NCBI GenBank assembly: GCA_963737065.1
Contig: CAVTRC010000001.1
Span: 544,001 to 608,000, forward strand
Source: Candidatus Eremiobacteria bacterium
Lineage (GTDB): Bacteria > Vulcanimicrobiota > Vulcanimicrobiia > Vulcanimicrobiales > Vulcanimicrobiaceae
Direction of reading: 5' to 3'
Length of the DNA: 64,000 bases
The notes under the pieces are model-generated. The model had not been told where the DNA came from, ran no database searches, and saw only the letters and a list, made by a program, of their open reading frames with translations. Below, in pieces: positions 1 through 64,000 of the stretch (the stretch's first letter is position 1; every line of letters starts with the position of its first letter). The translations under genes and the position numbers were made by a program.

Positions 1-900
1 GTTGCTGACCATCGTCCAATTGTTGCCGCCGTCGTCGGAACGCCAGAGAATGCCCTTGTTCGATTCGATGAGCGCGTAGACGCGGTTCGGATCGCTCGGC
101 GCGATTGCCAGACCGATGCGCCCGGTCGTTCCATCCGGCAGACCATGTCCGGTCAAGCGTGCCCAGGTTTTCCCGCCGTCCGTCGATTTGTAGAGGCCGT
201 CGTCTTCACCACCGCTGACCGTCGTCCACGGTTTGCGTTCGAAGTGCCACATGCCGGCAAAAATAACGCTCGGGTTCTTGGCATTCATCGCAACGTCCGA
301 CGCGCCGCTGCGATCGCTCACATACAGCGTCTTCGTCCACGTTTTTCCGCCGTCATCGGTGACGAAGACGCCGCGATCCGCGCTCGCTGCAAAAACGTCG
401 CCGAGCGCTGCCACGATCACGTGGTTCGAGTCGCGCGGATCGATCAGCACGCGCGTAATCGAACGCGTCTTCTCGAGGCCCATCAGTTTCCACGTTTTGC
501 CACCGTCCGTCGACTTGTAGATGCCCGCACCCGGAATAACGTCGTTGCGCGGATTGCCCTCGCCCGTTGCGACCCAAACCGTTTGGTCGTTGTTCGGATC
601 GATTGCAACGTCACCGATTGACGCGACCGGTTCCTTATCGAAGACCGGCTGCCATGTGATGCCGGCATCCGTCGTCTTCCACACGCCTCCGCCGGCGGCG
701 CCGACATAATAGAGGTTCGGATTCTTGGCGCTCCCCGCGACGTTCGCCGTGCGCCCGCCGGGTAATGCCGGTCCGATTTCGCGCCAGTGCATGTCTTGGT
801 ACACCGGCTTTGCCGTCGGCGCCGGCGACGGCGAAGCCGACGGCGATGCAGAAGGCGATGGCGCAACGGCTAGCGCCACCGCAAAGAGAACAGGAATCAA
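1..900 (-). CDS. Secreted VPS10/BNR (Asp-box) beta-propeller glycosyl-hydrolase-like protein, N-terminal part (runs off the window)
   Basis: Manual translation from TTG 900 (GGAGG upstream): signal peptide, SPSASP linker, WREIGPALPGGR, GGGVWKTTDAG, repeated S-x-D-G-G-x-T-W Asp boxes. Confidence 0.85.
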   Translation of the reverse strand, partial: MIPVLFAVALAVAPSPSASPSASPSPAPTAKPVYQDMHWREIGPALPGGRTANVAGSAKNPNLYYVGAAGGGVWKTTDAGITWQPVFDKEPVASIGDVAIDPNNDQTVWVATGEGNPRNDVIPGAGIYKSTDGGKTWKLMGLEKTRSITRVLIDPRDSNHVIVAALGDVFAASADRGVFVTDDGGKTWTKTLYVSDRSGASDVAMNAKNPSVIFAGMWHFERKPWTTVSGGEDDGLYKSTDGGKTWARLTGHGLPDGTTGRIGLAIAPSDPNRVYALIESNKGILWRSDDGGNNWTMVSN

Positions 901-976
901 CGACGTTCCTCCGAGATAGGGGATTGCGCTGCGCGCGCAAACCCGGCAGCAAATTCATTCAACTATAGGACAGCCG

Positions 977-2486
977 GTGTCAAAAAATCTTCAGAGCCAC
1001 TGGAGTAGACGCGTCTCCGTCGATGTGTGGGCGCTGTCCATAGCGATAATTCTTGCGGTAGGTTTTATATTGCGCGCCTGGCGCCTCGCGTCGATGCCGC
1101 CCGCCGTTCATCCTGATGAAATGGCCGGACTCGTCGGCGTGCTCGACGAGCTGCAGCACCGGGCGCCGCTTCGTCCGTTCTTCGACTATCGCATCTTCTA
1201 TCTGCCGCTCTACGGCATCAGCGAATACCTCTCGTCGCGCTTCCTTGGATACAATGCCGCGGCGTACCGCTTTCCGGCGGTGCTCTATGGGCTGGCCACC
1301 ATTGTGTGCACGATCGGGCTGACGTACCGCTTGACGAAAAACCGGCTCGCGGCGCTGTGCGCAGGAGCGGTTTCTGCAGTCCTTCCATGGGAGATCACCG
1401 TCTCGCGCATCGCTTGGGAGAACGCTTCGATGCTGCCCTTTCTGCTTGGCGGTCTGTGGGCGTTACGCGCCGGCATCGAAGATCGAAGTACGCTGCTGCT
1501 CGCCGTTGCGGGCGTACTGCTCGGCATTGATGCGTACTCGTACCGCGCCGCTCTACCCGACGCAGTGGTTCTCGCCGCCGTCCTCGTTGCAATTGACCTT
1601 CGGCGCACGGTCGCATGTATTCGGAAGCATGCTCATCGGTACGCTGATTTTTGCAGCGATCGTGGCGCCGCTCGTGATGAGCGTCATCAACGACCCGGCG
1701 TTTTTTTGGCGCGACTACTATATTTCTACATTCAAAGACGGCATCACGGTGGGATCGCTCGCACGCTTCATGCAGAACTATCTCGCGCACTTCGAAGCCG
1801 GACCGCTGTTTTTCCATGGTGACGGCAACCCGCAGCACGGCCCGGCTTTCGGCGTTCTCTATCTTTGGATGCTTCCGATGATGGCGATCGGCTTGATTGC
1901 CGCATTCGCACTCTACGGCAGCGGCGTAGGCGCGTTGTTCGTGGTGTGGCTGCTCCTCTATCCGCTCGGCGGTGCGATCACAAACGACGGCGTTCCGCAT
2001 TTTCTGCGAACGCTCGTGGGTGCGCCGCTAGCCGCAATATTGAGCGGAATCGGACTCGCGGTTGGGTGGGTCGCGATCGAGAGCATGCGGTACGCTCGCA
2101 TCGCGGCCGGTATTTTCGCGTTGCTGACCTTTGTTGCGCTCTCGCAATTCTGCCAGGCATACTTCATCGGTTACTTGCCCGCTGCGGCCGACGCGTATCA
2201 ATTCGAGAACCGCGAACTGTTTTTGTCGGTTCGCAGCCTTGCGAGGCGAGCGCAACGCATTTGCTTCCAGGGGCTCAACGACATGAATTCGCTGACGCTC
2301 TTCTCGTACTACCTGCGCGATGTACGGATTCCGATTCATGAACGGATGGATGCGGCGTGCTTCCAGCCCGGAACAGTCGTCGTTATTCACTCCGCCGACG
2401 CCGCTCCGCCGAAATCGCGCCTGGTAGCGACGGTTCAGGGTTTCAATGGAAGTCCGCGTTATTTGATTTTCCTCACGAAGCCGTGA
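977..2486 (+). pseudogene. GT39/ArnT-PMT-family membrane glycosyltransferase, split by a +1 frameshift near 1615-1625 (true pseudogene or assembly error)
   Basis: ORF 977..1822 has the HPDE motif and TM helices; the hydrophobic product continues in frame 1446..2486 (GDGNPQH, PHFLRTL). Confidence 0.75.
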
Positions 2487-2555
2487 AGGCAACGAGGCTC
2501 TTGCGGCTAGCAAGCGTAACTCTTACACGAGGCTCCGTGCAACGAGGAGGCAATC

Positions 2556-2816
2556 GTGAACCGTAAGGACGCCCTTGGAAAACTCGTCGTTCTTCCCGCG
2601 CTCGCGGGAATGATCGCGACGATGACGTCCGTCGCACAAGCGAAGGGATCCAAGTCGCAATTCAAATATCAGGACAAGCCGAACGGCAATCAGAAGTGCT
2701 CGGAATGTTCGTTGTTCGTGTCCGCCAAATCAGGCTCGGACGCCGCCTCGTGCAAAGTCGTGGAGGGTGATATCAGCCCGAGCGGCTGGTGCACCGCATA
2801 TTCGCCGAAAGCGTAA
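2556..2816 (+). CDS. High-potential iron-sulfur protein (HiPIP, short Iro-like type)
   Basis: KYQDKP..CSEC..C..V.G.ISPSGWC four-Cys pattern, N-terminal export signal, GAGGAGG RBS. Confidence 0.9.
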   Translation: MNRKDALGKLVVLPALAGMIATMTSVAQAKGSKSQFKYQDKPNGNQKCSECSLFVSAKSGSDAASCKVVEGDISPSGWCTAYSPKA

Positions 2817-2831
2817 CGCGGAGAACGTACG

Positions 2832-3878
2832 GTGGCTCGCATTGCCGGCGTCGCAACCGCCGTTCCGCCGTACGTCTTGGAACAAGAAGACATCAGCGCG
2901 CGCCTCCGCGCGCAATTCAGCGAATCGGCTGTCGTCTCGCGATTGTTGCCCGTCTTCGGAAATACCGGTATAGAGCGCCGGTATTCGTGCGTTCCGGTCG
3001 AATGGTACTACGACCCGCACGGATGGAACGACCGTAACGAAATCTATCTCGACTTCGCGCAACGCCTCTTAGAAGACGCGGCGCGAACGGCACTCGTTCG
3101 TGCGGAGCGTACGGTTGAAGACGTCGATGCGATCGTCGTCGTATCGACAACGGGAATCGCAACGCCGAGCTTGGATGCGCTGCTCATGAATCGCATGCCC
3201 TTCAAACGAACGGTACGCCGTCTCCCGATCTTTGGACTCGGATGCGTGGGCGGCGCGGTCGGGATTGCGCAGGCCGCTACGCTTGCCGACGCTCGCCCCG
3301 GTTCCACCGTGCTGCTTCTCGACGTCGAACTTTGCGCGCTCTGGTTCCGGCGCGACGAGTTGACGAAAAGCAACATCGTCGCAACCGCGCTGTTCGGTGA
3401 CGGCGCCGCCGCCGCGGTTTTTACAAGTGACGGGGCCGGCCCGTGTGTAAGCGCAAGCGGTGAGTATACATTTGAGTCGACGCTCGACATCATGGGCTGG
3501 GACGTCGCCGAGGATGGCCTTTCCGCCGTCTTCTCGCGCGATATTCCGCGCCTCGTTGAATCGGAACTGCAGGCCGTCATCGACGCGTATCTCTCGGAAT
3601 CGGGGCTGACACGCGACGACATCGATCATTTTCTTTCGCATCCCGGCGGAACGAAAGTCCTCGACGCACTCGAACATGCCTTCGGTAGACACAACGGGGC
3701 GCTCGCAGATTCGCGTGATGTGCTTGCGCGCTACGGGAACATGTCGTCCGTTACGTTGCTCTTCGTCCTCGAGCGCGCGCTTGCGAACGGCGCGTTGGCA
3801 TCGAACGGTTGGCGGCGCGCGTTACTTACCGCAATGGGTCCGGGATTCACGGCTGCATTCGTAACACTCGAGCCGTGA
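2832..3878 (+). CDS. Type III polyketide synthase (SrsA/BpsA-like)
   Basis: Cys-His-Asn triad (GLGCVGG, SHPGG, GNMSS), LFGDGAAA, GPGF. Confidence 0.92.
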   Translation: MARIAGVATAVPPYVLEQEDISARLRAQFSESAVVSRLLPVFGNTGIERRYSCVPVEWYYDPHGWNDRNEIYLDFAQRLLEDAARTALVRAERTVEDVDAIVVVSTTGIATPSLDALLMNRMPFKRTVRRLPIFGLGCVGGAVGIAQAATLADARPGSTVLLLDVELCALWFRRDELTKSNIVATALFGDGAAAAVFTSDGAGPCVSASGEYTFESTLDIMGWDVAEDGLSAVFSRDIPRLVESELQAVIDAYLSESGLTRDDIDHFLSHPGGTKVLDALEHAFGRHNGALADSRDVLARYGNMSSVTLLFVLERALANGALASNGWRRALLTAMGPGFTAAFVTLEP

Positions 3879-4369
3879 GCGCGCTGTACGTCATCATTGC
3901 CTTCGTTGCCGTACAACGCGTAGCCGAGCTCATCTACGCGGAACGCAATACCCGCACGTTACGCGCGAGAGGAGCGTTCGAAGTCGCGGCATGGCAGCAT
4001 CCGCTCTTCGTCGCGCTTCATGCATTGTGGCTGCTCTCGCTGCTTATTTTCGTTCCGCCGTATGCGATACCGGATTGGTGGCTCGTCGCGGCGTTCTTCG
4101 TGTTGCAAGTTGCGCGGCTTTGGGTGCTTGTGACGCTCGGGCCGTATTGGACGACACGCATCATTACGCTACCCGGTGCGCCGCTCGTCCGCGCCGGGCC
4201 GTATCGTTTCGTGAAGCATCCGAACTACGCGATCGTCGCATTTGAAATCGCGCTGCTGCCGCTCGCGTTCGGAGCATGGCGGATTGCGCTCGTTTTTACC
4301 ATGCTCAATGCGCTGCTGCTCGCGTCGCGCATTCGCATCGAGGAAAAGACGCTCGCCGTTCGCCGGTGA
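3875..4369 (+). CDS. Isoprenylcysteine carboxyl methyltransferase family protein (SrsB/BpsB-like)
   Basis: LGPYWTTRII, GPYRFVKHPNY, RIRIEE; GTG start overlaps the PKS stop. Confidence 0.9.
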   Translation: MSALYVIIAFVAVQRVAELIYAERNTRTLRARGAFEVAAWQHPLFVALHALWLLSLLIFVPPYAIPDWWLVAAFFVLQVARLWVLVTLGPYWTTRIITLPGAPLVRAGPYRFVKHPNYAIVAFEIALLPLAFGAWRIALVFTMLNALLLASRIRIEEKTLAVRR

Positions 4370-4442
4370 CCAGCAGAATTTGAAGGGAACGCAATACGTG
4401 TATACAGTTCGATGGCAGAACCGGCGGGATGGAGCGGTGACG

Positions 4443-6422
4443 ATGCGAGTTCGTGCGTTGTTCGTTTGGTGCGCGATACTGGTCGCGATCACGGCCGGTG
4501 CGGCGACGGCGCGACCCTGGACGCTGCGTGAAGCAATGTCTCCGGCGTTCATCAATGAGATCCAACTATCGCCCGACGGAGCGCTCGCCGTTATCGGCGT
4601 AGGACGCGTGAACTTCAAAGCGGACAGTTTTGACACGGGTTATGAACTCGTCGATATCGCGACCGGAACGATGCACCATCTCTCGTCGGAGCTGACGCAC
4701 CCGCGCTGGTCACCTGATTCGAAACGTATTGCATGGAGCGCTCAAGATGCGAAAGGAAACGCGTCGATCGTCGTTACGGACTCGCGCGGTCACGTTGAGC
4801 GCAGGTATGGGCAAGCAACTCGTAACGTCATCGGCTTCGCCTGGTCGCCGAACGGCGAGCACATTGCGGCAATCGAGACAAACGGAAAAACGATGACCGT
4901 TGCGCGCTTCCATTGGCTCGACTTAGAGAACGATTACCGCGACACGCGTCCGGCGCAACGCGATGTTTGGATCGTTGACGCCGCTACCGGCACGACCCGC
5001 CGCCTCACCGACGACGGATGGTCGTACGGCGGTCCGGAGACGGATCACGATCCGTCATGGTCCGCTAATTCAAAGCAGTTGGTCGTCGTACGTCAACCGA
5101 CGCCGGTCTATGGTGATTTCGAGCATGCGCAATACGTTGTGCTTAGCACGTCGACTGCAGATCCGAAGCCCGTCGTCGGTCACCCATTCTTCGCCTATCC
5201 CGGCAGCGCCGCACCGGCATTTGCTCCGTCGGGCACGGAGATTGCCTACACGCACTCCTGGGATGGGAAATTGCCGTCGCGAGAGGACGTCTTCGTCAAT
5301 GGGCACGATGTCAGCGGTGCGCTCGATCGCGATCTGTGGTCGTGCTCGGCCGGTTCGATGACGTGGTCGCCGGGCGGGTTGATCGTCGATCTGCTCGACG
5401 GCGTCTCGATGCGCCTGTATCGGCTGGATCCCTCGGGGCTCGCCCTGCCCGAACCGTTGACGAGCGATGATGGATCGGCGGAGGGGTTTTCTATTTCGAA
5501 GAGCGGTCGCATTGCATACGTCTGGACGACGCCGACGCGGCCGGCCGAACTCTACGTGCGCGATCCGGACGGTAAGACGCGCGAAGTGACGCACCTCGTT
5601 ACGCTGTCACCCGATGTTCCGCTTGCGCAGACGCGTGTGTTCACTTGGAGTGACGGCAGCGGTCACGAGTTGCACGGTCAACTGACATTACCGGACAACG
5701 GCGAAGCGACACGCACCGCACCGGTCGTCGTCGAACCGCACGGCGGTCCGCAGTGCGCCGACGACTTCTCGTTCAACGGTTTCGCGCAGTATCTCGCGAG
5801 CAACGGATACGTCTATTTCCGTCCCGATCCGCCGGGCAGCGACGGATACGGCGATTGGTCGTACAAAGCCATCGTTCGAGACTGGGGCGACGTGCCGATG
5901 GCGGCCGATATGCGAGGCGTCGATGCATTGGCTGCGTCGAACATCGGTGATCCGGCGCGTACGTTTATTGAAGGCGGTTCGTATGGCGGGTATCTGACGT
6001 CATGGATCGTTACGCACAGCACGCGATTCCGCGCGGCAGTTGCTCAAGTTCCGGTGACCGATCTTCTGCAAGATTATACGCTTTCGGAAAGTCCAAACAT
6101 CACGCGAAGGTTTTTCGGTGATAAACCCGCTGCAAATCAAGCGTTGCTGATCGCGCAGTCGCCGCTGACGTTTGCATCGCAAGAGAAAACGCCGCTTCTG
6201 ATTATCGCCGGACTGGCGGATACGCGGGCGCCCTACACGCAGGCAATCGAATTCTACAAAACGCTCGCGGAGGACGGAGCACCGGTGCGCATGATCGCCG
6301 ACGCGAAGGCGGGCCACGGACCCGACGATCCGCAGGGTGTCATCGACTGGTTCGGAGCGACAATGGCGTGGCTCGGACAGCACGGCGGAATCGTGATCCC
6401 CGACGCGACGCTGCCGAAATAA
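4443..6422 (+). CDS. Secreted S9 family peptidase (acylaminoacyl-peptidase-like)
   Basis: Signal peptide, WSPD propeller repeats, PHGGP, GGSYGG nucleophile, Asp (DTRAP), His (GHG). Confidence 0.9.
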   Translation: MRVRALFVWCAILVAITAGAATARPWTLREAMSPAFINEIQLSPDGALAVIGVGRVNFKADSFDTGYELVDIATGTMHHLSSELTHPRWSPDSKRIAWSAQDAKGNASIVVTDSRGHVERRYGQATRNVIGFAWSPNGEHIAAIETNGKTMTVARFHWLDLENDYRDTRPAQRDVWIVDAATGTTRRLTDDGWSYGGPETDHDPSWSANSKQLVVVRQPTPVYGDFEHAQYVVLSTSTADPKPVVGHPFFAYPGSAAPAFAPSGTEIAYTHSWDGKLPSREDVFVNGHDVSGALDRDLWSCSAGSMTWSPGGLIVDLLDGVSMRLYRLDPSGLALPEPLTSDDGSAEGFSISKSGRIAYVWTTPTRPAELYVRDPDGKTREVTHLVTLSPDVPLAQTRVFTWSDGSGHELHGQLTLPDNGEATRTAPVVVEPHGGPQCADDFSFNGFAQYLASNGYVYFRPDPPGSDGYGDWSYKAIVRDWGDVPMAADMRGVDALAASNIGDPARTFIEGGSYGGYLTSWIVTHSTRFRAAVAQVPVTDLLQDYTLSESPNITRRFFGDKPAANQALLIAQSPLTFASQEKTPLLIIAGLADTRAPYTQAIEFYKTLAEDGAPVRMIADAKAGHGPDDPQGVIDWFGATMAWLGQHGGIVIPDATLPK

Positions 6423-6568
6423 ACGCGCCGCTTGGCATATTGAACCGGCAGGGAGACACGAGTGCGGCAGAGAGTCGAGCGCCGCTTTGTGTACCCATAC
6501 GACCTCATTGAGGCGCTGATCCCGGTATGTTGTACTCAATACGAGACGTTGTCTCCGGAGGAGGAAAC

Positions 6569-7645
6569 GTGCGACGACTGCCTGTTTTCCTGTGCGTTGC
6601 TCTCGGATTGTCCGCATGCGGAGGCGGAGCGGGCGGCACGACGTCGGGACTGCCTGCGACGGCATCGGGAGGCGGAACGCAAACGAACGGCGATGCGCCC
6701 ACGACGACCACGCCGGTTCCGGCGGCGTTCAACGTCGTCGATTTGGGCGTGCACGCAGCGCCCCTAGCGATCAATAACCGAAACAGCGTTGCCGGGCAGT
6801 TTTCTACGAACGCGTCGAGCGTCGCGTTCATCTATCGCAACGGCACGTTCACAAAGTTTCGCGCGGCTTTTTCCGCGGCCGTCGCAATCAACGACAGCGA
6901 TTTGGCCGTTGGCGGCAGCTATGCATTCATGCCGAACGGGACCGAGATTCCCCTTGGGACGACGAACTCCGCGCTTGTTTCCGAAGCATTCGGCGTTGAC
7001 GACTCCGGGCGTATCGCCGGCGTTTTGATCCAAGGCGGCGTAGCAGGCTGCAGCGGTGCTTTGACATTCTGGTCAACGAGCGGCGCGCCGTCCGAGATCG
7101 GAAACCAGACCGACACGCTCGTCGTAAGCCGCAACGGAAAGGTTGTACTCGACGGCTACCAGCAAACCGGAAACGGCTGCAACGGTATACTCTCGCCATA
7201 CTACTATCCCAGCGGAACGCCGGTCCCCATTCCACCCGGTCTGACGCTCGGTGTCGGTCCAGCGGTCAATCCCGGTGCGATAACGGGCGTCAACGACGCG
7301 GGTGACGTGGTCGGTTACGGTGAGATAACCGGCACGAATGACTTGGCGACGTTCTTGGCGCGCAACGGAAAAGCCATACAAATCAATGCGCCGGCCGGCT
7401 ACACGCAACTCCAAGGCGCCGCGATAAATGACGTAGACTGGATCGTCGGCACGGAATCCGGCACTACGTCGCACGCGTTTCTATGGAGCAACGGCACGAT
7501 CATCGACCTCAATACGAGGCTCACCGCTTCGTGCGCCGCGTGGACGCTAAACAGCGCGACAGGAATCAACGATGCCGGCTACATCGTTGGCCTTGGAACG
7601 TTAAACGGCAAAACACACGGCTACATGCTCGTGCCGTCGCAGTGA
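6569..7645 (+). CDS. Lipoprotein with HAF-type extracellular repeats
   Basis: GGAGG RBS plus GTG; lipobox LSAC; AINN/GVND..G.VVG repeats, HAFLWSNG, DLN..A.GIND.G.IVG. Confidence 0.8.
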   Translation: MRRLPVFLCVALGLSACGGGAGGTTSGLPATASGGGTQTNGDAPTTTTPVPAAFNVVDLGVHAAPLAINNRNSVAGQFSTNASSVAFIYRNGTFTKFRAAFSAAVAINDSDLAVGGSYAFMPNGTEIPLGTTNSALVSEAFGVDDSGRIAGVLIQGGVAGCSGALTFWSTSGAPSEIGNQTDTLVVSRNGKVVLDGYQQTGNGCNGILSPYYYPSGTPVPIPPGLTLGVGPAVNPGAITGVNDAGDVVGYGEITGTNDLATFLARNGKAIQINAPAGYTQLQGAAINDVDWIVGTESGTTSHAFLWSNGTIIDLNTRLTASCAAWTLNSATGINDAGYIVGLGTLNGKTHGYMLVPSQ

Positions 7646-7653
7646 CGCGCCGG

Positions 7654-8841
7654 TTACGCGACTTCGAATAAGCCCGCGGCGCCCATGCCTCCGCCAACGC
7701 ACATCGTTACGACGACGTATTGCACGCCGCGGCGCTTGCCTTCGATCAAGGCGTGCATCGTCATCCGGGTGCCGCTCATACCGTAGGGGTGACCGATCGA
7801 AATTGCACCGCCGTCGACGTTGAAGCGATCGTTGGGTATGCCGAGCGCGTCGCGGCAATACACCGTTTGCACGGCGAATGCTTCATTGAGTTCCCAAAGC
7901 CCGACGTCGTCGGTCGTCAAGCCATGTTGTTTTAGCAGCTTCGCCACCGCGAAAACGGGACCGATGCCCATCTCACCCGGTTCGCATCCCGCAACGGCGA
8001 AGCCGCGGTAGATCCCTAGCGGTTGCAGGTTCCGCTGTTCCGCAAGCTTCGCATCCATCAGTACGACCGCAGCTGCACCGTCGGAGAGTTGCGATGAATT
8101 TCCGGCGGTGATCGATGTGTCTTTGATGCCCGGTACCGCGCCTTTGAGTTGCGCGAGCCCTTCCAGCGTCGTATCGGGGCGATTGCCTTCATCGTTCTTC
8201 AGGACCGTGTGCTCTTCGCGGACGACACCTGTTTCTTTGTCTTGCACGAACTTCCACGAGGGAAGTTCGACGATCTCCGCATCGAAGCGTCCCGCCTGCT
8301 GCGCGGCGGCCGTGCGCTGCTGACTCTGTAACGCGTACGCGTCTTGCGCTTCGCGGGTGACATCGTACTTCTTTGCGACATTATCCGCGGTGTAAAGCAT
8401 CGGCATGTAGACATCGGGCGTGTGTCGCAGCAGCCAATCTTCCGTGTAGTACTTCATGTTGAGATCGTTCTGCACCATCGAAATGGACTCGACGCCGCCG
8501 CCGACGACGATGTCGGCATTGTCGACGATGACGCGTTTTGCCGCAGATGCAATCGCGTCGAGACCCGATGCACAGTAGCGGCTCACCGTTTGTCCGGGCA
8601 CGCTGACCGGACACCCCGCACGCAGCGCCGCGGTGCGGCCGATGTTGTTGCCCGTTGCGCCCTCCGGCAAGCCGGCACCGATTACAACGTCTTCGACTTC
8701 CGCCGGATCGATGCCGGCGCGTTTTAGCGCTTCCGCAACGACATGGCCCGCCATCGTTGCGCCCGGCGTTTGATTGAACGCACCGCGGAACGCGCGACCG
8801 ATCGGCGTTCTCGCGGCGGAGACGACGACTGCTTCACGCAT
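7654..8841 (-). CDS. fadA: Acetyl-CoA C-acyltransferase (thiolase)
   Basis: RYCASG, NEAF, GHPYG, CVGGGMG motifs. Confidence 0.92.
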
Positions 8842-10975
8842 GAACAGCTTCTCCTCGTTGCTCGGATGCGCTCGGGACGACGTTGCCGTCAGCAAACGCA
8901 CCGCCGGATTCCGCAAGTTTTCTCAAGAGCGGCGCGGGCTCCCAACCGAACTCGCGCACGCGATCGTAGACGTGCTTTACGCCGACTTCATCGGCATACC
9001 ACATCGGCCCGCCGTGATGCGGCGGAAATCCATAGCCGTACACGTAGACGATGTCGATGTCGCCCGCCCGTAACGCAACGCCTTCCTCGAGCAGATACGC
9101 GCCACGATTGATCAACGCGAACGTCAAACGGTCCAGAATCTCTCGATCCGAGACGTCGCGCGGCTTGATGCCCGCCTTCGCCGCTTCCTCTCGGAACAGC
9201 GCCTCGATTTCCGGATCGGCAATCGGCTCGCGGCCTTTGCCGACGTTCTTATCGTACTTGAAGTAACCCGCCATCGTTTTCTGTCCGAGGCGCTTCATGT
9301 CGACGAGACGATCGATCACGTTCGTGCGGCCTTTGGCAATGTCGGGACGCGCTTTGGCGATATGCCATGCAACGTCGATACCGGAGAGATCGCCCATCGC
9401 AAACGGGCCCATGGGGAATCCGAACCGCTTTGCAACGGCATCGATGCGTGCAGGGGAAACGCCTTCTTCCGCAAGCTGCCCTGCGGCACGCGCATAGTCG
9501 AACACCATGCGATTGCCGATGAAACCAAAGGCGTTGGCGGAAAGAACCGCCGTCTTCTTCAGCGTCTTCCCGAGTTTGAACGCGGTCGCAATCGTTTGCG
9601 CCGACGTGTCTTTGCCGCGCACGATTTCTAAGAGCGGCATGATGTTTGCGGGAACGAAGAAGTGCAGGCCGACGATTTTACCGGGCCGCCTCGTGGCGCG
9701 CGCCATTTCGTCGATGTCGAGCGTCGAGGTGTTCGAGGCAAGAATCCCTTCCGGCTTGACGACCTCGTCGAGTTTCTTCAACACGTCTTTCTTGACGTCC
9801 ATGTCCTCGAACACCGCTTCGATGACGACGTCGGCATCAGCGAGTTCGTCGTAATCGTGCGCGAACTGAATCGACTGACCGAGCTTCCACGCTTCTTCTT
9901 GGCTCATGCGGCCCTTCTGGACTTGATACATGAACATCCCGAACACCGTCTGCTTTGCTTTGTCTACGGCTTCGTCGTTGGAGTCGATCACGGTGACCGG
10001 AATTCCGGCCTGCGCAAACGTGATCGCGATGCCGGTGCCCATCGTACCAGCGCCGACCACGCCGGCCTTCTTGATGTCGAGCGGTTCCGCGGCGGAAAGC
10101 TCCGGAATCTTCGAAAGTTCACGTTCCGCGAAGAACACGTGACGCAGCGCAAACGACGGCCGCGAACGCGCGAGTTCATCGAATAGACGCGCTTCGCGCG
10201 CGATACCGAATTCAAAGGGCAATTCGAACGCCGCTTCGACGGCGTCGATTACTTTGTGCGCGGCGAATCCACCGCGCTCTTCCGGCGGCACCATCTTGTG
10301 CGCTTGCGACACGACAAAAGGCTCGGCTTGCGGCGTGATTCCTTTGCCGAGTTCTACAGGGCGCTTCGAAATGCGGCGCTTTTCCGTCATTTTCTGCGCA
10401 ACGGCTACGGCGGCATCGAGAACAGCCTGCCCTGAGCCGGTCGAAGGGTCGACGACCTCGTCGACGATGCCCTTCGCTTGCGCCTCATCCATCTTGACGT
10501 TGCGCCCTTTGAGCATGATGTCGAGCGCGTCTTGCGCACCGATCAACCGCGGGAGACGCTGCGTACCACCGGCACCCGGAAGCAGTCCGAGCTTGATCTC
10601 GGGCAGACCGACGCGCGCGTGCTTGTCCGCCACGCGGTAGTCACATGCGAGCGACAGCTCCAGTCCACCGCCGAGCGCGTTTTTCTCGATCGCTGCGACG
10701 AAGATTTTATCGCTGCGTTCGACGGCCGCGATCACGTCGCGAATCGTGGGCGTGTCAGGCGTCGGTTCGATGGAGAAGTCGTTGATGTCCGCGCCGGCCG
10801 AGAAGATGCCGTTTGCGCCGGCAAAGACGACCGCTTTGACGGCCGCGTCTGCTGAGGCGGCTTCGACAATGGGTAAGAGTTCGCCCGAGAGTGCGAACGA
10901 GAGCGAGTTGACCGGCGGATTATCGAGCGTGATAATCCGAACTCCATCTCTGTCTTGCGTTCGAATGCAAGCCAT
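8834..10975 (-). CDS. fadB: Bifunctional enoyl-CoA hydratase / 3-hydroxyacyl-CoA dehydrogenase
   Basis: Crotonase domain (GGGLE, PEIKLG) followed by [19 protein letters not shown]. Confidence 0.9.
10422..10451. repeat. REP-like hairpin element inside fadB (encodes [10 protein letters not shown])
   Basis: acagcctgccctgagccggtcgaagggtcg; 26/30 identical to 11351-11380. Confidence 0.75.
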
Positions 10976-10980
10976 AACGG

Positions 10981-12816
10981 CTATGCCGTTACCGCGAGCT
11001 TGCGGTCGAGTTCGAATGCCTCTTCCGGAAGCGTCATCACGTCGCCCGCGCCGTCGATGATCTGCCGTTTGTACCACGCGCCTTGCGTCAGCACGTGCGA
11101 TGCGTAGAATTTCGCGGTCGTGATCTTCGCCGGGTAGAACGGATCGGCGTCGCCCGACGCAATCTTTTCCGCGGCGATTTTCGCGGCGCGCGCCATTTGC
11201 CAGCCGCCCGCGGTTACGCCCCAGAGTTTCAGATACGGAACGGAACACGCAAACGCTTTGCGCAGATCGCCCATCGCGTTCATGCCGATCCATTGCGAAA
11301 CTTCGGCAAGCGTCGCGATCGACTCGAGCAGCGCTTCACCGATCGCTTTCACAGCCTGTCCTGAGCTTGTCGAAGGATCGTGCGCCGCCGTTTCCTTCGC
11401 AAACGTTTCCATCTCTTTGATGAGCGCCGTCGCGGTCGCGCCCATGTCGCGAATCAGCTTGCGGCCGACGAGATCGAGCGCCTGAATACCGGTCGTCCCT
11501 TCGTAGATCGTCGTAATACGCACGTCGCGATACTGCTGCGCAATACCGGTCTCTTCCACGTAGCCCATACCGCCGAAAATTTGCAAGGCGTTTGAAGCGA
11601 GCTCAACGGCCGTTTCCGTGCACCAGCCTTTGACCACCGGAATCATCAGCTCGACGAACGCCTTGTGCCGCTTGCGCACCTTTTCGTCGGGGTGCTTATG
11701 CGAGAGATCGAGCGACGCGGCCGCGTAGTACGCAAGCGCACGCATTGCTTCGAGATTCGCCTTCTGCCACATCAGCATACGGCGCACGTCGGGATGCGCG
11801 ATGATGCGGACCGGCGTCTTGTCGCGCGTCGCCGCATCGGCCATCTGCACGCGCTCCTTCGCGTATTCCAGCGAGTGTTGATACGCACGGTCGGCGACGG
11901 CATAACCCTGGACGCCCACAGAGAATCGCGCGGCGTTCATCATGATGAACATGTACTCGAGGCCGCGATTCGGTTCGCCGACGAGATACCCGACCGCGCC
12001 GTTCCCCTTTTCGCCGAACTTCATCGTACACGTCGGATTCCCGTTGATGCCGAGCTTGTGTTCGATGCCGGCACAAATCACGTCGTTTGCCTCGGTGACC
12101 TTCCCGTTGTCGTCGACGAGCATCTTCGGAACGATGAAGAGCGAGATGCCTTTCACGCCTTCCGGCGCATCGGGAAGACGCGCAAGCACGAGGTGCACGA
12201 TGTTTTCCGCCATGTCGTGCTCTCCGAAGGTAATGAAAATCTTCTCGCCCGTAAGCAGATAGCGATCGCCGTCCGGAACCGCTTTCGTGCGCACTTGCGC
12301 GAGATCGGAACCGGCTTGAGGCTCCGTCAAATTCATGGTCCCCGTCCACTTCCCGGACACGAGATTAGGAATCCACTTGCTCTTCTGCTCGTCGCTTCCG
12401 ACGAGTTCGATCGCTTCGATTGCGCCCTGGTTGAGCAGCGGACCGTTCGCGAAGCCGATGTTGGCGGCATTCCACATTTCGAGCGTTGGACCGAGCAACA
12501 GTTGCGGCAATCCTTGACCGCCGTATTCGGGCGCAACCGGCAGACCGATCCAGCCCGCATCCGCGAACTTTTTATAGGCTTCTTTGAAGCCTTTCGGCGT
12601 CGTCACCTTACCGTCGGCGAACGTACAGCCTTCTTTGTCCGCAACACGATTGAGCGGATCCAAGACGCCGGTTGCAAATGCGCCCGCTTCGTTCAAAATC
12701 GATTCCCATACGTCCGCCGCGTCTTCAAATCCCGGCAGTTTCGCGACTTCATCGATGCCTGCAAGTTCTTTCAAAACGAACTGCATGTCGCGCAACGGCG
12801 CTTGGTACGTGCTCAT
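10981..12816 (-). CDS. Acyl-CoA dehydrogenase
   Basis: GTMNLTEPQAGSD, KIFIT, GGMGY, IYEGTTGIQ. Confidence 0.93.
   Translation of the reverse strand: MSTYQAPLRDMQFVLKELAGIDEVAKLPGFEDAADVWESILNEAGAFATGVLDPLNRVADKEGCTFADGKVTTPKGFKEAYKKFADAGWIGLPVAPEYGGQGLPQLLLGPTLEMWNAANIGFANGPLLNQGAIEAIELVGSDEQKSKWIPNLVSGKWTGTMNLTEPQAGSDLAQVRTKAVPDGDRYLLTGEKIFITFGEHDMAENIVHLVLARLPDAPEGVKGISLFIVPKMLVDDNGKVTEANDVICAGIEHKLGINGNPTCTMKFGEKGNGAVGYLVGEPNRGLEYMFIMMNAARFSVGVQGYAVADRAYQHSLEYAKERVQMADAATRDKTPVRIIAHPDVRRMLMWQKANLEAMRALAYYAAASLDLSHKHPDEKVRKRHKAFVELMIPVVKGWCTETAVELASNALQIFGGMGYVEETGIAQQYRDVRITTIYEGTTGIQALDLVGRKLIRDMGATATALIKEMETFAKETAAHDPSTSSGQAVKAIGEALLESIATLAEVSQWIGMNAMGDLRKAFACSVPYLKLWGVTAGGWQMARAAKIAAEKIASGDADPFYPAKITTAKFYASHVLTQGAWYKRQIIDGAGDVMTLPEEAFELDRKLAVTA
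11351..11380. repeat. REP-like hairpin element inside the acyl-CoA dehydrogenase gene (encodes DPSTSSGQAV)
   Basis: acagcctgtcctgagcttgtcgaaggatcg; second copy of 10422-10451. Confidence 0.75.
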
Positions 12817-13015
12817 GCTTGTGTAGTCTCCTCCGCAGTTCGCTGCGGCATGTACTTGACGTAGAGTTCATCCGTTCGAGCCGCTCGCGTCCGCGTCGGT
12901 GTCGCGGTAGTAGCGTCGCGAGCGGTCGTCCCGCTCGGCAGACGGAAGAGCGGCCCGGCAATGCAGTCGCTATGGCTGACGGGTCCCGGTGCTTTGACGC
13001 TGATCGATGACGACA

Positions 13016-13046
13016 TTATTAAATCTAATAACGTGGCGACATTCAA
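13016..13046 (-). promoter_or_regulatory. Putative sigma70 promoter of the beta-oxidation operon with an overlapping palindromic operator
   Basis: Minus strand TTGAAT-N17-TTTAAT; near-palindrome TTATTAAATCTAATAA at 13016-13031. Confidence 0.45.
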
Positions 13047-13262
13047 GGCCGAGACGCTGAGAAGGGCGATGGAACGGTTTTTCACTAACTCTTCTCGCCC
13101 GTACGGTACCCTCGTCGCATGGCAACGCAGGTCATCGTCGCTTGACGGGACCTGCTATCGCGCTCACACGTGCTGCCATCCTATAGCTATGCTTCGCCCA
13201 TCACCGGAATCGACTTCGCTTTCGACAGGGCCGAGACCACGTGATAGAATCCCGAGGATACC

Positions 13263-13688
13263 ATGAACGCCGTTGAATTTGACGAGAGCAGGCTCTCGAA
13301 AAACCATCGACTCGTCTATGACATCGTCCAGGAGCAAGGAGTTGGACGCCACCTTCCCATGGCCGAATTGTATGAACTCGCACGGACGCGGCGGCCGGGT
13401 ATCGGTTTTACTACCGTATATCGCGCACTAACGCGTCTGCGCGACATGGGACTCGTCGCCGAGATCGCCCTTCCGGGCGCGGACAGCGCGTATTATGAAG
13501 CGGCGGCGCCGCCGCACGCGCATTTCCGTTGCGTGCAATGCGGAACGGTTTCGGACGTTCCGTTCTCTCTGCCGGCGGAAGTGTTCGCCGAAGCGGCACA
13601 GCGTCTCGGCGCGGAAATCACCGGCGGATCGGTCAGTCTCCAAGGCCGGTGCGCGCACTGCGGCAGCATAACGGCTTCTGCGAACTAA
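13263..13688 (+). CDS. Fur family transcriptional regulator
   Basis: IGFTTVYRAL, HAHFRCVQCG, C-terminal CAHC. Confidence 0.9.
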   Translation: MNAVEFDESRLSKNHRLVYDIVQEQGVGRHLPMAELYELARTRRPGIGFTTVYRALTRLRDMGLVAEIALPGADSAYYEAAAPPHAHFRCVQCGTVSDVPFSLPAEVFAEAAQRLGAEITGGSVSLQGRCAHCGSITASAN

Positions 13689-14368
13689 CCTCTCTTCAAT
13701 TTGTAGCCGACGCCGTAAACGGTGAGCACGTACTCAGGTTCTGCGGCGTTCGGCTCAATTTTTCTGCGCAGATTGTTGATGTGACGATCGAGCGTGCGTT
13801 CGAAAATCGAACCCTCGTCGTCGATCTTGTCTAGCAACTGGCTGCGCGTAAATACTTGCCCGGGATTTGCCGCGAGCGCGGTGAGGATGCGAAACTCGGC
13901 GGGCGTCAGCGACACCGGCATTCCGCTGATGCGGACTTCGTGCGCGCCCGGATCGATTTCGAGCGCACCGACGCGTATGTGATCTTCGTCGCCGTGCGTG
14001 CTCGGGGCGAAGGCAGTGCGCCGCAATACCGCGCGTACGCGGGCGACGACTTCGCGGGCGGAAAACGGCTTCGTGATGTAGTCGTCGGCCCCGAGTTCCA
14101 ACCCCACGATACGATCCACCTCTTCGGTGCGCGCGGTCAGCATGATGACCGGAACGCCAAGCTCGGCGAGCGACCGCAGTACGTCTAATCCGTTTCCGTC
14201 CGGAAGCGTGATGTCGAGAATCGCTAAGTCCGGCCGTTCGGATCGAATTTCGCTCAACGCGTCTTTTACCGTCAGTCGCACCAACGGTTCAAACCCCTCG
14301 CGTTGAAGATACGCGTGGAGCACCTCGCCGATATGCGGTTCGTCGTCGACGACTAGAACGCGCTTCAC
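13685..14368 (-). CDS. OmpR/PhoB-family response regulator (no kinase adjacent)
   Basis: VLVVDDE, LDITLP, GADDYITKPF, winged helix TVYGVGY. Confidence 0.93.
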   Translation of the reverse strand: MKRVLVVDDEPHIGEVLHAYLQREGFEPLVRLTVKDALSEIRSERPDLAILDITLPDGNGLDVLRSLAELGVPVIMLTARTEEVDRIVGLELGADDYITKPFSAREVVARVRAVLRRTAFAPSTHGDEDHIRVGALEIDPGAHEVRISGMPVSLTPAEFRILTALAANPGQVFTRSQLLDKIDDEGSIFERTLDRHINNLRRKIEPNAAEPEYVLTVYGVGYKLKRG

Positions 14369-14417
14369 GCGAAAACCTACGCCTTTGCGGGATAGCGCAC
14401 CTTCGCGTGAGTGCGCC

Positions 14418-14480
14418 TGTCGTGACGCAATGATATCGCGATGCACGGCTCCAATTCGTTCGCCACCGCTCTGATTCGTC
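14418..14480 (+). repeat. Left copy of a 63-bp imperfect direct repeat (att-like)
   Basis: 56/63 identical to 15912-15974 by manual alignment. Confidence 0.9.
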
Positions 14481-14495
14481 GGAAACCTGATATGT

Positions 14496-14974
14496 CTATC
14501 CGTTGGCTTTAGCAAGTCGACGCTCGAACTCGGCGAATTCCTGTAGACTTTCCTCGCGAGACGACCACGAGCGTAGGAGATCCAAATTGATGAACCTCAC
14601 GGTTGGCGGCCGCAACGGCGACGGCGGCGTTGAGCGCCGTGTAATCCCCCAATGGTAGAAATGGGCTAAGCGATCGCGCACGCAATCCGCCGGTGAAAGA
14701 ATACGCAGCGTCATGTCGCCCTTCTTCAGTGTTGCCGTCTCATGTATGTAATCGCCACCGACGGCGAGCGGGCCGCGTGGGAAGTCAATCGTATAACTTG
14801 TGTCCGGATGGACAAACATGCGCGATTTTCCATCACGTGTGAACCCAATGGAGCCGAGCGCGTTGGCAATTTCCGTAAGTGGCTCATCCCGTTCAAGAAT
14901 GAAGTCCGCATCGTGTGATGTATAGGCGACACAGCAAAGCAGATATCAGCGAGGCTACTTTGCCGCGAAATCAC
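14496..14974 (-). pseudogene. Degraded nucleotidyltransferase-like protein (putative TA toxin partner)
   Basis: Stitched frames read MISRQSSLADICFAVS / YTSHDADFIL..IDFPRGPLAVG..SPADCVRDRL; DxD motif; frameshifts and an apparent deletion of the GG motif region. Confidence 0.55.
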
Positions 14975-15339
14975 AGTGGCTTACCTCGCCTGCGTGGCCG
15001 CGTTCGACGCGACTCCTTGACGAGACGATATTGCTCGTAACCCTCCGCAAGCCTCAGTAGGAGCGCTCGCAGTTCTCGAAATGCGGGATATTGTGGGTTC
15101 AGGGACACGGTCCGTACCGCAAGTTGCCGCGTGGCTACTAGACCCTCGTTCTCCAGCTTGTCGAGCGTTTTCTGAATTGCCGGAATGGTGGAGCCAAGGT
15201 AGCGGCTTATCTCTGCTGGATAGGTTTGCTCCAGCACGGCGACAAGCATGAGGAGCGCAGTGCGCATTCGAGTGCCGAATAGCGGCGGAGCGGGCAACTC
15301 CCAGGCCTCCTCTTCGTAAAATGGTATATCGACCGGCAT
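14971..15339 (-). CDS. Winged helix-turn-helix protein (putative antitoxin/regulator)
   Basis: LFGTRMRT..YPAEIS..IQKTLDKLENEGLV..LNPQYP; stop overlaps the start of the downstream gene. Confidence 0.7.
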   Translation of the reverse strand: MPVDIPFYEEEAWELPAPPLFGTRMRTALLMLVAVLEQTYPAEISRYLGSTIPAIQKTLDKLENEGLVATRQLAVRTVSLNPQYPAFRELRALLLRLAEGYEQYRLVKESRRTRPRRRGKPL

Positions 15340-15343
15340 AATT

Positions 15344-15374
15344 GGTATTCCTTTTGGAATACCCTACTATACCA
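15344..15374 (-). promoter_or_regulatory. Extended -10 promoter and palindromic operator of the wHTH gene
   Basis: GGTATTCC-tttt-GGAATACC at 15344-15363; minus strand TGgTATAGT at 15374-15366. Confidence 0.6.
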
Positions 15375-15514
15375 CGCGATATACTACAATCTCGCCCTTG
15401 TTCACGAGTCAGCGTAGGGCGTTACCGCGCTCCTCGCAGCGAAACCAATCGCCGAAGAACCTGCACGACTTGGTCCCTACTTGTGATTTGGAGCAGTCGC
15501 AGCAGGCACGCTTT

Positions 15515-15847
15515 TCACGCGCGACGGTAACACGCCGGCGGCGCGGAAGCTTGGGGTGTATCGGTAGCCTTCTTCACGGTGGATGCGTGACCACGCGCTT
15601 CCTGTTCACGAGCCAGCCGATCGCGGCGAAGCAGCACATAGATACGGCGCTGGCCATAGCGAATCGGCGTTGCAGCGATTTCTCGAATACGTGCGCAGAG
15701 AGCGGCATCAATATCACGCTTGACCAACGCATAGCGAGCCACACGATATTTGACGCACAGCACGTTGCATGCGACGCACCACCTTTTGATCACGTCCTGC
15801 AAGACGGTACGATCGAGCGAAAGATCGGCGACGACTTGCAATCGCAA
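15515..15847 (-). mobile_element. IS3-family transposase remnant (orfA end fused to orfB start)
   Basis: VADLSLDRTVLQDVI (orfA C-terminus) and RIREIAAT..RYGQRRIYVLLRR (orfB N-terminus); no DDE domain or termini seen. Confidence 0.75.
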
Positions 15848-15911
15848 GTAGCAATCGTCTTCTCGGATGAGTAACTAACGCGCCCCTGACAGCGCCGAAA
15901 CAGGCTCGCAA

Positions 15912-15974
15912 TGTCGTGACGCAATGATGTTGCGATGCACGACTGCATTTCGCTCGCCACCGCTCTAATTCGTC
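15912..15974 (+). repeat. Right copy of the 63-bp direct repeat; includes the start of the metallopeptidase gene
   Basis: See 14418-14480. Confidence 0.9.
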
Positions 15975-16522
15975 AGGACCGCCCTTTCAGCGTCGCGGCG
16001 ATCGTTCAAACGTTGCAACGGTATGGCAGCGACGCGTTGCAGTTCGCACTCGACCGGGACATTACCGTCGCACCGCTTCGACGCGCCGAACGTTATGCTT
16101 CGGCGTCGGCGGCATTAGCACGGCTCGGCATCGACGTCGACTCGTGGCCGGCGCCCCCGGCCGGGCTCTTTGTCGTCGAAGAACGCACCGTCTATCTGCG
16201 ATCTCGGAGTCCGATGACGATTGCGCATGAGTTTGGTCACGCGCTCGACTGTGCGTTAGGCGGCGGCGTCTATCACTCCGGGATCGATCGGCAAGTAAGG
16301 TCGTTGTTCGCGAATGCGACCACGTTCATTACGCCGTATGCCGCGACTGGAATCGACGAGTATTTTGCCGAAGCGCTGCGTGCGTTTATAGAAGTGAATG
16401 ACGTTACGTCGCACTGGCCGCGCGCCACGAAAGCACGGCTGCGCAAAGTCGATCCGATGCTCTATGCCTATGTCGAAAGACTCTTCACCGTAGCATTCCG
16501 CGCGGGCATAGCGCTCGCGTAG
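15935..16522 (+). CDS. Zinc metallopeptidase, anthrax-lethal-factor/MtfA-like fold
   Basis: HEFGHALD, TPYAAT..EYFAE, L...DP..Y.Y; no signal peptide. Confidence 0.7.
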   Translation: MHDCISLATALIRQDRPFSVAAIVQTLQRYGSDALQFALDRDITVAPLRRAERYASASAALARLGIDVDSWPAPPAGLFVVEERTVYLRSRSPMTIAHEFGHALDCALGGGVYHSGIDRQVRSLFANATTFITPYAATGIDEYFAEALRAFIEVNDVTSHWPRATKARLRKVDPMLYAYVERLFTVAFRAGIALA

Positions 16523-16742
16523 CACGTGGGCACGACGAATACGGTGACGACGATGCATCGTACGTCCGCAAGCACGCCGGATTCTTTTGATTCCACGTAA
16601 CCGCGGATGCGCTTCGCGCGTTTATCTCGATCAGTTTCGTTTCGCGGCATGAGACTATGGCGCGGTAACGAATGTCATCGGGCGCGCAACGAGCGCAGCG
16701 TTGACGCCTCGGTTTTCCACTTCGCTGAATCGGAGGATTACA

Positions 16743-17258
16743 ATGCGGGTTTTATCGTCCATTACCGGTGCACTTTTGGTAGCGGCTCTGCCGGTAATTG
16801 CATTTGCCGCAACGGTAAACGTTGCCGTGGGTACGCAGGTCCAGGTCCGTCTCGTGCGCCAGTTATCGTCGGGAACTGCCGTTGCCGGCCAAAAGTTCGC
16901 ATTCGAGGCGGCGGCACCGGTTGCTATCGGCGGCCACGTGGTGATCTCAAAGGGTGCGCTTGGGTCGGGGCATGTTGTCAAAGCGAGTAAAGCGCAAGGA
17001 AAAAGCGCCGGAGAGATGACGCTCGCGTTTGACACGATTCACGCTGTCGACGGCTCCATGATTTCACTGACGGAAGACAGCAGTGTCCGCGGCAACGCCG
17101 AAAAGGGCAAGGCCTCGACCGCAACGATCGCCGCGACGGTTGCTCTCGGTCCCATTGGACTCTTGGCGCATAACATGGTCAAGGGAAAAGACGTCACCAT
17201 CACGCCTGATAAAACATTCCCCGCTTGGGTCAAGCGTTCGGCATCAGTAAACACATAG
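16743..17258 (+). CDS. Secreted beta-rich hypothetical protein
   Basis: GGAGG RBS, signal peptide ending AFA, GT.V.VRL...LSS pattern. Confidence 0.75.
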   Translation: MRVLSSITGALLVAALPVIAFAATVNVAVGTQVQVRLVRQLSSGTAVAGQKFAFEAAAPVAIGGHVVISKGALGSGHVVKASKAQGKSAGEMTLAFDTIHAVDGSMISLTEDSSVRGNAEKGKASTATIAATVALGPIGLLAHNMVKGKDVTITPDKTFPAWVKRSASVNT

Positions 17259-17292
17259 GCAACCAACGCGGCAGCGTCGTGTATACGAAGCA

Positions 17293-17326
17293 AGGGCCTC
17301 GCGTTCGCGAGGCCCTCTGCGTTTTT
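17293..17326 (+). terminator. Intrinsic terminator
   Basis: agggcctcgcg/cgcgaggccct inverted repeat followed by a T-rich tail. Confidence 0.65.
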
Positions 17327-17464
17327 AAGGGCGTGCGCCGGCGACTCTCACATAGAAGGAGTAGCGCCGCAGCCTCGTCGCCCGCGGCACGCTCGTTTCG
17401 TTAAGCGACCCCAGGTTAGGGCTATCCGCTATTCCGCTATCGCGTCAGGAAGTAGAGGCGATCG

Positions 17465-18121
17465 ATGATCGCGTCCGCGGCCGAGTCTACGTTTACGGCG
17501 TTGTACTCGCTCGCGCGTGACGCGTCCGGTCCGCAACGGAACGCCAGCAACATGTCACCTGACGGTATGCTCTTGGGTCAGCGTAGCTTCCGCGCTATTG
17601 AGCCGCCAGACGTTTCCTACCCGGCTCACGCCGGGAACGTGTCGCTCGCCGGCGCGAACGGCGACCCGCTGCGCCAGCTTCTCGAGGAAATCGTTGAAGA
17701 GTGCGCGGCGATTTTGATTAAGCGTTTGAGTTTCCATTTATTGACCCTCATCACTAACGAACGCTTACATCGTAGCACTGCAGTCGGCCATAGCATTACT
17801 GCGGCTATCCCAAATCTGACAGCAGAGAACCCGGCCTCCTACGCGTGCTCCAGCGTCCAACCCTCGGTTGCGTGGTTCACCGTCATAGCCGGGGAAATAC
17901 GCCGGATTTCGCGCGACGCAAACATCCGCGCACGCGCCGCTTCCGTCATCGTCGAGTCCGTAAGTACCCACTCGAGCCTGCCATGGCCGGCGAGTGAGGC
18001 GCCGCTCGGCGTGCGCGCCTGTCTAGCGCCGCCTGTGCGGGCGACCAAGCTTCGCAACAAGTTCGGCGAGTTTCATACGTTCGACCTCGCGCCGCTGATT
18101 ACGCCAGTCACAGAACGATGA
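17465..18121 (+). CDS. Hypothetical protein
   Basis: 218-aa ORF with GAGG RBS filling the gap; no recognisable motif. Confidence 0.45.
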   Translation: MIASAAESTFTALYSLARDASGPQRNASNMSPDGMLLGQRSFRAIEPPDVSYPAHAGNVSLAGANGDPLRQLLEEIVEECAAILIKRLSFHLLTLITNERLHRSTAVGHSITAAIPNLTAENPASYACSSVQPSVAWFTVIAGEIRRISRDANIRARAASVIVESVSTHSSLPWPASEAPLGVRACLAPPVRATKLRNKFGEFHTFDLAPLITPVTER

Positions 18122-18185
18122 AGATCGACTGCTGTGCGCGGGAAATCGCTTCGCGCTTCGATGCATCGGCACGAATGCGGGGTCT

Positions 18186-18229
18186 AAAAGATAGAAGGCC
18201 GGCCTGCGTACTGGAGCGCAGGCCGGCCT
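18186..18229 (-). terminator. Intrinsic terminator of the second HiPIP gene (possibly bidirectional)
   Basis: 13-bp stem aggccggcctgcg/cgcaggccggcct, followed by tctatctttt on the minus strand. Confidence 0.7.
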
Positions 18230-18250
18230 GATGAGGATAAATGCGTGTCG

Positions 18251-18514
18251 TTACTTCTTCGTCCAGGAGATGCACCAGCCGTTCGGGCTGATTTTGCCGG
18301 TTACAATCGAGCATGCTGATGGGGGTTTAAAAAAGCGGCACTGGGCACACTTTTCGCCGTTCTTACCGGGCTTCTCCTGATATTTGAACTGCTTCTTGTT
18401 GTCCGCCGCAAGAGCCGGCAACGCACCGCCTGCGAGCGCCGCAGCGAGTGCGGGAAGCAGAACGATCTGTTTGAGCGCATCCGCGCGAGTACGATTTCGC
18501 GAATCGTCGTCCAT
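18251..18514 (-). CDS. High-potential iron-sulfur protein (second HiPIP)
   Basis: GGAGG RBS; KQFKYQEKP..CAQC..C..V.G.ISPNGWC. Confidence 0.9.
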   Translation of the reverse strand: MDDDSRNRTRADALKQIVLLPALAAALAGGALPALAADNKKQFKYQEKPGKNGEKCAQCRFFKPPSACSIVTGKISPNGWCISWTKK

Positions 18515-18598
18515 TCGTAGACCTCCGTACCGATACGGTGCGCCGTGTGAAAGCCGTTTTCCCGCAGGCGCTACTGCTACGTCGTTGTAACACCACGC

Positions 18599-19378
18599 AT
18601 GGCAGCTCGCATGCCGGTAATGTTCTTCGGCCATGGCAATCCGCTCAATGCGATCGACGACAACGTCTACACGAGAGAATGGAATGCGATCGGCGTTTCG
18701 CTGCCGCGACCGCGGGCGATCGTCTGCGTCTCGGCGCACTGGTACATCCCAGCGACGCATGTAACCGCGAACGATTATCCCCGAACGATTCACGACTTCG
18801 GCGGCTTCCCACGCGACTTGTATCAGATGCAGTATCCCGCACCCGGCAGCCGCGCACTCGCGGAGGCGGTCGCCGCGATGCTTTCGCCGACGCACGTGCG
18901 CGGCGACGAGTCGTGGGGTTTAGACCACGGAGCATGGGCCGTACTTTGTCATGTCTTTCCGGACGCGTCGATTCCGGTCGTTCAACTCAGCATCGATGAA
19001 ACGAAGCCGCCGCCGTTCCACTACGATATCGGAACGCGCTTGCGCGCGCTTCGCGATGAAGGCGTACTGATCGCGGCAAGCGGAAATATCATTCATAACC
19101 TGCATGCGTACGCGTGGGGCCGGCATCCCGCAAAAGCGTTCGAGTGGGCGCTGCGCTTCGAAACGCAAGCGCGCAAACTGCTCGCCGAGCGGGACTTTAC
19201 GCCGCTAATCGACTACGAAGATATGGGCAAAGACGCGCAACTCGCGGTCCCGACACCGGACCATTATTTACCGTTGCTCTACGCGATGGGAGCCTCCGAC
19301 GACAACGACGGCGTGACGTTTCCCGTTGAAGGTATCGACGGCGGCTCCGTCTCGATGCTCAGCGTCCGCTTCGGCTAA
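18599..19378 (+). CDS. ygiD: 4,5-DOPA extradiol dioxygenase (LigB family)
   Basis: FFGHGNP, SAHW, WGLDHGAW, SGNIIHNL, PTPDHYLPL. Confidence 0.9.
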   Translation: MAARMPVMFFGHGNPLNAIDDNVYTREWNAIGVSLPRPRAIVCVSAHWYIPATHVTANDYPRTIHDFGGFPRDLYQMQYPAPGSRALAEAVAAMLSPTHVRGDESWGLDHGAWAVLCHVFPDASIPVVQLSIDETKPPPFHYDIGTRLRALRDEGVLIAASGNIIHNLHAYAWGRHPAKAFEWALRFETQARKLLAERDFTPLIDYEDMGKDAQLAVPTPDHYLPLLYAMGASDDNDGVTFPVEGIDGGSVSMLSVRFG

Positions 19379-19380
19379 CG

Positions 19381-19911
19381 TTACTTGCTTTCGGCGGCGA
19401 CCTGCGACTCGGTCACGGCGCTCGCGCTATTTCCCCACGACGAACGAACGTACGTAATGACCGCGGCGATATCGCCGTTGGAGAGTTGTTGTCCCCACGC
19501 CGGCATCATGCCGTTGTATGTCGTGCCGTGCACTTGGACTTTGCCGTTCAAGCCGTACTTGACGATATGGATGACCTTCGTTGCATTACCGGTGACAACC
19601 GGGTTCCCCGCAAGCGGCGGGAACGTGCCGGGGACGCCTTGGCCTTTGGCCTGATGGCAGCTCGAGCAATTCGTCTGAAAGACTTTTGCTCCGTCGCTCG
19701 CGGACGCGCCATTCGCAGCGACCGATGCGCCCGCTGCCGGCGATGCAGCGCTGCTCATCGCGTTCTCGCCGGTTGCCGTCTCGGCCGGCGCCGCCGATGC
19801 GCCTTGCTCCGTCGTTGTCGTGGTCGAGGACGATTGCGATCCTTTCGAACATGCGCCGAGCGCCACCAGCGCTGCAAGCGAGAGAATGCCGATCTTGGTG
19901 AAACGCTCCAT
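19381..19911 (-). CDS. Monoheme cytochrome c lipoprotein
   Basis: Lipobox LGAC, Ser/Thr/Ala linker, CSSCH, FPPLAG, YNGMMP. Confidence 0.9.
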   Translation of the reverse strand: MERFTKIGILSLAALVALGACSKGSQSSSTTTTTEQGASAAPAETATGENAMSSAASPAAGASVAANGASASDGAKVFQTNCSSCHQAKGQGVPGTFPPLAGNPVVTGNATKVIHIVKYGLNGKVQVHGTTYNGMMPAWGQQLSNGDIAAVITYVRSSWGNSASAVTESQVAAESK

Positions 19912-20029
19912 GAACGTCGATGCCCCTTTCACTCCAAACAATATTCAGCGTGGTTGCGTTAGCGCCACGATTTCTGCACTCCTCGTGTACGGCCCGCGCG
20001 GTCGAGCGCGACATCGTCGTCCGGGGGCG

Positions 20030-21298
20030 CTACGGCGATGACGTTGAGAGCGCCTGCGGTCGTGCGCACAGACGCGAGCTCATCGCCCAAACCAGCGCGA
20101 CGAGCAAAAAGTTTGCGACGAGCGAACTGCCGCCGTATGACAGAAACGGAAGCGTAATACCGGTCAAGGGAAACAGGCCGATCACACCACCGATGATGAT
20201 GAAGACCTGAAAGCCGAGCGTCGAGCCCATGCCAACCGCGAGCAACTTGCCGTACAGCGCCGGTTGTTCCGCACCTGCGCGAAGCATGCGACGTACGAGC
20301 ACGAGAAACACCGCAACGACCGCAAACGCTCCAATCAATCCGAATTCCTCCGAATACGCCGCGTACACATAGTCGGTTGCGACGTCGGGAATGAATCCCG
20401 GATGGCCTAAACCGAAACCGGTTCCAAAGAGCCCGCCTGCCGCGAGCGCATAATACGCCTGCGACGACTGGTACCCCGCACCGAGCGGATCGCTAAACGG
20501 ATCGTTCCACACCGCGATGCGCGTCTGCACGTACGGATAGTGATGCACGGCCCAAAAAACGACGACCGCGAAAACAACGATGCCGCCGAGCACGAGATCG
20601 ATTCGTCGCGTCGCAACGTAGAGCAGCGCAGCGAACGTTGCAAGCAGGAGGGTCGCCATGCCCAAGTCTCGCTGCACCACGAGAATCGCCATCGAGCTGC
20701 CCCACCCCAAAAACAGCGGTCCTAGATAGCGGAGATTGGCGCGAACCGACCACGGCCTGGAATTCGCGATAACGTCGGCATTTTCGGCAAGATACGCGGC
20801 GAGGAAAAATACGATGAAGAGCTTGATCAGTTCGATCGGTTCGTATTGAATCGAACCGATGCGAATCCACAGCCGCGCACCGTTGGCTTCTTGCCCGAAA
20901 ACGAGCAAGAGAATGAAGAGCAACAGCGAGGCGACAACCCACAAATATTTGTAAGCGGCAAATTTCCGGAAATGCGTAAAGAGCGGGCCCAGACCGATCG
21001 CAAGTACAAGTGAGACGAGCAGCCACCACTGTTGTTTCTGCGCAAGATCCGGCGAGAGACGCGCGACCAATGCAAGCCCGAGCGCGGAAAGCACGATCGC
21101 AATCGCCGGAATGATGTCGTCGCGAACGGCGTTGACCGGCTGCCACATAACCCAAAGCGCGGCGAGCGCCGCAAGCACGAGCCCGAGCCATGCGGGCCGC
21201 AACGCGCCGACGGGAGCGTACGACAGAATAAAACCGGCAATCACTAACGCGATTGCAACGGTGATCGCGCGCCGCGCGATCAGACCTACCTCAGCCAC
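20030..21298 (-). CDS. rodA: FtsW/RodA/SpoVE SEDS family protein
   Basis: NGARLWI, P.ELIK, QRDLG, GYQ, TDY, PLTGITLPFLSYGGSS. Confidence 0.9.
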   Translation of the reverse strand: MAEVGLIARRAITVAIALVIAGFILSYAPVGALRPAWLGLVLAALAALWVMWQPVNAVRDDIIPAIAIVLSALGLALVARLSPDLAQKQQWWLLVSLVLAIGLGPLFTHFRKFAAYKYLWVVASLLLFILLLVFGQEANGARLWIRIGSIQYEPIELIKLFIVFFLAAYLAENADVIANSRPWSVRANLRYLGPLFLGWGSSMAILVVQRDLGMATLLLATFAALLYVATRRIDLVLGGIVVFAVVVFWAVHHYPYVQTRIAVWNDPFSDPLGAGYQSSQAYYALAAGGLFGTGFGLGHPGFIPDVATDYVYAAYSEEFGLIGAFAVVAVFLVLVRRMLRAGAEQPALYGKLLAVGMGSTLGFQVFIIIGGVIGLFPLTGITLPFLSYGGSSLVANFLLVALVWAMSSRLCARPQALSTSSP

Positions 21299-22035
21299 GC
21301 AGTCGTCAACAGCAATCCAAGAACGAACGTCAGACCGGCAACGGTGCTTTGTATGCAAAGGTCCGGCCGTAGCGGTGCCTTCACCGCCGTTACGATTTCA
21401 TCTACAGCGCGATCGCCGTCGTCAAAGCGCACGACGAGCATGTGTTCGTTGACGCCCGCTTCCTCGACATGCGCGATGAGCGCGCGCCGGTCGACTTCAC
21501 CGCGCACACGATGTCCCATCAGGATCATGACGTCACCCGAATCAACCGCGACGCTCGATACGGACACGTCGAGCGAGGCGGCAGCGCCGAGCGCGCGTGA
21601 GAGCAGCGGTGTGGCGGCCTCCAGCGCATCTTCCGCCGTCAGCGCAGTAACGTCGCCCCGGTGTGCGAGATACGCGGCGGTGCCGCCGCTGTGAATGACA
21701 TACGCGTGTCCACGAACGACGAGCGTCGCGGTCAGCGAACAGCCGGCGGTAACGTAATCGTCATGCGATGCGCTGCGCGAAAAGATGTCGTCGTTCACAC
21801 GCGAGAGGACGGCGAGAACCGCCGTTGCGGCCGCCTGCGGCCGATCGATCGCGCGGCGGAACCGCTCGGCTTTCAGCCGTCGCTCGCACTCACCGCGCAC
21901 GCGCGCAAGGGTTGCGGGCGCCGCGGCGACGCCGTCGATCGTTCCGAAGCCCCGCGCAACCGCGAACAGCCAGGAGCGCGTCCCGAGCTGCAACGACAAA
22001 CACGACGCGCGATCACCACGAATCGCTACGTCCAT
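21286..22035 (-). CDS. PP2C/PstP-like protein lacking the catalytic aspartates (pseudophosphatase), C-terminal TM
   Basis: LFAVARGFG, GCSLTA, HSGGTAAYL, LTAED, LSRALG, GDVMILM; pstP position in the fha-rodA cluster. Confidence 0.7.
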   Translation of the reverse strand: MDVAIRGDRASCLSLQLGTRSWLFAVARGFGTIDGVAAAPATLARVRGECERRLKAERFRRAIDRPQAAATAVLAVLSRVNDDIFSRSASHDDYVTAGCSLTATLVVRGHAYVIHSGGTAAYLAHRGDVTALTAEDALEAATPLLSRALGAAASLDVSVSSVAVDSGDVMILMGHRVRGEVDRRALIAHVEEAGVNEHMLVVRFDDGDRAVDEIVTAVKAPLRPDLCIQSTVAGLTFVLGLLLTTAWLR

Positions 22036-22445
22036 GGACGCAATTTCTCCACGAGCAATCGAGTCGTACCCACATCGACTTGGTCTCCCTCGCGCAACTC
22101 GATGGCGCTCGTTAGCCGCCGTCCGTTGAGAAACGTGCCGTTGCTGCTGTCCAAATCGCGGACGAAAACCGTGCCGTTTTGCGTTTCAAGCCGCGCGTGA
22201 CGGCGGCTGACCTCCGGATCGGCAAGGACGAGCTGCGCGTCCTGCCCGCGTCCGATAACGAGCGGGCACGTCGCCTCGAACGCGCGCTCATTGCCGACTT
22301 CGAGCACGCGCAGCTGCGCTTGAACCGGTGTCAGCACGCCGCCTTCCTCGGCGACTCGCACACGGGGACGTGCTGCAACGATTGCGACGGCAAAGAGCGC
22401 GGCGACGATCTCGAGCGATCCCAGGCGCGCATGCGCCACGTTCAT
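22026..22445 (-). CDS. Membrane-anchored FHA domain protein (FhaB-like)
   Basis: N-terminal TM; IGR, VSRRHA, DLDSSNGTFLNG. Confidence 0.88.
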   Translation of the reverse strand: MNVAHARLGSLEIVAALFAVAIVAARPRVRVAEEGGVLTPVQAQLRVLEVGNERAFEATCPLVIGRGQDAQLVLADPEVSRRHARLETQNGTVFVRDLDSSNGTFLNGRRLTSAIELREGDQVDVGTTRLLVEKLRPWT

Positions 22446-23143
22446 TCGCGAGCCTCCAAACGCATCTGGGTGTTGCCGAACGTCAAGACGTCGCCCGAAA
22501 CCAAGCGGCGCGTTCCGGTGATACGTTGGCCGTTGACGAACGTGCCGTTGGTCGAGCCGAGATCGCTGACCGCGACGTCATCGTGCTTCACGTCAATGGA
22601 GGCATGCGTACGCGAGACGCTCGGATCGACGAGGAAGACATCACTCTCTTCGTGGCGGCCGATCGACGCGACGCCGTCGATGAAGTAGACACCGTACGCC
22701 GGCACGCCTTTGATCATACGTAAATGATAACGCTTCGGAGCCGCGAGCGCAGGGGCGTCGGGAATCGAAATCGTCACGTCGCTCGCGACCGCAACGTCGA
22801 CCATTCCGAGCGGAATACCGGGACGCGCCTGCATCTCGACACTCGGGCCACCGTCGAAGAAATAGACGCCGACGCGCGCGGCCATATCGCGCAGAAGCTC
22901 GGCCCACTCGCGCTCAAGATACGCGCGGTGCTCCGCGAGGCGCTCGAAGTCTTCTGCATTCATGTAGACAAGATACGAGCCCGGCGCGAGCAGATGCCCG
23001 TCCTGACCGCGCGTGCGCGCTTCCATCGTTGCAACGAGTTTCCGCGCGACTTGCGCGGGTTCGAGATCGCTCGGAAACGTTTTCGCAAACGTTCGCTCGA
23101 TGAACGCAGCACAAGCTTGTTCTATGCGCGCAAACCAGCTCAC
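22442..23143 (-). CDS. DUF3662 + FHA domain protein (FhaA-like)
   Basis: LEPAQVARKL N-terminal domain; IGR, VSRTHA, DLGSTNGT; alternative TTG start at 23152. Confidence 0.88.
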   Translation of the reverse strand: MSWFARIEQACAAFIERTFAKTFPSDLEPAQVARKLVATMEARTRGQDGHLLAPGSYLVYMNAEDFERLAEHRAYLEREWAELLRDMAARVGVYFFDGGPSVEMQARPGIPLGMVDVAVASDVTISIPDAPALAAPKRYHLRMIKGVPAYGVYFIDGVASIGRHEESDVFLVDPSVSRTHASIDVKHDDVAVSDLGSTNGTFVNGQRITGTRRLVSGDVLTFGNTQMRLEARE

Positions 23144-23167
23144 GGTAGACAACGAACCGGCAGTATA

Positions 23168-24499
23168 CTACCGGCGCTCCAGTCGCGCGATGAAGAACCC
23201 GTCTCGGCCGCCGATTCCCGGCGCAACGCACACGTCGCCGTCATCGGTGAGCAAGGGCTCGTAGCGAGCGGGGATAAGACCTCGCTCGAAATTGTGATGA
23301 CGGCGGAGCCATTCAACGATCTCGATCGTCTCCCGCGGATCCGTAGAGCACACGGCGTACACGAGTGCGCCGCCTTCATGGACTGCCGGCGCGATCCGGT
23401 CGAGAATCGCGCGCTGTGTCTGCGAAAGACGTTCGCCGTCACCCGGCTGCTTCTTCCAGCGCGCCTCCGGGTGCCGCCCGAGAACGCCGATGCCCGAGCA
23501 CGGGGCATCAATCAAGATCCGGTCAAATCGCTGCTCGGGAGCGAGCAGCTCGGTAGCCGCGTCACCGATCACGACGCCGGCCGGCACACCGGCCTGTTCA
23601 AGGCGCTGCCGGAGCGTCTCGGCTTTGCGGTCGTCGATCTCGATGCATAGCATCGAGCCACGGCCGGCGAGGCGCGTGCCGATCTGTAGCGCCTTGTTTC
23701 CGCGTCCGCTGCATACGTCGAGGATCGCCTCTTCCGGCTGCGGGTTGAGCACGTCGGCCGGCATCGCGCTGCTCTCTGACTGAATCCACCACGCGCCCGC
23801 GGCGGAGAGCTCATTGCGCCGCGCGTATCCGCCGTCGGCCACCGCGAGCGATTCGGGAACCAACCGCGACGCTTGCGTATCGACACCAGCTTCCCGAAAA
23901 CGTTCCGCGACGTCGCCGGGCTGCGTCTGGAGCGTGTTGATCGTAATCGACGTACGCGCGGGCTCATTCACGCCCGCGCAAATCTCTGCGACGCGTTCCG
24001 GAAATGCCGTACGCCATTGACGAACGATCCACGTCGGTAACGAGTATCGCGTTCCCAGATAGTCGTCGTCGCTGTCGAAGTCTTCGGGCATCGGCTCGTG
24101 CGGCCGGTCTCGCAGGAACGAACGCAACACGCCGTTGACGAGATTCGCAACGCCACGATGTCCGTGACGCTTTGCGAGGTTGACGAATTCGAAGACGGTC
24201 GCATGTTCGTCGGGGTTCGTATACACGAGCTCGAAGACGGCAAGGCGCAAAATTTCCCGTATGACGGGCGGCAGCGATCGGGCGCGTTCACCGACGAACG
24301 GATGCAGATACCAGTCCACCGCGCGGCGCATTTTGATCGCGCCGTATGCGAGCTCGGTTGCGAAGGCTCGATCGCGCGGCGAAAGATTCGCTTTACGGGC
24401 GCGATAGTCGAGCGACTCTTGCGCGCCGCGTTCGCGTCCCGTTCCGTTCTGCACAAACACATCACGAACGGTGTGCAGGGCGACGTCGCGCGCGTTCAT
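23168..24499 (-). CDS. rsmB: 16S rRNA m5C967 methyltransferase
   Basis: NusB-like N-terminus, DAPCSG, YAVCS, DGFFIA. Confidence 0.92.
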   Translation of the reverse strand: MNARDVALHTVRDVFVQNGTGRERGAQESLDYRARKANLSPRDRAFATELAYGAIKMRRAVDWYLHPFVGERARSLPPVIREILRLAVFELVYTNPDEHATVFEFVNLAKRHGHRGVANLVNGVLRSFLRDRPHEPMPEDFDSDDDYLGTRYSLPTWIVRQWRTAFPERVAEICAGVNEPARTSITINTLQTQPGDVAERFREAGVDTQASRLVPESLAVADGGYARRNELSAAGAWWIQSESSAMPADVLNPQPEEAILDVCSGRGNKALQIGTRLAGRGSMLCIEIDDRKAETLRQRLEQAGVPAGVVIGDAATELLAPEQRFDRILIDAPCSGIGVLGRHPEARWKKQPGDGERLSQTQRAILDRIAPAVHEGGALVYAVCSTDPRETIEIVEWLRRHHNFERGLIPARYEPLLTDDGDVCVAPGIGGRDGFFIARLERR

Positions 24500-25359
24500 G
24501 TGGGTTTGCGCTGATCGGGGAAACCCGCGTTCTCGCGATCGGTCCGCGACCGGCGATACGCCTCGCCCGACATGCGTCCGCGATTGGGCGCAATGACTTC
24601 ATCGAGCACGAGCGCGCCGTCTTCAACATGCGCGCGCAAGATTTTGATGGTCTCGCCATCGACGTCCATGCGCGCACCGGGTTGCGGTGAAAATGCACGC
24701 ACGGCCGCGACGATCCGCTCCGGATGCCATAGTGGGTCGATCGTGAGATCGTCTTTCGAAATCGGAGCGGTGATGTTCGGCTCACCGGTTTGTGGAGCCC
24801 GCGGTAACACGCCCTTGTCCGCGAAATCGAGCGCTTCGCCGAGCAATTCGCCGCCGTAGAGCGCAAGTCTATCGTGCAGCGTGCCGTAGGTGTCATCCGG
24901 TTCGATCGGCACGCGTTCTTGCAGGACGATATCGCCGGTATCCATTCCCGCATCCATGAGCATGATGGTGACACCGGTTTCCGCGTCGCCGTTGCGCAAC
25001 GCCGTTTGAATCGGCGTCGCACCGCGATACAGCGGCAGAAGTGACGGATGAACGTTCAGTGCGCCGAGCTTTGGAAGATCGAGCAGCGTCTGCGGCAAGA
25101 TCCGCCCGTACGATGCGAGAGCGAAGAGATCGAACGACTCACCGGCGATCTCGTTCGCGAACTGCTTGAGGTTCGCCGGTTCGTACACGCGCAGGCTCAA
25201 ATCGACTGCGGCCTGCTTTACGGCTGTCGCGCGCAGTCGGTGTCCGCGTCCCGCGGGACGATCGGGCTGCGTGACGACGGCCGCGACGTTGGTTCGCGCG
25301 GCGAGCACGTGCAGACTCGGTACGGCAAACGCGCTCGCACCGAAAAACAGCGTGCGCAA
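24496..25359 (-). CDS. fmt: Methionyl-tRNA formyltransferase
   Basis: VTQPDRPAGRG, NVHPSLLPLYRGATP, MDAGMDTG. Confidence 0.95.
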   Translation of the reverse strand: MRTLFFGASAFAVPSLHVLAARTNVAAVVTQPDRPAGRGHRLRATAVKQAAVDLSLRVYEPANLKQFANEIAGESFDLFALASYGRILPQTLLDLPKLGALNVHPSLLPLYRGATPIQTALRNGDAETGVTIMLMDAGMDTGDIVLQERVPIEPDDTYGTLHDRLALYGGELLGEALDFADKGVLPRAPQTGEPNITAPISKDDLTIDPLWHPERIVAAVRAFSPQPGARMDVDGETIKILRAHVEDGALVLDEVIAPNRGRMSGEAYRRSRTDRENAGFPDQRKPT

Positions 25360-25373
25360 CGGTAGCGAGACTC

Positions 25374-25898
25374 CTAGATGGCTTCGGCTTGCGCGGCTTC
25401 GGCGATCTCGTGTTCTTCTTCCGTTTGCGGCTTGCGGATGTTCTTCGCTTTGTCGATGTAGAGCACGCCGTTGAGATGGTCGATCTCGTGCTGCAGGCAC
25501 TGGGCGAATAAGTCTTCGCCTTCCAAGCGAATCTTTTGCCCGTTACGATCTAGACCGCTCACCGCGACTTTACGGAAACGCGCGATCTCACCGACGTGTC
25601 CCGGAACCGAAAGGCAACCTTCCGTCATCTCGACTTCCTCTTCCGCGAGTTCGACCTTGGGGTTGATCACGACGGCCCGCTCGTGCACGTCGTCCTGCAC
25701 GTCCATGACGAACATCCGCTTCGAAACGTTCACTTGCGGCGCGGCGAGCCCGACGCCGGGCGCCGCGTACATCGTTTCGAACATATCTTCGATCAGCTGC
25801 TGAAAAAGCGGATCGGAAATTTCCTTCGGGTCGACTTTTTTGGCTACTTTGCGCAACGTCGGATGGCTATCGAGGACGATCTCGCGGATGTAGGGCAT
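25374..25898 (-). CDS. def: Peptide deformylase
   Basis: GVGLAAPQ, EGCLS, QHEIDHLNG. Confidence 0.97.
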   Translation of the reverse strand: MPYIREIVLDSHPTLRKVAKKVDPKEISDPLFQQLIEDMFETMYAAPGVGLAAPQVNVSKRMFVMDVQDDVHERAVVINPKVELAEEEVEMTEGCLSVPGHVGEIARFRKVAVSGLDRNGQKIRLEGEDLFAQCLQHEIDHLNGVLYIDKAKNIRKPQTEEEHEIAEAAQAEAI

Positions 25899-25997
25899 GG
25901 AGCCACTATTCTACACGGCAAAGTACGCGTTCATGCCCACGACGCCGAAACGGCCGGCGGTACCAACCGCCGGCCGTTCCACGTATGAAGGCTGTCG

Positions 25998-28388
25998 TTA
26001 TAGCGCGTTCGCGAGCGCCCAGCCCTTCGGTGTGCCGATACCGGCGGCTTGGTTGTACTGCGACGCGTTGCACGAGTAGGCGATGTTATTGCCCGACGTG
26101 CACGGCGTGTAGTAGCTGCTATAGCCGGTCGACTTGAACAAGCTGTACAGCGTAGAGTTCAGCCATCCGAGCTTCGCGCCGTGGACCTGATCGGCTTCGA
26201 GGAAGAGCGCGACCGAAGCCGGCGACGACCACGAGGTGCCGAGGTACGACGCAAACGCGCCGCCCGTGTACACCGCGACGGGGTCGAACGGCAGCGAGAT
26301 ATCCGGCTGATTTCGACCGGAGGTAATCACACCGGCGATCCCGCTCTGCCAGCTGGGAAGCGCGACGATCGTCGAAACGCCGCCACCACCGTAACACATA
26401 CCGCTCGAGCTTCCGCACGCGGCGCTGCCCGCCGTTACGGTTTGCAATACGCCGGAGCTGTTGTACGTGAAGTTCACGCCGCCGATCGACGTGAAGTACG
26501 GATCGCCGGCCGGCGCACTAACGCCTTTCGCGTTGTCGTTGCTTCCGCATTCGTTCGAGCCCGAGTCGCCCGACGACGCCGAGAATTCAACGCCTTCGGC
26601 GGCGCCTTGTTGCGCGATCGAATTCGTCGCCGATTCAAATGACGGATCGCTCGATTCGCATCCGCCGAACGAGGAGTTCACGGCAACTGCTTTGCCGTCG
26701 CTCAGCGCTTGATTGTACGCGTCTTCGATCGCCTGATCGGTAAGCGAACCCATGTCGTAGACGATGATGTTCGCACCCGGCGCAAGCCCCGCAATCGTTT
26801 GCACGTCGAGGTCGGTCTCCGGATCGTCACCGCTGCCGCCGCCGTCGACGGCTTCATTCGTGACGGTTCCGGTTTGCGTAACGCCCGACGCCGAGAGGTA
26901 GCTTCTGAGGTAGCTCGTGTTCACCGGGTCGTCGATGATGACGGCCGCCGTGTAGCCCGCGCCGTTGCAGCCGTGCTGCACCGGGAAATCAAACGGCTTC
27001 GCAACACCGGTTGCAAGCGTCCCGCTCGAGTTCGAAAGCGGACCGTTGTCGGCTGCTGCGCCGTTGCAACCCGATCCCGGCGTCGACGTTGGTTGTGACG
27101 TCGGCGTCGACGTGGGCTGAGCGGTCGGCGTCGCCGTCGGGCCGGTGGTCGGCGTCGAGGTTGGTTTCGCCGTCGGCGTCGCGGTTGGGGACGGCGTCGG
27201 CGTCGAGCTGCCGCCGCTGAGGTTCAATGCCGTCGAGTCGATGAAGAAATCGGTCTCGTAGCTGCCGTTCTGTTGGGACGTCCACTTGATCTGCGCGCTC
27301 GTCCCCGCGAACGCCGACAGACTCACCGTTTGCTTCACATAATAGCCATTGGTCTGATTGACGTTCGAGAACGATTGCACGGTCGTGCCGTTCACCGTCA
27401 ACTTCAACGTGTCGATCGCCGAGTTCGGCTCGTTGCTGCCGATGTACAAGTAGTACGTCAGCGTTGCGCTGCACCCGGCCGGAATGTTGACGGTTTGCGA
27501 GAGCGTATCGGTTTCGGGCGACGTGTAGCCGTCCATCCATGCAAACCAGTTGCCTTGATAGGCATATGGCGAGTAACGATAGATGACTCCCGAGGACGCG
27601 CTCCAATTGCGATTACCCGATTCGAATCCGGGGTTGAGCAGCAATTGGCCCGAGCATCCCGATGCCATCGTGCGCATCGCCGCGGGCAATTCTTCGCTCG
27701 GCGATCCACCCGTCTGCTTCGAGCCGGGTTGCACGGTGATGTTGGGACGCGTTACGACGCCATCTTGATCGACTTGCGTCCGCGCAATGACGACGTTGCT
27801 AAGGGACGCCGTGTGCACGTACTGAGCGATTGACGCCGGGATCGTCGCCGGCTTGAGGTTCGCGAACCGCTGACCGTACTTGCCTTGGTTCACGTTGTGC
27901 ATTTCCGTGCTGAAGAAACGCTCGACGGTTGCGCTCGGCGCCTTTGCATCGACAATCGTGCGGTTCGGGTACCGCTTGGTGATCGTAAAGCCTGCCTTCT
28001 GGAGCGCGGCGACGACAGCTTGCTCTTGCTGCGCCGTGGGTGCATAGTACGCGTTGAACGCGGCCGGACTGAGAAATTGATGACCGCCGTTTCGGCCGCT
28101 CTGGGCGGCGATGAATGAATCCAGTTCTGCCTGATGGTTGTAATTGAGGACGATTGCGACGCTGACGGGCGCCGTCGGGGCACGCCGTCCGGCGTCGGAA
28201 AACGCTAGGCGGCCGCGCGTCATCGGAATGGAGATCGCCTGAGCCGTGGACTGGGGATTGTTCGTTTCGACCTGCGGGCCCGTCGATGAAGAGTTCACCG
28301 ACGGTAACGATGATTTTCCACCGCTACACGCCGCGAGGGCAAGGGCGAGAACAAGTGAACCCGCCACTGCCCTGTGGAGTCTTTGCAT
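25998..28388 (-). CDS. S53 (sedolisin/kumamolisin) peptidase lipoprotein with an inserted beta-sandwich domain and Pro/Thr linker
   Basis: Lipobox LAAC; prodomain; ETDLD, SGDSG, GTSWSSP; LLNPGFESG..DFFIDST insert. Confidence 0.85.
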   Translation of the reverse strand: MQRLHRAVAGSLVLALALAACSGGKSSLPSVNSSSTGPQVETNNPQSTAQAISIPMTRGRLAFSDAGRRAPTAPVSVAIVLNYNHQAELDSFIAAQSGRNGGHQFLSPAAFNAYYAPTAQQEQAVVAALQKAGFTITKRYPNRTIVDAKAPSATVERFFSTEMHNVNQGKYGQRFANLKPATIPASIAQYVHTASLSNVVIARTQVDQDGVVTRPNITVQPGSKQTGGSPSEELPAAMRTMASGCSGQLLLNPGFESGNRNWSASSGVIYRYSPYAYQGNWFAWMDGYTSPETDTLSQTVNIPAGCSATLTYYLYIGSNEPNSAIDTLKLTVNGTTVQSFSNVNQTNGYYVKQTVSLSAFAGTSAQIKWTSQQNGSYETDFFIDSTALNLSGGSSTPTPSPTATPTAKPTSTPTTGPTATPTAQPTSTPTSQPTSTPGSGCNGAAADNGPLSNSSGTLATGVAKPFDFPVQHGCNGAGYTAAVIIDDPVNTSYLRSYLSASGVTQTGTVTNEAVDGGGSGDDPETDLDVQTIAGLAPGANIIVYDMGSLTDQAIEDAYNQALSDGKAVAVNSSFGGCESSDPSFESATNSIAQQGAAEGVEFSASSGDSGSNECGSNDNAKGVSAPAGDPYFTSIGGVNFTYNSSGVLQTVTAGSAACGSSSGMCYGGGGVSTIVALPSWQSGIAGVITSGRNQPDISLPFDPVAVYTGGAFASYLGTSWSSPASVALFLEADQVHGAKLGWLNSTLYSLFKSTGYSSYYTPCTSGNNIAYSCNASQYNQAAGIGTPKGWALANAL

Positions 28389-28573
28389 GTACGCACCTCG
28401 TTGAAGCAGCAATAACGCATGCGCGCCGGCGCACGGTTAAACTACCGTAATGAAAATCGCGGAGTGCGCATAAGCGTAAACCCTCACGTAGATGCGTTTT
28501 GCACCTATGCTAGGGGCGGCAGGGGCTCAGCTGCCTCGTTCCCCGCCGTGCGAACCGATCGATCGCGACGTAC

Positions 28574-29056
28574 CTATTGCAGGGTGAACGTTCCGCCGGG
28601 AATATTTTGGGGCGTGCAGTTGTTCGTTGCGTTGTTTATCGCGGTCTGCAGCTGCGTTCCCGGACTAAAATTCGCGTACAACGAGTTCACGAGTCCGACG
28701 GCTTCATACGTCGGATTGGGAATCGTCGTCGGCGCAGACCCCGCCGGCAGCTGGCTCGCCGGTATAGCGCTCAGCGCATTTGCCGTATACGAAGAATTGT
28801 TCGTGTTCGCCACGTTGTACAGGTAGAGGTTGAACTGAGTCGGGCTGCTCGGCAACGGCGAGCTCACCGCGACGACGATCTCGGAGATTGTCGCCGGCAC
28901 CTTCGTTGCGCCGGGCGCCGGATACACGAGCTGCGTCGTGACGTTTGGAATGCACGTCGGCCCGGGCGTCGGATTGGTGTTTGGCGTGCCGCCGTTACAA
29001 GCTGCCAGGCCGATCACGAGCAGAACGCCGGCAGGGAAGAGTGAGCGTCTCAACAT
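28574..29056 (-). CDS. Hypothetical lipoprotein
   Basis: Lipobox LAAC, PTPGPT linker, LVYPAPGAT. Confidence 0.75.
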   Translation of the reverse strand: MLRRSLFPAGVLLVIGLAACNGGTPNTNPTPGPTCIPNVTTQLVYPAPGATKVPATISEIVVAVSSPLPSSPTQFNLYLYNVANTNNSSYTANALSAIPASQLPAGSAPTTIPNPTYEAVGLVNSLYANFSPGTQLQTAINNATNNCTPQNIPGGTFTLQ

Positions 29057-29102
29057 TCAATCATCCTAGCGCCGACTACTTGATATTCGGATGAGAATCG
29101 GC

Positions 29103-30542
29103 TTAAAGGATATACGCGGATAGGTCCGCGTTCTGCACGACGTCTTGCAACCGTTCGCGAACGTATGCACCGTCGATTGTTACGCTTCCGGTCTTAGGTG
29201 GCGCTTCATAACTGATTTCCTCGAGCAGACGCTCGAGCACGGTATGCAAACGGCGCGCGCCGATGTTTTCACTTTGTTCGTTGACTTGCATGGCGAACGT
29301 AGCGACCTGCGCGATCGCATCCTCGGTAAATTCAAGCGTTACGTCTTCCGTGCCGAGCAGCGCCTTGTATTGTTCGATCAGCGCGTTTTTCGGCTTGGTG
29401 AGAATCGTCTTGAAGTCTTCCGCGGTGAGCGAGTCGAGCTCAACGCGAATCGGGAAACGTCCCTGCAGTTCCGGAATCAAATCGGATGGTTTGCTGATAT
29501 GGAATGCGCCCGCCGCGATAAACAAGACGTGGTCGGTTTTGATCGGGCCGTGCTTTGTGTTGACGGTCGAACCTTCGACGATCGGTAGAATGTCGCGTTG
29601 CACGCCCTCACGAGAAACATCCGGCCCGCGTGCGCCTTCGCGTCCGGCAACTTTATCGATTTCATCGATGAAAATGATGCCGTCTTCGCCCGCGCGTCGC
29701 AACGCTTCGCGTTTGACCGCGTCCATATCGATCAGTTTCTGCGCTTCTTCCTGCGCGAAGATACGCCGCGCCTCGGCAACCGTCACACGCTTCTTGCTAC
29801 GCTTTTTCGGCATCAGTCCGCCAAGCATCTCGCCGAGATCTCCGCCGCCCATGCCGCCTTGATCCATGCCGCCGCCGATCACCCCGATCGGTAAACTGGG
29901 GGTCTCTTCAACGTCGATTTCGATCAAGCGGACGTCGTAGAAACCGCGCTCGATCTCGCTGCGCGTCTGCTCGCGAATGCGCTGCACTTCACTCTGCGGC
30001 GCGGACGGCGGTGCCGGAGGGGGCTGCGTCGGCTGAAAGTTGTTGCCGAAAATCGAGCCGAGCGTCGCTGCGAACGGATTATTCCCGCCTTGCGGCTGAC
30101 GCGGCGCGGTTTCGGGTTGCAACACGTCGATGATCCGCTCTACCGCTTGTTTTTCAGCGAGCTCGGCAACCTCGGACCGGCGCTCCTCCGTCAGCATGCG
30201 TACCGCGGCTTCAACCAAATCGCGCACCATCGATTCGACGTCGCGGCCCACGTAACCGACCTCGGTGTACTTTGTCGCTTCCACTTTCACGAACGGCGCG
30301 CCGACGAGCCCGGCGAGGCGCCGTGCGATTTCGGTCTTACCGACGCCGGTTGGTCCGATCATGAGGATGTTCTTCGGCGTGATTTCTTCGCGCAAATCTT
30401 CACCCACACGCGCGCGGCGGTAGCGGTTACGCAACGCGATCGCCACGGCGCGCTTCGCGTTGCCCTGACCGACAATGTATTTATCGAGTTCTTCGACGAT
30501 TTGCCGCGGCGTCAAGCTCGTCGTTTCGCTTACGGCCGTCAT
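29103..30542 (-). CDS. hslU: ATP-dependent protease ATPase subunit HslU
   Basis: [26 protein letters not shown]. Confidence 0.97.
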
Positions 30543-31069
30543 TACAGAGTCTCCACCGTGATGTCGCTATTCGTGTAGATACAAATCTCCCCGGCGATCT
30601 CCAGCGCCTTTCGCGCAATCTCATGCGCGGGAAGATCGCTGTTCCGCACGAGCGCGGCGGCTGCCGCTTGAGCATACGGGCCGCCGCTACCAATTGCAGC
30701 GATGCCTTCATCGGGTTCGATGACGTCGCCCGTCCCGGACAGCACGAAAAGGTGCTCGGGCGTACCGACGATCAGGAGCGCTTCCAGGCGGCGCAGCGCG
30801 CGATCCTGACGCCAGTCCTTCGCAAGCTCCACCGCGGCGCGCGTCACGTCTTTGAACTCGTTGTACTTGTTCTCGAACTTCTCCAGCAACGTGATGCCGT
30901 CGGCAGCGGAGCCTGCGAAACCGGCTACGACTTTGCCTCCGGCAATCTTGCGGACTTTACGCGCACTGTGCTTGACGATCGTCTTGTCCAGAGTAACCTG
31001 ACCGTCGCCTGCAATCGCTAACGCGCCGTTGCGGCGGACGGCGACGATCGTCGTGGATCGAATTTTCAT
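30542..31069 (-). CDS. hslV: ATP-dependent protease subunit HslV
   Basis: TTI N-terminus, GDGQVT, GSGG, CIYTN. Confidence 0.97.
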
Positions 31070-31148
31070 ATCGTCACGCAGATACCCGAAAGTCGGTTCT
31101 CGAGTTTCAAGAAGGCTAGCTCGCTCGACCTCTCCAACAAAGCACGCG

Positions 31149-31865
31149 ATGAAGAAGCCGCTCGTTCTCTCTGCTCTCGCGTTTGTGCCGGTCGCCGCCG
31201 GTGCGCAAGCGGCTTCTCCAATCCGCGCCGTTCAACCGGGCTCATCCAACGGGCACGGGATCACCGTCAACGGCACGTCCGTGCTGCGCGTCGCCGCGTC
31301 GTCGGCCCGCATCATGCTCGATCTATCATCGATCGACAATAAAAGCACGCTGACGCAGGAAACGCTTCTGCCGCTCGTCGACGCGCTCGTGAAGGCCGGC
31401 GCGGCGCCGTCGTCGGTTCAAGTGCCGCTGTCGCTTTCGGCCGGCGGGTATTCCAACGTCGCAGCAGTAAGCGCGGTGGTGCAAAATCCATCGGTCGCAA
31501 GCATGCGCGCAGGAATTGCGATCGTTGGTGCGGTCGTCGGCTCGATGAAGGACGTTCGCTTGAATTCTGCGCGAGTCGAATTGCGCGATAGCAACTGCAC
31601 GCAGTCGCTCGCGAAGGCACGAGCGGATGCGATCGACGCCGCACGCGCGAAGGCAACGCTGATTGCAAAACAACTTGGCGTGTCGCTCGGCAGCGTCGTG
31701 AACGTCAATGCCTTCGATGCCGCGAACCCCGACGGTAGTTGCATGTCACAATATTACGTCGGACCGATGGGCGCGCAGTTCCCGCCCGGCAGCACTAACA
31801 ACGAGACCGACTACGTCACCGTGTCGGTCACGTCCAACGTGACGATTACCTACGGGATCAAATGA
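31149..31865 (+). CDS. Secreted SIMPL/DUF541-domain protein
   Basis: Signal peptide, [24 protein letters not shown]...V...Y.I. Confidence 0.75.
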
Positions 31866-32581
31866 TGATGAAACGCACGCTTCTGCCATTCATACTTGCA
31901 TGCGCGCTCCCGCGCGCCGCGATCGCGCAAGCGATCCACATCGAGACGAACAACAAGGCCGCTACGCCGGCGCGCGGGATCACGACCACGGAAAGCGCGA
32001 CCGAAAAGCTGCCCGCGGATGAAGCGACGGTGACTGTGCGGATGATGTCCTCGGCGACGCACGCGCCGACGCAAACGCAGCTCCAGCAGATTGCCGACGC
32101 ATTCGTTAAAGTCGGCGTTGCAGCGGCCGATGTATCAAAGCCGGCGGTCATCGGAATGCCGGGAGTCGCTCCTTCGATCGCCAGCGTTTCCGCGACGCTC
32201 AGGCACCCGACCTCCGATATGTTGAAGCGCGCACTCGACGGCGCGACGGCCGCGACGAGCTCGGTCGAGTTTCCATTTGCGGTGACGACGGTGCAACTTC
32301 ATGCGAAGAATTGCGGCGACGCCATCGATCGCGCTCGCCGTGCGGCGATTGCGAAGACGCGGACGAAAGCGGTTACGATCGCAAGCGAAATAGGCGTGCG
32401 TCTAGGCGCAATCGTCGCATTGAACGATCAGGAGCAGTCGTCCGCCGACGGCAGTTGCACGTATGATTACGGCGTCGGTCCGGCCGGTTCGGAATTCGGG
32501 GGCATGGCGCAGCCGGCAACGGATGACTACGCCACGCTCATCGTCACGTCAACGGTAACGACGACCTACGCGATCAAATAA
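31862..32581 (+). CDS. Secreted SIMPL/DUF541-domain protein (paralog)
   Basis: Same motifs as the upstream gene (AIAKTRTKA..IA..IGV.LG, DGSC, TTTYAIK). Confidence 0.72.
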   Translation: MMMKRTLLPFILACALPRAAIAQAIHIETNNKAATPARGITTTESATEKLPADEATVTVRMMSSATHAPTQTQLQQIADAFVKVGVAAADVSKPAVIGMPGVAPSIASVSATLRHPTSDMLKRALDGATAATSSVEFPFAVTTVQLHAKNCGDAIDRARRAAIAKTRTKAVTIASEIGVRLGAIVALNDQEQSSADGSCTYDYGVGPAGSEFGGMAQPATDDYATLIVTSTVTTTYAIK

Positions 32582-32584
32582 CGG

Positions 32585-33943
32585 CTACGCGAAGATTTGC
32601 CGTGCTCGCAACTCGTGTTTGAATCCTTCGATCGCGTTGAGCGCACGTTGCGCCAGTAAGCGACGGCGCTCTTTCTTATCGCGAACGTTACGATCTAATG
32701 GCGGGAACGGCGCCCACGTGACATTCGCCGGCTGAAAATCCGGTGTCTCGATATTTTGCAAGTGCGCGACCACGGCGCCCAACGCCGTTTCGCGCGGAAA
32801 CTGGACTGGCGGCAATCCGAGGAGAGCGCGCGCCGCATGAATGCCGGTCATTGCACCGCACGCCGCGGCTTCGACGTACCCTTCGGCGCCGGTGATCTGC
32901 CCGGCGAAGTAGATCGACTCGCTTCCGCGTAACCGCAAATGCGCATCGAGCAGCCGCGGGGAGTCGATGAACGTGTTGCGATGCATTACTCCGAGCCGCA
33001 GCCACTCGGCGCTCGCAAGCCCCGGAAGTTTACCGAACGCTTCCTTTTGCGCGGGCCACGAGAGGCGCGTTTGAAAACCGACGAGATTGAATGCCGTTCC
33101 CTCGACGTTTTCTTTGCGCAACTGCACGACGGCATACGGCGTCTTGCCGGTACGCGGATCGCGCAAACCAACCGGCTTCAACGGTCCAAAGCGCAACACG
33201 TCGTCGCCGCGATCGGCCATCTCTTCGATCGGCAGGCAGCCTTCGAAGTATTTCGTCTCGGCTTCAAACTCTTTGGGCTGATGGCGTTCTAGCGTACGCA
33301 GATCGTGCAGTAACTTTGAATATTGCTCTTTGTCGAGCGGAATGTTCAGATAGTCGTCGCCGTCGCCTTTCTCATACCGCGATTTGCGGTACATCGGCGT
33401 CTCATCAATGGAATCCGCCGATACAATAGGCGACGCGGCATCAAAGTAATGCAGCCGTCCGTTGTCATCCCGAGCGGCTCCGAGCACCGCATCGATCTCC
33501 CGCAACAGTGCGTCGCCCGGAAGCGGACCGCACGCCAGGATCACCGGACGATCTCGCGGAATCTCCGTCACTTCTTCGCGATGCAAAGTGATGCGCAAAT
33601 GCGATGAAATGCGTGACTCGACCGCCGCGGCGAACCGGTCGCGGTCCACGGCGAGCGCGCCTCCCGCAGGCACCGCAGCTTCACGTGCCGACGTGATGAT
33701 GACGGAGTCGAGACGCGCGAGTTCTTCTTTCAGCAGCCCGACAGCGTTCTCCAACGCCGCCCCGCGAAGCGAATTGCTGCACACGAGTTCGGCAAGGCGT
33801 CCCGTCTTGTGCGCCGGTCCGCTTCGCTTCGGCCGCATCTCGTAGAGATCGACATCGACACCCGCATTCGCTGCCTGCCATGCGGCTTCACAACCGGCAA
33901 GGCCACCGCCGATGACCGCAACGGAACCATTACGAGGGTTCAT
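32585..33943 (-). CDS. trmFO: Folate/FAD-dependent tRNA m5U54 methyltransferase
   Basis: GGGLAGCEAA, ELVCSNS, YFEGCLPIE, GVMHRNTF. Confidence 0.97.
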   Translation of the reverse strand: MNPRNGSVAVIGGGLAGCEAAWQAANAGVDVDLYEMRPKRSGPAHKTGRLAELVCSNSLRGAALENAVGLLKEELARLDSVIITSAREAAVPAGGALAVDRDRFAAAVESRISSHLRITLHREEVTEIPRDRPVILACGPLPGDALLREIDAVLGAARDDNGRLHYFDAASPIVSADSIDETPMYRKSRYEKGDGDDYLNIPLDKEQYSKLLHDLRTLERHQPKEFEAETKYFEGCLPIEEMADRGDDVLRFGPLKPVGLRDPRTGKTPYAVVQLRKENVEGTAFNLVGFQTRLSWPAQKEAFGKLPGLASAEWLRLGVMHRNTFIDSPRLLDAHLRLRGSESIYFAGQITGAEGYVEAAACGAMTGIHAARALLGLPPVQFPRETALGAVVAHLQNIETPDFQPANVTWAPFPPLDRNVRDKKERRRLLAQRALNAIEGFKHELRARQIFA

Positions 33944-34169
33944 GATTGGTGCGATTCGACAGTTTCCCGCGCGGCTCTGCTTACGTAAACGTCGGAACGA
34001 TAGCTGTTTCGCCGTTGAAGCATTATCGGTTCGCTGGTGAGGGAAAGCAGTTTGGCGTTACGTCCCGGTCGCAGACGTCTGGCCGCGCTGAACAGATTGA
34101 AAACTCTGCGCAGCGAGCGCTTCCGTTCGGCCGCGCGTTTTACCGCGCGGAATACGGCCGCAGCGATGC

Positions 34170-34627
34170 ACAGCGCGCCGACCGCAGCACCGAACGCCAT
34201 AGGTACCAGAAGCGATTCATTCCGTAACCGCGATCGGGCGCTCGTGAAAGGAGCATATCCCGCGTTCTTATGACAACAAAGGACTTTTCGGGATGCTGAA
34301 GCCATGCTTCGCCAACGATTCGGCCCATGACGATCTCGATGCAAGGAACGTCGATCGATGCTACTGCAAGCCGGTCGAAGCAGTTCTTCATCCGGTCGCG
34401 TGTTTGTCCAACGAGCGAACGCATCGGAAGACAGTACATCAAACGTCGAGGCGTACTCTCGTCATGCAGACGACGCCAGAACCAGCCGAGGACGGTCGGC
34501 TCTGTTTTGCCGAGGCCGGTATGGGCCGGAAACACTATGGGAGCGTATTCTGCGAGACGGCTCTGAAACGATAGGGCGTATAACCGCTCGTCGCGGTACG
34601 AAAGAACTCGATAAAGTCGCTTGTCAT
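34170..34627 (-). pseudogene. cas3: N-terminal relic of a type I-G (I-U) CRISPR helicase Cas3
   Basis: MTSDFIEFFRTATSGYTPYRF / frameshift / QSRLA..TGLGKT..WFWRR..PRRLMYCLPMRSLV.QT..DMLLSRA..RGYGM; truncated before the DExH motif. Confidence 0.8.
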
Positions 34628-34741
34628 GCGTTCTTTCTAGCGCGGCATCGCCGTTTGCGCGCCGTTTCGCCGCAACGAGACCGTGAAGACCCGTCTAGCT
34701 ATGGCGGGTTTGGCGACCCCCCGAGGTAAATCAATCCATCC

Positions 34742-34981
34742 ATGCCAGAAAGCCGCAACTATGCCGTCGTTCTCGAACCCGACGCCGAATGCGGATACAC
34801 CGCCATCGTTCCCGCTCTCCCAGGCGTTGTTACCGAGGGTGACACGCTCGAAGAGGTCTTTGCGAACGTACGGGAAGCGATCGAGCTTTGTCTTGAAGAC
34901 CTCGCATCTCGAGGCCTAGATATTCCGGAGAGCGACACCGGCGCTCGGCTGGAGCGTATCGAAATACCAATCGCGAGCTAA
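34742..34981 (+). CDS. hicB: HicB family antitoxin
   Basis: Y.VVLE..GYTAIVPALPGVVTEGDTLEE...N.REAI. Confidence 0.9.
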   Translation: MPESRNYAVVLEPDAECGYTAIVPALPGVVTEGDTLEEVFANVREAIELCLEDLASRGLDIPESDTGARLERIEIPIAS

Positions 34982-34987
34982 TCCCGC

Positions 34988-35209
34988 GTGACGCGCTTGC
35001 CACGCGTCGATTCCACGGAAGTGCTGCGCAAATTGCGTAGCGCCGGCTTCGTCATAGTCGGTACAAAAGGCAGCCATGTTCGTCTCCGCAGCGCGACGGG
35101 CAAAGCTACGACGGTGCCACATCATGCAGGCAAGACGCTTAAGCCGAAAACCTTCGCAGCAATCCTGCAGCAGGCGGGTCTCACGGCCGACGAATTCCGC
35201 AAGCTCTGA
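34988..35209 (+). CDS. hicA: HicA family mRNA interferase toxin
   Basis: L...GF...KGSH, TTVPHH, TFAAIL.QAGL. Confidence 0.9.
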   Translation: MTRLPRVDSTEVLRKLRSAGFVIVGTKGSHVRLRSATGKATTVPHHAGKTLKPKTFAAILQQAGLTADEFRKL

Positions 35210-35216
35210 CATCAGT

Positions 35217-35463
35217 TCACCATTGCCGCTTCTTCGGCGTGCCTGCCGCATTGAAGTCGCGTATTGCGGTGTCGATCGTATCGAGCGTTTGAAGGTCGCT
35301 CGTTAACCTCAGCATCTTGCTCATCTCGCAGCCGGGAACGAGCAGATTGCCCATCTTGCCGACCACGGTGTTGTAGCGCTCCCGCAAGACCGAGACACTT
35401 GCCAACCTTGCCAATAGGTGTGCGCAACGACTGCATGCGTTCACAATCGTATGCGTTCGCCAT
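35217..35463 (-). pseudogene. Possible RmuC C-terminal fragment
   Basis: Two frames stitch to ..IGKVGKCLG / ERYNTVVGKMGNLLVPG, resembling the RmuC tail pattern; judged by eye only. Confidence 0.3.
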
Positions 35464-35699
35464 GTCACGTAGGGCTATGTGACAGAGGGAGACGCCACAG
35501 GTCTGTCGCGCCTCATCGGGCGAACCGTTTTCTGCGTGCGCCGTCTCCGGCGAAGTAGATTTCAGTGAGGCGGGCGATCTCGTGAATTGCGCGTGCGACG
35601 CCTGCGAGACCGGCTTCCACTTGGTGATTGACCATAGCGGGGCGGAAATTGGCTTGCGCTTTCTATACGGCGTTCGCGCATACTAATAACCGCAGATCG

Positions 35700-37871
35700 T
35701 CAGACTTCCGCGAGTTCGCGGTCCTCATGCGGCTCTTCGCCCGATTGGCCTTTTGCGAGCGATGAGACGTCGTGTTCTTTGTTCGCCGCGCATTCAAGTT
35801 GCACGACGCCGCCGCGACGCGTCTTCGCAACCACATAGCCGCCGCAGACCGGGCATGGTTCGGGAATGACGCGATCCCACGAGACGAAGTCGCACTTCGG
35901 ATAGTTCGCGCAACCGTAGAACGTCCGGCCCTTCTTCGAACGCCGCTCGACGATCATGCCGCCGTCTTTGGGACACTTCGCGCCGGTGTCTTTGACGATC
36001 GGTTTCGTCGTCTTGCACTCGGGATAACCGGTGCACGAAATAAACCGTCCGAAGCGTCCGGTCTTGATCACCATCGCGCGTTCGCAATTCGGACAGATCT
36101 CGTCCGTCGGTTCGTCCTTGATCTCCAGACGCGGCAGCTTCTTCTCCGCCTCCTCGAGCTCGGTCGAAAACGGACCGTAGAAATCGCGCAAAATGCGAAC
36201 CCAATCGTCTTCGCCGTCGGCGACCTTATCGAGGCTGCCTTCCATCCCGGCAGTGAACTTCAAATCGACGATGTCCTTGAAGTGCTCGGCGAGCAGGTCG
36301 TTGACCGCGGTGCCGATGTCGGTCGGTTTGAAACGCCGCTCTTCTTGCGTCACGTAACCGCGCGCCTGGATCGTGTCGACGATCGTTGAGTACGTCGAAG
36401 GACGTCCGATGCCGTTGTCTTCGAGCGACTTCACGAGCGTCGCTTCGGTGTACCGCGGCGGCGGTTCGGTGAAGTGCTGTTTCGGTTCGAGCTTCGAGCA
36501 GTCCAATGCATCGCGCTCGTGGAGTTCCGGCAATCGAATCTTCGCTTTACCCTTCACCGCGCCGCTGGTCTTCGCGACGTCCGCATCGGGTGCGCCATCA
36601 TCGTCGCGACCCTCTTCATACACCTTGGTGAAACCGGCGAACTTCACGACGCTGCCCGTCGCGCGGAACGTATACTCACGCGCCGCGATATCGACCGTCG
36701 TCTGATCGAGCACCGTCGCTGACATCTGCGACGCAACGAACCGCTCCCAGATCAACGTGTAGAGACGCAGTTCATCGCGCTTGAGCACGTGCGACACCGA
36801 AGCCGGCGTCCGGAACACCGAGGTGGGGCGAATCGCTTCGTGCGCGTCTTGAGCGCCTTCGCGAACCTTGTGAAGCCGGCCGCCGTGAAACTCTTCACCG
36901 TACGTCGCCGTGATGTATTCGCGGGCATGCTCGCGCGCCGCATCGCTGATGCGCGTCGAGTCGGTACGCATGTAGGTGATCAGGCCCTGCGTGCCCTCGT
37001 CGCCGCCGAGATCGACGCCTTCATAGAGCGCTTGCGCGACCTGCATCGTGCGCCGGACGCGCAGGCGCAACTTGCGCGACGCTTCTTGCTGGAGCGTCGA
37101 GGTTGTAAACGGAGCCGGCGCGTTGCGCTTGACTTCGCGCCGCTTGACCGACGAAACGGTGTAGTGCGCGCCGTCGAGCGCGGCCAGAACCGCATCCGCT
37201 TCTTCCTTCTTAGTAATCTCGTATCTCTCGCCGCGCCGCGCAACGAGTTCGGCGGGGAAGAGCAACGCCGGATCGCGATGGGTCGAAAGATGCGCCGTCA
37301 TCGTCCAGTACTCGCGTGGAACGAACGCCGCAATCTCGCGCTCGCGGTCGACGATCAGCCGCACGGCAACCGATTGGACGCGGCCGGCGGATAGACCGCC
37401 GCGAACCTTTGCCCACAGCAACGGTGAGATTTTGTATCCGACGAGACGGTCGAGAATGCGCCGCGCCTGCTGGGCGTTCACGCGATCCATGTCGATGTGA
37501 TGCGGGTGTTTCAGCGCGGCGAGTGCGGCGTCTTTCGTGATCTCGTGCAGCTCGATCCGCTTCGGATTTTCGAGCTTCAGCAGTTCGGCGAGATGCCACG
37601 CAATCGCCTCACCTTCGCGGTCGGGGTCGGTCGCGAGGTAGACGTCGCTCGCGCTTTTCACCGCGCTCTTGAGATCTTTGATAACGTCGCCTTTCCCCTT
37701 GATCGTAAGGTACTTCGGGCTGAAGTCGTTCTCGACGTCAACACCGAGCGTGCTCTTGGGAAGATCGCGAACGTGTCCAACCGACGCTTTGACAATATAG
37801 CGAGCCGGAAGAAACTTCTTGATCGTGCGGGCCTTGGTCGGCGACTCGACGATGATCAGGGGCTTTTTCAC
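35700..37871 (-). CDS. topA: DNA topoisomerase I with C-terminal zinc ribbons
   Basis: IVESPTKA, DPDREGE, SAGRVQS, ITYMRTDS, GIGRPSTY, CxxC ribbons. Confidence 0.97.
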   Translation of the reverse strand: MKKPLIIVESPTKARTIKKFLPARYIVKASVGHVRDLPKSTLGVDVENDFSPKYLTIKGKGDVIKDLKSAVKSASDVYLATDPDREGEAIAWHLAELLKLENPKRIELHEITKDAALAALKHPHHIDMDRVNAQQARRILDRLVGYKISPLLWAKVRGGLSAGRVQSVAVRLIVDREREIAAFVPREYWTMTAHLSTHRDPALLFPAELVARRGERYEITKKEEADAVLAALDGAHYTVSSVKRREVKRNAPAPFTTSTLQQEASRKLRLRVRRTMQVAQALYEGVDLGGDEGTQGLITYMRTDSTRISDAAREHAREYITATYGEEFHGGRLHKVREGAQDAHEAIRPTSVFRTPASVSHVLKRDELRLYTLIWERFVASQMSATVLDQTTVDIAAREYTFRATGSVVKFAGFTKVYEEGRDDDGAPDADVAKTSGAVKGKAKIRLPELHERDALDCSKLEPKQHFTEPPPRYTEATLVKSLEDNGIGRPSTYSTIVDTIQARGYVTQEERRFKPTDIGTAVNDLLAEHFKDIVDLKFTAGMEGSLDKVADGEDDWVRILRDFYGPFSTELEEAEKKLPRLEIKDEPTDEICPNCERAMVIKTGRFGRFISCTGYPECKTTKPIVKDTGAKCPKDGGMIVERRSKKGRTFYGCANYPKCDFVSWDRVIPEPCPVCGGYVVAKTRRGGVVQLECAANKEHDVSSLAKGQSGEEPHEDRELAEV

Positions 37872-37878
37872 GGGGTTC

Positions 37879-37908
37879 AGTATACTCCCGGGGTCAAGAC
37901 GGGGGCAA
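37879..37908 (-). promoter_or_regulatory. Putative topA promoter, leaderless transcript
   Basis: TTGCCC-N18-TATACT, then 7 nt to the GTG start; no SD. Confidence 0.65.
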
Positions 37909-37989
37909 ACGGGATTGGCTGCGCCCGATTCCGTCGCGGTCGGCCTTCGGCCGCGGTGCAGTTGCAAACCGACATCCCGTAAACACGAA

Positions 37990-38037
37990 ACGCGCGCGCG
38001 TGTATACGTGTGCGCGCACATGCGCGTACGCGCGCGT
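37990..38037. other. 48-bp perfect alternating purine-pyrimidine tract (Z-DNA-prone)
   Basis: acgcgcgcgcgtgtatacgtgtgcgcgcacatgcgcgtacgcgcgcgt checked base by base; ends form the inverted repeat aaacgcgcgcg/cgcgcgcgttt. Confidence 0.9.
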
Positions 38038-38066
38038 TTGCATGATTTTGAAAAATCCTTTATAGT
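38038..38066 (+). promoter_or_regulatory. Near-consensus sigma70 promoter of the basic repeat protein
   Basis: TTGCAT-N17-TATAGT. Confidence 0.75.
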
Positions 38067-38138
38067 GCGCTTAAAGCGCACGACGTCGTGCGCTGTCCAA
38101 GTAACGCTTATCGTCCCCCGGGGGACGAGGAGGAATGA

Positions 38139-38585
38139 ATGGACTCCGATACCATGACGAACGGCGACACGATGGGTGAAGCCAAAAAATCGCGCCGCAA
38201 ATCGAGCGGCCGTCGCAAAGCGGCCGGTGGTCGCAAGAAAACCTCGACACGGAAGTCGACGGGTGGACGCAAGAAATCAACCGGCGGACGTAAGAAGTCG
38301 ACCGGCGGACGCAAGAAGTCGACGGGTGGACGCAAAAAGTCGACCGGCGGACGTAAGAAGTCGACGGGCGGACGCAAAAAATCGACGGGCGGACGTAAGA
38401 AGTCGACGGGCGGACGCAAAAAATCGACAGCGGGACGTAAGAAGTCAACCGGCGGACGCAAAAAGTCGACCGGCGGACGCAAGAAGTCGACGCGCAAGAC
38501 CGGCGCACGTAAAGGCGGACGCAAAGCGGCTGGTGGGCGCAAAAAGGGCGCGCGCAAGGGCGGCCGTCGCAAGAAATCAGCGTAA
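38139..38585 (+). CDS. Highly basic histone-H1/protamine-like repeat protein (RKKSTGG)n
   Basis: GAGGAGG RBS, own promoter and terminator, repeat variation almost all synonymous in this frame. Confidence 0.85.
   Translation: MDSDTMTNGDTMGEAKKSRRKSSGRRKAAGGRKKTSTRKSTGGRKKSTGGRKKSTGGRKKSTGGRKKSTGGRKKSTGGRKKSTGGRKKSTGGRKKSTAGRKKSTGGRKKSTGGRKKSTRKTGARKGGRKAAGGRKKGARKGGRRKKSA
38250..38492 (+). repeat. 21-bp coding tandem repeat, 10 full plus 2 partial units
   Basis: cgy aar aar tcr acv ggy gga; one unit reads RKKSTAG. Confidence 0.95.
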
Positions 38586-38604
38586 CGCATAACACGACAA
38601 GCAG

Positions 38605-38636
38605 CGAGGACGACCATTCGGTCGTCCTCGTTTTTT
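38605..38636 (+). terminator. Intrinsic terminator
   Basis: cgaggacgacc-attc-ggtcgtcctcg followed by T6. Confidence 0.9.
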
Positions 38637-39663
38637 ATGCGCTGATTACAACGGGGCCGGCGGTGAGGTTCGGCGCTTTGCCGCCGTGTTCGTCAACCCA
38701 ATGGCACGCCGCAAAATGCCCGGCGCCGTACGCGTTGAATGCCGGCACCTCGGTTTTGCAGCGATCGAACGCAACGGGACAACGCGTGTGGAAACGGCAG
38801 CCCGAGGGCGGATTCACGGGCGAGGGAATGTCGCCGGTGAGTACGATGCGTTTCCGCCGCGTTTCCGTGTCCGGGTCGGGTATCGGAATCGCCGAAAGGA
38901 GCGCTTGCGTGTACGGGTGCAGCGGATTTTCGTAGAGCGAGTCGCGGTCCGCGAGTTCCACCAGCTTGCCGACGTACATCACCGCGACGCGCGTCGAGAT
39001 GTGACGAACGACCGAGAGGTCGTGCGCGATGAAGAGATATGTGAGGCCGAACTTCGCTTGCAGATCTTCGAGCAGATTGATGACCTGCGCTTGAATCGAC
39101 ACGTCCAGCGCCGAGACGGGCTCGTCGCAGACGATGAATTTCGGGTCGACGGCCAGCGCTCGCGCGACGCCGATGCGCTGCCGCTGGCCGCCGGAAAACT
39201 CATGCGGAAAGCGATTCGCGTGATACGGACGCAAGCCGACGAGCTGAAGCAGTTCGCGAACGCGATCGCCGATTTGTTTACCTTTTGCGAGACCGTGAAT
39301 GCGCAGCGGTTCCCCGACGATATCGCCGACCGTCATGCGCGGATTCAGCGAGGCGAACGGGTCTTGAAAGATGATCTGCATTTCGCGGCGCAGGCGACGG
39401 ACTTGCGATGCGTTCATCTTCGTAACGTCCTGGCCGTTGAAGCGAATCGCGCCTTTCGACTCGGTCAGCAGACGCAGAATCAGACGCCCGATCGTCGTTT
39501 TTCCGGAACCCGACTCACCGACGAGTCCCAGCGTTTCACCGGGCGCGATCGTGAAATCCACGCCGTCGACGGCTTTAACATCGCCAACGTGGCGCGATAA
39601 GAAGCCCGCGTGAATCGGGAAGTACTTGTAGAGATCGCGAACCTCGACGAGCGGCTGCGTCAC
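38635..39663 (-). CDS. oppF: Oligopeptide/dipeptide ABC transporter ATP-binding subunit (OppF/DppF)
   Basis: [32 protein letters not shown]. Confidence 0.9.
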
Positions 39664-40688
39664 GGTTGCTCCACAACCGGAGCCGTTGGCGGTTCAATGC
39701 GTTCCGGACGCTGATCGGTCGCGCGGTCGTCGTAGAGAAAACATCGCGCGACGTGGTCACCGTCGAACGCATACAGCGGCACGGGCTCGCTACAGATCGG
39801 CATCGTATACGCGCAGCGCGGCGAAAAGGCGCAGCCCGGCGGCATGTTGAGCAGATTCGGCGGCTGCCCTTTGATCGGTACGAGACGTTCATGGCCACTC
39901 GCATCCAAGCGCGGCAGCGAGGAAAGCAACCCCTGCGTATACGGCATCTTCGGATCTTTGAAGATGTCGGCGGCCGTGCCGTACTCGACCATGTTTCCGC
40001 CGTACATCACGAGAACGTTCCTGCAGACCTCCGCGACGACACCGAGATCGTGCGTGATCATGATGATCGCCGCACCCGTCTCCGCCTGCATCTCGTTCAT
40101 CAGCTCGAGAATCTGCGCTTGAATGGTCACGTCGAGCGCGGTTGTCGGCTCGTCGGCGATCAACAGTTGCGGGTTGCACGAGAGCGCCATCGCGATCATG
40201 ACCCGCTGACGCATGCCGCCCGAGAACTGATGCGGGTAGTCGTTCAAGCGCGCTTGCGGCGACGGAATGCGAACTTTCTGCAGCATTTCGATCGCTTTGT
40301 CGCGCGCTTCACGTCGGCTGTACCCGAGGTGCAAACGGACGGCTTCGATGATCTGCTCGCCGATCGAAAGAACCGGATTGAGCGATGTCATCGGGTCCTG
40401 GAAGATCATCGCGATCTGATGTCCGCGAATCTTGCGCATGTCGCCTTCGCTCTTCTTCTGCAAATCTTCGCCGTTGAAGTAAATGCCGTCGCTCGTCACG
40501 GTGGCATTGCGCGCGAGGAGACGCATAATCGAAAGCGAGGTGACGGATTTGCCGGAACCGGATTCGCCGACGATGCCGAGCGTTTCACCGGAGTTCAGGC
40601 TAAAGGAGAGGCCGCTGACCGCTGTGACGGGACCGTCTTCGGTACGAAACGTTGTGCGAAGAGTTCTTACGTCGAGCAGCGCGCCCAA
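39660..40688 (-). CDS. oppD: Oligopeptide/dipeptide ABC transporter ATP-binding subunit (OppD/DppD)
   Basis: [24 protein letters not shown]. Confidence 0.9.
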
Positions 40689-40695
40689 GTCGAGT

Positions 40696-41070
40696 TTAGA
40701 TTCCCGTCAGCGATAGAATGAACGCGGTGATGACGAACACGACCGCGGTGAAACCCGTGACCCGTTGGAGTTGCTGGTCCGCTCCGGGACGCGCATACGC
40801 GGATTCCACACGTCCGCCGATCGTACCGGAAAGCCCCTCTTGTTTCGTCGTCTGCATCGCCAGCAGCACGACGAGCGCGACCGCGGCGATCATAAAGATT
40901 CCGGCAATCGTGTGCGTCGCCCAGCCCGCGTGGGCTTGAAACCACGTCTGCGTCATCTGCGCCGCCGGCGGTGCGTTGATGACGAACGGCGACGCGTTGG
41001 GATTGGGAACCGTCGTAACTTGAATCTGCGGTTGGGCGCTGGCGGCGGCCGCAGCGGCGGCGAGAATCAA
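40696..41070 (-). CDS. secG: Preprotein translocase subunit SecG with N-terminal extension
   Basis: TM-Q.TK.EGLSGTIGG..L.RVT-TM. Confidence 0.8.
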   Translation of the reverse strand: MILAAAAAAASAQPQIQVTTVPNPNASPFVINAPPAAQMTQTWFQAHAGWATHTIAGIFMIAAVALVVLLAMQTTKQEGLSGTIGGRVESAYARPGADQQLQRVTGFTAVVFVITAFILSLTGI

Positions 41071-42974
41071 CGATGTATCTCCTGACTGCGTTCGAGCACA
41101 CGCGAGACACGCTCGGCGACATGCTGCGCAGAGAGGCCGAAACGCGCGCGTTGGCTGGGTTGCGAATCGTGCTGTACGAGTTCGTCGGCTATGCCGATGC
41201 GTTCGACACGAACCTCCAGCCCGCGATCCGACACGCTCTCTACGACCGCTGAGCCGAAGCCGCCTGCGAGCGAGTGTTCTTCTAAGGTAAGAATCAACTC
41301 GTGATCGCCGGCAAGCGATTCGAGGAGCGCTGCATCGACCGGCTTCGCGAAGCGGGCGTTCACGACGGTCGGCAGCAGGTCGGAACGGCCGAATTCACCG
41401 CTCGCGAGCAACTCGTATGCGTCGAGCGCAACGTCGGCGGTGTTGCCGAGCGCAAGAATCGCAACACCGGAACCGCGGCGAAGCACCTCGGATTTTCCGT
41501 GTTCGATCGGCGCCGGTTGGTCGTGGTGGCGGCCGCTGCTCGAACCGCGCGGATAGCGAATGGCGGCCGGCGCGTTCAACGCCAGCGCGTGCTGGAGCAT
41601 CGGCAGCACTTCATCTTCGCTGCGCGGGGCCATCACCGTCATGTTCGGAAGCGTCCGCAAATATGCGACATCGTAGAGGCCCATGTGCGTCGGCCCGTCG
41701 TCGCCCACCACGCCGGCACGGTCCATGCAAAATACGACGGGCAGATTCTGCACGCAAACGTCGTGCACGACTTGATCGTACGCGCGCTGCAAGAACGTCG
41801 AGTAGATCGCGCAGACCGGTTTGAGGCCGTTCGTCGCAGCGCCCGCCGCCATGCACACCGCATGCGCTTCCGCGATGCCGACGTCGAAATACCGCGACGG
41901 AAATTGTTTTGCGAACTTTGAGAGTTTCGTTCCATCCGGCATAGCGGCGGTGATGCCGATGACCTTGGGATTCTTTTCGGCAACCGCGATCAGCGCGGAC
42001 GCGAACGCATCGGAGAACGTGGGGCGCGCGTCGGGTTTGACTTCGATTTTTCCGGTATCTGCGTCAAACGCGCCGGAGCCGTGGAACGTCCGCGAATCGC
42101 GCTCCGCCGGCAAGTACCCTTTGCCTTTGACCGTCCGCACGTGCAGCAGCACCGGACCCTCGAGCTGTTTCGCGGTTTCGAGCGCGTCGAGGAGCGTGTC
42201 GATGTTGTGTCCGTCGACGGGTCCCATGTAACGAAAACCAAGCTCTTCAAAGATGACCGCCGCTTTCTCCGACGGTGCGACGAAACGCATCGCGCCCATT
42301 TCGGCCGACGCAAACGCTTTGCGCGCCGCACCGCCAAACGGCATATGTCCGAACACGTCTTTCGCTTTTTCGCGCACGAACTGCGAGAACGGTTTTGCGC
42401 GCAGCACGGACAAATACGAGGCGACCGCACCGACGTTCGGCGCGATCGACATCTCGTTGTCGTTGAGGATAACGATGAAATTCGAATTCAGCGCCCCGGC
42501 GTTGTTGATCGCTTCGTACGCGAGCCCACCGGTCAATGCACCGTCACCGATGACCGCGACGATCGTTTCGTTGCCTCCCGCGAGATCGCGCGCAACCGCC
42601 ATCCCGTATGCCGCGGAAACCGACGTCGATGCATGGCCCGCACCAAACTGGTCGTACTGCGACTCGGTGCGCATCGCAAAACCGGAGATACCGCCGCCTT
42701 GACGCAGCGAGCCGAAACGGTCGCGGCGCCCGGTGAGAATCTTGTGCACGTACGCTTGATGGCTAACGTCCCAGACCAGTTTATCGTTCGGCACATCGAG
42801 CACGCGGTGCAATGCGATGGTCAGTTCAACGACGCCGAGGTTCGGGGCGAGATGCCCGCCGGTGCGCGAACAGGTCGCGACGAGCAGCTCGCGGATCTCA
42901 CGCGCCAGAGTGTCGAGGTCGTCGCGGCTCAGTGCTTTGAGATCGTCCGGAGAGTTGACGCGTTCAATCACCAT
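41067..42974 (-). CDS. dxs: 1-deoxy-D-xylulose-5-phosphate synthase
   Basis: GGHLAPNLG, GDGALTGG, NDNEMSI, DRAG.VG.DGPTH. Confidence 0.97.
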   Translation of the reverse strand: MVIERVNSPDDLKALSRDDLDTLAREIRELLVATCSRTGGHLAPNLGVVELTIALHRVLDVPNDKLVWDVSHQAYVHKILTGRRDRFGSLRQGGGISGFAMRTESQYDQFGAGHASTSVSAAYGMAVARDLAGGNETIVAVIGDGALTGGLAYEAINNAGALNSNFIVILNDNEMSIAPNVGAVASYLSVLRAKPFSQFVREKAKDVFGHMPFGGAARKAFASAEMGAMRFVAPSEKAAVIFEELGFRYMGPVDGHNIDTLLDALETAKQLEGPVLLHVRTVKGKGYLPAERDSRTFHGSGAFDADTGKIEVKPDARPTFSDAFASALIAVAEKNPKVIGITAAMPDGTKLSKFAKQFPSRYFDVGIAEAHAVCMAAGAATNGLKPVCAIYSTFLQRAYDQVVHDVCVQNLPVVFCMDRAGVVGDDGPTHMGLYDVAYLRTLPNMTVMAPRSEDEVLPMLQHALALNAPAAIRYPRGSSSGRHHDQPAPIEHGKSEVLRRGSGVAILALGNTADVALDAYELLASGEFGRSDLLPTVVNARFAKPVDAALLESLAGDHELILTLEEHSLAGGFGSAVVESVSDRGLEVRVERIGIADELVQHDSQPSQRARFGLSAQHVAERVSRVLERSQEIHR

Positions 42975-43045
42975 GTTGACCGGGCTGGGTTCGGCTCGAT
43001 CACGGGACCCTCCCCCGCTGCGCGCGCGCGTGCTATAGCCGCCCC

Positions 43046-43083
43046 ATTGCATGATTATTCGTCAGCGTGCATAAATATACAGT
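43046..43083 (+). promoter_or_regulatory. Tandem ARG boxes (ArgR operator)
   Basis: attgcatgattattcgtc / cgtgcataaatatacagt, 2-bp spacer, directly before argF. Confidence 0.75.
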
Positions 43084-44061
43084 ATGTACGCGGTAGCGCC
43101 GGCCTCACCGGCGGCCTTGCGGGGACGGCATCTTCTTCAGACGACGGATCTCGCGCCGGCAGAGCTCGCTGCGGTGGTGACGCTTGCCGCCGAGCTCAAG
43201 CGCGCTTCGGCGAACGCTTACCGTGCTGCATTGCGCGGGAGAACGCTCGCGCTGCTCTTTGAAAAACCGAGTCTTCGCACGCGTGTATCGTTCGAAGTGG
43301 CAATGACGCAGTTGGGCGGCGATACGCTCTTCGCATCGGGCGCCGAATTCATGGTCGGTTCGCGCGAGACGCCCGAAGATGCGGCGCGCGTGCTCTCACG
43401 TTACGTCGACGCGATCGTCGTGCGAACGCACGCGCATGCGCCGCTCGAACGATTCACCGCGTCGGCGAGCGTACCGGTCATCAACGGCTTATCCGCCGCC
43501 GCGCATCCCTGTCAAGCACTCGCCGACGTACTGACGATTCAAGAACGTTTCGGCACGCTGCGCGGACTGCACGTCGCGTATCTCGGCGACGCGAAAAACA
43601 ACGTCGCGCTTTCGCTCGCACAAGCAGCGGTAATGCTCGGCGCAACCGTGCATTTCGGCGCGCCTTCGACGCATCGGCCGCCGGAGAAAACGCTCGCGGA
43701 GCTCAACGCGCTCGGTGCGGCGAGCGGCGGACGCGTGCGTGCCTTCGGGACCGCAATTCGCTCGGTGCGTGGCGCCGACGTCGTCTATACCGACGTGTGG
43801 ACGTCGATGGGCGAGGAAGCGTACAGCGAACGCAATGAGGCGATGTTGCGGCCGTTCGCTGTGACCGATGAACTGCTCTCGTTCGCGCCGTCGCACGCGA
43901 TCTTCATGCATTGTCTCCCCGCTCATCGCGGCGAAGAAGTCGCGGAGTCGGTCATCGAGGGGCGGCAGAGCGTCGTCTTCGATCAAGCCGAAAACCGGCT
44001 CCACGCACAGAAAGCCTTGCTCTTCGCAGTGCTCGCCGATACGAAAGGATTTGCACCATGA
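43084..44061 (+). CDS. argF: Ornithine carbamoyltransferase
   Basis: SLRTR, HPCQ, DVWTSMG, HCLP. Confidence 0.95.
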   Translation: MYAVAPASPAALRGRHLLQTTDLAPAELAAVVTLAAELKRASANAYRAALRGRTLALLFEKPSLRTRVSFEVAMTQLGGDTLFASGAEFMVGSRETPEDAARVLSRYVDAIVVRTHAHAPLERFTASASVPVINGLSAAAHPCQALADVLTIQERFGTLRGLHVAYLGDAKNNVALSLAQAAVMLGATVHFGAPSTHRPPEKTLAELNALGAASGGRVRAFGTAIRSVRGADVVYTDVWTSMGEEAYSERNEAMLRPFAVTDELLSFAPSHAIFMHCLPAHRGEEVAESVIEGRQSVVFDQAENRLHAQKALLFAVLADTKGFAP

Positions 44062-44531
44062 AAGAGCGTCGCCAGCGCGCGATTCTCACGCTCGTCGCGA
44101 CGCGGCCCGTGCATTCGCAAGAAGAACTCGCGGCGCTGCTCGAGCGGCAAGGCTATGCCGCAACGCAGGCGACGGTCTCACGCGACGTCAAGGAACTCGG
44201 ACTCGTGAAGGTTCCGATTCGCGATGCCACGGCGGACGACGGGCTGTTCAAATATGTCGTGCCGAGCGCAACCGTCTCGTACGTCAGCCGTCTGCATCGT
44301 GTCGTCTCGGAAGTCGTCACGAATGTCGAAGGCGTGCTGAACCAGATCGTCATTAGAACCGGCCCGGGCAGCGCAATGATGGTCGCCTCCGCGGTCGACG
44401 AAGCCGGTTGGCCCGAGGTTCTCGGCACGATCGGCGGCGACGACACAATTCTCGTGATCGTTCGATCGCCGGACGTGATGCCCGTCGTCAAACAGCGCTT
44501 CATCGATTTGAAAGGATCGGCAGCTTCATGA
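44058..44531 (+). CDS. argR: Arginine repressor
   Basis: TQATVSRD, GTIGGDDT. Confidence 0.95.
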   Translation: MKERRQRAILTLVATRPVHSQEELAALLERQGYAATQATVSRDVKELGLVKVPIRDATADDGLFKYVVPSATVSYVSRLHRVVSEVVTNVEGVLNQIVIRTGPGSAMMVASAVDEAGWPEVLGTIGGDDTILVIVRSPDVMPVVKQRFIDLKGSAAS

Positions 44532-45745
44532 GCCGCATCGTGCTTGCGTATTCCGGCGGCCTCGATACGTCGGTGCTCCTCAAACGTCTGCTCCTCGAAG
44601 GTCATGAGGTCGTCGCGATGACGGCGGATCTCGGCGAATCGGACGCAATCTCCGGCCCCGGTGCGGCGGCGGAACTCGAACGCGTGCGCAGCAAGGCCCT
44701 CGCACTCGGTGCGCGTGATGCGGTCGTGATCGACGCGCGCGAACGATTCGTGCAGTCGTACGCGTTGCCCGCGCTTCGCGCAAATGCACTCTACGAGAGT
44801 CTTTATCCGCTCTCAGCCGCGCTATCGCGGCCGTTGATCGCTGCGCTTCTGGTCGAAACGGCGCATCAGCATAACGCCGATGCGGTAGCGCACGGCTGTA
44901 CCGGCAAAGGCAACGATCAAGTGCGCATCGAGCTCGGCGTGCGCGCGCTCGATCAACGTTTGACGGTGCGCGCGCCGCTGCGCGAGCAGCCGATGTCCCG
45001 TCCGGACGCGCTGACCTTTGCGGCGGAACATGGCGTGCCGGTCGCACACACGGCAGCAAAACCGTATTCCATCGATGCGAATCTTTGGGGACGATCGATC
45101 GAAGCGGGCGTGTTGGAAGATCCGTGGAACGCGCCGCCTGAAGACGCATACGCGTGGACGGCGTCGCCTTCGGCACAGCCGCCTCACGCCGACGAAGTCG
45201 TGATTCACTTCGAAGACGGTATCCCGTCGGTGAACGGTCTTATGTCGGTTCCACTGATCGCGTTCTTGAACGGCCTCGCCGGCTCGCACGGCATCGGACG
45301 TATCGACCTCGTCGAGGATCGCGTGATCGGCGTTAAATCGCGCGAAGTCTACGAAGCGCCCGCCGCAACGGTGCTCATTGCCGCGCATAAAGCGCTCGAA
45401 CGGCTCACGTTGACGCGCGACGAGCTGCGGTTCAAAGCGAGCGCGGACCAGAAATACGCCGAGCTCGCGTACGATGGTCTGTGGCATTCGCCGCTGCGCG
45501 ACGCGCTCGATGCGTTCAACGCATCGTTGGCGAAGCGCGTCACCGGCGAGGTTCGCGTGCGTCTGCATCACGGTAGCGCCGTTGCGACGGGCGTGCGTTC
45601 GCCCTTCGCGCTGTACGACGAGCATCTTGCAACGTATGGCCACGGCGATGCATTCGATCATGACGCAGCCGGCGGGTTCATTCGCTGTTACGGTTTGCCG
45701 CTCGACCGCGTGGCGCAACTGTCGCAAACGATGACGACGGCGTGA
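44528..45745 (+). CDS. argG: Argininosuccinate synthase
   Basis: AYSGGLDTS, HGCTGKGNDQ, KSREVYEAP. Confidence 0.96.
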   Translation: MSRIVLAYSGGLDTSVLLKRLLLEGHEVVAMTADLGESDAISGPGAAAELERVRSKALALGARDAVVIDARERFVQSYALPALRANALYESLYPLSAALSRPLIAALLVETAHQHNADAVAHGCTGKGNDQVRIELGVRALDQRLTVRAPLREQPMSRPDALTFAAEHGVPVAHTAAKPYSIDANLWGRSIEAGVLEDPWNAPPEDAYAWTASPSAQPPHADEVVIHFEDGIPSVNGLMSVPLIAFLNGLAGSHGIGRIDLVEDRVIGVKSREVYEAPAATVLIAAHKALERLTLTRDELRFKASADQKYAELAYDGLWHSPLRDALDAFNASLAKRVTGEVRVRLHHGSAVATGVRSPFALYDEHLATYGHGDAFDHDAAGGFIRCYGLPLDRVAQLSQTMTTA

Positions 45746-47118
45746 AGACGTCATTGCAATGGGGCGGCCGTTTCGGCGGCGCGCCGGATGCCGCGCTCCT
45801 CGCGTTCGGATCGTCGCTCGAAGACGACTTCGTCCTTGCGCCGTTCGACGTACGCGTTTCTCGCGCGCACGTCGCGGCGTTGTTCGCGGGCAACGTCATC
45901 GATGGCGCAAATGCCGCGATTCTCGACGGCGCGCTGCAACGGGTCGAGGGCGAGATCCAAGACGGCAGCTTTACGGCCTTCGCGCGCGCGGAGCCGTTCG
46001 AAGACATTCACGGCGCGATCGACGCTCGCGTGCGCGAACTCGAGCCCGAAGCCGGCGCGTCGCTGCATGCGGGGCGCAGCCGGAACGACCAAGTGGCGAC
46101 GACGCTGGCGCTCTATGCGGCCGATCGCGCGGTTCGCGGCGCGCGAATCGCCGGTTCGATCATCCGCCATATCAAGGAACTCGCCGAACGGGAATTGGCC
46201 GAAGAGACCATTCTCGCGGCAACCACGCACACGCAGCCGGCGCAACCGATATTGTTCGCGTTTTGGCTTGCAGCGATTGCCGAGCCGTTTGTGCGGGCGG
46301 CTCGGCGATTTGCAAACGTTGCGCACGATGCACGCCGTTTCTCGCCCCTGGGATCAGGAGCCGTCGCCGGATCGACGCTCCCGCTCCATCGCGGCGCAGC
46401 GAGCGCGATGCTCGGGTTTACGTCGCCGTCGCGAAACGCGATGGATTCGATCGGCACGCGCGACACGGCGCTCGACGTTGCACACGCATTCGTGCGCGCC
46501 GCTGCGGACGCATCGCGCGTTTCCGCCGAAGTAATCGTGTGGGCGACGCCCGCATTCGGTTACGTACACCTAGGCGACGGCTCGTCGACGGGTTCCAGCT
46601 TGATGCCGCAAAAACGCAACCCCGATACGTTCGAACTCGTTCGCGGCGGCGCATCCGAGTTGCTCGGTCTGTACACCGGCGCGGTTGCGTCCACGATCGG
46701 GATCGGCCCTTCGTATCATCGCGATCTGCAGCATACGAAGCGCATGACCATCGAGATATGCGAGCGCGGTACGATGCTGCTCGATGCATTTTTGCGGGCC
46801 CTCGTCGATACGTCGTTCGATCGTGAGGCAATGGCGCGCGACGCAAGCAACGGTTACACGGTTGCAACGGACATGGCCGACGAACTCGTTCGAAACGGCG
46901 TGCCGGCGCGCGACGCGCATGCGCGCATCGGCGAACTGGTATCACAGGCGGAACGCGAACGACGCCCGTTGGAAGGCGCACCGACTGCGCATGCGAGCGT
47001 TGCAATGAAAGCAACGAGCGGATCGACCTCACCGCAAGCGGTGCGCGTCGCGCTCGACGCATTGGCGAGAGAACTGGCGGAGATCGAAAGGGAGGTCAGC
47101 TCAACGGCCCCTAACTAG
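45742..47118 (+). CDS. argH: Argininosuccinate lyase
   Basis: WGGRF, GRSRNDQ, GSSLMPQKRNPD. Confidence 0.95.
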   Translation: MKTSLQWGGRFGGAPDAALLAFGSSLEDDFVLAPFDVRVSRAHVAALFAGNVIDGANAAILDGALQRVEGEIQDGSFTAFARAEPFEDIHGAIDARVRELEPEAGASLHAGRSRNDQVATTLALYAADRAVRGARIAGSIIRHIKELAERELAEETILAATTHTQPAQPILFAFWLAAIAEPFVRAARRFANVAHDARRFSPLGSGAVAGSTLPLHRGAASAMLGFTSPSRNAMDSIGTRDTALDVAHAFVRAAADASRVSAEVIVWATPAFGYVHLGDGSSTGSSLMPQKRNPDTFELVRGGASELLGLYTGAVASTIGIGPSYHRDLQHTKRMTIEICERGTMLLDAFLRALVDTSFDREAMARDASNGYTVATDMADELVRNGVPARDAHARIGELVSQAERERRPLEGAPTAHASVAMKATSGSTSPQAVRVALDALARELAEIEREVSSTAPN

Positions 47119-47124
47119 GGCGCC

Positions 47125-47769
47125 ATGCACGATCCGTCCGTCGAGATCGTCCCGATCAAAAAGCGCCGGCCCTGGCGTGACCTCGCGCGCACGCTCTCGA
47201 CGGTGTTCAATCCGTTTCTGACATCGCTCGGGCTTTTTATTATCTTGGCGCACGCGAGCGCCCGCGGGACGCTCGACTTCTGGTGGCTGCTCGTGCTCTC
47301 GACGTTCTTCACGTCGATCGGTCCGATGCTCTACGTTTTCTGGCTCTACGGAACCGACCGGATCTCGGATCTCGACATGTCCGTCCGTCACGAGCGAGAG
47401 GCGGTCTTCGGTGCGTTCGTCGTCTTCTATCTGCTCGGCACGATCGCACTGTGGATAGCGCATTCGCCGCGGCTGATGATCGCGTCGATGGCCGCGTATA
47501 CGGTTTCGACATTGGTCGTGCAATACATCACGCGCTATTGGAAGATCAGCACGCACGCACTCGGCATCACCGCCCCGCTCGTGGTCCTTACGCTCTTGTA
47601 TGGCAATCAGACGCTTCCGTTCTGCGTTCTCATTCCGATGGTCGGTTGGGCACGCGTCTATCTCAAAGCGCATACCGTGATGCAAGTCGTGGCGGGCGCT
47701 GTGCTCGCATTCGGCTCGACCGTGCTGTTCTTTCACATCTTTCACGTTCGGGAAATCGTGGCACTCTAA
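47125..47769 (+). CDS. Membrane protein, PAP2-like
   Basis: Several TMs, WKISTH, WARVYLKAHT..QV..G. Confidence 0.7.
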   Translation: MHDPSVEIVPIKKRRPWRDLARTLSTVFNPFLTSLGLFIILAHASARGTLDFWWLLVLSTFFTSIGPMLYVFWLYGTDRISDLDMSVRHEREAVFGAFVVFYLLGTIALWIAHSPRLMIASMAAYTVSTLVVQYITRYWKISTHALGITAPLVVLTLLYGNQTLPFCVLIPMVGWARVYLKAHTVMQVVAGAVLAFGSTVLFFHIFHVREIVAL

Positions 47770-48438
47770 GTGGCGTCGCGAACGATCGTCACGCTCTTCG
47801 CGCTTGTCGCATTGACCGGCGTCAAACCCGTCTCATCCGACGGAGAAGCGACGGTGTATCTAAGCGGGAACTTCACCGGCGACTTCGACGTCGCATATAA
47901 GGCAACGCTTGCGCCCGCGCCGCACAACACGTCCCTGTCATGGCTGAGCATCTTACTCATCGGCAAAGTGATCCCGGGTTCGGGAACGTCGGTTGGAATC
48001 GCGAGCGGCGGTCCGCGGCAAAGCGTGACATCCGTCTATACCGATGTCACGTATCCGAACCTTAACGATACTTACAAACGCGAACGCGCAAACTGCACGA
48101 CGCGTTGCATCCTGGAACTGCGCGGTGATAAGCACACGATCTTCGCGCTTGTGAACGGTACGGAACTCGAGGCATGGCCACGCTCGATACTGCGGTTAAC
48201 GCGCCCCAGCATACAGCTCAACGCGGAGGTTCACGGCGTCGGCGACGTTCTTCAGGCGTCGCTGACACCCGTGCGAACGATCGCAGCGGGACGGCCGTTG
48301 CAACATCCTACGTGCGCCTTTACGACACGCGGTATCGAACCGAGCGGAACGCGCAATCTGAACTTCTCCGGTCGAAACCGCGACGCGCCCGGTGAGTTCG
48401 TTTCATTGACGACCGGAGCGCACGGCGAAAGGTGTTAA
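47770..48438 (+). CDS. Secreted hypothetical protein
   Basis: Signal-like N-terminus; abuts the upstream stop. Confidence 0.65.
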   Translation: MASRTIVTLFALVALTGVKPVSSDGEATVYLSGNFTGDFDVAYKATLAPAPHNTSLSWLSILLIGKVIPGSGTSVGIASGGPRQSVTSVYTDVTYPNLNDTYKRERANCTTRCILELRGDKHTIFALVNGTELEAWPRSILRLTRPSIQLNAEVHGVGDVLQASLTPVRTIAAGRPLQHPTCAFTTRGIEPSGTRNLNFSGRNRDAPGEFVSLTTGAHGERC

Positions 48439-49592
48439 CGATTGCCTTTTGCCCATGGAAGAAAGCCGAATCCGTATGCAATGACGGAGCCGGCTGCGGC
48501 GAGCACGCAAAGCATCCGCGCGTTTCCGCCGACGAGCGCTGCGCCGGCCGTCGGCCCGACGATCATCGCGATGCTTCGGACCGAGTCGCTGACGCCCATG
48601 ATCGCTCCGCGCTCATCGCCCTTCGCGCGTTGAGAAAGCAGCGCCGTAATCGTCGGTTCAGCCGTCGCCGCACCAATCGCCCAGAGCACCATGGCGACGA
48701 GGAACAATAATTCGCCCGATACCAATGCGAGCGCAACGTACGCGAGCACACTAATGATGAGACCCGCCTGCAGCAGCGGCGTTTGTCCGAAGCGTTTTGC
48801 AAGGGGCGTTACGCCGGCGACGAGGGTGATTCCGCCGACCACGGCCGCAACGGCGAGCAAGTACGATGCTTTGCTGGGATTCATCTGCAGCACGCGGTTT
48901 GCATAGAGTGCGAAGTTCGACAGATAGCAGACCACGCCGAAGATAAAGAAAAATTGCCGCACGAGAATATTGCGAACGCCCGGCGCCGCGGTCGCTTTGA
49001 GCGAAGCGAGGATCGTGGTCTTCTTCTCGGTCGTCGTTCTATTCGGGAGAAAAAATCCGGTGAACACCAGATTGAGCGCTTCCAAGCCGGCCGCCACGAA
49101 GAACGGGATCGCGATGCTGCGCGCCATTAGCGCGCCCGACGTTACGGGGCCAACAATGAACGCAAGCCCGAACACCGCACCGTAAAGCGCGTATGCCTGC
49201 TCGCGCTTTTCGGGCTGCGTGACGTCGGCAATGTAGGATTCCGCCGCACCAAGGCTTCCGCCACCACACCCGGAGATCACGCGCGCGAGAAAAACGAGCC
49301 ACAACACGTGCGAGAGCGCGAGCAGCAAATATCCGGCAAGCGATAATACCTGTGCCGTCATGATGATCGTTTTGCGCCCGAGGCGATCGCTCAGCTTTCC
49401 CCATATCGGCGCGGCGATCGCCGAGCACACGGCCGGAACGCTGAGCAACGCGCCACCGACGATCGGTGACGCATGATACTGCCGCACGAGTACGGGAAGC
49501 AGCGGAATCATCAACGTGTAGCCGAGCGTATCGACCAGCGTCGTGCCGTAGATCGGGACGATCGCGAACGGAAGACCGAACGTCCGACGCAC
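48435..49592 (-). CDS. MFS transporter (TetA/DHA1-like)
   Basis: G.LSDRLGRK motif A, YIADVT, G..FIVGP..G. Confidence 0.88.
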   Translation of the reverse strand: MRRTFGLPFAIVPIYGTTLVDTLGYTLMIPLLPVLVRQYHASPIVGGALLSVPAVCSAIAAPIWGKLSDRLGRKTIIMTAQVLSLAGYLLLALSHVLWLVFLARVISGCGGGSLGAAESYIADVTQPEKREQAYALYGAVFGLAFIVGPVTSGALMARSIAIPFFVAAGLEALNLVFTGFFLPNRTTTEKKTTILASLKATAAPGVRNILVRQFFFIFGVVCYLSNFALYANRVLQMNPSKASYLLAVAAVVGGITLVAGVTPLAKRFGQTPLLQAGLIISVLAYVALALVSGELLFLVAMVLWAIGAATAEPTITALLSQRAKGDERGAIMGVSDSVRSIAMIVGPTAGAALVGGNARMLCVLAAAGSVIAYGFGFLPWAKGNR

Positions 49593-49605
49593 GCGGTCTA
49601 CGGCA

Positions 49606-52530
<2,925 letters not shown>

Positions 52531-53805
52531 TTATGACGATAAAACGCTGTCGATCGCTTCACCCACGCGTCGCAGCGCCTCATCGAGTGTATCGTCGTCG
52601 ATTACCAGCGGCACCAGCGTCCGAATGACGTTCCCCGCTCCCGCGGGCATCAACAGAACACCGCGCTCTCGAGCCCGCTCCACGATACGCGGAACGATTG
52701 CTTCGCGCGTTTCGCAAAACTCGATCGCCATCATGGCTCCTATTCCGCGGATCTCGAAGACGTCGCGCGGAAAACGCCGCGCTGCATCTTCGAACGCTGC
52801 GCGAACGCGCGCGCCGATTGCGTCGGCGCGTGCTAAAAACGCATCATCCATCATGTTAAGCGTCGCGAGCGCCGCCGCGCACGCAACCGGATTCCCCGCA
52901 TACGTTCCACCGAGACCACCGGGCGCCGGTGCGTCCATGATGTCCGCCTTGCCGATCACGGCCGCCAGCGGCAATCCGCCGGCCAGAGATTTTGCAACGG
53001 TGATGATGTCCGCTTCGATGCCGGCATGTTCGATTGCGAAGGTGCGGCCGGTTCGTCCGAAGCCGCTTTGAATCTCGTCACAAACGAGCACGATGCCGTA
53101 TTCCGTGCAGATATCTCGCAGCACGTTCAAAAAAGCGGGCGGCGCTGCAACGAATCCGCCTTCGCCGAGTACCGGCTCGATGATGATGCACGCAACGCGT
53201 TCCGGCGCGAGCGTGCTTTCAAACGTCTCCGCCAACGCATCCAAGACGCGCTCGGTCGTCAAACCGTGCGCGTCATGCGGATACGGCACGTGCGCGATTT
53301 CGCCGCAAAACGGGCCGAAATTTTGTTTGTACGGCTCGTTCTTGCCCGTCATCGAGAGCGCGAGCAGCGTACGCCCGTGATAGCCGTGTTGAAATGCGAT
53401 CACACCGGGTCGCCCGGTATACGCGCGCGCAATTTTTACGGCGTTCTCCGTGGCTTCCGACCCGGTCGTCAGCAGTAACGTCTTCTTCGGAGTGGATCCG
53501 GGTGCAAGGGCATTGAGCTTCTCCGCGAGCTCGACGTATGGCTCGTACGACGTGACTTGAAAGCAAAGATGCGTGAACCGCTCGGCCTGATCGCGTACTC
53601 GCTCGACGATCGCCGGGTTCGTATGTCCCGCGTTGAGCACGCCGATGCCGCCGACGAAGTCGATATACTCGCGACCGTCGGCGTCCCAGACCCGCGCGCC
53701 CTCGCCACGGACGATCGAGATCGGATGCACGCAGCCGACACCGCGCGGCACATTCGCCGAGCGGCGGCGCGCGATCTCGGCCGACGCGGAGCGTACGGCC
53801 TGCAT
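52531..53805 (-). CDS. gabT: 4-aminobutyrate aminotransferase
   Basis: IDFVGGIGV, HLCFQV, EPVLGEGGF, DEIQSGFGRTG, AKSLAGG. Confidence 0.92.
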   Translation of the reverse strand: MQAVRSASAEIARRRSANVPRGVGCVHPISIVRGEGARVWDADGREYIDFVGGIGVLNAGHTNPAIVERVRDQAERFTHLCFQVTSYEPYVELAEKLNALAPGSTPKKTLLLTTGSEATENAVKIARAYTGRPGVIAFQHGYHGRTLLALSMTGKNEPYKQNFGPFCGEIAHVPYPHDAHGLTTERVLDALAETFESTLAPERVACIIIEPVLGEGGFVAAPPAFLNVLRDICTEYGIVLVCDEIQSGFGRTGRTFAIEHAGIEADIITVAKSLAGGLPLAAVIGKADIMDAPAPGGLGGTYAGNPVACAAALATLNMMDDAFLARADAIGARVRAAFEDAARRFPRDVFEIRGIGAMMAIEFCETREAIVPRIVERARERGVLLMPAGAGNVIRTLVPLVIDDDTLDEALRRVGEAIDSVLSS

Positions 53806-53899
53806 ACGCCTAGCCTACGGTACCGCCAGGCTGCCCCTCTACGTGCCGTCGAACCAATTTTTGCTCGATTCTTCGTGTGCGGGCACCAAGGAGCGCCGA

Positions 53900-55504
53900 T
53901 TGAAACTTGCCGACGTGCTTGCTCTCCCGTCGTTTGCATCCGCTTGCGTCGTCGCCGCCCACGACGGCACCGAACGTGAGGTCGCTTGGTCGCACGTCGT
54001 CGACATGCCCGATCCGCTGCCGTGGGTCAAACGCGGCTTCTTACTGCTCACGACCGGATTCAGCTGGCCGAAGGACGAGGCGCAACAGCGCCGCCAGATC
54101 GCTGAACTCGCTGCACGAGAGGTTGCCGGCGTGATGATGGCGGTACCGAAATTCGTCGAACACTTTTCGGAAGCGGCGCGCGAACAAGCCGAGATTTCGC
54201 GGCTTCCGCTTATCGAGATTCCGTTCGAAGTTCCGTTCGCGCAACTGACGGAAGAGCTGCATCGCGCCGTGATGCACGAACCGTATGCAATTATTGAGCG
54301 CTCGGATCATATCCATCGCGCGCTGACGCGTCTGGCGGCACGCGATGCAACGCTTGACGATCTCGCGCACGAGTTGTCCCGGTTGATCGAACGTTCGGTG
54401 ACGTTCGAGGATCCGTCAGGCAACTTGCTCGCGGCGGCATCGTACAGGGAAGACATCGATGACGTGCGCCGGCGTACGCTCGAGGACGGACGCAGCCCGC
54501 TCGACGTCGTCAGCGCGATGGAACGATCCGCGCTCAACCGCCGGATCCGCGCAGCGGAAAAACCGCTGCGCATTCCTTCGCTTCCGGAGAAAGGCATGAG
54601 CGCGCGCGTCGTGTGCCCGGTCCGCATCGGCAATGAACTCGCAGGGGTCGTCTGGATCATCGAAGGAACATCGCCGCTCAACGAACTCGATCATCGCGCA
54701 GCAGAGCACGCGGCATTGATTGCGGCCATTCACATCGCGCACCAACGCGAGATTACGTCGACCGAAGCGCGCCTCGGTTACGCATCGTTTCTGTCCTTGC
54801 TAGAATCGGAACCGGGCGCGGTGCCGAGCGCCGATGAACGCGTGCGCCTATTGGGGTTCAACCCCGGCGCGCGCTACCGGGTCGGCATCGTTGCGATCGA
54901 CGAGCCGCTTCCGCTCGACCGCAAAGGACTCGAACGGCGCGACCGCATCGCAGCAGCGTTGCGCGCGTTGCTGCATCGCGGAGGTCAGCCGCAACTCGTC
55001 ACCGCGACCTTGAACCGCGTACCGTTCTTGATGCCGCCCGATCTCGACGTCGAACGTGTGGCGGCGCAACTGGAGGATCCGGGACTCTCGCTGGTAATCG
55101 GACGCGAACACGAAGGCGTCGAGGGTGCACGCGCCAGCTATCGCGAGGCGCTCTCACTTCTCGGTTATCGCGATCGGCCGCGCATCGCGACGTACGACGA
55201 ACTGCTCGTTCCGCGCGTTATTACGGGCGACGCATCGGCGCGCGAGACGTTCTTGAACGATTTTTTCGCGCCGCTGCGCGCGAAGAAGAACGGCCGGGAA
55301 TTGGCCGCGGCATTGCTGACGCTCGCGCGCCACGGGTTCCGGTTTCGCGGCGCCGCCGACGCGCTCGCAATTCACCCGAACACGCTGCGCTACCGGCTGG
55401 AACGGGTCAGCGAGGTGCTCGGCATCGACCTCTCCGACGCGGACGTTCAATTCCGAGTCCAGCTGGCAGCACGGCTGCTCGACGTCGAGCAGCGCAACTG
55501 GTAG
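53900..55504 (+). CDS. PucR-family transcriptional regulator
   Basis: W.HVVD, LLLTTG N-terminal domain; C-terminal AA..L.IHPNTLRYRL HTH. Confidence 0.92.
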   Translation: MKLADVLALPSFASACVVAAHDGTEREVAWSHVVDMPDPLPWVKRGFLLLTTGFSWPKDEAQQRRQIAELAAREVAGVMMAVPKFVEHFSEAAREQAEISRLPLIEIPFEVPFAQLTEELHRAVMHEPYAIIERSDHIHRALTRLAARDATLDDLAHELSRLIERSVTFEDPSGNLLAAASYREDIDDVRRRTLEDGRSPLDVVSAMERSALNRRIRAAEKPLRIPSLPEKGMSARVVCPVRIGNELAGVVWIIEGTSPLNELDHRAAEHAALIAAIHIAHQREITSTEARLGYASFLSLLESEPGAVPSADERVRLLGFNPGARYRVGIVAIDEPLPLDRKGLERRDRIAAALRALLHRGGQPQLVTATLNRVPFLMPPDLDVERVAAQLEDPGLSLVIGREHEGVEGARASYREALSLLGYRDRPRIATYDELLVPRVITGDASARETFLNDFFAPLRAKKNGRELAAALLTLARHGFRFRGAADALAIHPNTLRYRLERVSEVLGIDLSDADVQFRVQLAARLLDVEQRNW

Positions 55505-55619
55505 ACGTTTGTACCTTTGACACAGATTCCGGTGCGTTCTTTAGATAAAACATCCATAGGCGCGGCCTTGTAAACAGCGTAAGCATTTCCCGACAGACCG
55601 AACCGAGCGAGGAATACGC

Positions 55620-58600
55620 GTGAAACGATGGTTCGCCGCGGGCGTGATGGCCGCGCTCACTTCCTGCATCGCCCTTCCGGCTGCAGCCGGCACCACCGGA
55701 AATCTCAAAGGTCGCATTACCGACGCGCAGGGCGGTGCGCCGCTCGCCGGCGTTCACGTGCAACTCAGCGGCGCGATCGGAACGCGCACCGCGACGACCG
55801 ACGCAAACGGCTCGTACGTCTTTCTCTCGCTCCAGCCGGACACGTACACGGTGACGGCGAGCAAAGACGGATACGATTCGCAGTCGCAGCCCGGGCAAAC
55901 AATTCTCGCGGATCAATCGAGCGTGCTCAATTTCGCGCTGAACAAGTCATTGAAGACGATCGCCGTAACGCGCAGCGCCGCGGGTGGACTGGTGCGCGCC
56001 GGCACGACGAGCGACGTGTACTCGGTGAACCCGGCGCAGCAAGCTGCGGCGAAAGCGCTCGGCGGTTCGGGAAGCCTCGACCAAGCGTATAGCGCGATCG
56101 CGAGCGTTCCAGGCGTTAGCATTCCGACCGGGCAGCAGGGCTGGTATCAAAGTGTATTCATCCGCGGCGGCGACTACGACCAAGTCGGCTACGAGTTCGA
56201 CGGTCTTCCGGTGCTGCGGCAATCGGATGGCGCGCCGATTACGACACTGTCGGTTCTCGGTCAACAAGAAGTGCAGGTCTACACCGGCGGCACTCCGGCA
56301 ACGTCGGACTCGCCGGGACTCGCGGGCTATATCAACCAGGTCATCAAGACCGGAACGTACCCCGGCTACGCTACGGCATCGCTAGCGGCCGGGTCGCCGG
56401 CGTTTTACCACAAGGCACTCGTTGAAGCCGGCGGCGCCACCCCTGACCGCACGTTCTCGTATTACGTCGGGCTTGCGGGCGCCGATCAAAGCTACCGCTA
56501 CGGCGACCAGTTCAACGGCGTGTCGAATCCGCTGTTCTACTTCCCGCTCCAAGTACCGACGAATAATACGACCTATAACATCCTCGACGGCTCGTGCAGC
56601 GTCTACGGATCGCCTCTTACGATCGCTCCCGGTCAAACGTGCGCAACGACGAATCAAGGCTACGGAATGCAGATGAGTCCGGGTGCAAGCTGGCTGCAAG
56701 CGTATAACCAAGATCGTGAATCGGTCATGAATCTGCACTGGGGCATCAAGCACCATCACGACGACGGCCGCGACGATCTCCAAGCGCTCTACGTGACGGG
56801 TGGCATCACGACGAGCTATGCCACGTCGGGGTACGACCTCGGTCTAGCGTGCAATCAGGGCGGTGCGATCGTCTATACGTGTTTCAACGGGGATTCGCAG
56901 CCGTATTTCCTCGACGCAAGCGTTGCAGGCGGCGGCGGTTACTATTCGGGCCCGCTGTTCCAGCCGCCGAATCAGAACGATCTGATCGACGCATACTTTC
57001 CGAGCAGTCCGACGACGCGCGCGTTCAATGACGTCATCCCGACAAATCAACGCGACGGCGGCGCGAACGACTATTCGATCGAGAAGTTGCAATACCAGAA
57101 GAACTTCAACGAGAACTCGTACTTGCGAGCAATCGCGTATTCGGAGTACACCGATTGGTTTTTGAACGGGCCGAACAGCGCGTTCCAGCTCTACGGCGCG
57201 ACGCTTTCCGACTACGAGGTCATCGGACATATCTACGGCGGGAGCCTAATCTACTCCAACAATCTCTCGGATAAACATTTGCTCACCGCGCAGACGAGCT
57301 ACCAAACACAAAAGCTGCAAACCTACAATGCGACGTTTGACACGACGTTGTCGTCGCTCCCCCATTGGTTCGTAGAGAATACATTGCAATTCGGCAATGT
57401 CGCCTCGAATTTCACCGACGGTACGCATTGCTTCGATTACACGACCGGTGCATACACCTCGTGTTACGACCTGAATAACATCGGCAGCCAGGCAGCGCTC
57501 ATTCCCGGGAATTGCGTTGCGGATACATCGTGCGCCGGCGTCACCGGCGGCGCGATCAAGCGCGCAGTGGCTGATGACGGAAAACGGGCAAAACGCGCAA
57601 GTCGATAACGTGCAGCCGTTCTTTACGTCGTTCTCATTGATGGACAACTACCGTCCGAACGACAAACTGACGTTCAACATCGGAGCGCGCTTCGACCACT
57701 TCAGTTATGCGCTCGCAAGACCTCGAATCCGGTTATCCGGCGCGGCAGTTCTGGTTCAACGCGTTCAACAACGAGCATTGCAGCGCGCCCGGCGTCGACC
57801 CCGTTCTTGGGAGCATGGATGCGACGACCGGCGCGGTGACGTGTCCAACGGGATACACCTGGATGGGTTTGGCGGGGAACGGCCTTGTCAATACGACGGG
57901 CGCGCGCGTATCGCAGAACGTGTTTCAACCGCGTTTCGCAATGACGTATCTTGCGGGACCGAACACGGTCTGGCGCGCATCAGCGGGAGTCTATGCGCGC
58001 CCCGCGGCGACGTCGTATCAGGAATACAATACGTACCAGCAAGATCTTCCGTCGTTCCTCTCGCAGTTCATCTCGCTCGGCTACAATTCGCCGATTCACG
58101 ACGTGCGTGCGGATACGTCGGACAATTACGACCTCTCGTACGAGCGGCACTTCCCAGGCACGCGTCTTTCAACGAAAATCACGCCGTTCTACCGGAGCAC
58201 CAACAATCAGTTGCAATACCTCGCGATCAGTGCGATCGGCGGCGTCCTTGCGGGAATCAACGTCGGTACCCTGCACTCTTATGGGATCGAACTGTCATTG
58301 CAGGACGGCGACTTCGCTCGCGACGGTTTCTCGTGGCAGCTTTCGTACACGCATACCGACACGAAGACGCGATACCAGAGTCTTTCGAACGGACTGAATC
58401 TGATCGACGTGATGAACCGCTCGATCGAACAATACAATTCGTACACATCGGCGTGCGCCGCCAACGAAGGCCAACCGATCTGCGGCGGTGGCCTCTACGC
58501 GGCAAACGCCGGTGCCAGCCTTCCCAGCGTCACGACGCCCGGGCTGAACATTCCGAACCCGTACTACAACAGCGCGCCGCAAGCGCTCATGGATCCCAAA

Positions 58601-59263
58601 GGGTCGTACGTTCCGTACGACGTGATTCCGAGTGCTTTCGCGAGCGCAAACAGCTATGCCGTCCCCGACGTCGCGTCGCTCATCCTCAACTGGCGTCACA
58701 AGAAATTGGCGATCACGCCGACCGTCGCGTTCAACTCGGGCTCGTATTACGGGTCACCGCTTTCCGTCCCGGGATACGTTCCGCAACTGTGTTCCGCACT
58801 GCCGAGCGCTACGCCATCGACACCGGGCGTGAGTTGCGGGCAAGTACCGGCCGCCGGAAGCGTAGGCAGTGATTTACCCTCGGCAATCTTCGTCCCCGAT
58901 CCGTATACCGCGAAGTTCGACTCGCTCGGCGCGTTGCGCGAACCGTGGCAAGTCGTCGCGAACTTGCAGGTGACGTATGACTTTACGCCGCGCGTGTCGT
59001 TGACCATGATCGCCAACAACATCTTCAATAAATGCTATCAACGAGGCTATGCGTGGGACACGAACATGGCCTGCTGGTACTCGAGCCTGCCCTCCAACGC
59101 CCTCGCGCCCAATGGCCCCGGAAGCCAGCCCGGCGCATTTTTGACGAATCCGCCGCTGCAGCTCGCGTATCCGTACGGGATCTGGTTCAACAACACGCAG
59201 GTCGGCATAACCTCCGCGATCCAACCCTTCACGCTCACCATGCAGCTCGACGTCAAGCTGTAG
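55620..59263 (+). pseudogene. TonB-dependent receptor with carboxypeptidase-regulatory-like N-terminal domain, two +1 frameshifts (about 57560 and 57714)
   Basis: Signal peptide, TTD.NG.Y.F..L.P.TY, IRGG..DQVGYEFDG, G.INQV; continues in frames 57517 and 57707 to ..QLDVKL. Confidence 0.82.
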
Positions 59264-60840
59264 TGCCGAGAACGAAACGGCTGCGCGCGCTCTTCCCGAG
59301 CCGCGCGGCGTTCATTCGTGGATCGCTCAGTACTGCGGCTACGCTCGTGCTCGCACCGGCGTTTGGTACGGCGTCATCAGTCGCCGCGCGGCGCGAGCGG
59401 ATCGCGATTATCGGCGCCGGAATCGCCGGCGTAACGTGTGCCACAGTCTTGCACGACGGCGGCATCGGCGCAACGGTGTTCGAGTCATCGAACCGCGTCG
59501 GCGGACGCATGCATTCCGAGTGGACGTATTGGAATGACGGACAGCACACCGAGTGGTGCGGTGCAATGATCGATTCCACGCACGCCACGATCCATGCGCT
59601 CGCGCGCCGCTTCGGTCAGCCGCTGATTGACACGTGGGCTCCGCTTGCGCATAACGCGCGCGACACGTCGTACTTTGCGAACCGCTACTATCCGATGACG
59701 CGAGCCGACCACGACTTCGAACCGGTCTTCAAAACGTTACGCGAGCAACTGGCGAAGATCGGGCCGGAAACGACGTGGGACTCCGCGACGCCCGCCGCGC
59801 GAGAACTCGATCGCACGAGCATGGCTCAATGGATCGACCGGTACGTCCCCGGCGGCCGCACTTCGCAGCTCGGCCGCCTGATCGACGACGCCCTCTCGAA
59901 CGAATACGGCGTCGCCACGTCGCAACAAAGTTCCCTCAATCTCGTCTACATGCTCGGCGAGCAGTCGCGCTACGGCACGCGTGGCGGTGAAATGAACGTG
60001 CTCGGTTATAGCGATCAACGTTACACCACGCGTAACGGCAACCAGAAGCTGCCGATGGCAATGGCTGCGGCGTTGCCTCGCGGTAGCGTCGTCTTCGAGT
60101 ACCGGCTGACCGCAATTCGCAGACGCGCGGTCGGCGATTACGAGTTGACGTTCGCGACCCGGCACGGCACGAAAAAACTCTACTACGACCGCGTCGTGCT
60201 CGCGATTCCGTTCATCGTGCTGCGCGGCTTGGACTACAGCGGCGCCGGATTCGACGCGCGTAAACGCTTGGCGATTGAGCAGCTCGGTTATGGTATCCAC
60301 ACGAAGCTGCACGTGCAGTTCGACGCAAAGCCTTGGTACGGCGCCGGTCCATGGCCGCGCCCGGCCGACGGACAAATCTGGACGGACACGGGTTTTCAAA
60401 ACTCGATCGATTTTTCGCTGGGGCAAAGCGGGCGGTGCGGCATCATCGAGCGATTCACGTACGGGACGGCCGGGTTGATCGGCACGCCGCCCCAGCCGTA
60501 TTCGCGCGTCGCAGATTCGTCGCTCGTACGCGATCAGGTGCGGAAGTTCTTTGCGCAACTCAACGAGATCTGGCCCGGCGTTTCACGGCATTGGAACGGC
60601 AAGGCAACATTCGGCAACGCGCAGGCGGACCCGAATATTCTTGCGAGTTATTCAACGTGGCTCGTCGGCCAGTGCACGACGATTGCCGGCTACGAGCAAG
60701 TACGCCAAGGACGCGTCCACTTCGCCGGCGAGCACACGTCGGTCGAATACCAAGGGTTTATGGAAGGCGGCGCCGCAAGCGGCGTGCGCGCAGCCCGCGA
60801 AATCCTCGCTGATTACGGCATCAAAGCGAAGACGGCGTAG
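59263..60840 (+). CDS. Flavin-dependent amine oxidase, probably exported
   Basis: IIGAGIAG, RVGGR, HFAGEHTS..QGFMEG; Tat-like SRAAFI signal. Confidence 0.88.
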   Translation: MPRTKRLRALFPSRAAFIRGSLSTAATLVLAPAFGTASSVAARRERIAIIGAGIAGVTCATVLHDGGIGATVFESSNRVGGRMHSEWTYWNDGQHTEWCGAMIDSTHATIHALARRFGQPLIDTWAPLAHNARDTSYFANRYYPMTRADHDFEPVFKTLREQLAKIGPETTWDSATPAARELDRTSMAQWIDRYVPGGRTSQLGRLIDDALSNEYGVATSQQSSLNLVYMLGEQSRYGTRGGEMNVLGYSDQRYTTRNGNQKLPMAMAAALPRGSVVFEYRLTAIRRRAVGDYELTFATRHGTKKLYYDRVVLAIPFIVLRGLDYSGAGFDARKRLAIEQLGYGIHTKLHVQFDAKPWYGAGPWPRPADGQIWTDTGFQNSIDFSLGQSGRCGIIERFTYGTAGLIGTPPQPYSRVADSSLVRDQVRKFFAQLNEIWPGVSRHWNGKATFGNAQADPNILASYSTWLVGQCTTIAGYEQVRQGRVHFAGEHTSVEYQGFMEGGAASGVRAAREILADYGIKAKTA

Positions 60841-60889
60841 ACGCCGCCCAAAAAGGGCAAGATTACGGCACGAAAAGAACACGATCGTC

Positions 60890-61984
60890 ATGTCTGTCCG
60901 AGCTTTACTGGCTGCAGTGCTCGCGATTTTGTGTACGGTTGCAACAACACCGCTGGCCTCCGCGAGCCGTATGGTAAGCATCACCGTACCGAGCAAGGTT
61001 TTAAGCGCGTTTTGGAACGATCCGATAACGATGCATGCGGACGTGCTGCTTCCCGACGCGTATGATACAGACGCTACGCAACAATATCCCGCGCTCTATT
61101 GGTTTCGCGGATTTAGGGCAAACTACGACGACGTAGCGCGCGCCGCGTGGGGTGACTGGACGCGAGCGATGGCGAAACAACACGTTGCGACGATCGTTAT
61201 TTTTCCTGATGCAATGTTCCGTAGCGGGTACACTGAGTTCGCAGATTCGGCGAACACGGGCCCATGGGGCACAGCGTTCACGCAGGATTTGCTGCCGGCG
61301 ATCAATGCGCGGTATCGCACTCGCGCAAGCTACGTTGCCGGATTCTCCTCCGGAGCCTGGGCCGCACTCTGGCTCCAAACAACGTACCCGGCACTCTTCA
61401 GCGGAGCATGGGCATACGCGCCGGACCCGGTAACGTTCAAAGACTTTACCGGGCCGGATCTTACGAAGTCACCGCCACAAAACTTTTACGGAAATGGAAA
61501 GACCGAGTACCGAATCCATCGCGTCGGCGGCATCGACAGAGAAACGCTTAGAGATTTTGTGCTCGGTGCAAATGGAGTCATCGGACCAGAGCAGTTCTTT
61601 TCATTCAACGCCGTATTCAGCCCCGCGGACGCAAACGGCCGCAGCGCCCTTTTTAACGTTAAGACCGGCGATATCAACGCCAGCGTGGCGTCATATAGGG
61701 AAGAACATTACGATATTACGAGTCGCGTATTACATGAGACGCCTGCGAACAAAAAACTGCTGACCGGTGAACTCCATGTTGTCGTCGGCACCTGGGACAC
61801 GTCCCATCTCGACGAGCCGACAAAGCTTTTCTGTTATGCGCTGTATAATGTGGATCTTCATCCGGACTGTACGCTTGTCGAGGAAGCAGATCACGCAGGC
61901 GTGCTACATTTCGAGGGAGGTTACGAGAACCACATCTTGCACGCGCTCAGCGCGCTCGCGGCGCATAACGGGCTCGTTCGATAA
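60890..61984 (+). CDS. Secreted alpha/beta-hydrolase (putative esterase)
   Basis: Signal peptide, VLLP..Y...YP, DSANTGPWG, GFSSG. Confidence 0.8.
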   Translation: MSVRALLAAVLAILCTVATTPLASASRMVSITVPSKVLSAFWNDPITMHADVLLPDAYDTDATQQYPALYWFRGFRANYDDVARAAWGDWTRAMAKQHVATIVIFPDAMFRSGYTEFADSANTGPWGTAFTQDLLPAINARYRTRASYVAGFSSGAWAALWLQTTYPALFSGAWAYAPDPVTFKDFTGPDLTKSPPQNFYGNGKTEYRIHRVGGIDRETLRDFVLGANGVIGPEQFFSFNAVFSPADANGRSALFNVKTGDINASVASYREEHYDITSRVLHETPANKKLLTGELHVVVGTWDTSHLDEPTKLFCYALYNVDLHPDCTLVEEADHAGVLHFEGGYENHILHALSALAAHNGLVR

Positions 61985-61996
61985 TAGGAGCATTCG

Positions 61997-62818
61997 ATGA
62001 CACAATCTGAGAAAGCGGAGCGGTTCCGCACGCTGCACGAAGGCCCAAACGCGTTTCTGCTTCCCAATCCCTGGGATGCGGGATCGGCGAAGGCGCTCGA
62101 AGCGCTCGGCTTCGACGCGCTCACGACGACCAGCGCGGGACTTGCGTGGACGCTTGGACGTGCCGACGGCACGCGCTCTGTTTCGCGCGATGAAGCGCTC
62201 GCGAACGCGAAGTCGATCGTCGATGCGACGTCACTACCGGTCGCCGCGGATTTGGAAAACGGCTACGGCGACGATCCGGAAACGGTTGCAGAAACGGTGA
62301 AGCTTGCGGCGGAAGCGGGTCTCGTCGGGTGTTCCATCGAGGACGCGACCAGCCGCGACGATCGACCGGTCTACGATTTCGATTTCGCGGTCGAGCGGGT
62401 CGCGGCCGCAGCCGCAGCCGCGCGTTCGCTGCCCTTTCCGTTCATGCTCGTCGCAAGAGCCGAGAATTTGCTGCAAGGTATCGATGACGTCGATGACACG
62501 ATTGCGCGTCTTCAGGCATACGAGAAAGCGGGCGCGGACGTACTCTACGCGCCGATGCTGCCGGACGCTGATGCGATTCGCCGCGTGTGCAACGCCGTAT
62601 CAAAGCCAGTCAACGTGCTCGCTGCCGGGCCGATTCTCAAGATGAGCGTTTCGGAACTCGCGGCGCTCGGCGTGCGGCGGATCAGCGTCGGGTCCGGTTT
62701 CGCGCGCGCGGCGTTCAGCGCATTCATTACTGCGGCGCGTGAGGCGAAAAATGCGGGCCGCTTCAATTCCATTGCGCAATCGATTTCGTTTGCGGAGATT
62801 ACCCAGCTGGTGAGCTGA
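61997..62818 (+). CDS. Isocitrate lyase/PEP mutase family protein
   Basis: PNPWDAGSA, TTSAG, ADLENGYG, SIED, ARAE. Confidence 0.9.
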   Translation: MTQSEKAERFRTLHEGPNAFLLPNPWDAGSAKALEALGFDALTTTSAGLAWTLGRADGTRSVSRDEALANAKSIVDATSLPVAADLENGYGDDPETVAETVKLAAEAGLVGCSIEDATSRDDRPVYDFDFAVERVAAAAAAARSLPFPFMLVARAENLLQGIDDVDDTIARLQAYEKAGADVLYAPMLPDADAIRRVCNAVSKPVNVLAAGPILKMSVSELAALGVRRISVGSGFARAAFSAFITAAREAKNAGRFNSIAQSISFAEITQLVS

Positions 62819-62822
62819 GCGC

Positions 62823-63107
62823 CTACGGCCGAGTCCGCGGGCGCCGTTCGTGCAACAGCGTCATAGACGCGTATGCGCCGATCCACGAACCGAGCGCGGC
62901 GAAGCAGACGTAGATCCAATTTTGCGTGTACGAAATGACGGCGAACGACGACAGCAGATACCATAGCGCGCTCCAACTCGCCGCAGCGACGCGATGCCGC
63001 CCGGCAACCGCCGCGGAGAAAAACACGTAAACGGCATCCGTAACGGCGGTCGCGAGAACGACGCCAATCGCGACCGCGGGAGCGATCGGGGAAATGTGCG
63101 GGACCAT
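62823..63107 (-). CDS. Small membrane protein
   Basis: GAGG RBS, three hydrophobic segments. Confidence 0.7.
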   Translation of the reverse strand: MVPHISPIAPAVAIGVVLATAVTDAVYVFFSAAVAGRHRVAAASWSALWYLLSSFAVISYTQNWIYVCFAALGSWIGAYASMTLLHERRPRTRP

Positions 63108-63126
63108 ACGGCAGCCTCTCTTGGCG

Positions 63127-64000
63127 TCAGCGATGGACGGGCATTGAAAATCCGGCGCGCTGCGCGTCTTCGGACCAGCGCGCGGTTACGCTCTTCAATC
63201 GCGTGTAGAACCGAACCCCTTCGCCGCCATGAACGTAGTGATCGCCGAAGAGCGACGCTTTCCATCCGCCAAAGCTGTAGAATGCCATCGGCACCGGAAT
63301 CGGCACGTTGATGCCAACCATTCCGGCGCGCACATTGCGTTCGAAATACCGCGCGTGGGCGCCGTCGCGCGTGAAAATCGAAGCACCATTCCCGTACTCG
63401 TGTTCGTTGATGATTGCGAGCGCGTCATCGAGCGATGCGGCACGCACGACGCAAAGGACCGGGCCGAAGATTTCTTCGCGATACACGCGCATGCCCGGAC
63501 GTACCCGATCGAATAACGTTGGACCGAGGAAGAACCCCGGTAATGCGGTTGCCGGGTGCGTACGTCCGTCCACGACGAGCGTTGCCCCTTCTTCAACGCC
63601 GATTCGCACGTAGTCCGCGACACGTTCGCGATGCTCTCGCGTCACGAGCGGACCCATTTCGACGCCGTCGTCTTGCCCGCTACCGACGCGCAACGTCGCG
63701 ATGCGCCGCGCGATCGAGTCGACGACTGCATCAGCCGTGGCGTCGCCCACCGCGACCGCCACGGAAACGGCCATGCAGCGTTCGCCGGCGGAGCCGTATG
63801 CCGAGCCGATGAGCGCATCCGCTGCTCGATCCGGGTCCGCATCGGGCAGCACGACGAGATGATTTTTCGCACCGCCCAACGCTTGCACGCGTTTACCATT
63901 TCTCGCCGCGCGTTCGTGAACGCGGCGTGCGACCGGCGTCGACCCGACGAAGCTCACCGCCGCGACGAGCGGATGTTCGAGAAGTGCCTCGACTGCCGGC
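63127..64000 (-). CDS. mmsA: CoA-acylating (methyl)malonate-semialdehyde dehydrogenase, 5' part outside the window
   Basis: [27 protein letters not shown]. Confidence 0.93.

Follow-up and report, generated by a model that had tools for sequence, protein, structure and literature searches.

Introduction

Between topA and a gene for a very basic repeat protein, here called hlp, an uncultured soil bacterium of the Eremiobacterota (Vulcanimicrobiota) carries an unbroken alternation of purines and pyrimidines (R/Y). The locus raises the question of whether this tract is kept as an element that responds to the twist of the DNA. That Z-DNA has a regulatory role in bacteria is an old proposal with little direct support. 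A passage in a 2026 review (PMC13463272) describes the direct in vivo evidence for bacterial Z-DNA as limited and the support as mostly computational or biochemical.

The initial annotation of the locus interpreted the tract as a B-Z or cruciform switch, which couples expression of the basic protein and/or topA to DNA topology. Overall, this interpretation is partly supported by the analysis presented here. In the following, the window is the complete 64,000-bp stretch of DNA that was analyzed. For comparison, 80 orthologous topA loci with 70-91% identity were fetched, and subsets of them entered the individual counts; single loci are labeled with L and a number.

The divergent genes topA and hlp and their promoters

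The gene on the minus strand encodes a genuine type IA topoisomerase I. Its product contains the Pfam domains Toprim (PF01751) and Topoisom_bac (PF01131) as well as two C-terminal zinc ribbons (PF01396), and it matches the TopA equivalog model TIGR01051 with 796.3 bits, above the cutoff of 456.4. Comparison across the orthologous loci identified the GTG at 37871 as the conserved start. The start at 38081, which results from a mechanical search for open reading frames, is an artefact; a gene beginning there would read through the tract. The hexamer TATACT is located exactly 7 nt ahead of the GTG in 55 of 72 loci, and the topA mRNA is probably leaderless. A TTGNNN motif is found 17-18 nt from this -10 hexamer in 65 of 73 intergenic regions, with a distance of 18 nt in 46 of these. 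The discriminator is G+C-rich. With this discriminator and the 18-nt spacer, the topA promoter should therefore be favoured by high negative supercoiling.

The initial annotation had placed a gene for a very basic repeat protein back to back with topA, and the comparison confirmed this arrangement. Among the 74 loci for which 400 nt or more of upstream sequence are available, 71 have a divergent K/R-rich open reading frame next to topA, and both core promoters are conserved together with the gene pair. The 148 residues of the protein from the window include 37 K, 34 G, 24 R, 18 S and 18 T; within the gene Tandem Repeats Finder detects a 21-bp unit, which is repeated 11.4 times. The syntenic orthologues share an N-terminus of their own (MDSDxMxNG). 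The protein had also been called histone-like. This label holds by composition only, that is for the basic residues and the pI of 12: searches of Pfam, in which even an E of 10 was allowed, and of NCBIfam returned no match, and with zero Pfam matches there is no sign of the HU/IHF-type Bac_DNA_binding fold either. One orthologue (L039) aligned with HC2 (PF07382) at E 4.6e-4 and 20.8 bits, which is below the gathering score of 40. The nearest clusters in the ESM Atlas are unnamed Vulcanimicrobiota proteins; the third-nearest has 28% HC2 members, which we take as a lead only. A homologue search with the hlp protein yielded 22 matches. These were rejected as low-complexity sequences, mostly DUF6496 proteins with similar basic tails, and the orthologues of hlp were better retrieved by synteny than by protein homology search.

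The hlp promoter (TTGCA/G...TAnnnT) is present in 71 of 73 intergenic regions. It is followed by a leader with two hairpins, in which 89.8% of the cells in a 50-sequence alignment are paired and 13 cells have changed on both sides; none of 500 shuffles reached this pairing score. The count used a hand-set structure, and rows from distant clades that were 2 columns out of register were scored as broken. RNAalifold predicted no pairs on a gappy MAFFT alignment of the leader. A scan of positions 37600-38800 against Rfam with E up to 10 assigned no RNA family; the sub-threshold matches on the palindromic tract were to microRNA precursor models, the best of which scored 28.6 bits where the gathering score is 85. 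We also observed that TGCGC/GCGCA words recur as an inverted repeat, which spans the hlp transcription start.

Table 1. Coordinates of genes and predicted elements at the topA/hlp locus (positions in the window).
Feature	Position	Strand	Basis or remark
topA, type IA DNA topoisomerase I, 723 aa	35700..37871	-	GTG start at 37871; Pfam and TIGR01051
topA -10 hexamer TATACT, 7 nt ahead of GTG	37879..37884	-	consensus scan
topA -35-like hexamer TTGCCC, 18-nt spacer	37903..37908	-	consensus scan
Variable spacer, topA promoter to tract	37909..37989	.	length and sequence unconserved
Perfect 48-bp purine/pyrimidine alternation, predicted Z-DNA-forming tract	37990..38037	.	
hlp -35 hexamer TTGCAT, flush against tract	38038..38043	+	consensus scan
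hlp -10 hexamer TATAGT, 17-nt spacer	38061..38066	+	consensus scan
hlp 5' leader, two conserved hairpins and Shine-Dalgarno	38067..38138	+	50-sequence alignment
hlp leader hairpin 1 arms	38075-38081/38088-38094	+	
hlp leader hairpin 2 arms	38112-38118/38121-38127	+	
hlp Shine-Dalgarno AGGAGG	38128-38133	+	
hlp, 148-aa basic repeat protein	38139..38585	+	~11 GGRKKST units, pI 12, N-terminus MDSDxMxNG
hlp intrinsic terminator, 13-pair stem then T run	38603..38632	+	

A long R/Y alternation adjoins the hlp promoter

The 48-bp alternation and the TTGCAT-N17-TATAGT promoter next to it, both described in the initial annotation, were reproduced by reading of the sequence and, for the tract, with a run-length script. 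The alternation is unbroken and rich in CG and CA/TG steps (14 CG, 4 TG, 2 CA and 3 TA), as a Z-DNA sequence should be, and its length suffices for the cost of two B-Z junctions. From the coordinates in Table 1 it follows that the last base of the tract immediately precedes the -35 hexamer of hlp. The G+C content is 71% in the tract and 24% in the promoter core (38038-38066).

Such tracts are rare in this DNA, which was the first point that the annotation had proposed to check. The runner-up R/Y runs in the window are three runs of 16 bp each. When the window was shuffled 300 times with its dinucleotides preserved, the longest run averaged 19.5 bp (sd 2.6, maximum 33) and never reached 48 bp; a first-order Markov model gives an expectation of about 1e-7 runs of at least 48 bp per 64 kb. 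Elsewhere in the window R/Y runs are even depleted. This is true for runs of at least 10 bp (118 versus 154.6 +/- 10.7 in 100 shuffles) and for runs of at least 17 bp (0 versus 2.6 expected from shuffles). Runs of at least 17 bp are also absent from 631,312 bp of DNA that flanks the intergenic region in the orthologous loci. A general suppression of R/Y patterns is reported in a survey of prokaryotic genomes (PMC4060949).

The length of the tract does vary between species. A phase-variable simple sequence repeat (contingency locus) was considered and rejected: Tandem Repeats Finder, with a minimum score of 30, found no tandem array within the window tract, and the tract is located upstream of the -35 hexamer, outside the 17-nt spacer.

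The alternation is kept in related loci while the sequence changes

The intergenic region between topA and hlp makes up 2.6% of the locus DNA. It harbors the longest R/Y run of the whole ~10-kb locus in 34 of 72 cases, with 7 additional ties (binomial P 3e-34 for this placement). In the 72 regions, runs of at least 17, 20 and 30 bp occur in 30, 24 and 12 cases, respectively. In the clade that contains the TopA of the window (SH-aLRT 97) an alternation of 39-59 bp is present in all 12 rows and in the partial locus L002, hence in 13 of 13 members. These tracts occupy the same place between the two genes and their sequences differ. In the 78 pairs from this clade, the tract differences amount to 472 transitions and 1 transversion, whereas the two flanks of the same pairs gave 277 transitions/472 transversions and 293/426, respectively (~60% transversions). 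In six non-overlapping pairs of the same length 39 of 39 tract differences are transitions; the transition test as a whole is partly circular because perfect alternations in the same phase can differ only by transitions. The alignment of the orthologous regions, which had been suggested as a further check, therefore bears out that the alternation is kept as the sequence diverges. An alternation that is maintained as such is what one would expect to see in a Z-DNA element.

A run of at least 11 bp ends 0-4 nt from the hlp -35 hexamer in 31 of 71 promoters. In the close clade, between 49 and 118 nt separate the topA start from the tract, and the spacer of some relatives contains REP-like insertions. 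The fixed spacing on one side and the variable distance on the other tie the tract to the promoter of the basic protein and not to topA.

The same data can be read in another way, which we consider unlikely. The tract could be an array of hexamer sites (Y-R-C-G-C-G) in B-form DNA, to which a sequence-specific regulator or a nucleoid protein binds and controls hlp from the position of an upstream element; the alternation would then be a by-product. Apart from the fixed position next to the -35 hexamer, such an array is suggested by CGCG cores, which are in register with the -35 over ~25 bp, and by the GCGCGCG adjoining the -35, which is kept even in distant loci. Non-CG steps recur every 6 bp, with a co-occurrence of 0.200 at a lag of 3 dinucleotides versus 0.115 expected, and the TGCGC/GCGCA words over the hlp transcription start also fit. 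This periodicity agrees with an array or with hexamer slippage at least as well as with pure selection for Z-DNA, and so does the frequency of TA in the close clade, where this step, which costs the most in Z-DNA, is found 40 times and TG 41 times. However, all of the 304 steps in the close-clade tracts are Y-R dinucleotides, including the varying positions, and free spacers would not require that. The tract length also varies, from 39 to 59 bp, in steps that are not multiples of 6. Furthermore, sequence conservation is limited to the proximal GCGCGCG, with little base-level conservation beyond ~9 bp from the -35, and the six open reading frames of the window neighbourhood include no candidate gene for a regulator.

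The presence of the tract at orthologous loci, which is complete in the clade of the window, does not extend to a sizeable share of the other relatives, where it is short or absent. Close relatives have runs of 14-17 bp (L032, L034) or of only 6-8 bp (L030, L038, L040); in four loci (L003, L017, L028, L054) the phase of the alternation is broken. Across the tree the long tract is patchy and was repeatedly lost, with about a dozen related lineages without it. The long tract is therefore inessential to the conserved topA/hlp pair.

This distribution, including the repeated losses and the interrupted tracts, would be expected if the tract were a compound microsatellite that is unstable and has hardly any function or none. 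Such a CG-rich stretch beside the hlp -35 would grow and shrink by slippage of 2- or 6-bp units and decay by C-to-T transitions, and its long form would be an accident of one lineage. In line with this, tracts can differ much in length and sequence in spite of near-identical flanks, as in L003 and L022, which are distinguished by a 12-bp indel in the tract; the hexamer periodicity points in the same direction, and the TG, CA and TA steps can all be derived from CG by transitions alone. We nevertheless judge this explanation to be improbable. All 13 members of the clade have kept at least 39 bp, and the 39 independent tract differences include 0 transversions, against the majority of transversions in the flanks. 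The absence of other runs of at least 17 bp from 631 kb of the same genomes, the depletion of R/Y runs elsewhere in the window and the negative result of Tandem Repeats Finder also speak against it.

A thermodynamic model predicts an early B-Z transition of the tract

The propensity of the tract for Z-DNA formation was calculated with a single-run model of the SIBZ type. The parameters, apart from four constants, came from the SIBZ table in PMC3024258. The model describes one run at equilibrium, without competing strand separation, and uses E. coli-type parameters. For a (CG)16 control it matched the published onset. The mean P(Z) of the window tract rose from 0.19 at sigma -0.035 to 0.66 at -0.04, where the maximum was 0.956, and reached 0.94 at -0.05. 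None of the other 5-kb tiles of the window exceeded 0.42 at sigma -0.04. The tract is hence predicted to flip from B to Z at a sigma of about -0.035 to -0.04, a superhelical density in the physiological range, and to do so ahead of every other site in the window; this agrees with the Z-propensity that the initial annotation had assumed. In 26 of 58 modelled loci the P(Z) of the intergenic region is predicted to be at least 0.5 at sigma -0.04, and in 12 of the 58 it is predicted to be below 0.01.

The second form of the switch in the initial annotation, a cruciform or hairpin that extrudes from inverted repeats under negative supercoiling and gates the promoters, did not survive as a main explanation and appears highly improbable. 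The inverted repeat exists: its perfect 11-nt arms (37988-37998/38029-38039) overshoot the tract by 2 nt on each side, several imperfect palindromes are present inside, and the folding energies of the single strands are -21 to -29 kcal/mol. However, 30 nt separate the perfect arms and the complementarity of the central arms reaches only 71-73%, so that the locus lacks a long, near-perfect and conserved inverted repeat with a short loop; self-complementarity is automatic in a CG/TA-rich alternation, the predicted shapes differ between loci, and for three of six tracts, those of the window (z -0.72; matched by 50 of 200 dinucleotide shuffles), L001 (z -0.41) and L025 (z +0.06), the folding is no better than that of shuffles. 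Folding was modestly better than in shuffles for L002 (z -1.44), L022 (z -1.92) and L004 (z -2.72).

A possible mechanism

The best explanation of the whole is in our view that the tract is a cis element, which is kept for its R/Y alternation and not for its sequence and which acts via a supercoil-driven B-Z flip; we hold it tentatively, with a confidence that stays a little short of even. Since the alternation persists in related species as the letters change, the tract is a strong candidate for a natural DNA-twist-sensing switch in bacteria.

The switch could work as follows. The tract sits in a region of ~200 bp between two back-to-back transcription starts, whose -10 hexamers are conserved on both strands, and it is flush with the hlp -35 hexamer. 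At low negative superhelicity it would be in the B-form. Rising negative supercoiling, either global or in the twin-domain wake of the divergent polymerases, would convert it into left-handed Z-DNA. Such a flip would take up ~9 helical turns and may clamp the superhelical density to which both promoters are locally exposed. In addition, a B-Z junction and a rigid left-handed stretch would come to lie at about -37 to -85 relative to the hlp start, in the zone of the upstream contacts of RNA polymerase. We commit ourselves to the guess that hlp is transcribed less when the tract is in the Z form. Relaxed DNA would then raise the level of the basic, putatively DNA-coating protein, and over-wound DNA that of TopA. 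We infer the flip in vivo, the change in promoter output and the direction of this change.

A more far-reaching proposal seems possible to us and rather doubtful. The tract may be the first natural bacterial promoter element that is selected for left-handed DNA, a Z-DNA 'torsion valve' between topA, whose product removes negative supercoils, and a gene for an H1-like protein that would coat the DNA. The three parts would form a compact supercoiling homeostat, which is conserved across Eremiobacterota, and the GGRKK-repeat protein may prefer or stabilise Z-DNA and in this way feed back on its own promoter.

Comparison with known systems

In the open-access literature searched we found no description of a layout with topA, an alternating tract and a gene like hlp. 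The known systems closest to the tract are Z-DNA inserts of the type (CG)n/(CA)n, which were engineered into E. coli plasmids and used as torsional sensors (Peck and Wang; Ellison et al.; both summarised in PMC3024258). These inserts share with the window tract an alternating Pu/Py sequence of 26-32 bp or more, a flip at sigma ~-0.03 to -0.04 with the same energetics (modelled for the window tract), and a location on the upstream side of a transcription unit, in the zone of accumulating negative supercoils. Rahmouni and Wells, in a study of 1989 that is cited in PMC13463272, reportedly used Z-DNA inserts in the same way. The engineered inserts are artificial, whereas the window tract is natural and chromosomal, with mixed CG/TG/CA/TA steps and a position that is conserved across species. 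Unlike them, it directly adjoins a -35 hexamer and is flanked by topA and the gene for a basic protein.

A natural case is said to be the 'RY box' of the Halobacterium bop promoter, reportedly described by Yang, Kim, Molinari and DasSarma in 1996 in J Bacteriol 178:840. It is reported to be a promoter-proximal R/Y alternation in a prokaryote as well, with links to non-B DNA and to a stimulating effect of supercoiling. It is said to comprise ~11 bp inside an archaeal promoter of the TATA/TFB type and is not known to be associated with a topoisomerase gene, whereas the window tract is 4-5 times longer and located upstream of a sigma-70-type -35 hexamer.

The arrangement of the promoters resembles cases of homeostatic supercoiling control of topoisomerase promoters (Menzel and Gellert 1983, as cited in a passage of PMC3184054) and of coupling between divergent promoters in the twin-domain model (Liu and Wang 1987, as cited in a passage of PMC13463272). 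The E. coli gyrA promoter is reported to be inhibited by transcription-coupled supercoiling (PMC6170449). As in these cases, topA is back to back with a promoter ~200 bp away, and its 18-nt spacer and G+C-rich discriminator fit activation by negative supercoiling. The known cases depend on promoter melting and twist alone, and none is known to contain a Z-prone tract that is dedicated to this role between its promoters.

The hlp product, with its pI of 12, resembles the chlamydial proteins Hc1 and Hc2 (PF07382, HC2), which are also short and extremely basic, with low-complexity K/R/A/G/S/T repeats. Unlike these, it matches no family profile and has its own N-terminus (MDSDxMxNG).

Significance

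The locus provides a concrete natural test case for Z-DNA in bacteria: amid a general avoidance of R/Y alternation, one site adjacent to topA has retained a long alternation from species to species as its sequence has changed. The tract can be cloned and is amenable to standard topology assays. If the interpretation is true, it would mean that bacteria use the B-Z transition as a regulatory device, and it would show how an uncultured phylum sets the level of its supercoiling.

A single long alternation at the hlp promoter

The topoisomerase I gene topA and the gene for a very basic repeat protein, hlp, are divergent, as the initial annotation had stated. The perfect purine-pyrimidine (R/Y) alternation that it had reported between them was recovered both by a run-length script and by direct reading of the sequence. 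The tract contains 14 CG, 4 TG, 2 CA and 3 TA steps and has a G+C content of 71%. Its last base immediately precedes the -35 hexamer of the proposed hlp promoter, which was also found as described, with no base between the two. The hlp core promoter has a G+C content of only 24%; the tract and this promoter place a Z-prone segment beside an easily melted one.

Features of the topA-hlp locus (positions in the window)
Feature	Position	Strand	Remark
trmFO	32585-33943		
HicB-like antitoxin	34742-34981		
HicA toxin	34988-35209		
topA	35700-37871	-	type IA DNA topoisomerase I
topA start	37871	-	GTG, conserved start
CTTGACC(CC) word	37885-37902		plus strand GGGGTCAAG
R/Y alternation	37990-38037		48 bp, perfect
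hlp -35	38038-38043	+	TTGCAT
hlp -10	38061-38066	+	TATAGT; 17-nt spacer from -35
hlp 5' leader	38067-38138	+	72 nt, strongly conserved
hlp leader hairpin 1	38075-38081/38088-38094		5' end of leader
hlp leader hairpin 2	38112-38118/38121-38127		directly adjoins the AGGAGG ribosome-binding site
hlp	38139-38585	+	very basic repeat protein

The second-longest alternation in the 64,000-nt window measures 16 bp (n=3). In 300 dinucleotide-preserving shuffles, the kind of control proposed in the initial annotation, the longest run had a mean of 19.5 bp (sd 2.6, maximum 33) and never reached 48 bp; a Markov estimate predicts about 1e-7 runs of the tract's length per window. Once the tract is removed, runs of at least 10 bp are under-represented (118 vs 154.6 ± 10.7 in dinucleotide shuffles), those of at least 14 bp number 8 vs 15.2 ± 3.6, and runs of at least 17 bp number 0 vs 2.6. 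Because the rest of the window holds fewer runs than its shuffles, the tract is an exception in a genome that tends to avoid long alternations. This depletion is consistent with a survey of prokaryotes which describes R/Y patterns as mostly suppressed (PMC4060949).

Distribution among relatives

Scanning species-representative genomes with TopA resulted in 80 loci with 70-91% identity (L001-L080), the labels of which are nearly all Eremiobacterota/Vulcanimicrobiota, mainly Baltobacteraceae; the analysis covers 64 kb of the source genome and some 10 kb from each relative. Metagenome bins, from peat and permafrost sites, make up many of the relatives, and their taxonomic labels are inconsistent. 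Complete Eremiobacterota chromosomes among the relatives include OY970311.1, OY969933.1 and OY969429.1. Ten records nested in the Eremiobacterota TopA tree (L004, L005, L008, L036, L039, L044, L060, L061, L071, L075) have titles naming other phyla (Alphaproteobacteria, Acidobacteriota, Babeliales, Dormibacterota, Verrucomicrobiia, Rhodospirillales); these contigs have the topA-hlp synteny, and errors in metagenome binning or labelling are the likely cause.

Upstream of topA, 71 of the 74 loci with 400 nt or more of sequence on that side carry a divergent K/R-rich ORF whose product has the N-terminus MDSDxMxNG, and in two of the other three (L011, L020) the start of this gene is visible at the contig edge. 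Of 73 intergenic regions, 71 contain the hlp promoter (TTGCA/G...TAnnnT), which lies some 95-100 nt upstream of the start codon and has a 17-nt spacer in 70 of these regions.

In the TopA tree, all 12 rows of the window's clade (SH-aLRT 97) carry an alternation of 39-59 bp in the same place, and the partial locus L002 likewise carries one in this range. The sister clade (31 rows) has patchy runs of 6-26 bp. In distant clades, runs of 19-22 bp occur in L009, L064, L068, L071 and L075, and other loci have no alternation. The expectation that orthologous loci share the tract holds for 13 of 13 members of the window's clade; in the other clades the tract is shorter and patchy, or missing. At 31 of 71 promoters, the distance from the hlp -35 to the end of a run of at least 11 bp is 0-4 nt.

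The topA-hlp intergenic region, which makes up 2.6% of the DNA in 72 loci, contains the longest alternation found anywhere in the locus in 34 of them, with 7 further ties (binomial P 3e-34). Runs of at least 17, 20 and 30 bp are present in 30, 24 and 12 of these regions, respectively. The concern that equally long tracts might be common was not borne out in the DNA covered: no other run of at least 17 bp occurs in the window, and none in the 631,312 bp flanking the orthologous intergenic regions. The tract is not an assembly artefact, because it recurs in assemblies made independently of one another, some of them in records with chromosome titles.

Alternation is retained while the letters change

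No two of the 13 long tracts are identical. The alignment of orthologous intergenic regions suggested in the initial annotation indicated that alternation is retained while the sequence diverges: the 78 pairs differ within the tract by 472 transitions and 1 transversion, a test that is partly circular because transitions are the only differences possible between two perfect alternations of equal phase. In the flanks the same pairs differ by 277 transitions vs 472 transversions (left) and 293 vs 426 (right). Six pairs that have no tree branches in common show 3, 15, 2, 2, 15 and 2 tract differences, and all 39 are transitions. The informative part is that perfection outlasts this degree of divergence while about 60% of adjacent non-coding changes are transversions. 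The loci L007 and L008 differ at 3 of 44 tract positions, with 92.7% nucleotide identity in topA and 97% in the intergenic region; therefore the letters of the tract drift at about the silent rate. Indels within tracts are even in length (12 bp in L003 vs L022; 2 + 2 bp in L025 vs L074). When tracts are anchored on the right at the -35, conservation of bases is limited to the promoter-adjacent GCGCGCG and the R/Y class is fixed for about 25 bp.

An unstable microsatellite would account for the fast changes in length, the periodicity, the patchy distribution and the interruptions of the tract in L003, L017, L028 and L054. We consider this explanation unlikely, since neutrality is at odds with the retention of the tract throughout the clade, with the lack of transversions among independent differences and with 631 kb devoid of another such run. 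A protein that recognizes Y-R-CGCG hexamers arrayed in B-form DNA is a similarly doubtful explanation. The non-CG steps do recur at every third dinucleotide (0.200 vs 0.115 expected), TA and TG steps are about equally common (40 and 41 of 304), and the CGCG cores are in register with the -35. However, all 304 steps are Y-R, the variable ones included, which would be unnecessary in a site whose spacers are free.

Predicted B-Z transition

The transition was modelled by single-run statistical mechanics with four constants that we take to be 10.4 and 12 bp/turn, 0.4 turn/junction and K = 2220RT/N; by arithmetic from these assumed values, about 9 turns would be taken up if all 48 bp flipped, and the junctions are predicted at about 37989 and 38038. 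The dinucleotide energies and the junction cost of 5 kcal/mol on which the model is built are those of Zhabinskaya and Benham 2011 (PMC3024258). Applied to (CG)16 in a 4.36-kb circle, the model yields a P of 0.41 at a superhelical density (sigma) of -0.030 and 0.70 at -0.032, and it reproduces the published experimental onset of -0.031 (PMC3024258). With the window's tract at the centre of a 5-kb domain, the predicted mean probability of Z-DNA over the tract is 0.005 at sigma -0.030, 0.19 at -0.035, 0.66 (maximum 0.956) at -0.040 and 0.94 at -0.050. At -0.04 the remaining 5-kb tiles of the window all stay at 0.42 or lower. At the same density, the intergenic P is at least 0.5 in 26 of 58 modelled relatives and below 0.01 in 12.

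Extrusion of the tract's inverted repeats as a cruciform, the alternative raised in the initial annotation, is very improbable: the 11-nt terminal inverted repeat is real and single strands fold moderately better than shuffles in L002 (z -1.44), L022 (-1.92) and L004 (-2.72), but the terminal arms lie 30 nt apart, the central arms are only 71-73% complementary, folding is at the level of dinucleotide shuffles in the other three of six tracts (window -0.72, L001 -0.41, L025 +0.06), predicted shapes vary by locus, and the self-complementarity is a by-product of composition. An RNA element was rejected, as all Rfam matches were sub-threshold and the two core promoters are both located downstream of the tract.

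The flanking genes

TopA contains Toprim, Topoisom_bac and two zinc-ribbon domains and scores 796 bits against TIGR01051 (cutoff 456). A start at 38081, from a mechanical ORF crossing the tract, was rejected in favour of the conserved GTG. In the window, as in 55 of 72 orthologous loci, the motif TATACT sits exactly 7 nt upstream of this GTG, which suggests that the topA mRNA is probably leaderless and begins with GTG. TTGNNN is found 17-18 nt above the TATACT in 65 of 73 regions, 46 of which have an 18-nt spacer. In six to eight loci from distant clades, topA has instead a 24-32-nt leader with a Shine-Dalgarno sequence. The CTTGACC(CC) word within the promoter spacer is kept across nearly all loci and might act as an operator or as part of a second promoter. 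A short repeat-like element (with words such as CCTGAGC...GTCGAAGGA) occupies the spacer between topA promoter and tract in L003, L004, L006, L017, L035, L038, L040, L041, L044 and L046, and close kin are without it (24 bp in L003, missing from L022); its appearance is that of a small insertion of the REP or MITE kind. Between trmFO and topA lies a HicB-like/HicA pair.

The hlp product has 148 residues with a pI of 12 (K 37, R 24, G 34, S 18, T 18) and about 11 GGRKKST units; a strong terminator follows the gene, and its transcription is predicted to begin near 38073. Of the label "histone-like", the basic K/R-rich composition stands; comparison of the protein with Pfam and NCBIfam models gave no match and leads to a family are weak, so that "histone H1-like" is best taken as compositional. 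Across loci the N-terminus MDSDxMxNG and the C-terminal RKKK are retained and the repeat unit is swapped wholesale by lineage (GGRKKST, GGRKKAA, VRKAVRKK, ARKGVRK, AKKTARK). Similar GGRKK tails occur on unrelated DUF6496 proteins in the same family of bacteria. In the hlp leader hairpins 89.8% of cells are paired, with compensatory change in 13 cells, a result matched by 0 of 500 shuffles. The leader has no match among Rfam families and may be a cis-regulatory or mRNA-stabilising element.

Discussion

An R/Y box is known from a haloarchaeal promoter, and homeostatic topoisomerase promoters and twin-domain coupling are also known. Rahmouni and Wells reportedly used engineered Z-DNA inserts as torsion sensors. 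Such inserts are also described in PMC3024258. Here, in contrast, the tract is natural, phylogenetically maintained in bacteria, abuts a -35 and is paired with topA. A search of an open-access library found no natural maintained bacterial tract of such length in this position, in line with the initial annotation, which knew of no described system of this layout.

The observations indicate that alternation is selected for, at a set distance from the hlp -35, in a promoter region that is divergent with topA, and we are highly confident that selection maintains the tract as a structural element. That it is specifically a Z-DNA switch, a B-Z element driven by supercoiling, is the best-supported reading and a tentative one. 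According to this model the tract would flip to Z when negative superhelicity between the two promoters exceeds a threshold, and local torsion would thereby be capped. The region of upstream contacts of the hlp promoter would then be left-handed and stiff, with a junction near -37, and hlp transcription might be reduced, which is a guess. We infer the flip in vivo, its effect and the sign of this effect. Any effect on topA would be topological and not positional, because the distance from the tract to the topA start varies among loci and insertions in the left spacer are tolerated.

Follow-up and report, generated by a model that had tools for sequence, protein, structure and literature searches.

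A polybasic repeat gene opposite topA

The plus strand of the window (the whole 64-kb stretch of DNA analysed here) carries an open reading frame for a 148-amino-acid polybasic repeat protein, transcribed divergently from topA, the gene for DNA topoisomerase I. The locus holds the following features.

35700..37871, minus strand: topA, encoding DNA topoisomerase I with Toprim, Topoisom_bac and Zn-ribbon domains; retained as the divergent neighbour
37990..38037, no strand: Z-DNA-prone tract of 48 nt in unbroken purine-pyrimidine alternation, lying between the promoters of topA and the divergent polycation gene
38037..38066, plus strand: predicted sigma-70-like promoter (TTTGCA, 18 nt, TATAGT)
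38065..38081, no strand: perfect 17-bp palindrome GTGCGCTTAAAGCGCAC, overlapping the end of the -10 element and the expected transcription start
38111..38128, plus strand: inverted repeat TCGTCCCCC/GGGGGACGA in the 5'-UTR, abutting the Shine-Dalgarno sequence
38128..38133, plus strand: Shine-Dalgarno sequence AGGAGG, 5 nt before the ATG and invariant in a 5-genome DNA alignment
38139..38585, plus strand: coding sequence of the polybasic repeat protein, stop codon included
38139..38180, plus strand: acidic, Met-rich leader MDSDTMTNGDTMGE (residues 1-14), recognized by cross-ortholog conservation
38250..38477, plus strand: regular array of RKSTGG and ten heptads (nine RKKSTGG, one RKKSTAG)
38478..38582, plus strand: degenerate basic tail RKKSTRKTGARKGGRKAAGGRKKGARKGGRRKKSA, with units also found in the sister genome L001
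38603..38640, plus strand: predicted intrinsic terminator, a 13-bp stem with 8 G-C pairs followed by a T run

The topA GTG start at 37871 was placed by inference from a tblastn match and from the ORF start in one relative (L079).

Along the protein, the leader is followed by a basic stretch, RKSTGG (residues 38-43), the ten heptads (residues 44-113) and degenerate basic units ending RRKKSA. This is the layout given in the preliminary description (acidic leader, RKSTGG, nine RKKSTGG, one RKKSTAG and an RKKSA end), whose count of about 12 units is a fair one, given 11 regular units and degenerate ones flanking them. Tandem Repeats Finder reported a period of 21, 11.4 copies, 82% matches and a score of 319 over 38252..38491. 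The composition (K37 G34 R24 S18 T18 A9 M3 D3 N1 E1) is free of Val, Ile, Leu, Pro and aromatic residues and gives a 15.5-kDa protein with a pI of ~12. Lys and Arg make up 46% of the body at a strict 7-residue spacing, together with Ala at 0.06, Pro at 0.00, Gly at 0.24 and Ser+Thr at 0.24. AF2, run with a 42-row alignment, returned a mean pLDDT of 48.1 and no secondary structure; the protein is thus predicted to be intrinsically disordered. Six-frame searches detected no second repeat copy in the window and no further basic-repeat segment in 80 related loci.

Signals around the gene were largely retained across the five aligned genomes. The region holds 2 promoter-like sites against 0.1 expected from shuffles, and both promoter hexamers are kept in 5 of 5 genomes. 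Palindrome GTGCGCTTAAAGCGCAC is nearly invariant across the same alignment and is a candidate operator or 5'-terminal stem-loop. The stem arms of the 5'-UTR inverted repeat, a possible mRNA hairpin, are likewise kept in all five genomes, with L002 differing at central bases only. DNA alignment with the four relatives also showed the terminator to be kept. An Rfam scan of 37700..38800 yielded no family at gathering score, and matches to mir-466 and mir-297 at 37980..38048 were dismissed as artefacts of the alternating tract.

The tract itself, which lies in the 267-bp intergenic region of the two divergent genes, is exceptional within the window. Its steps comprise 26 CG/GC, 16 CA/TG-type and 5 TA/AT; the runner-up alternating run in the 64 kb is 16 nt long, and the chance expectation for 48-nt runs is 7e-8. 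Twelve relatives (L001-L008, L017, L022, L025 and L074) have a tract of their own at the corresponding site, 39-59 nt long and different in sequence, while the longest other alternating runs in those loci measure 13-18 nt. More broadly, 24 of 73 loci have an alternating run of at least 20 nt at this position. In the window and the 12 relatives, the tract ends no more than 1 nt from the -35-like TTTGCA in 10 of 13 cases; its distance to the ATG is 97-102 nt in 12 of 13. We rejected a cruciform or hairpin (palindrome) as the conserved feature: in 13 genomes, folding energy was no better than that of alternation-preserving shuffles (z from -1.64 to +1.56). Because the sequence differs, the site is fixed and folding does not exceed that of shuffles, what is retained is alternation and position, as is typical of Z-DNA-prone elements located between promoters that diverge. 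Negative supercoiling derived from transcription can flip such tracts to Z-DNA in vivo. A literature search, judged from titles and abstract openings, found no such tract described at topA.

A conserved leader and a changing repeat body

We surveyed orthologs with TopA rather than the repeat as the genome-scan probe, which leaves the set free of motif bias. The set consists of the best 80 of 558 confirmed TopA relatives (TopA identity 70-91%), from Eremiobacterota/Vulcanimicrobiota-type genomes, with all records but one labelled MAG. Five loci had <300 bp upstream of topA, leaving 75 usable. A divergent, polybasic ORF with an acidic leader stands opposite topA at 75 of 75 usable loci among these best 80 of 558 relatives, always in the same orientation and position relative to topA. 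Seventy-three were found through the leader pattern; the others are L069, with a different acidic leader, and L079, with a TTG start. The ABC-ATPase neighbour downstream persists in just 49 of 65 loci, which makes topA the constant partner. The preliminary description's picture of a disordered, polybasic protein encoded beside topA is supported.

Complete orthologs are mostly 98-175 amino acids long. L011, L020 and L034 are truncated at contig ends, L042 stops after 49 amino acids, L056 has a frameshift-like tail, L015 contains a run of N and L031 has one ambiguous residue.

Only in the leader does the family conserve a specific sequence, with a consensus of ~14 residues (MDSD-x-M-x-NG). An MDSD start is present in 54 of 74 proteins, 49 of which also have NG within the first 12 residues, and the MDSD codons vary synonymously (D2, GAC 46/GAT 8; S3, TCC 33/TCG 18/TCA 3; D4, GAT 49/GAC 5). 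A homolog search by leader (residues 1-40) returned 5 candidates, none significant. The body K+R fraction among orthologs ranges from 0.35 to 0.60, or from 0.41 to 0.60 without L015 and its run of N, and an RKKKA or similar C terminus is common. The features that the family keeps are the acidic Met-rich leader, evenly spaced Arg/Lys clusters with small spacers and the RKKKA-like end.

Within the body, even close relatives differ. The nearest by TopA identity (L002, 91%; L001, 89%; L074, 86%) have RKKAAGG as their unit: Ala-Ala replaces Ser-Thr in every interior unit, Ala being non-phosphorylatable, and the interior-unit DNA reads GCC/GCG against TCG/ACC in the window, a difference at two first codon positions. 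Units in other clades are of RKAVRKKV, KKTARKSAA or RKKATGT type. Mapped onto a 42-row TopA tree, the four body types imply a minimum of 10 changes, and the STGG type a minimum of 3. The window's sister is L001 (SH-aLRT 98), in which ST-type units occur at the array edges only, a pattern consistent with one unit having expanded and homogenised the interior. Whole bodies are sometimes replaced, as L003 and L022 have nearly identical TopA and polybasic proteins that are 62% identical, whereas the polybasic proteins of L003 and L010, which belongs to another TopA clade, are 81% identical. Spacer residues and unit change fast, as arrays expand, contract and homogenise and as alleles are replaced. 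Like H1-like nucleoid proteins, the orthologs are polymorphic in the length and the unit of the tandem repeat while their flanks are conserved. The family also illustrates how fast low-complexity sequence can be rewritten, from Ser-Thr to Ala-Ala in the interior units of sister genomes, with charge spacing kept.

Inside the window's own array, variation is nearly silent. Seven of 21 nucleotide columns vary among the ten heptads, 6 of them at third codon positions, and pairwise codon differences (pairs that are not independent events) number 122 synonymous against 9 non-synonymous, all 9 stemming from the one unit with a G-to-A change. In the consensus unit, 17 of 63 possible single-base changes are synonymous, so the probability that 7 or more of the 8 variant states would be synonymous is ~6e-4. 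Across the 15 orthologs whose arrays have four or more RKKxxGG units, within-array differences come to 688 synonymous and 140 non-synonymous. The preliminary description had noted almost exclusively synonymous differences between units and proposed selection on the peptide; our counts agree and point to purifying selection on the peptide repeat. The peptide unit current in each lineage is thus selected, yet one unit can stand in for another.

ORF 38139..38585 is a real gene: it comes with a Shine-Dalgarno sequence, a promoter-like site and a terminator, and a polybasic ORF with an acidic leader lies at all usable topA loci. That it could instead be a non-functional DNA tandem repeat giving a translated-looking artefact has, in our judgement, a practically negligible probability. 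The opposite strand and all three frames are indeed open through the repeat, but frame, start, leader, stop, Shine-Dalgarno sequence and terminator are kept over 75 loci while the repeat DNA changes, and variation clusters at the third positions of the coding frame. A real gene in another frame or on the opposite strand is excluded by the same third-position variation together with the kept start, stop and Shine-Dalgarno sequence.

The likeness to histone H3

The preliminary description saw in the array a polymer of modification sites convergent on the histone H3 tail. Such a K-S-T polymer would be phosphorylated, acetylated or methylated and would regulate nucleoid condensation. The likeness to H3 residues 8-13 consists of one exact RKSTGG and ten KSTGG strings in the window protein, and both it and the H3 tail are basic, disordered segments of similar composition. 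Further points in favour are that eleven K-S-T-G/A-G units are maintained by purifying selection in this genome, that FHA-domain proteins encoded at 22029..23152, 15 kb from the gene, show Ser/Thr phospho-signalling in the organism, and that DUF6496 proteins, including some from Candidatus Baltobacteraceae, also contain S/T-rich linkers of the RKKSTGG type.

The orthologs tell against this idea, which we consider very improbable. Any STGG is present in only 6 of 75 syntenic orthologs (L009, L013, L014, L016, L065 and L070; L069 and L079 lack it) and missing from the other 69, and RKSTGG occurs in none; among the 73 pattern-found orthologs, RKSTGG was counted in 0, KSTGG in 6 and ARKS in 6. In L001 and the remaining closest relatives, every interior unit reads Ala-Ala, and the at least 3 changes that the STGG type needs on the TopA tree likewise speak against the H3 reading. 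Homologs thus vary freely at the STGG positions, the outcome that the preliminary description had itself named in advance as counting against an H3-like role. Compared with H3, 10 of the 11 units have one Lys more, and the window protein has no histone fold. When all PDB chains were searched with phmmer, 3 matches were obtained at E≤10, no histone among them; Pfam returned no histone family, and no model at all, for the window protein even at E≤10, as did NCBIfam at the same threshold. The SET, GNAT or kinase partners suggested earlier are absent from the Pfam matches (E≤1e-5) of the 60 window ORFs scanned.

The ARKS string in 6 of 73 orthologs arises purely from composition, so H3-like strings appear easily in basic Ser/Thr/Ala/Gly sequence. 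Because spacers and unit turn over fast and RKKSTGG is merely this lineage's current unit, the likeness of RKSTGG to H3 is coincidental, a short string match in low-complexity sequence. A lineage-specific role for the Ser/Thr pairs is possible, since they are maintained here and RKKSTGG-type linkers recur elsewhere. The locus is a cautionary case in which a match to a famous eukaryotic motif dissolves on ortholog comparison.

Likely role and comparison with known systems

We put the probability at about 60% that the gene encodes a disordered H1/Hc2-like polycation of an undescribed topA-divergent family that binds DNA or the nucleoid. The DNA-binding part of this reading is drawn from the analogy with H1-like polycations and from the invariant topA linkage, which make a nucleoid or DNA role the most plausible one. 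The spaced positive charges would bind the DNA backbone without sequence specificity, as in Hc2, AlgP/PhaF tails and the H1 C-terminal domain, and the polycation would compact or bridge the nucleoid. The acidic leader could be a docking or self-inhibiting element, and a control region in common with topA may couple polycation expression to DNA supercoiling. Against an H1-like reading, the window body is Gly/Ser/Thr-rich, unlike the Lys/Ala/Pro tails with shown DNA binding. Eremiobacterota are abundant in soil and peat and known mainly from metagenome-assembled genomes; in titles and abstract openings, our literature search found no account of their chromatin. The family would offer a testable entry point to a possible coupling of nucleoid proteins, topoisomerase I and non-B DNA.

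Such a polycation would bind any polyanion, including RNA and polyphosphate, and its charge pattern is not DNA-specific. It might therefore be a general polyanion binder, either an RNA- or ribosome-associated chaperone or a polyphosphate/PHA granule tether like AlgP and PhaF, which we judge unlikely though worth keeping in view. GGR/RKK units recall RGG-type RNA-binding low-complexity regions. AlgP, whose tail is likewise H1-like, is found on polyphosphate granules and sets their spacing (PMC9239181). The granule specificity of AlgP and PhaF, however, lies in folded N-terminal domains, where this family has only a 14-residue leader, and the invariant neighbour at the 75 usable loci is topA, a gene of DNA topology, rather than an RNA or polyphosphate gene. 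That same synteny, with a short conserved leader typical of a docking motif, would suit a dedicated TopA cofactor whose leader docks on topoisomerase I while its basic tail holds DNA in trans. It would act like the basic C-terminal tails that some TopA enzymes carry, or like HU and StIA. There are precedents: M. tuberculosis HU stimulates TopoI by direct contact via its folded N-terminal domain (PMC4176182), and pneumococcal StIA activates TopoI and forms oligomers (bioRxiv 10.64898/2026.09.11.750838). Neighbourhood alone is weak evidence for binding, though, and divergent genes are not co-transcribed; we give such a cofactor a slim chance. A complex prediction with TopA (42-row alignment) and residues 1-40 of the protein, run without controls, scored 0.00, which speaks neither for nor against contact.

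Together, topA, the purine-pyrimidine tract and the polycation gene could form a supercoiling-sensing module, a proposal that we hold to be rather improbable. Divergent transcription would send negative supercoils into the tract, which would flip to Z-DNA and gate the adjacent -35 element; the polycation would feed back on topology, its leader docking on TopA or its body stabilising the Z or condensed state. If so, the polycation would correspond, in trans, to the basic C-terminal tails found in some TopA enzymes.

Returning to the favoured reading, a disordered DNA- or nucleoid-binding polycation, we compared the protein with established families. The gathering cutoff of the Pfam HC2 model (PF07382, 40 bits) was not reached: the window protein had no match at E≤10, and 9 of 30 orthologs matched at 13.7-34.9 bits, with L079 at 12.8 bits. 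Scores likewise fell below the cutoffs of the NCBIfam models NF038052 (Hc2; 135 bits), which 8 of 30 orthologs matched at E≤1 (best 31.6), and NF038053 (Burkholderia-type H1-like; 80 bits), which 11 of 30 matched at E≤1 (best 33.8). These sub-cutoff matches may reflect composition only. In a protein atlas, the nearest clusters were two of Vulcanimicrobiota (0.92 and 0.90), and 28% of the members of the third carried HC2. A whole-library HMMER search with the window protein gave 378 matches at E≤0.001, including orthologs P0036 and P0008; of the six top matches examined, one was an ortholog (P0036) and five were unrelated periodic low-complexity proteins, with repeats such as GGDKKPD or TPGRFDA, so that the search added no information apart from orthologs. 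A literature search on this protein family, judged from titles and abstract openings, found no description.

The repeat is shared more widely than the gene. Of 22 repeat-sharing database matches, 17 carry DUF6496 (PF20106), most behind an unnamed N-terminal domain of ~80 amino acids, and one is a hemerythrin with an RKKSTGG-type tail; some of these proteins come from the same bacterial group as the window. Pfam placed no DUF6496 domain in the window protein, and neither the window nor the 80 loci contain the KQAIAIG signature. AT-hooks are defined by a G-R-P core with basic flanks. We rejected an AT-hook protein, as the window protein has no Pro and hence no GRP core; ortholog L069 has four GRPKGS motifs, but Pfam assigned an AT-hook family to neither L069 nor L047.

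The tails of AlgP and PhaF and the C-terminal domain of histone H1 resemble the window protein in being disordered polycationic tandem repeats and mutational hot spots. They are Lys/Ala/Pro-rich and sit on folded domains, whereas the window protein combines Arg and Lys with Gly/Ser/Thr and has neither Pro nor a folded domain. It thus shows the dense, evenly spaced Lys/Arg and the predicted disorder of H1-like proteins without their Lys/Ala/Pro-rich composition; orthologs L039, L066 and L071 are Lys/Ala-rich. Repeat peptides of the KPAA tails bind DNA, as reported for AlgP (PMC9239181). TopoI-stimulating nucleoid proteins (M. tuberculosis HU; S. pneumoniae StaR and StIA) are tied functionally to TopA, whereas the tie of the window protein is genomic only, as a divergent neighbour.

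A similar overall build is seen in Hc2 (HctB), a stand-alone, almost entirely low-complexity basic protein with spaced Arg/Lys and small spacers; Hc2-like comparators include Bordetella and Burkholderia proteins (NF038053). In chlamydial Hc2, Arg/Lys pentamers containing Ala, Val, Thr or Pro recur at even spacing, and repeat number and unit variants differ between close strains with flanks conserved (PMC2848022). Chlamydial Hc1 and Hc2 are reported to compact the nucleoid. An Hc2 unit spans five residues, mostly Ala apart from its two positive charges, whereas the window's heptads have three charges and Ser-Thr-Gly-Gly. We know of no topA linkage for Hc2. The acidic Met-rich leader belongs to this family and not to Hc2; this conserved leader and the fixed site opposite topA are the two traits that we did not find described for known bacterial examples, and in one clade the position opposite topA is combined with a Z-DNA-prone tract at the promoter.

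Candidate regulatory elements between topA and the polycation gene

The intergenic region that separates topA from the divergently transcribed gene for the RKKSTGG-repeat protein (the polycation) holds several elements that recur in related genomes.

37990..38037: perfect alternating purine-pyrimidine tract of 48 nt, prone to Z-DNA formation, flanked by the divergent promoters of topA and the polycation gene
38065..38081: perfect 17-bp palindrome, GTGCGCTTAAAGCGCAC, overlapping the end of the -10 element and the expected transcription start
38111..38128: 5′-UTR inverted repeat (9+9) of the polycation gene
37871..37908, minus strand: topA GTG start region, conserved in relatives

The alternating tract directly adjoins a -35-like hexamer. 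An equivalent intergenic tract is found in 12 related loci (L001-L008, L017, L022, L025 and L074), where its sequence differs and its alternation spans 39-59 nt; outside the tract, alternation in these same loci reaches at most 18 nt. The tract may act as a supercoiling-responsive element. DNA alignment with four relatives showed the palindrome to be almost unchanged, and it could serve either as a repressor operator or as a stem-loop at the 5′ terminus of the mRNA. Further downstream, the 3′ arm of the inverted repeat shares the first base of the AGGAGG Shine-Dalgarno sequence. In the version carried by relative L002, the same alignment revealed changes in the central bases alone, with the stem retained, and this repeat may have a role in translation or stability. 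On the topA side, a -10-like TATACT lies 7 nt ahead of the GTG start with no evident Shine-Dalgarno sequence; topA may be leaderless, or its promoter may be mispredicted.

Possible exchange and sharing of repeat bodies

Comparison of polycation orthologs uncovered repeat bodies that do not follow their TopA neighbours.

L003:4406-4768, L022:4435-4803 and L010:4445-4816: the three orthologs compared
L069:3926-4435, minus strand: ortholog with a longer, different acidic leader

L003 and L022 encode near-identical TopA yet wholly different repeat bodies (Val-rich RKAVRKKV type versus RKKAAGG type). The L003 protein shares 81% identity with its counterpart in L010, which belongs to a different TopA clade, and 62% with the one in its sister L022, a sequence pattern pointing to either allele replacement or two long-standing morphs. 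The L069 ortholog, for which Pfam reported no family, contains four GRPKGS motifs, which resemble AT-hook cores.

RKKSTGG-type repeats also occur in other database proteins (P0001-P0006, P0009-P0011, P0013-P0016 and P0018-P0022), as linkers or, in the hemerythrin P0021, as a tail. The linker proteins share a three-module order of unnamed ~80-amino-acid N-terminal domain, repeat and DUF6496. Candidatus Baltobacteraceae is the source in every case where one is named. The repeat may represent a module common to these proteins and the polycation, or the arrays may undergo gene conversion with one another.

Relatives and genomic neighbours

Ten MAG records (L004, L005, L008, L036, L039, L044, L060, L061, L071 and L075) carry titles that name other taxa: Alphaproteobacteria, Acidiferrales/Acidoferrum, Babeliales, Dormiibacterota, Verrucomicrobiia or Rhodospirillales. 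All contain the locus, with TopA 70-85% identical to that of the window, and their discordant titles likely reflect binning or labelling errors.

34742..35209: HicB-like antitoxin and HicA toxin pair, immediately downstream of topA
20033..23152: cluster encoding an FtsW/RodA-family protein and two FHA-domain proteins, of which one is FhaA-like, together with an unassigned ORF

A Pfam scan of 60 window ORFs found no kinase. The FHA-domain cluster resembles the actinobacterial cell-division phospho-signalling cluster.
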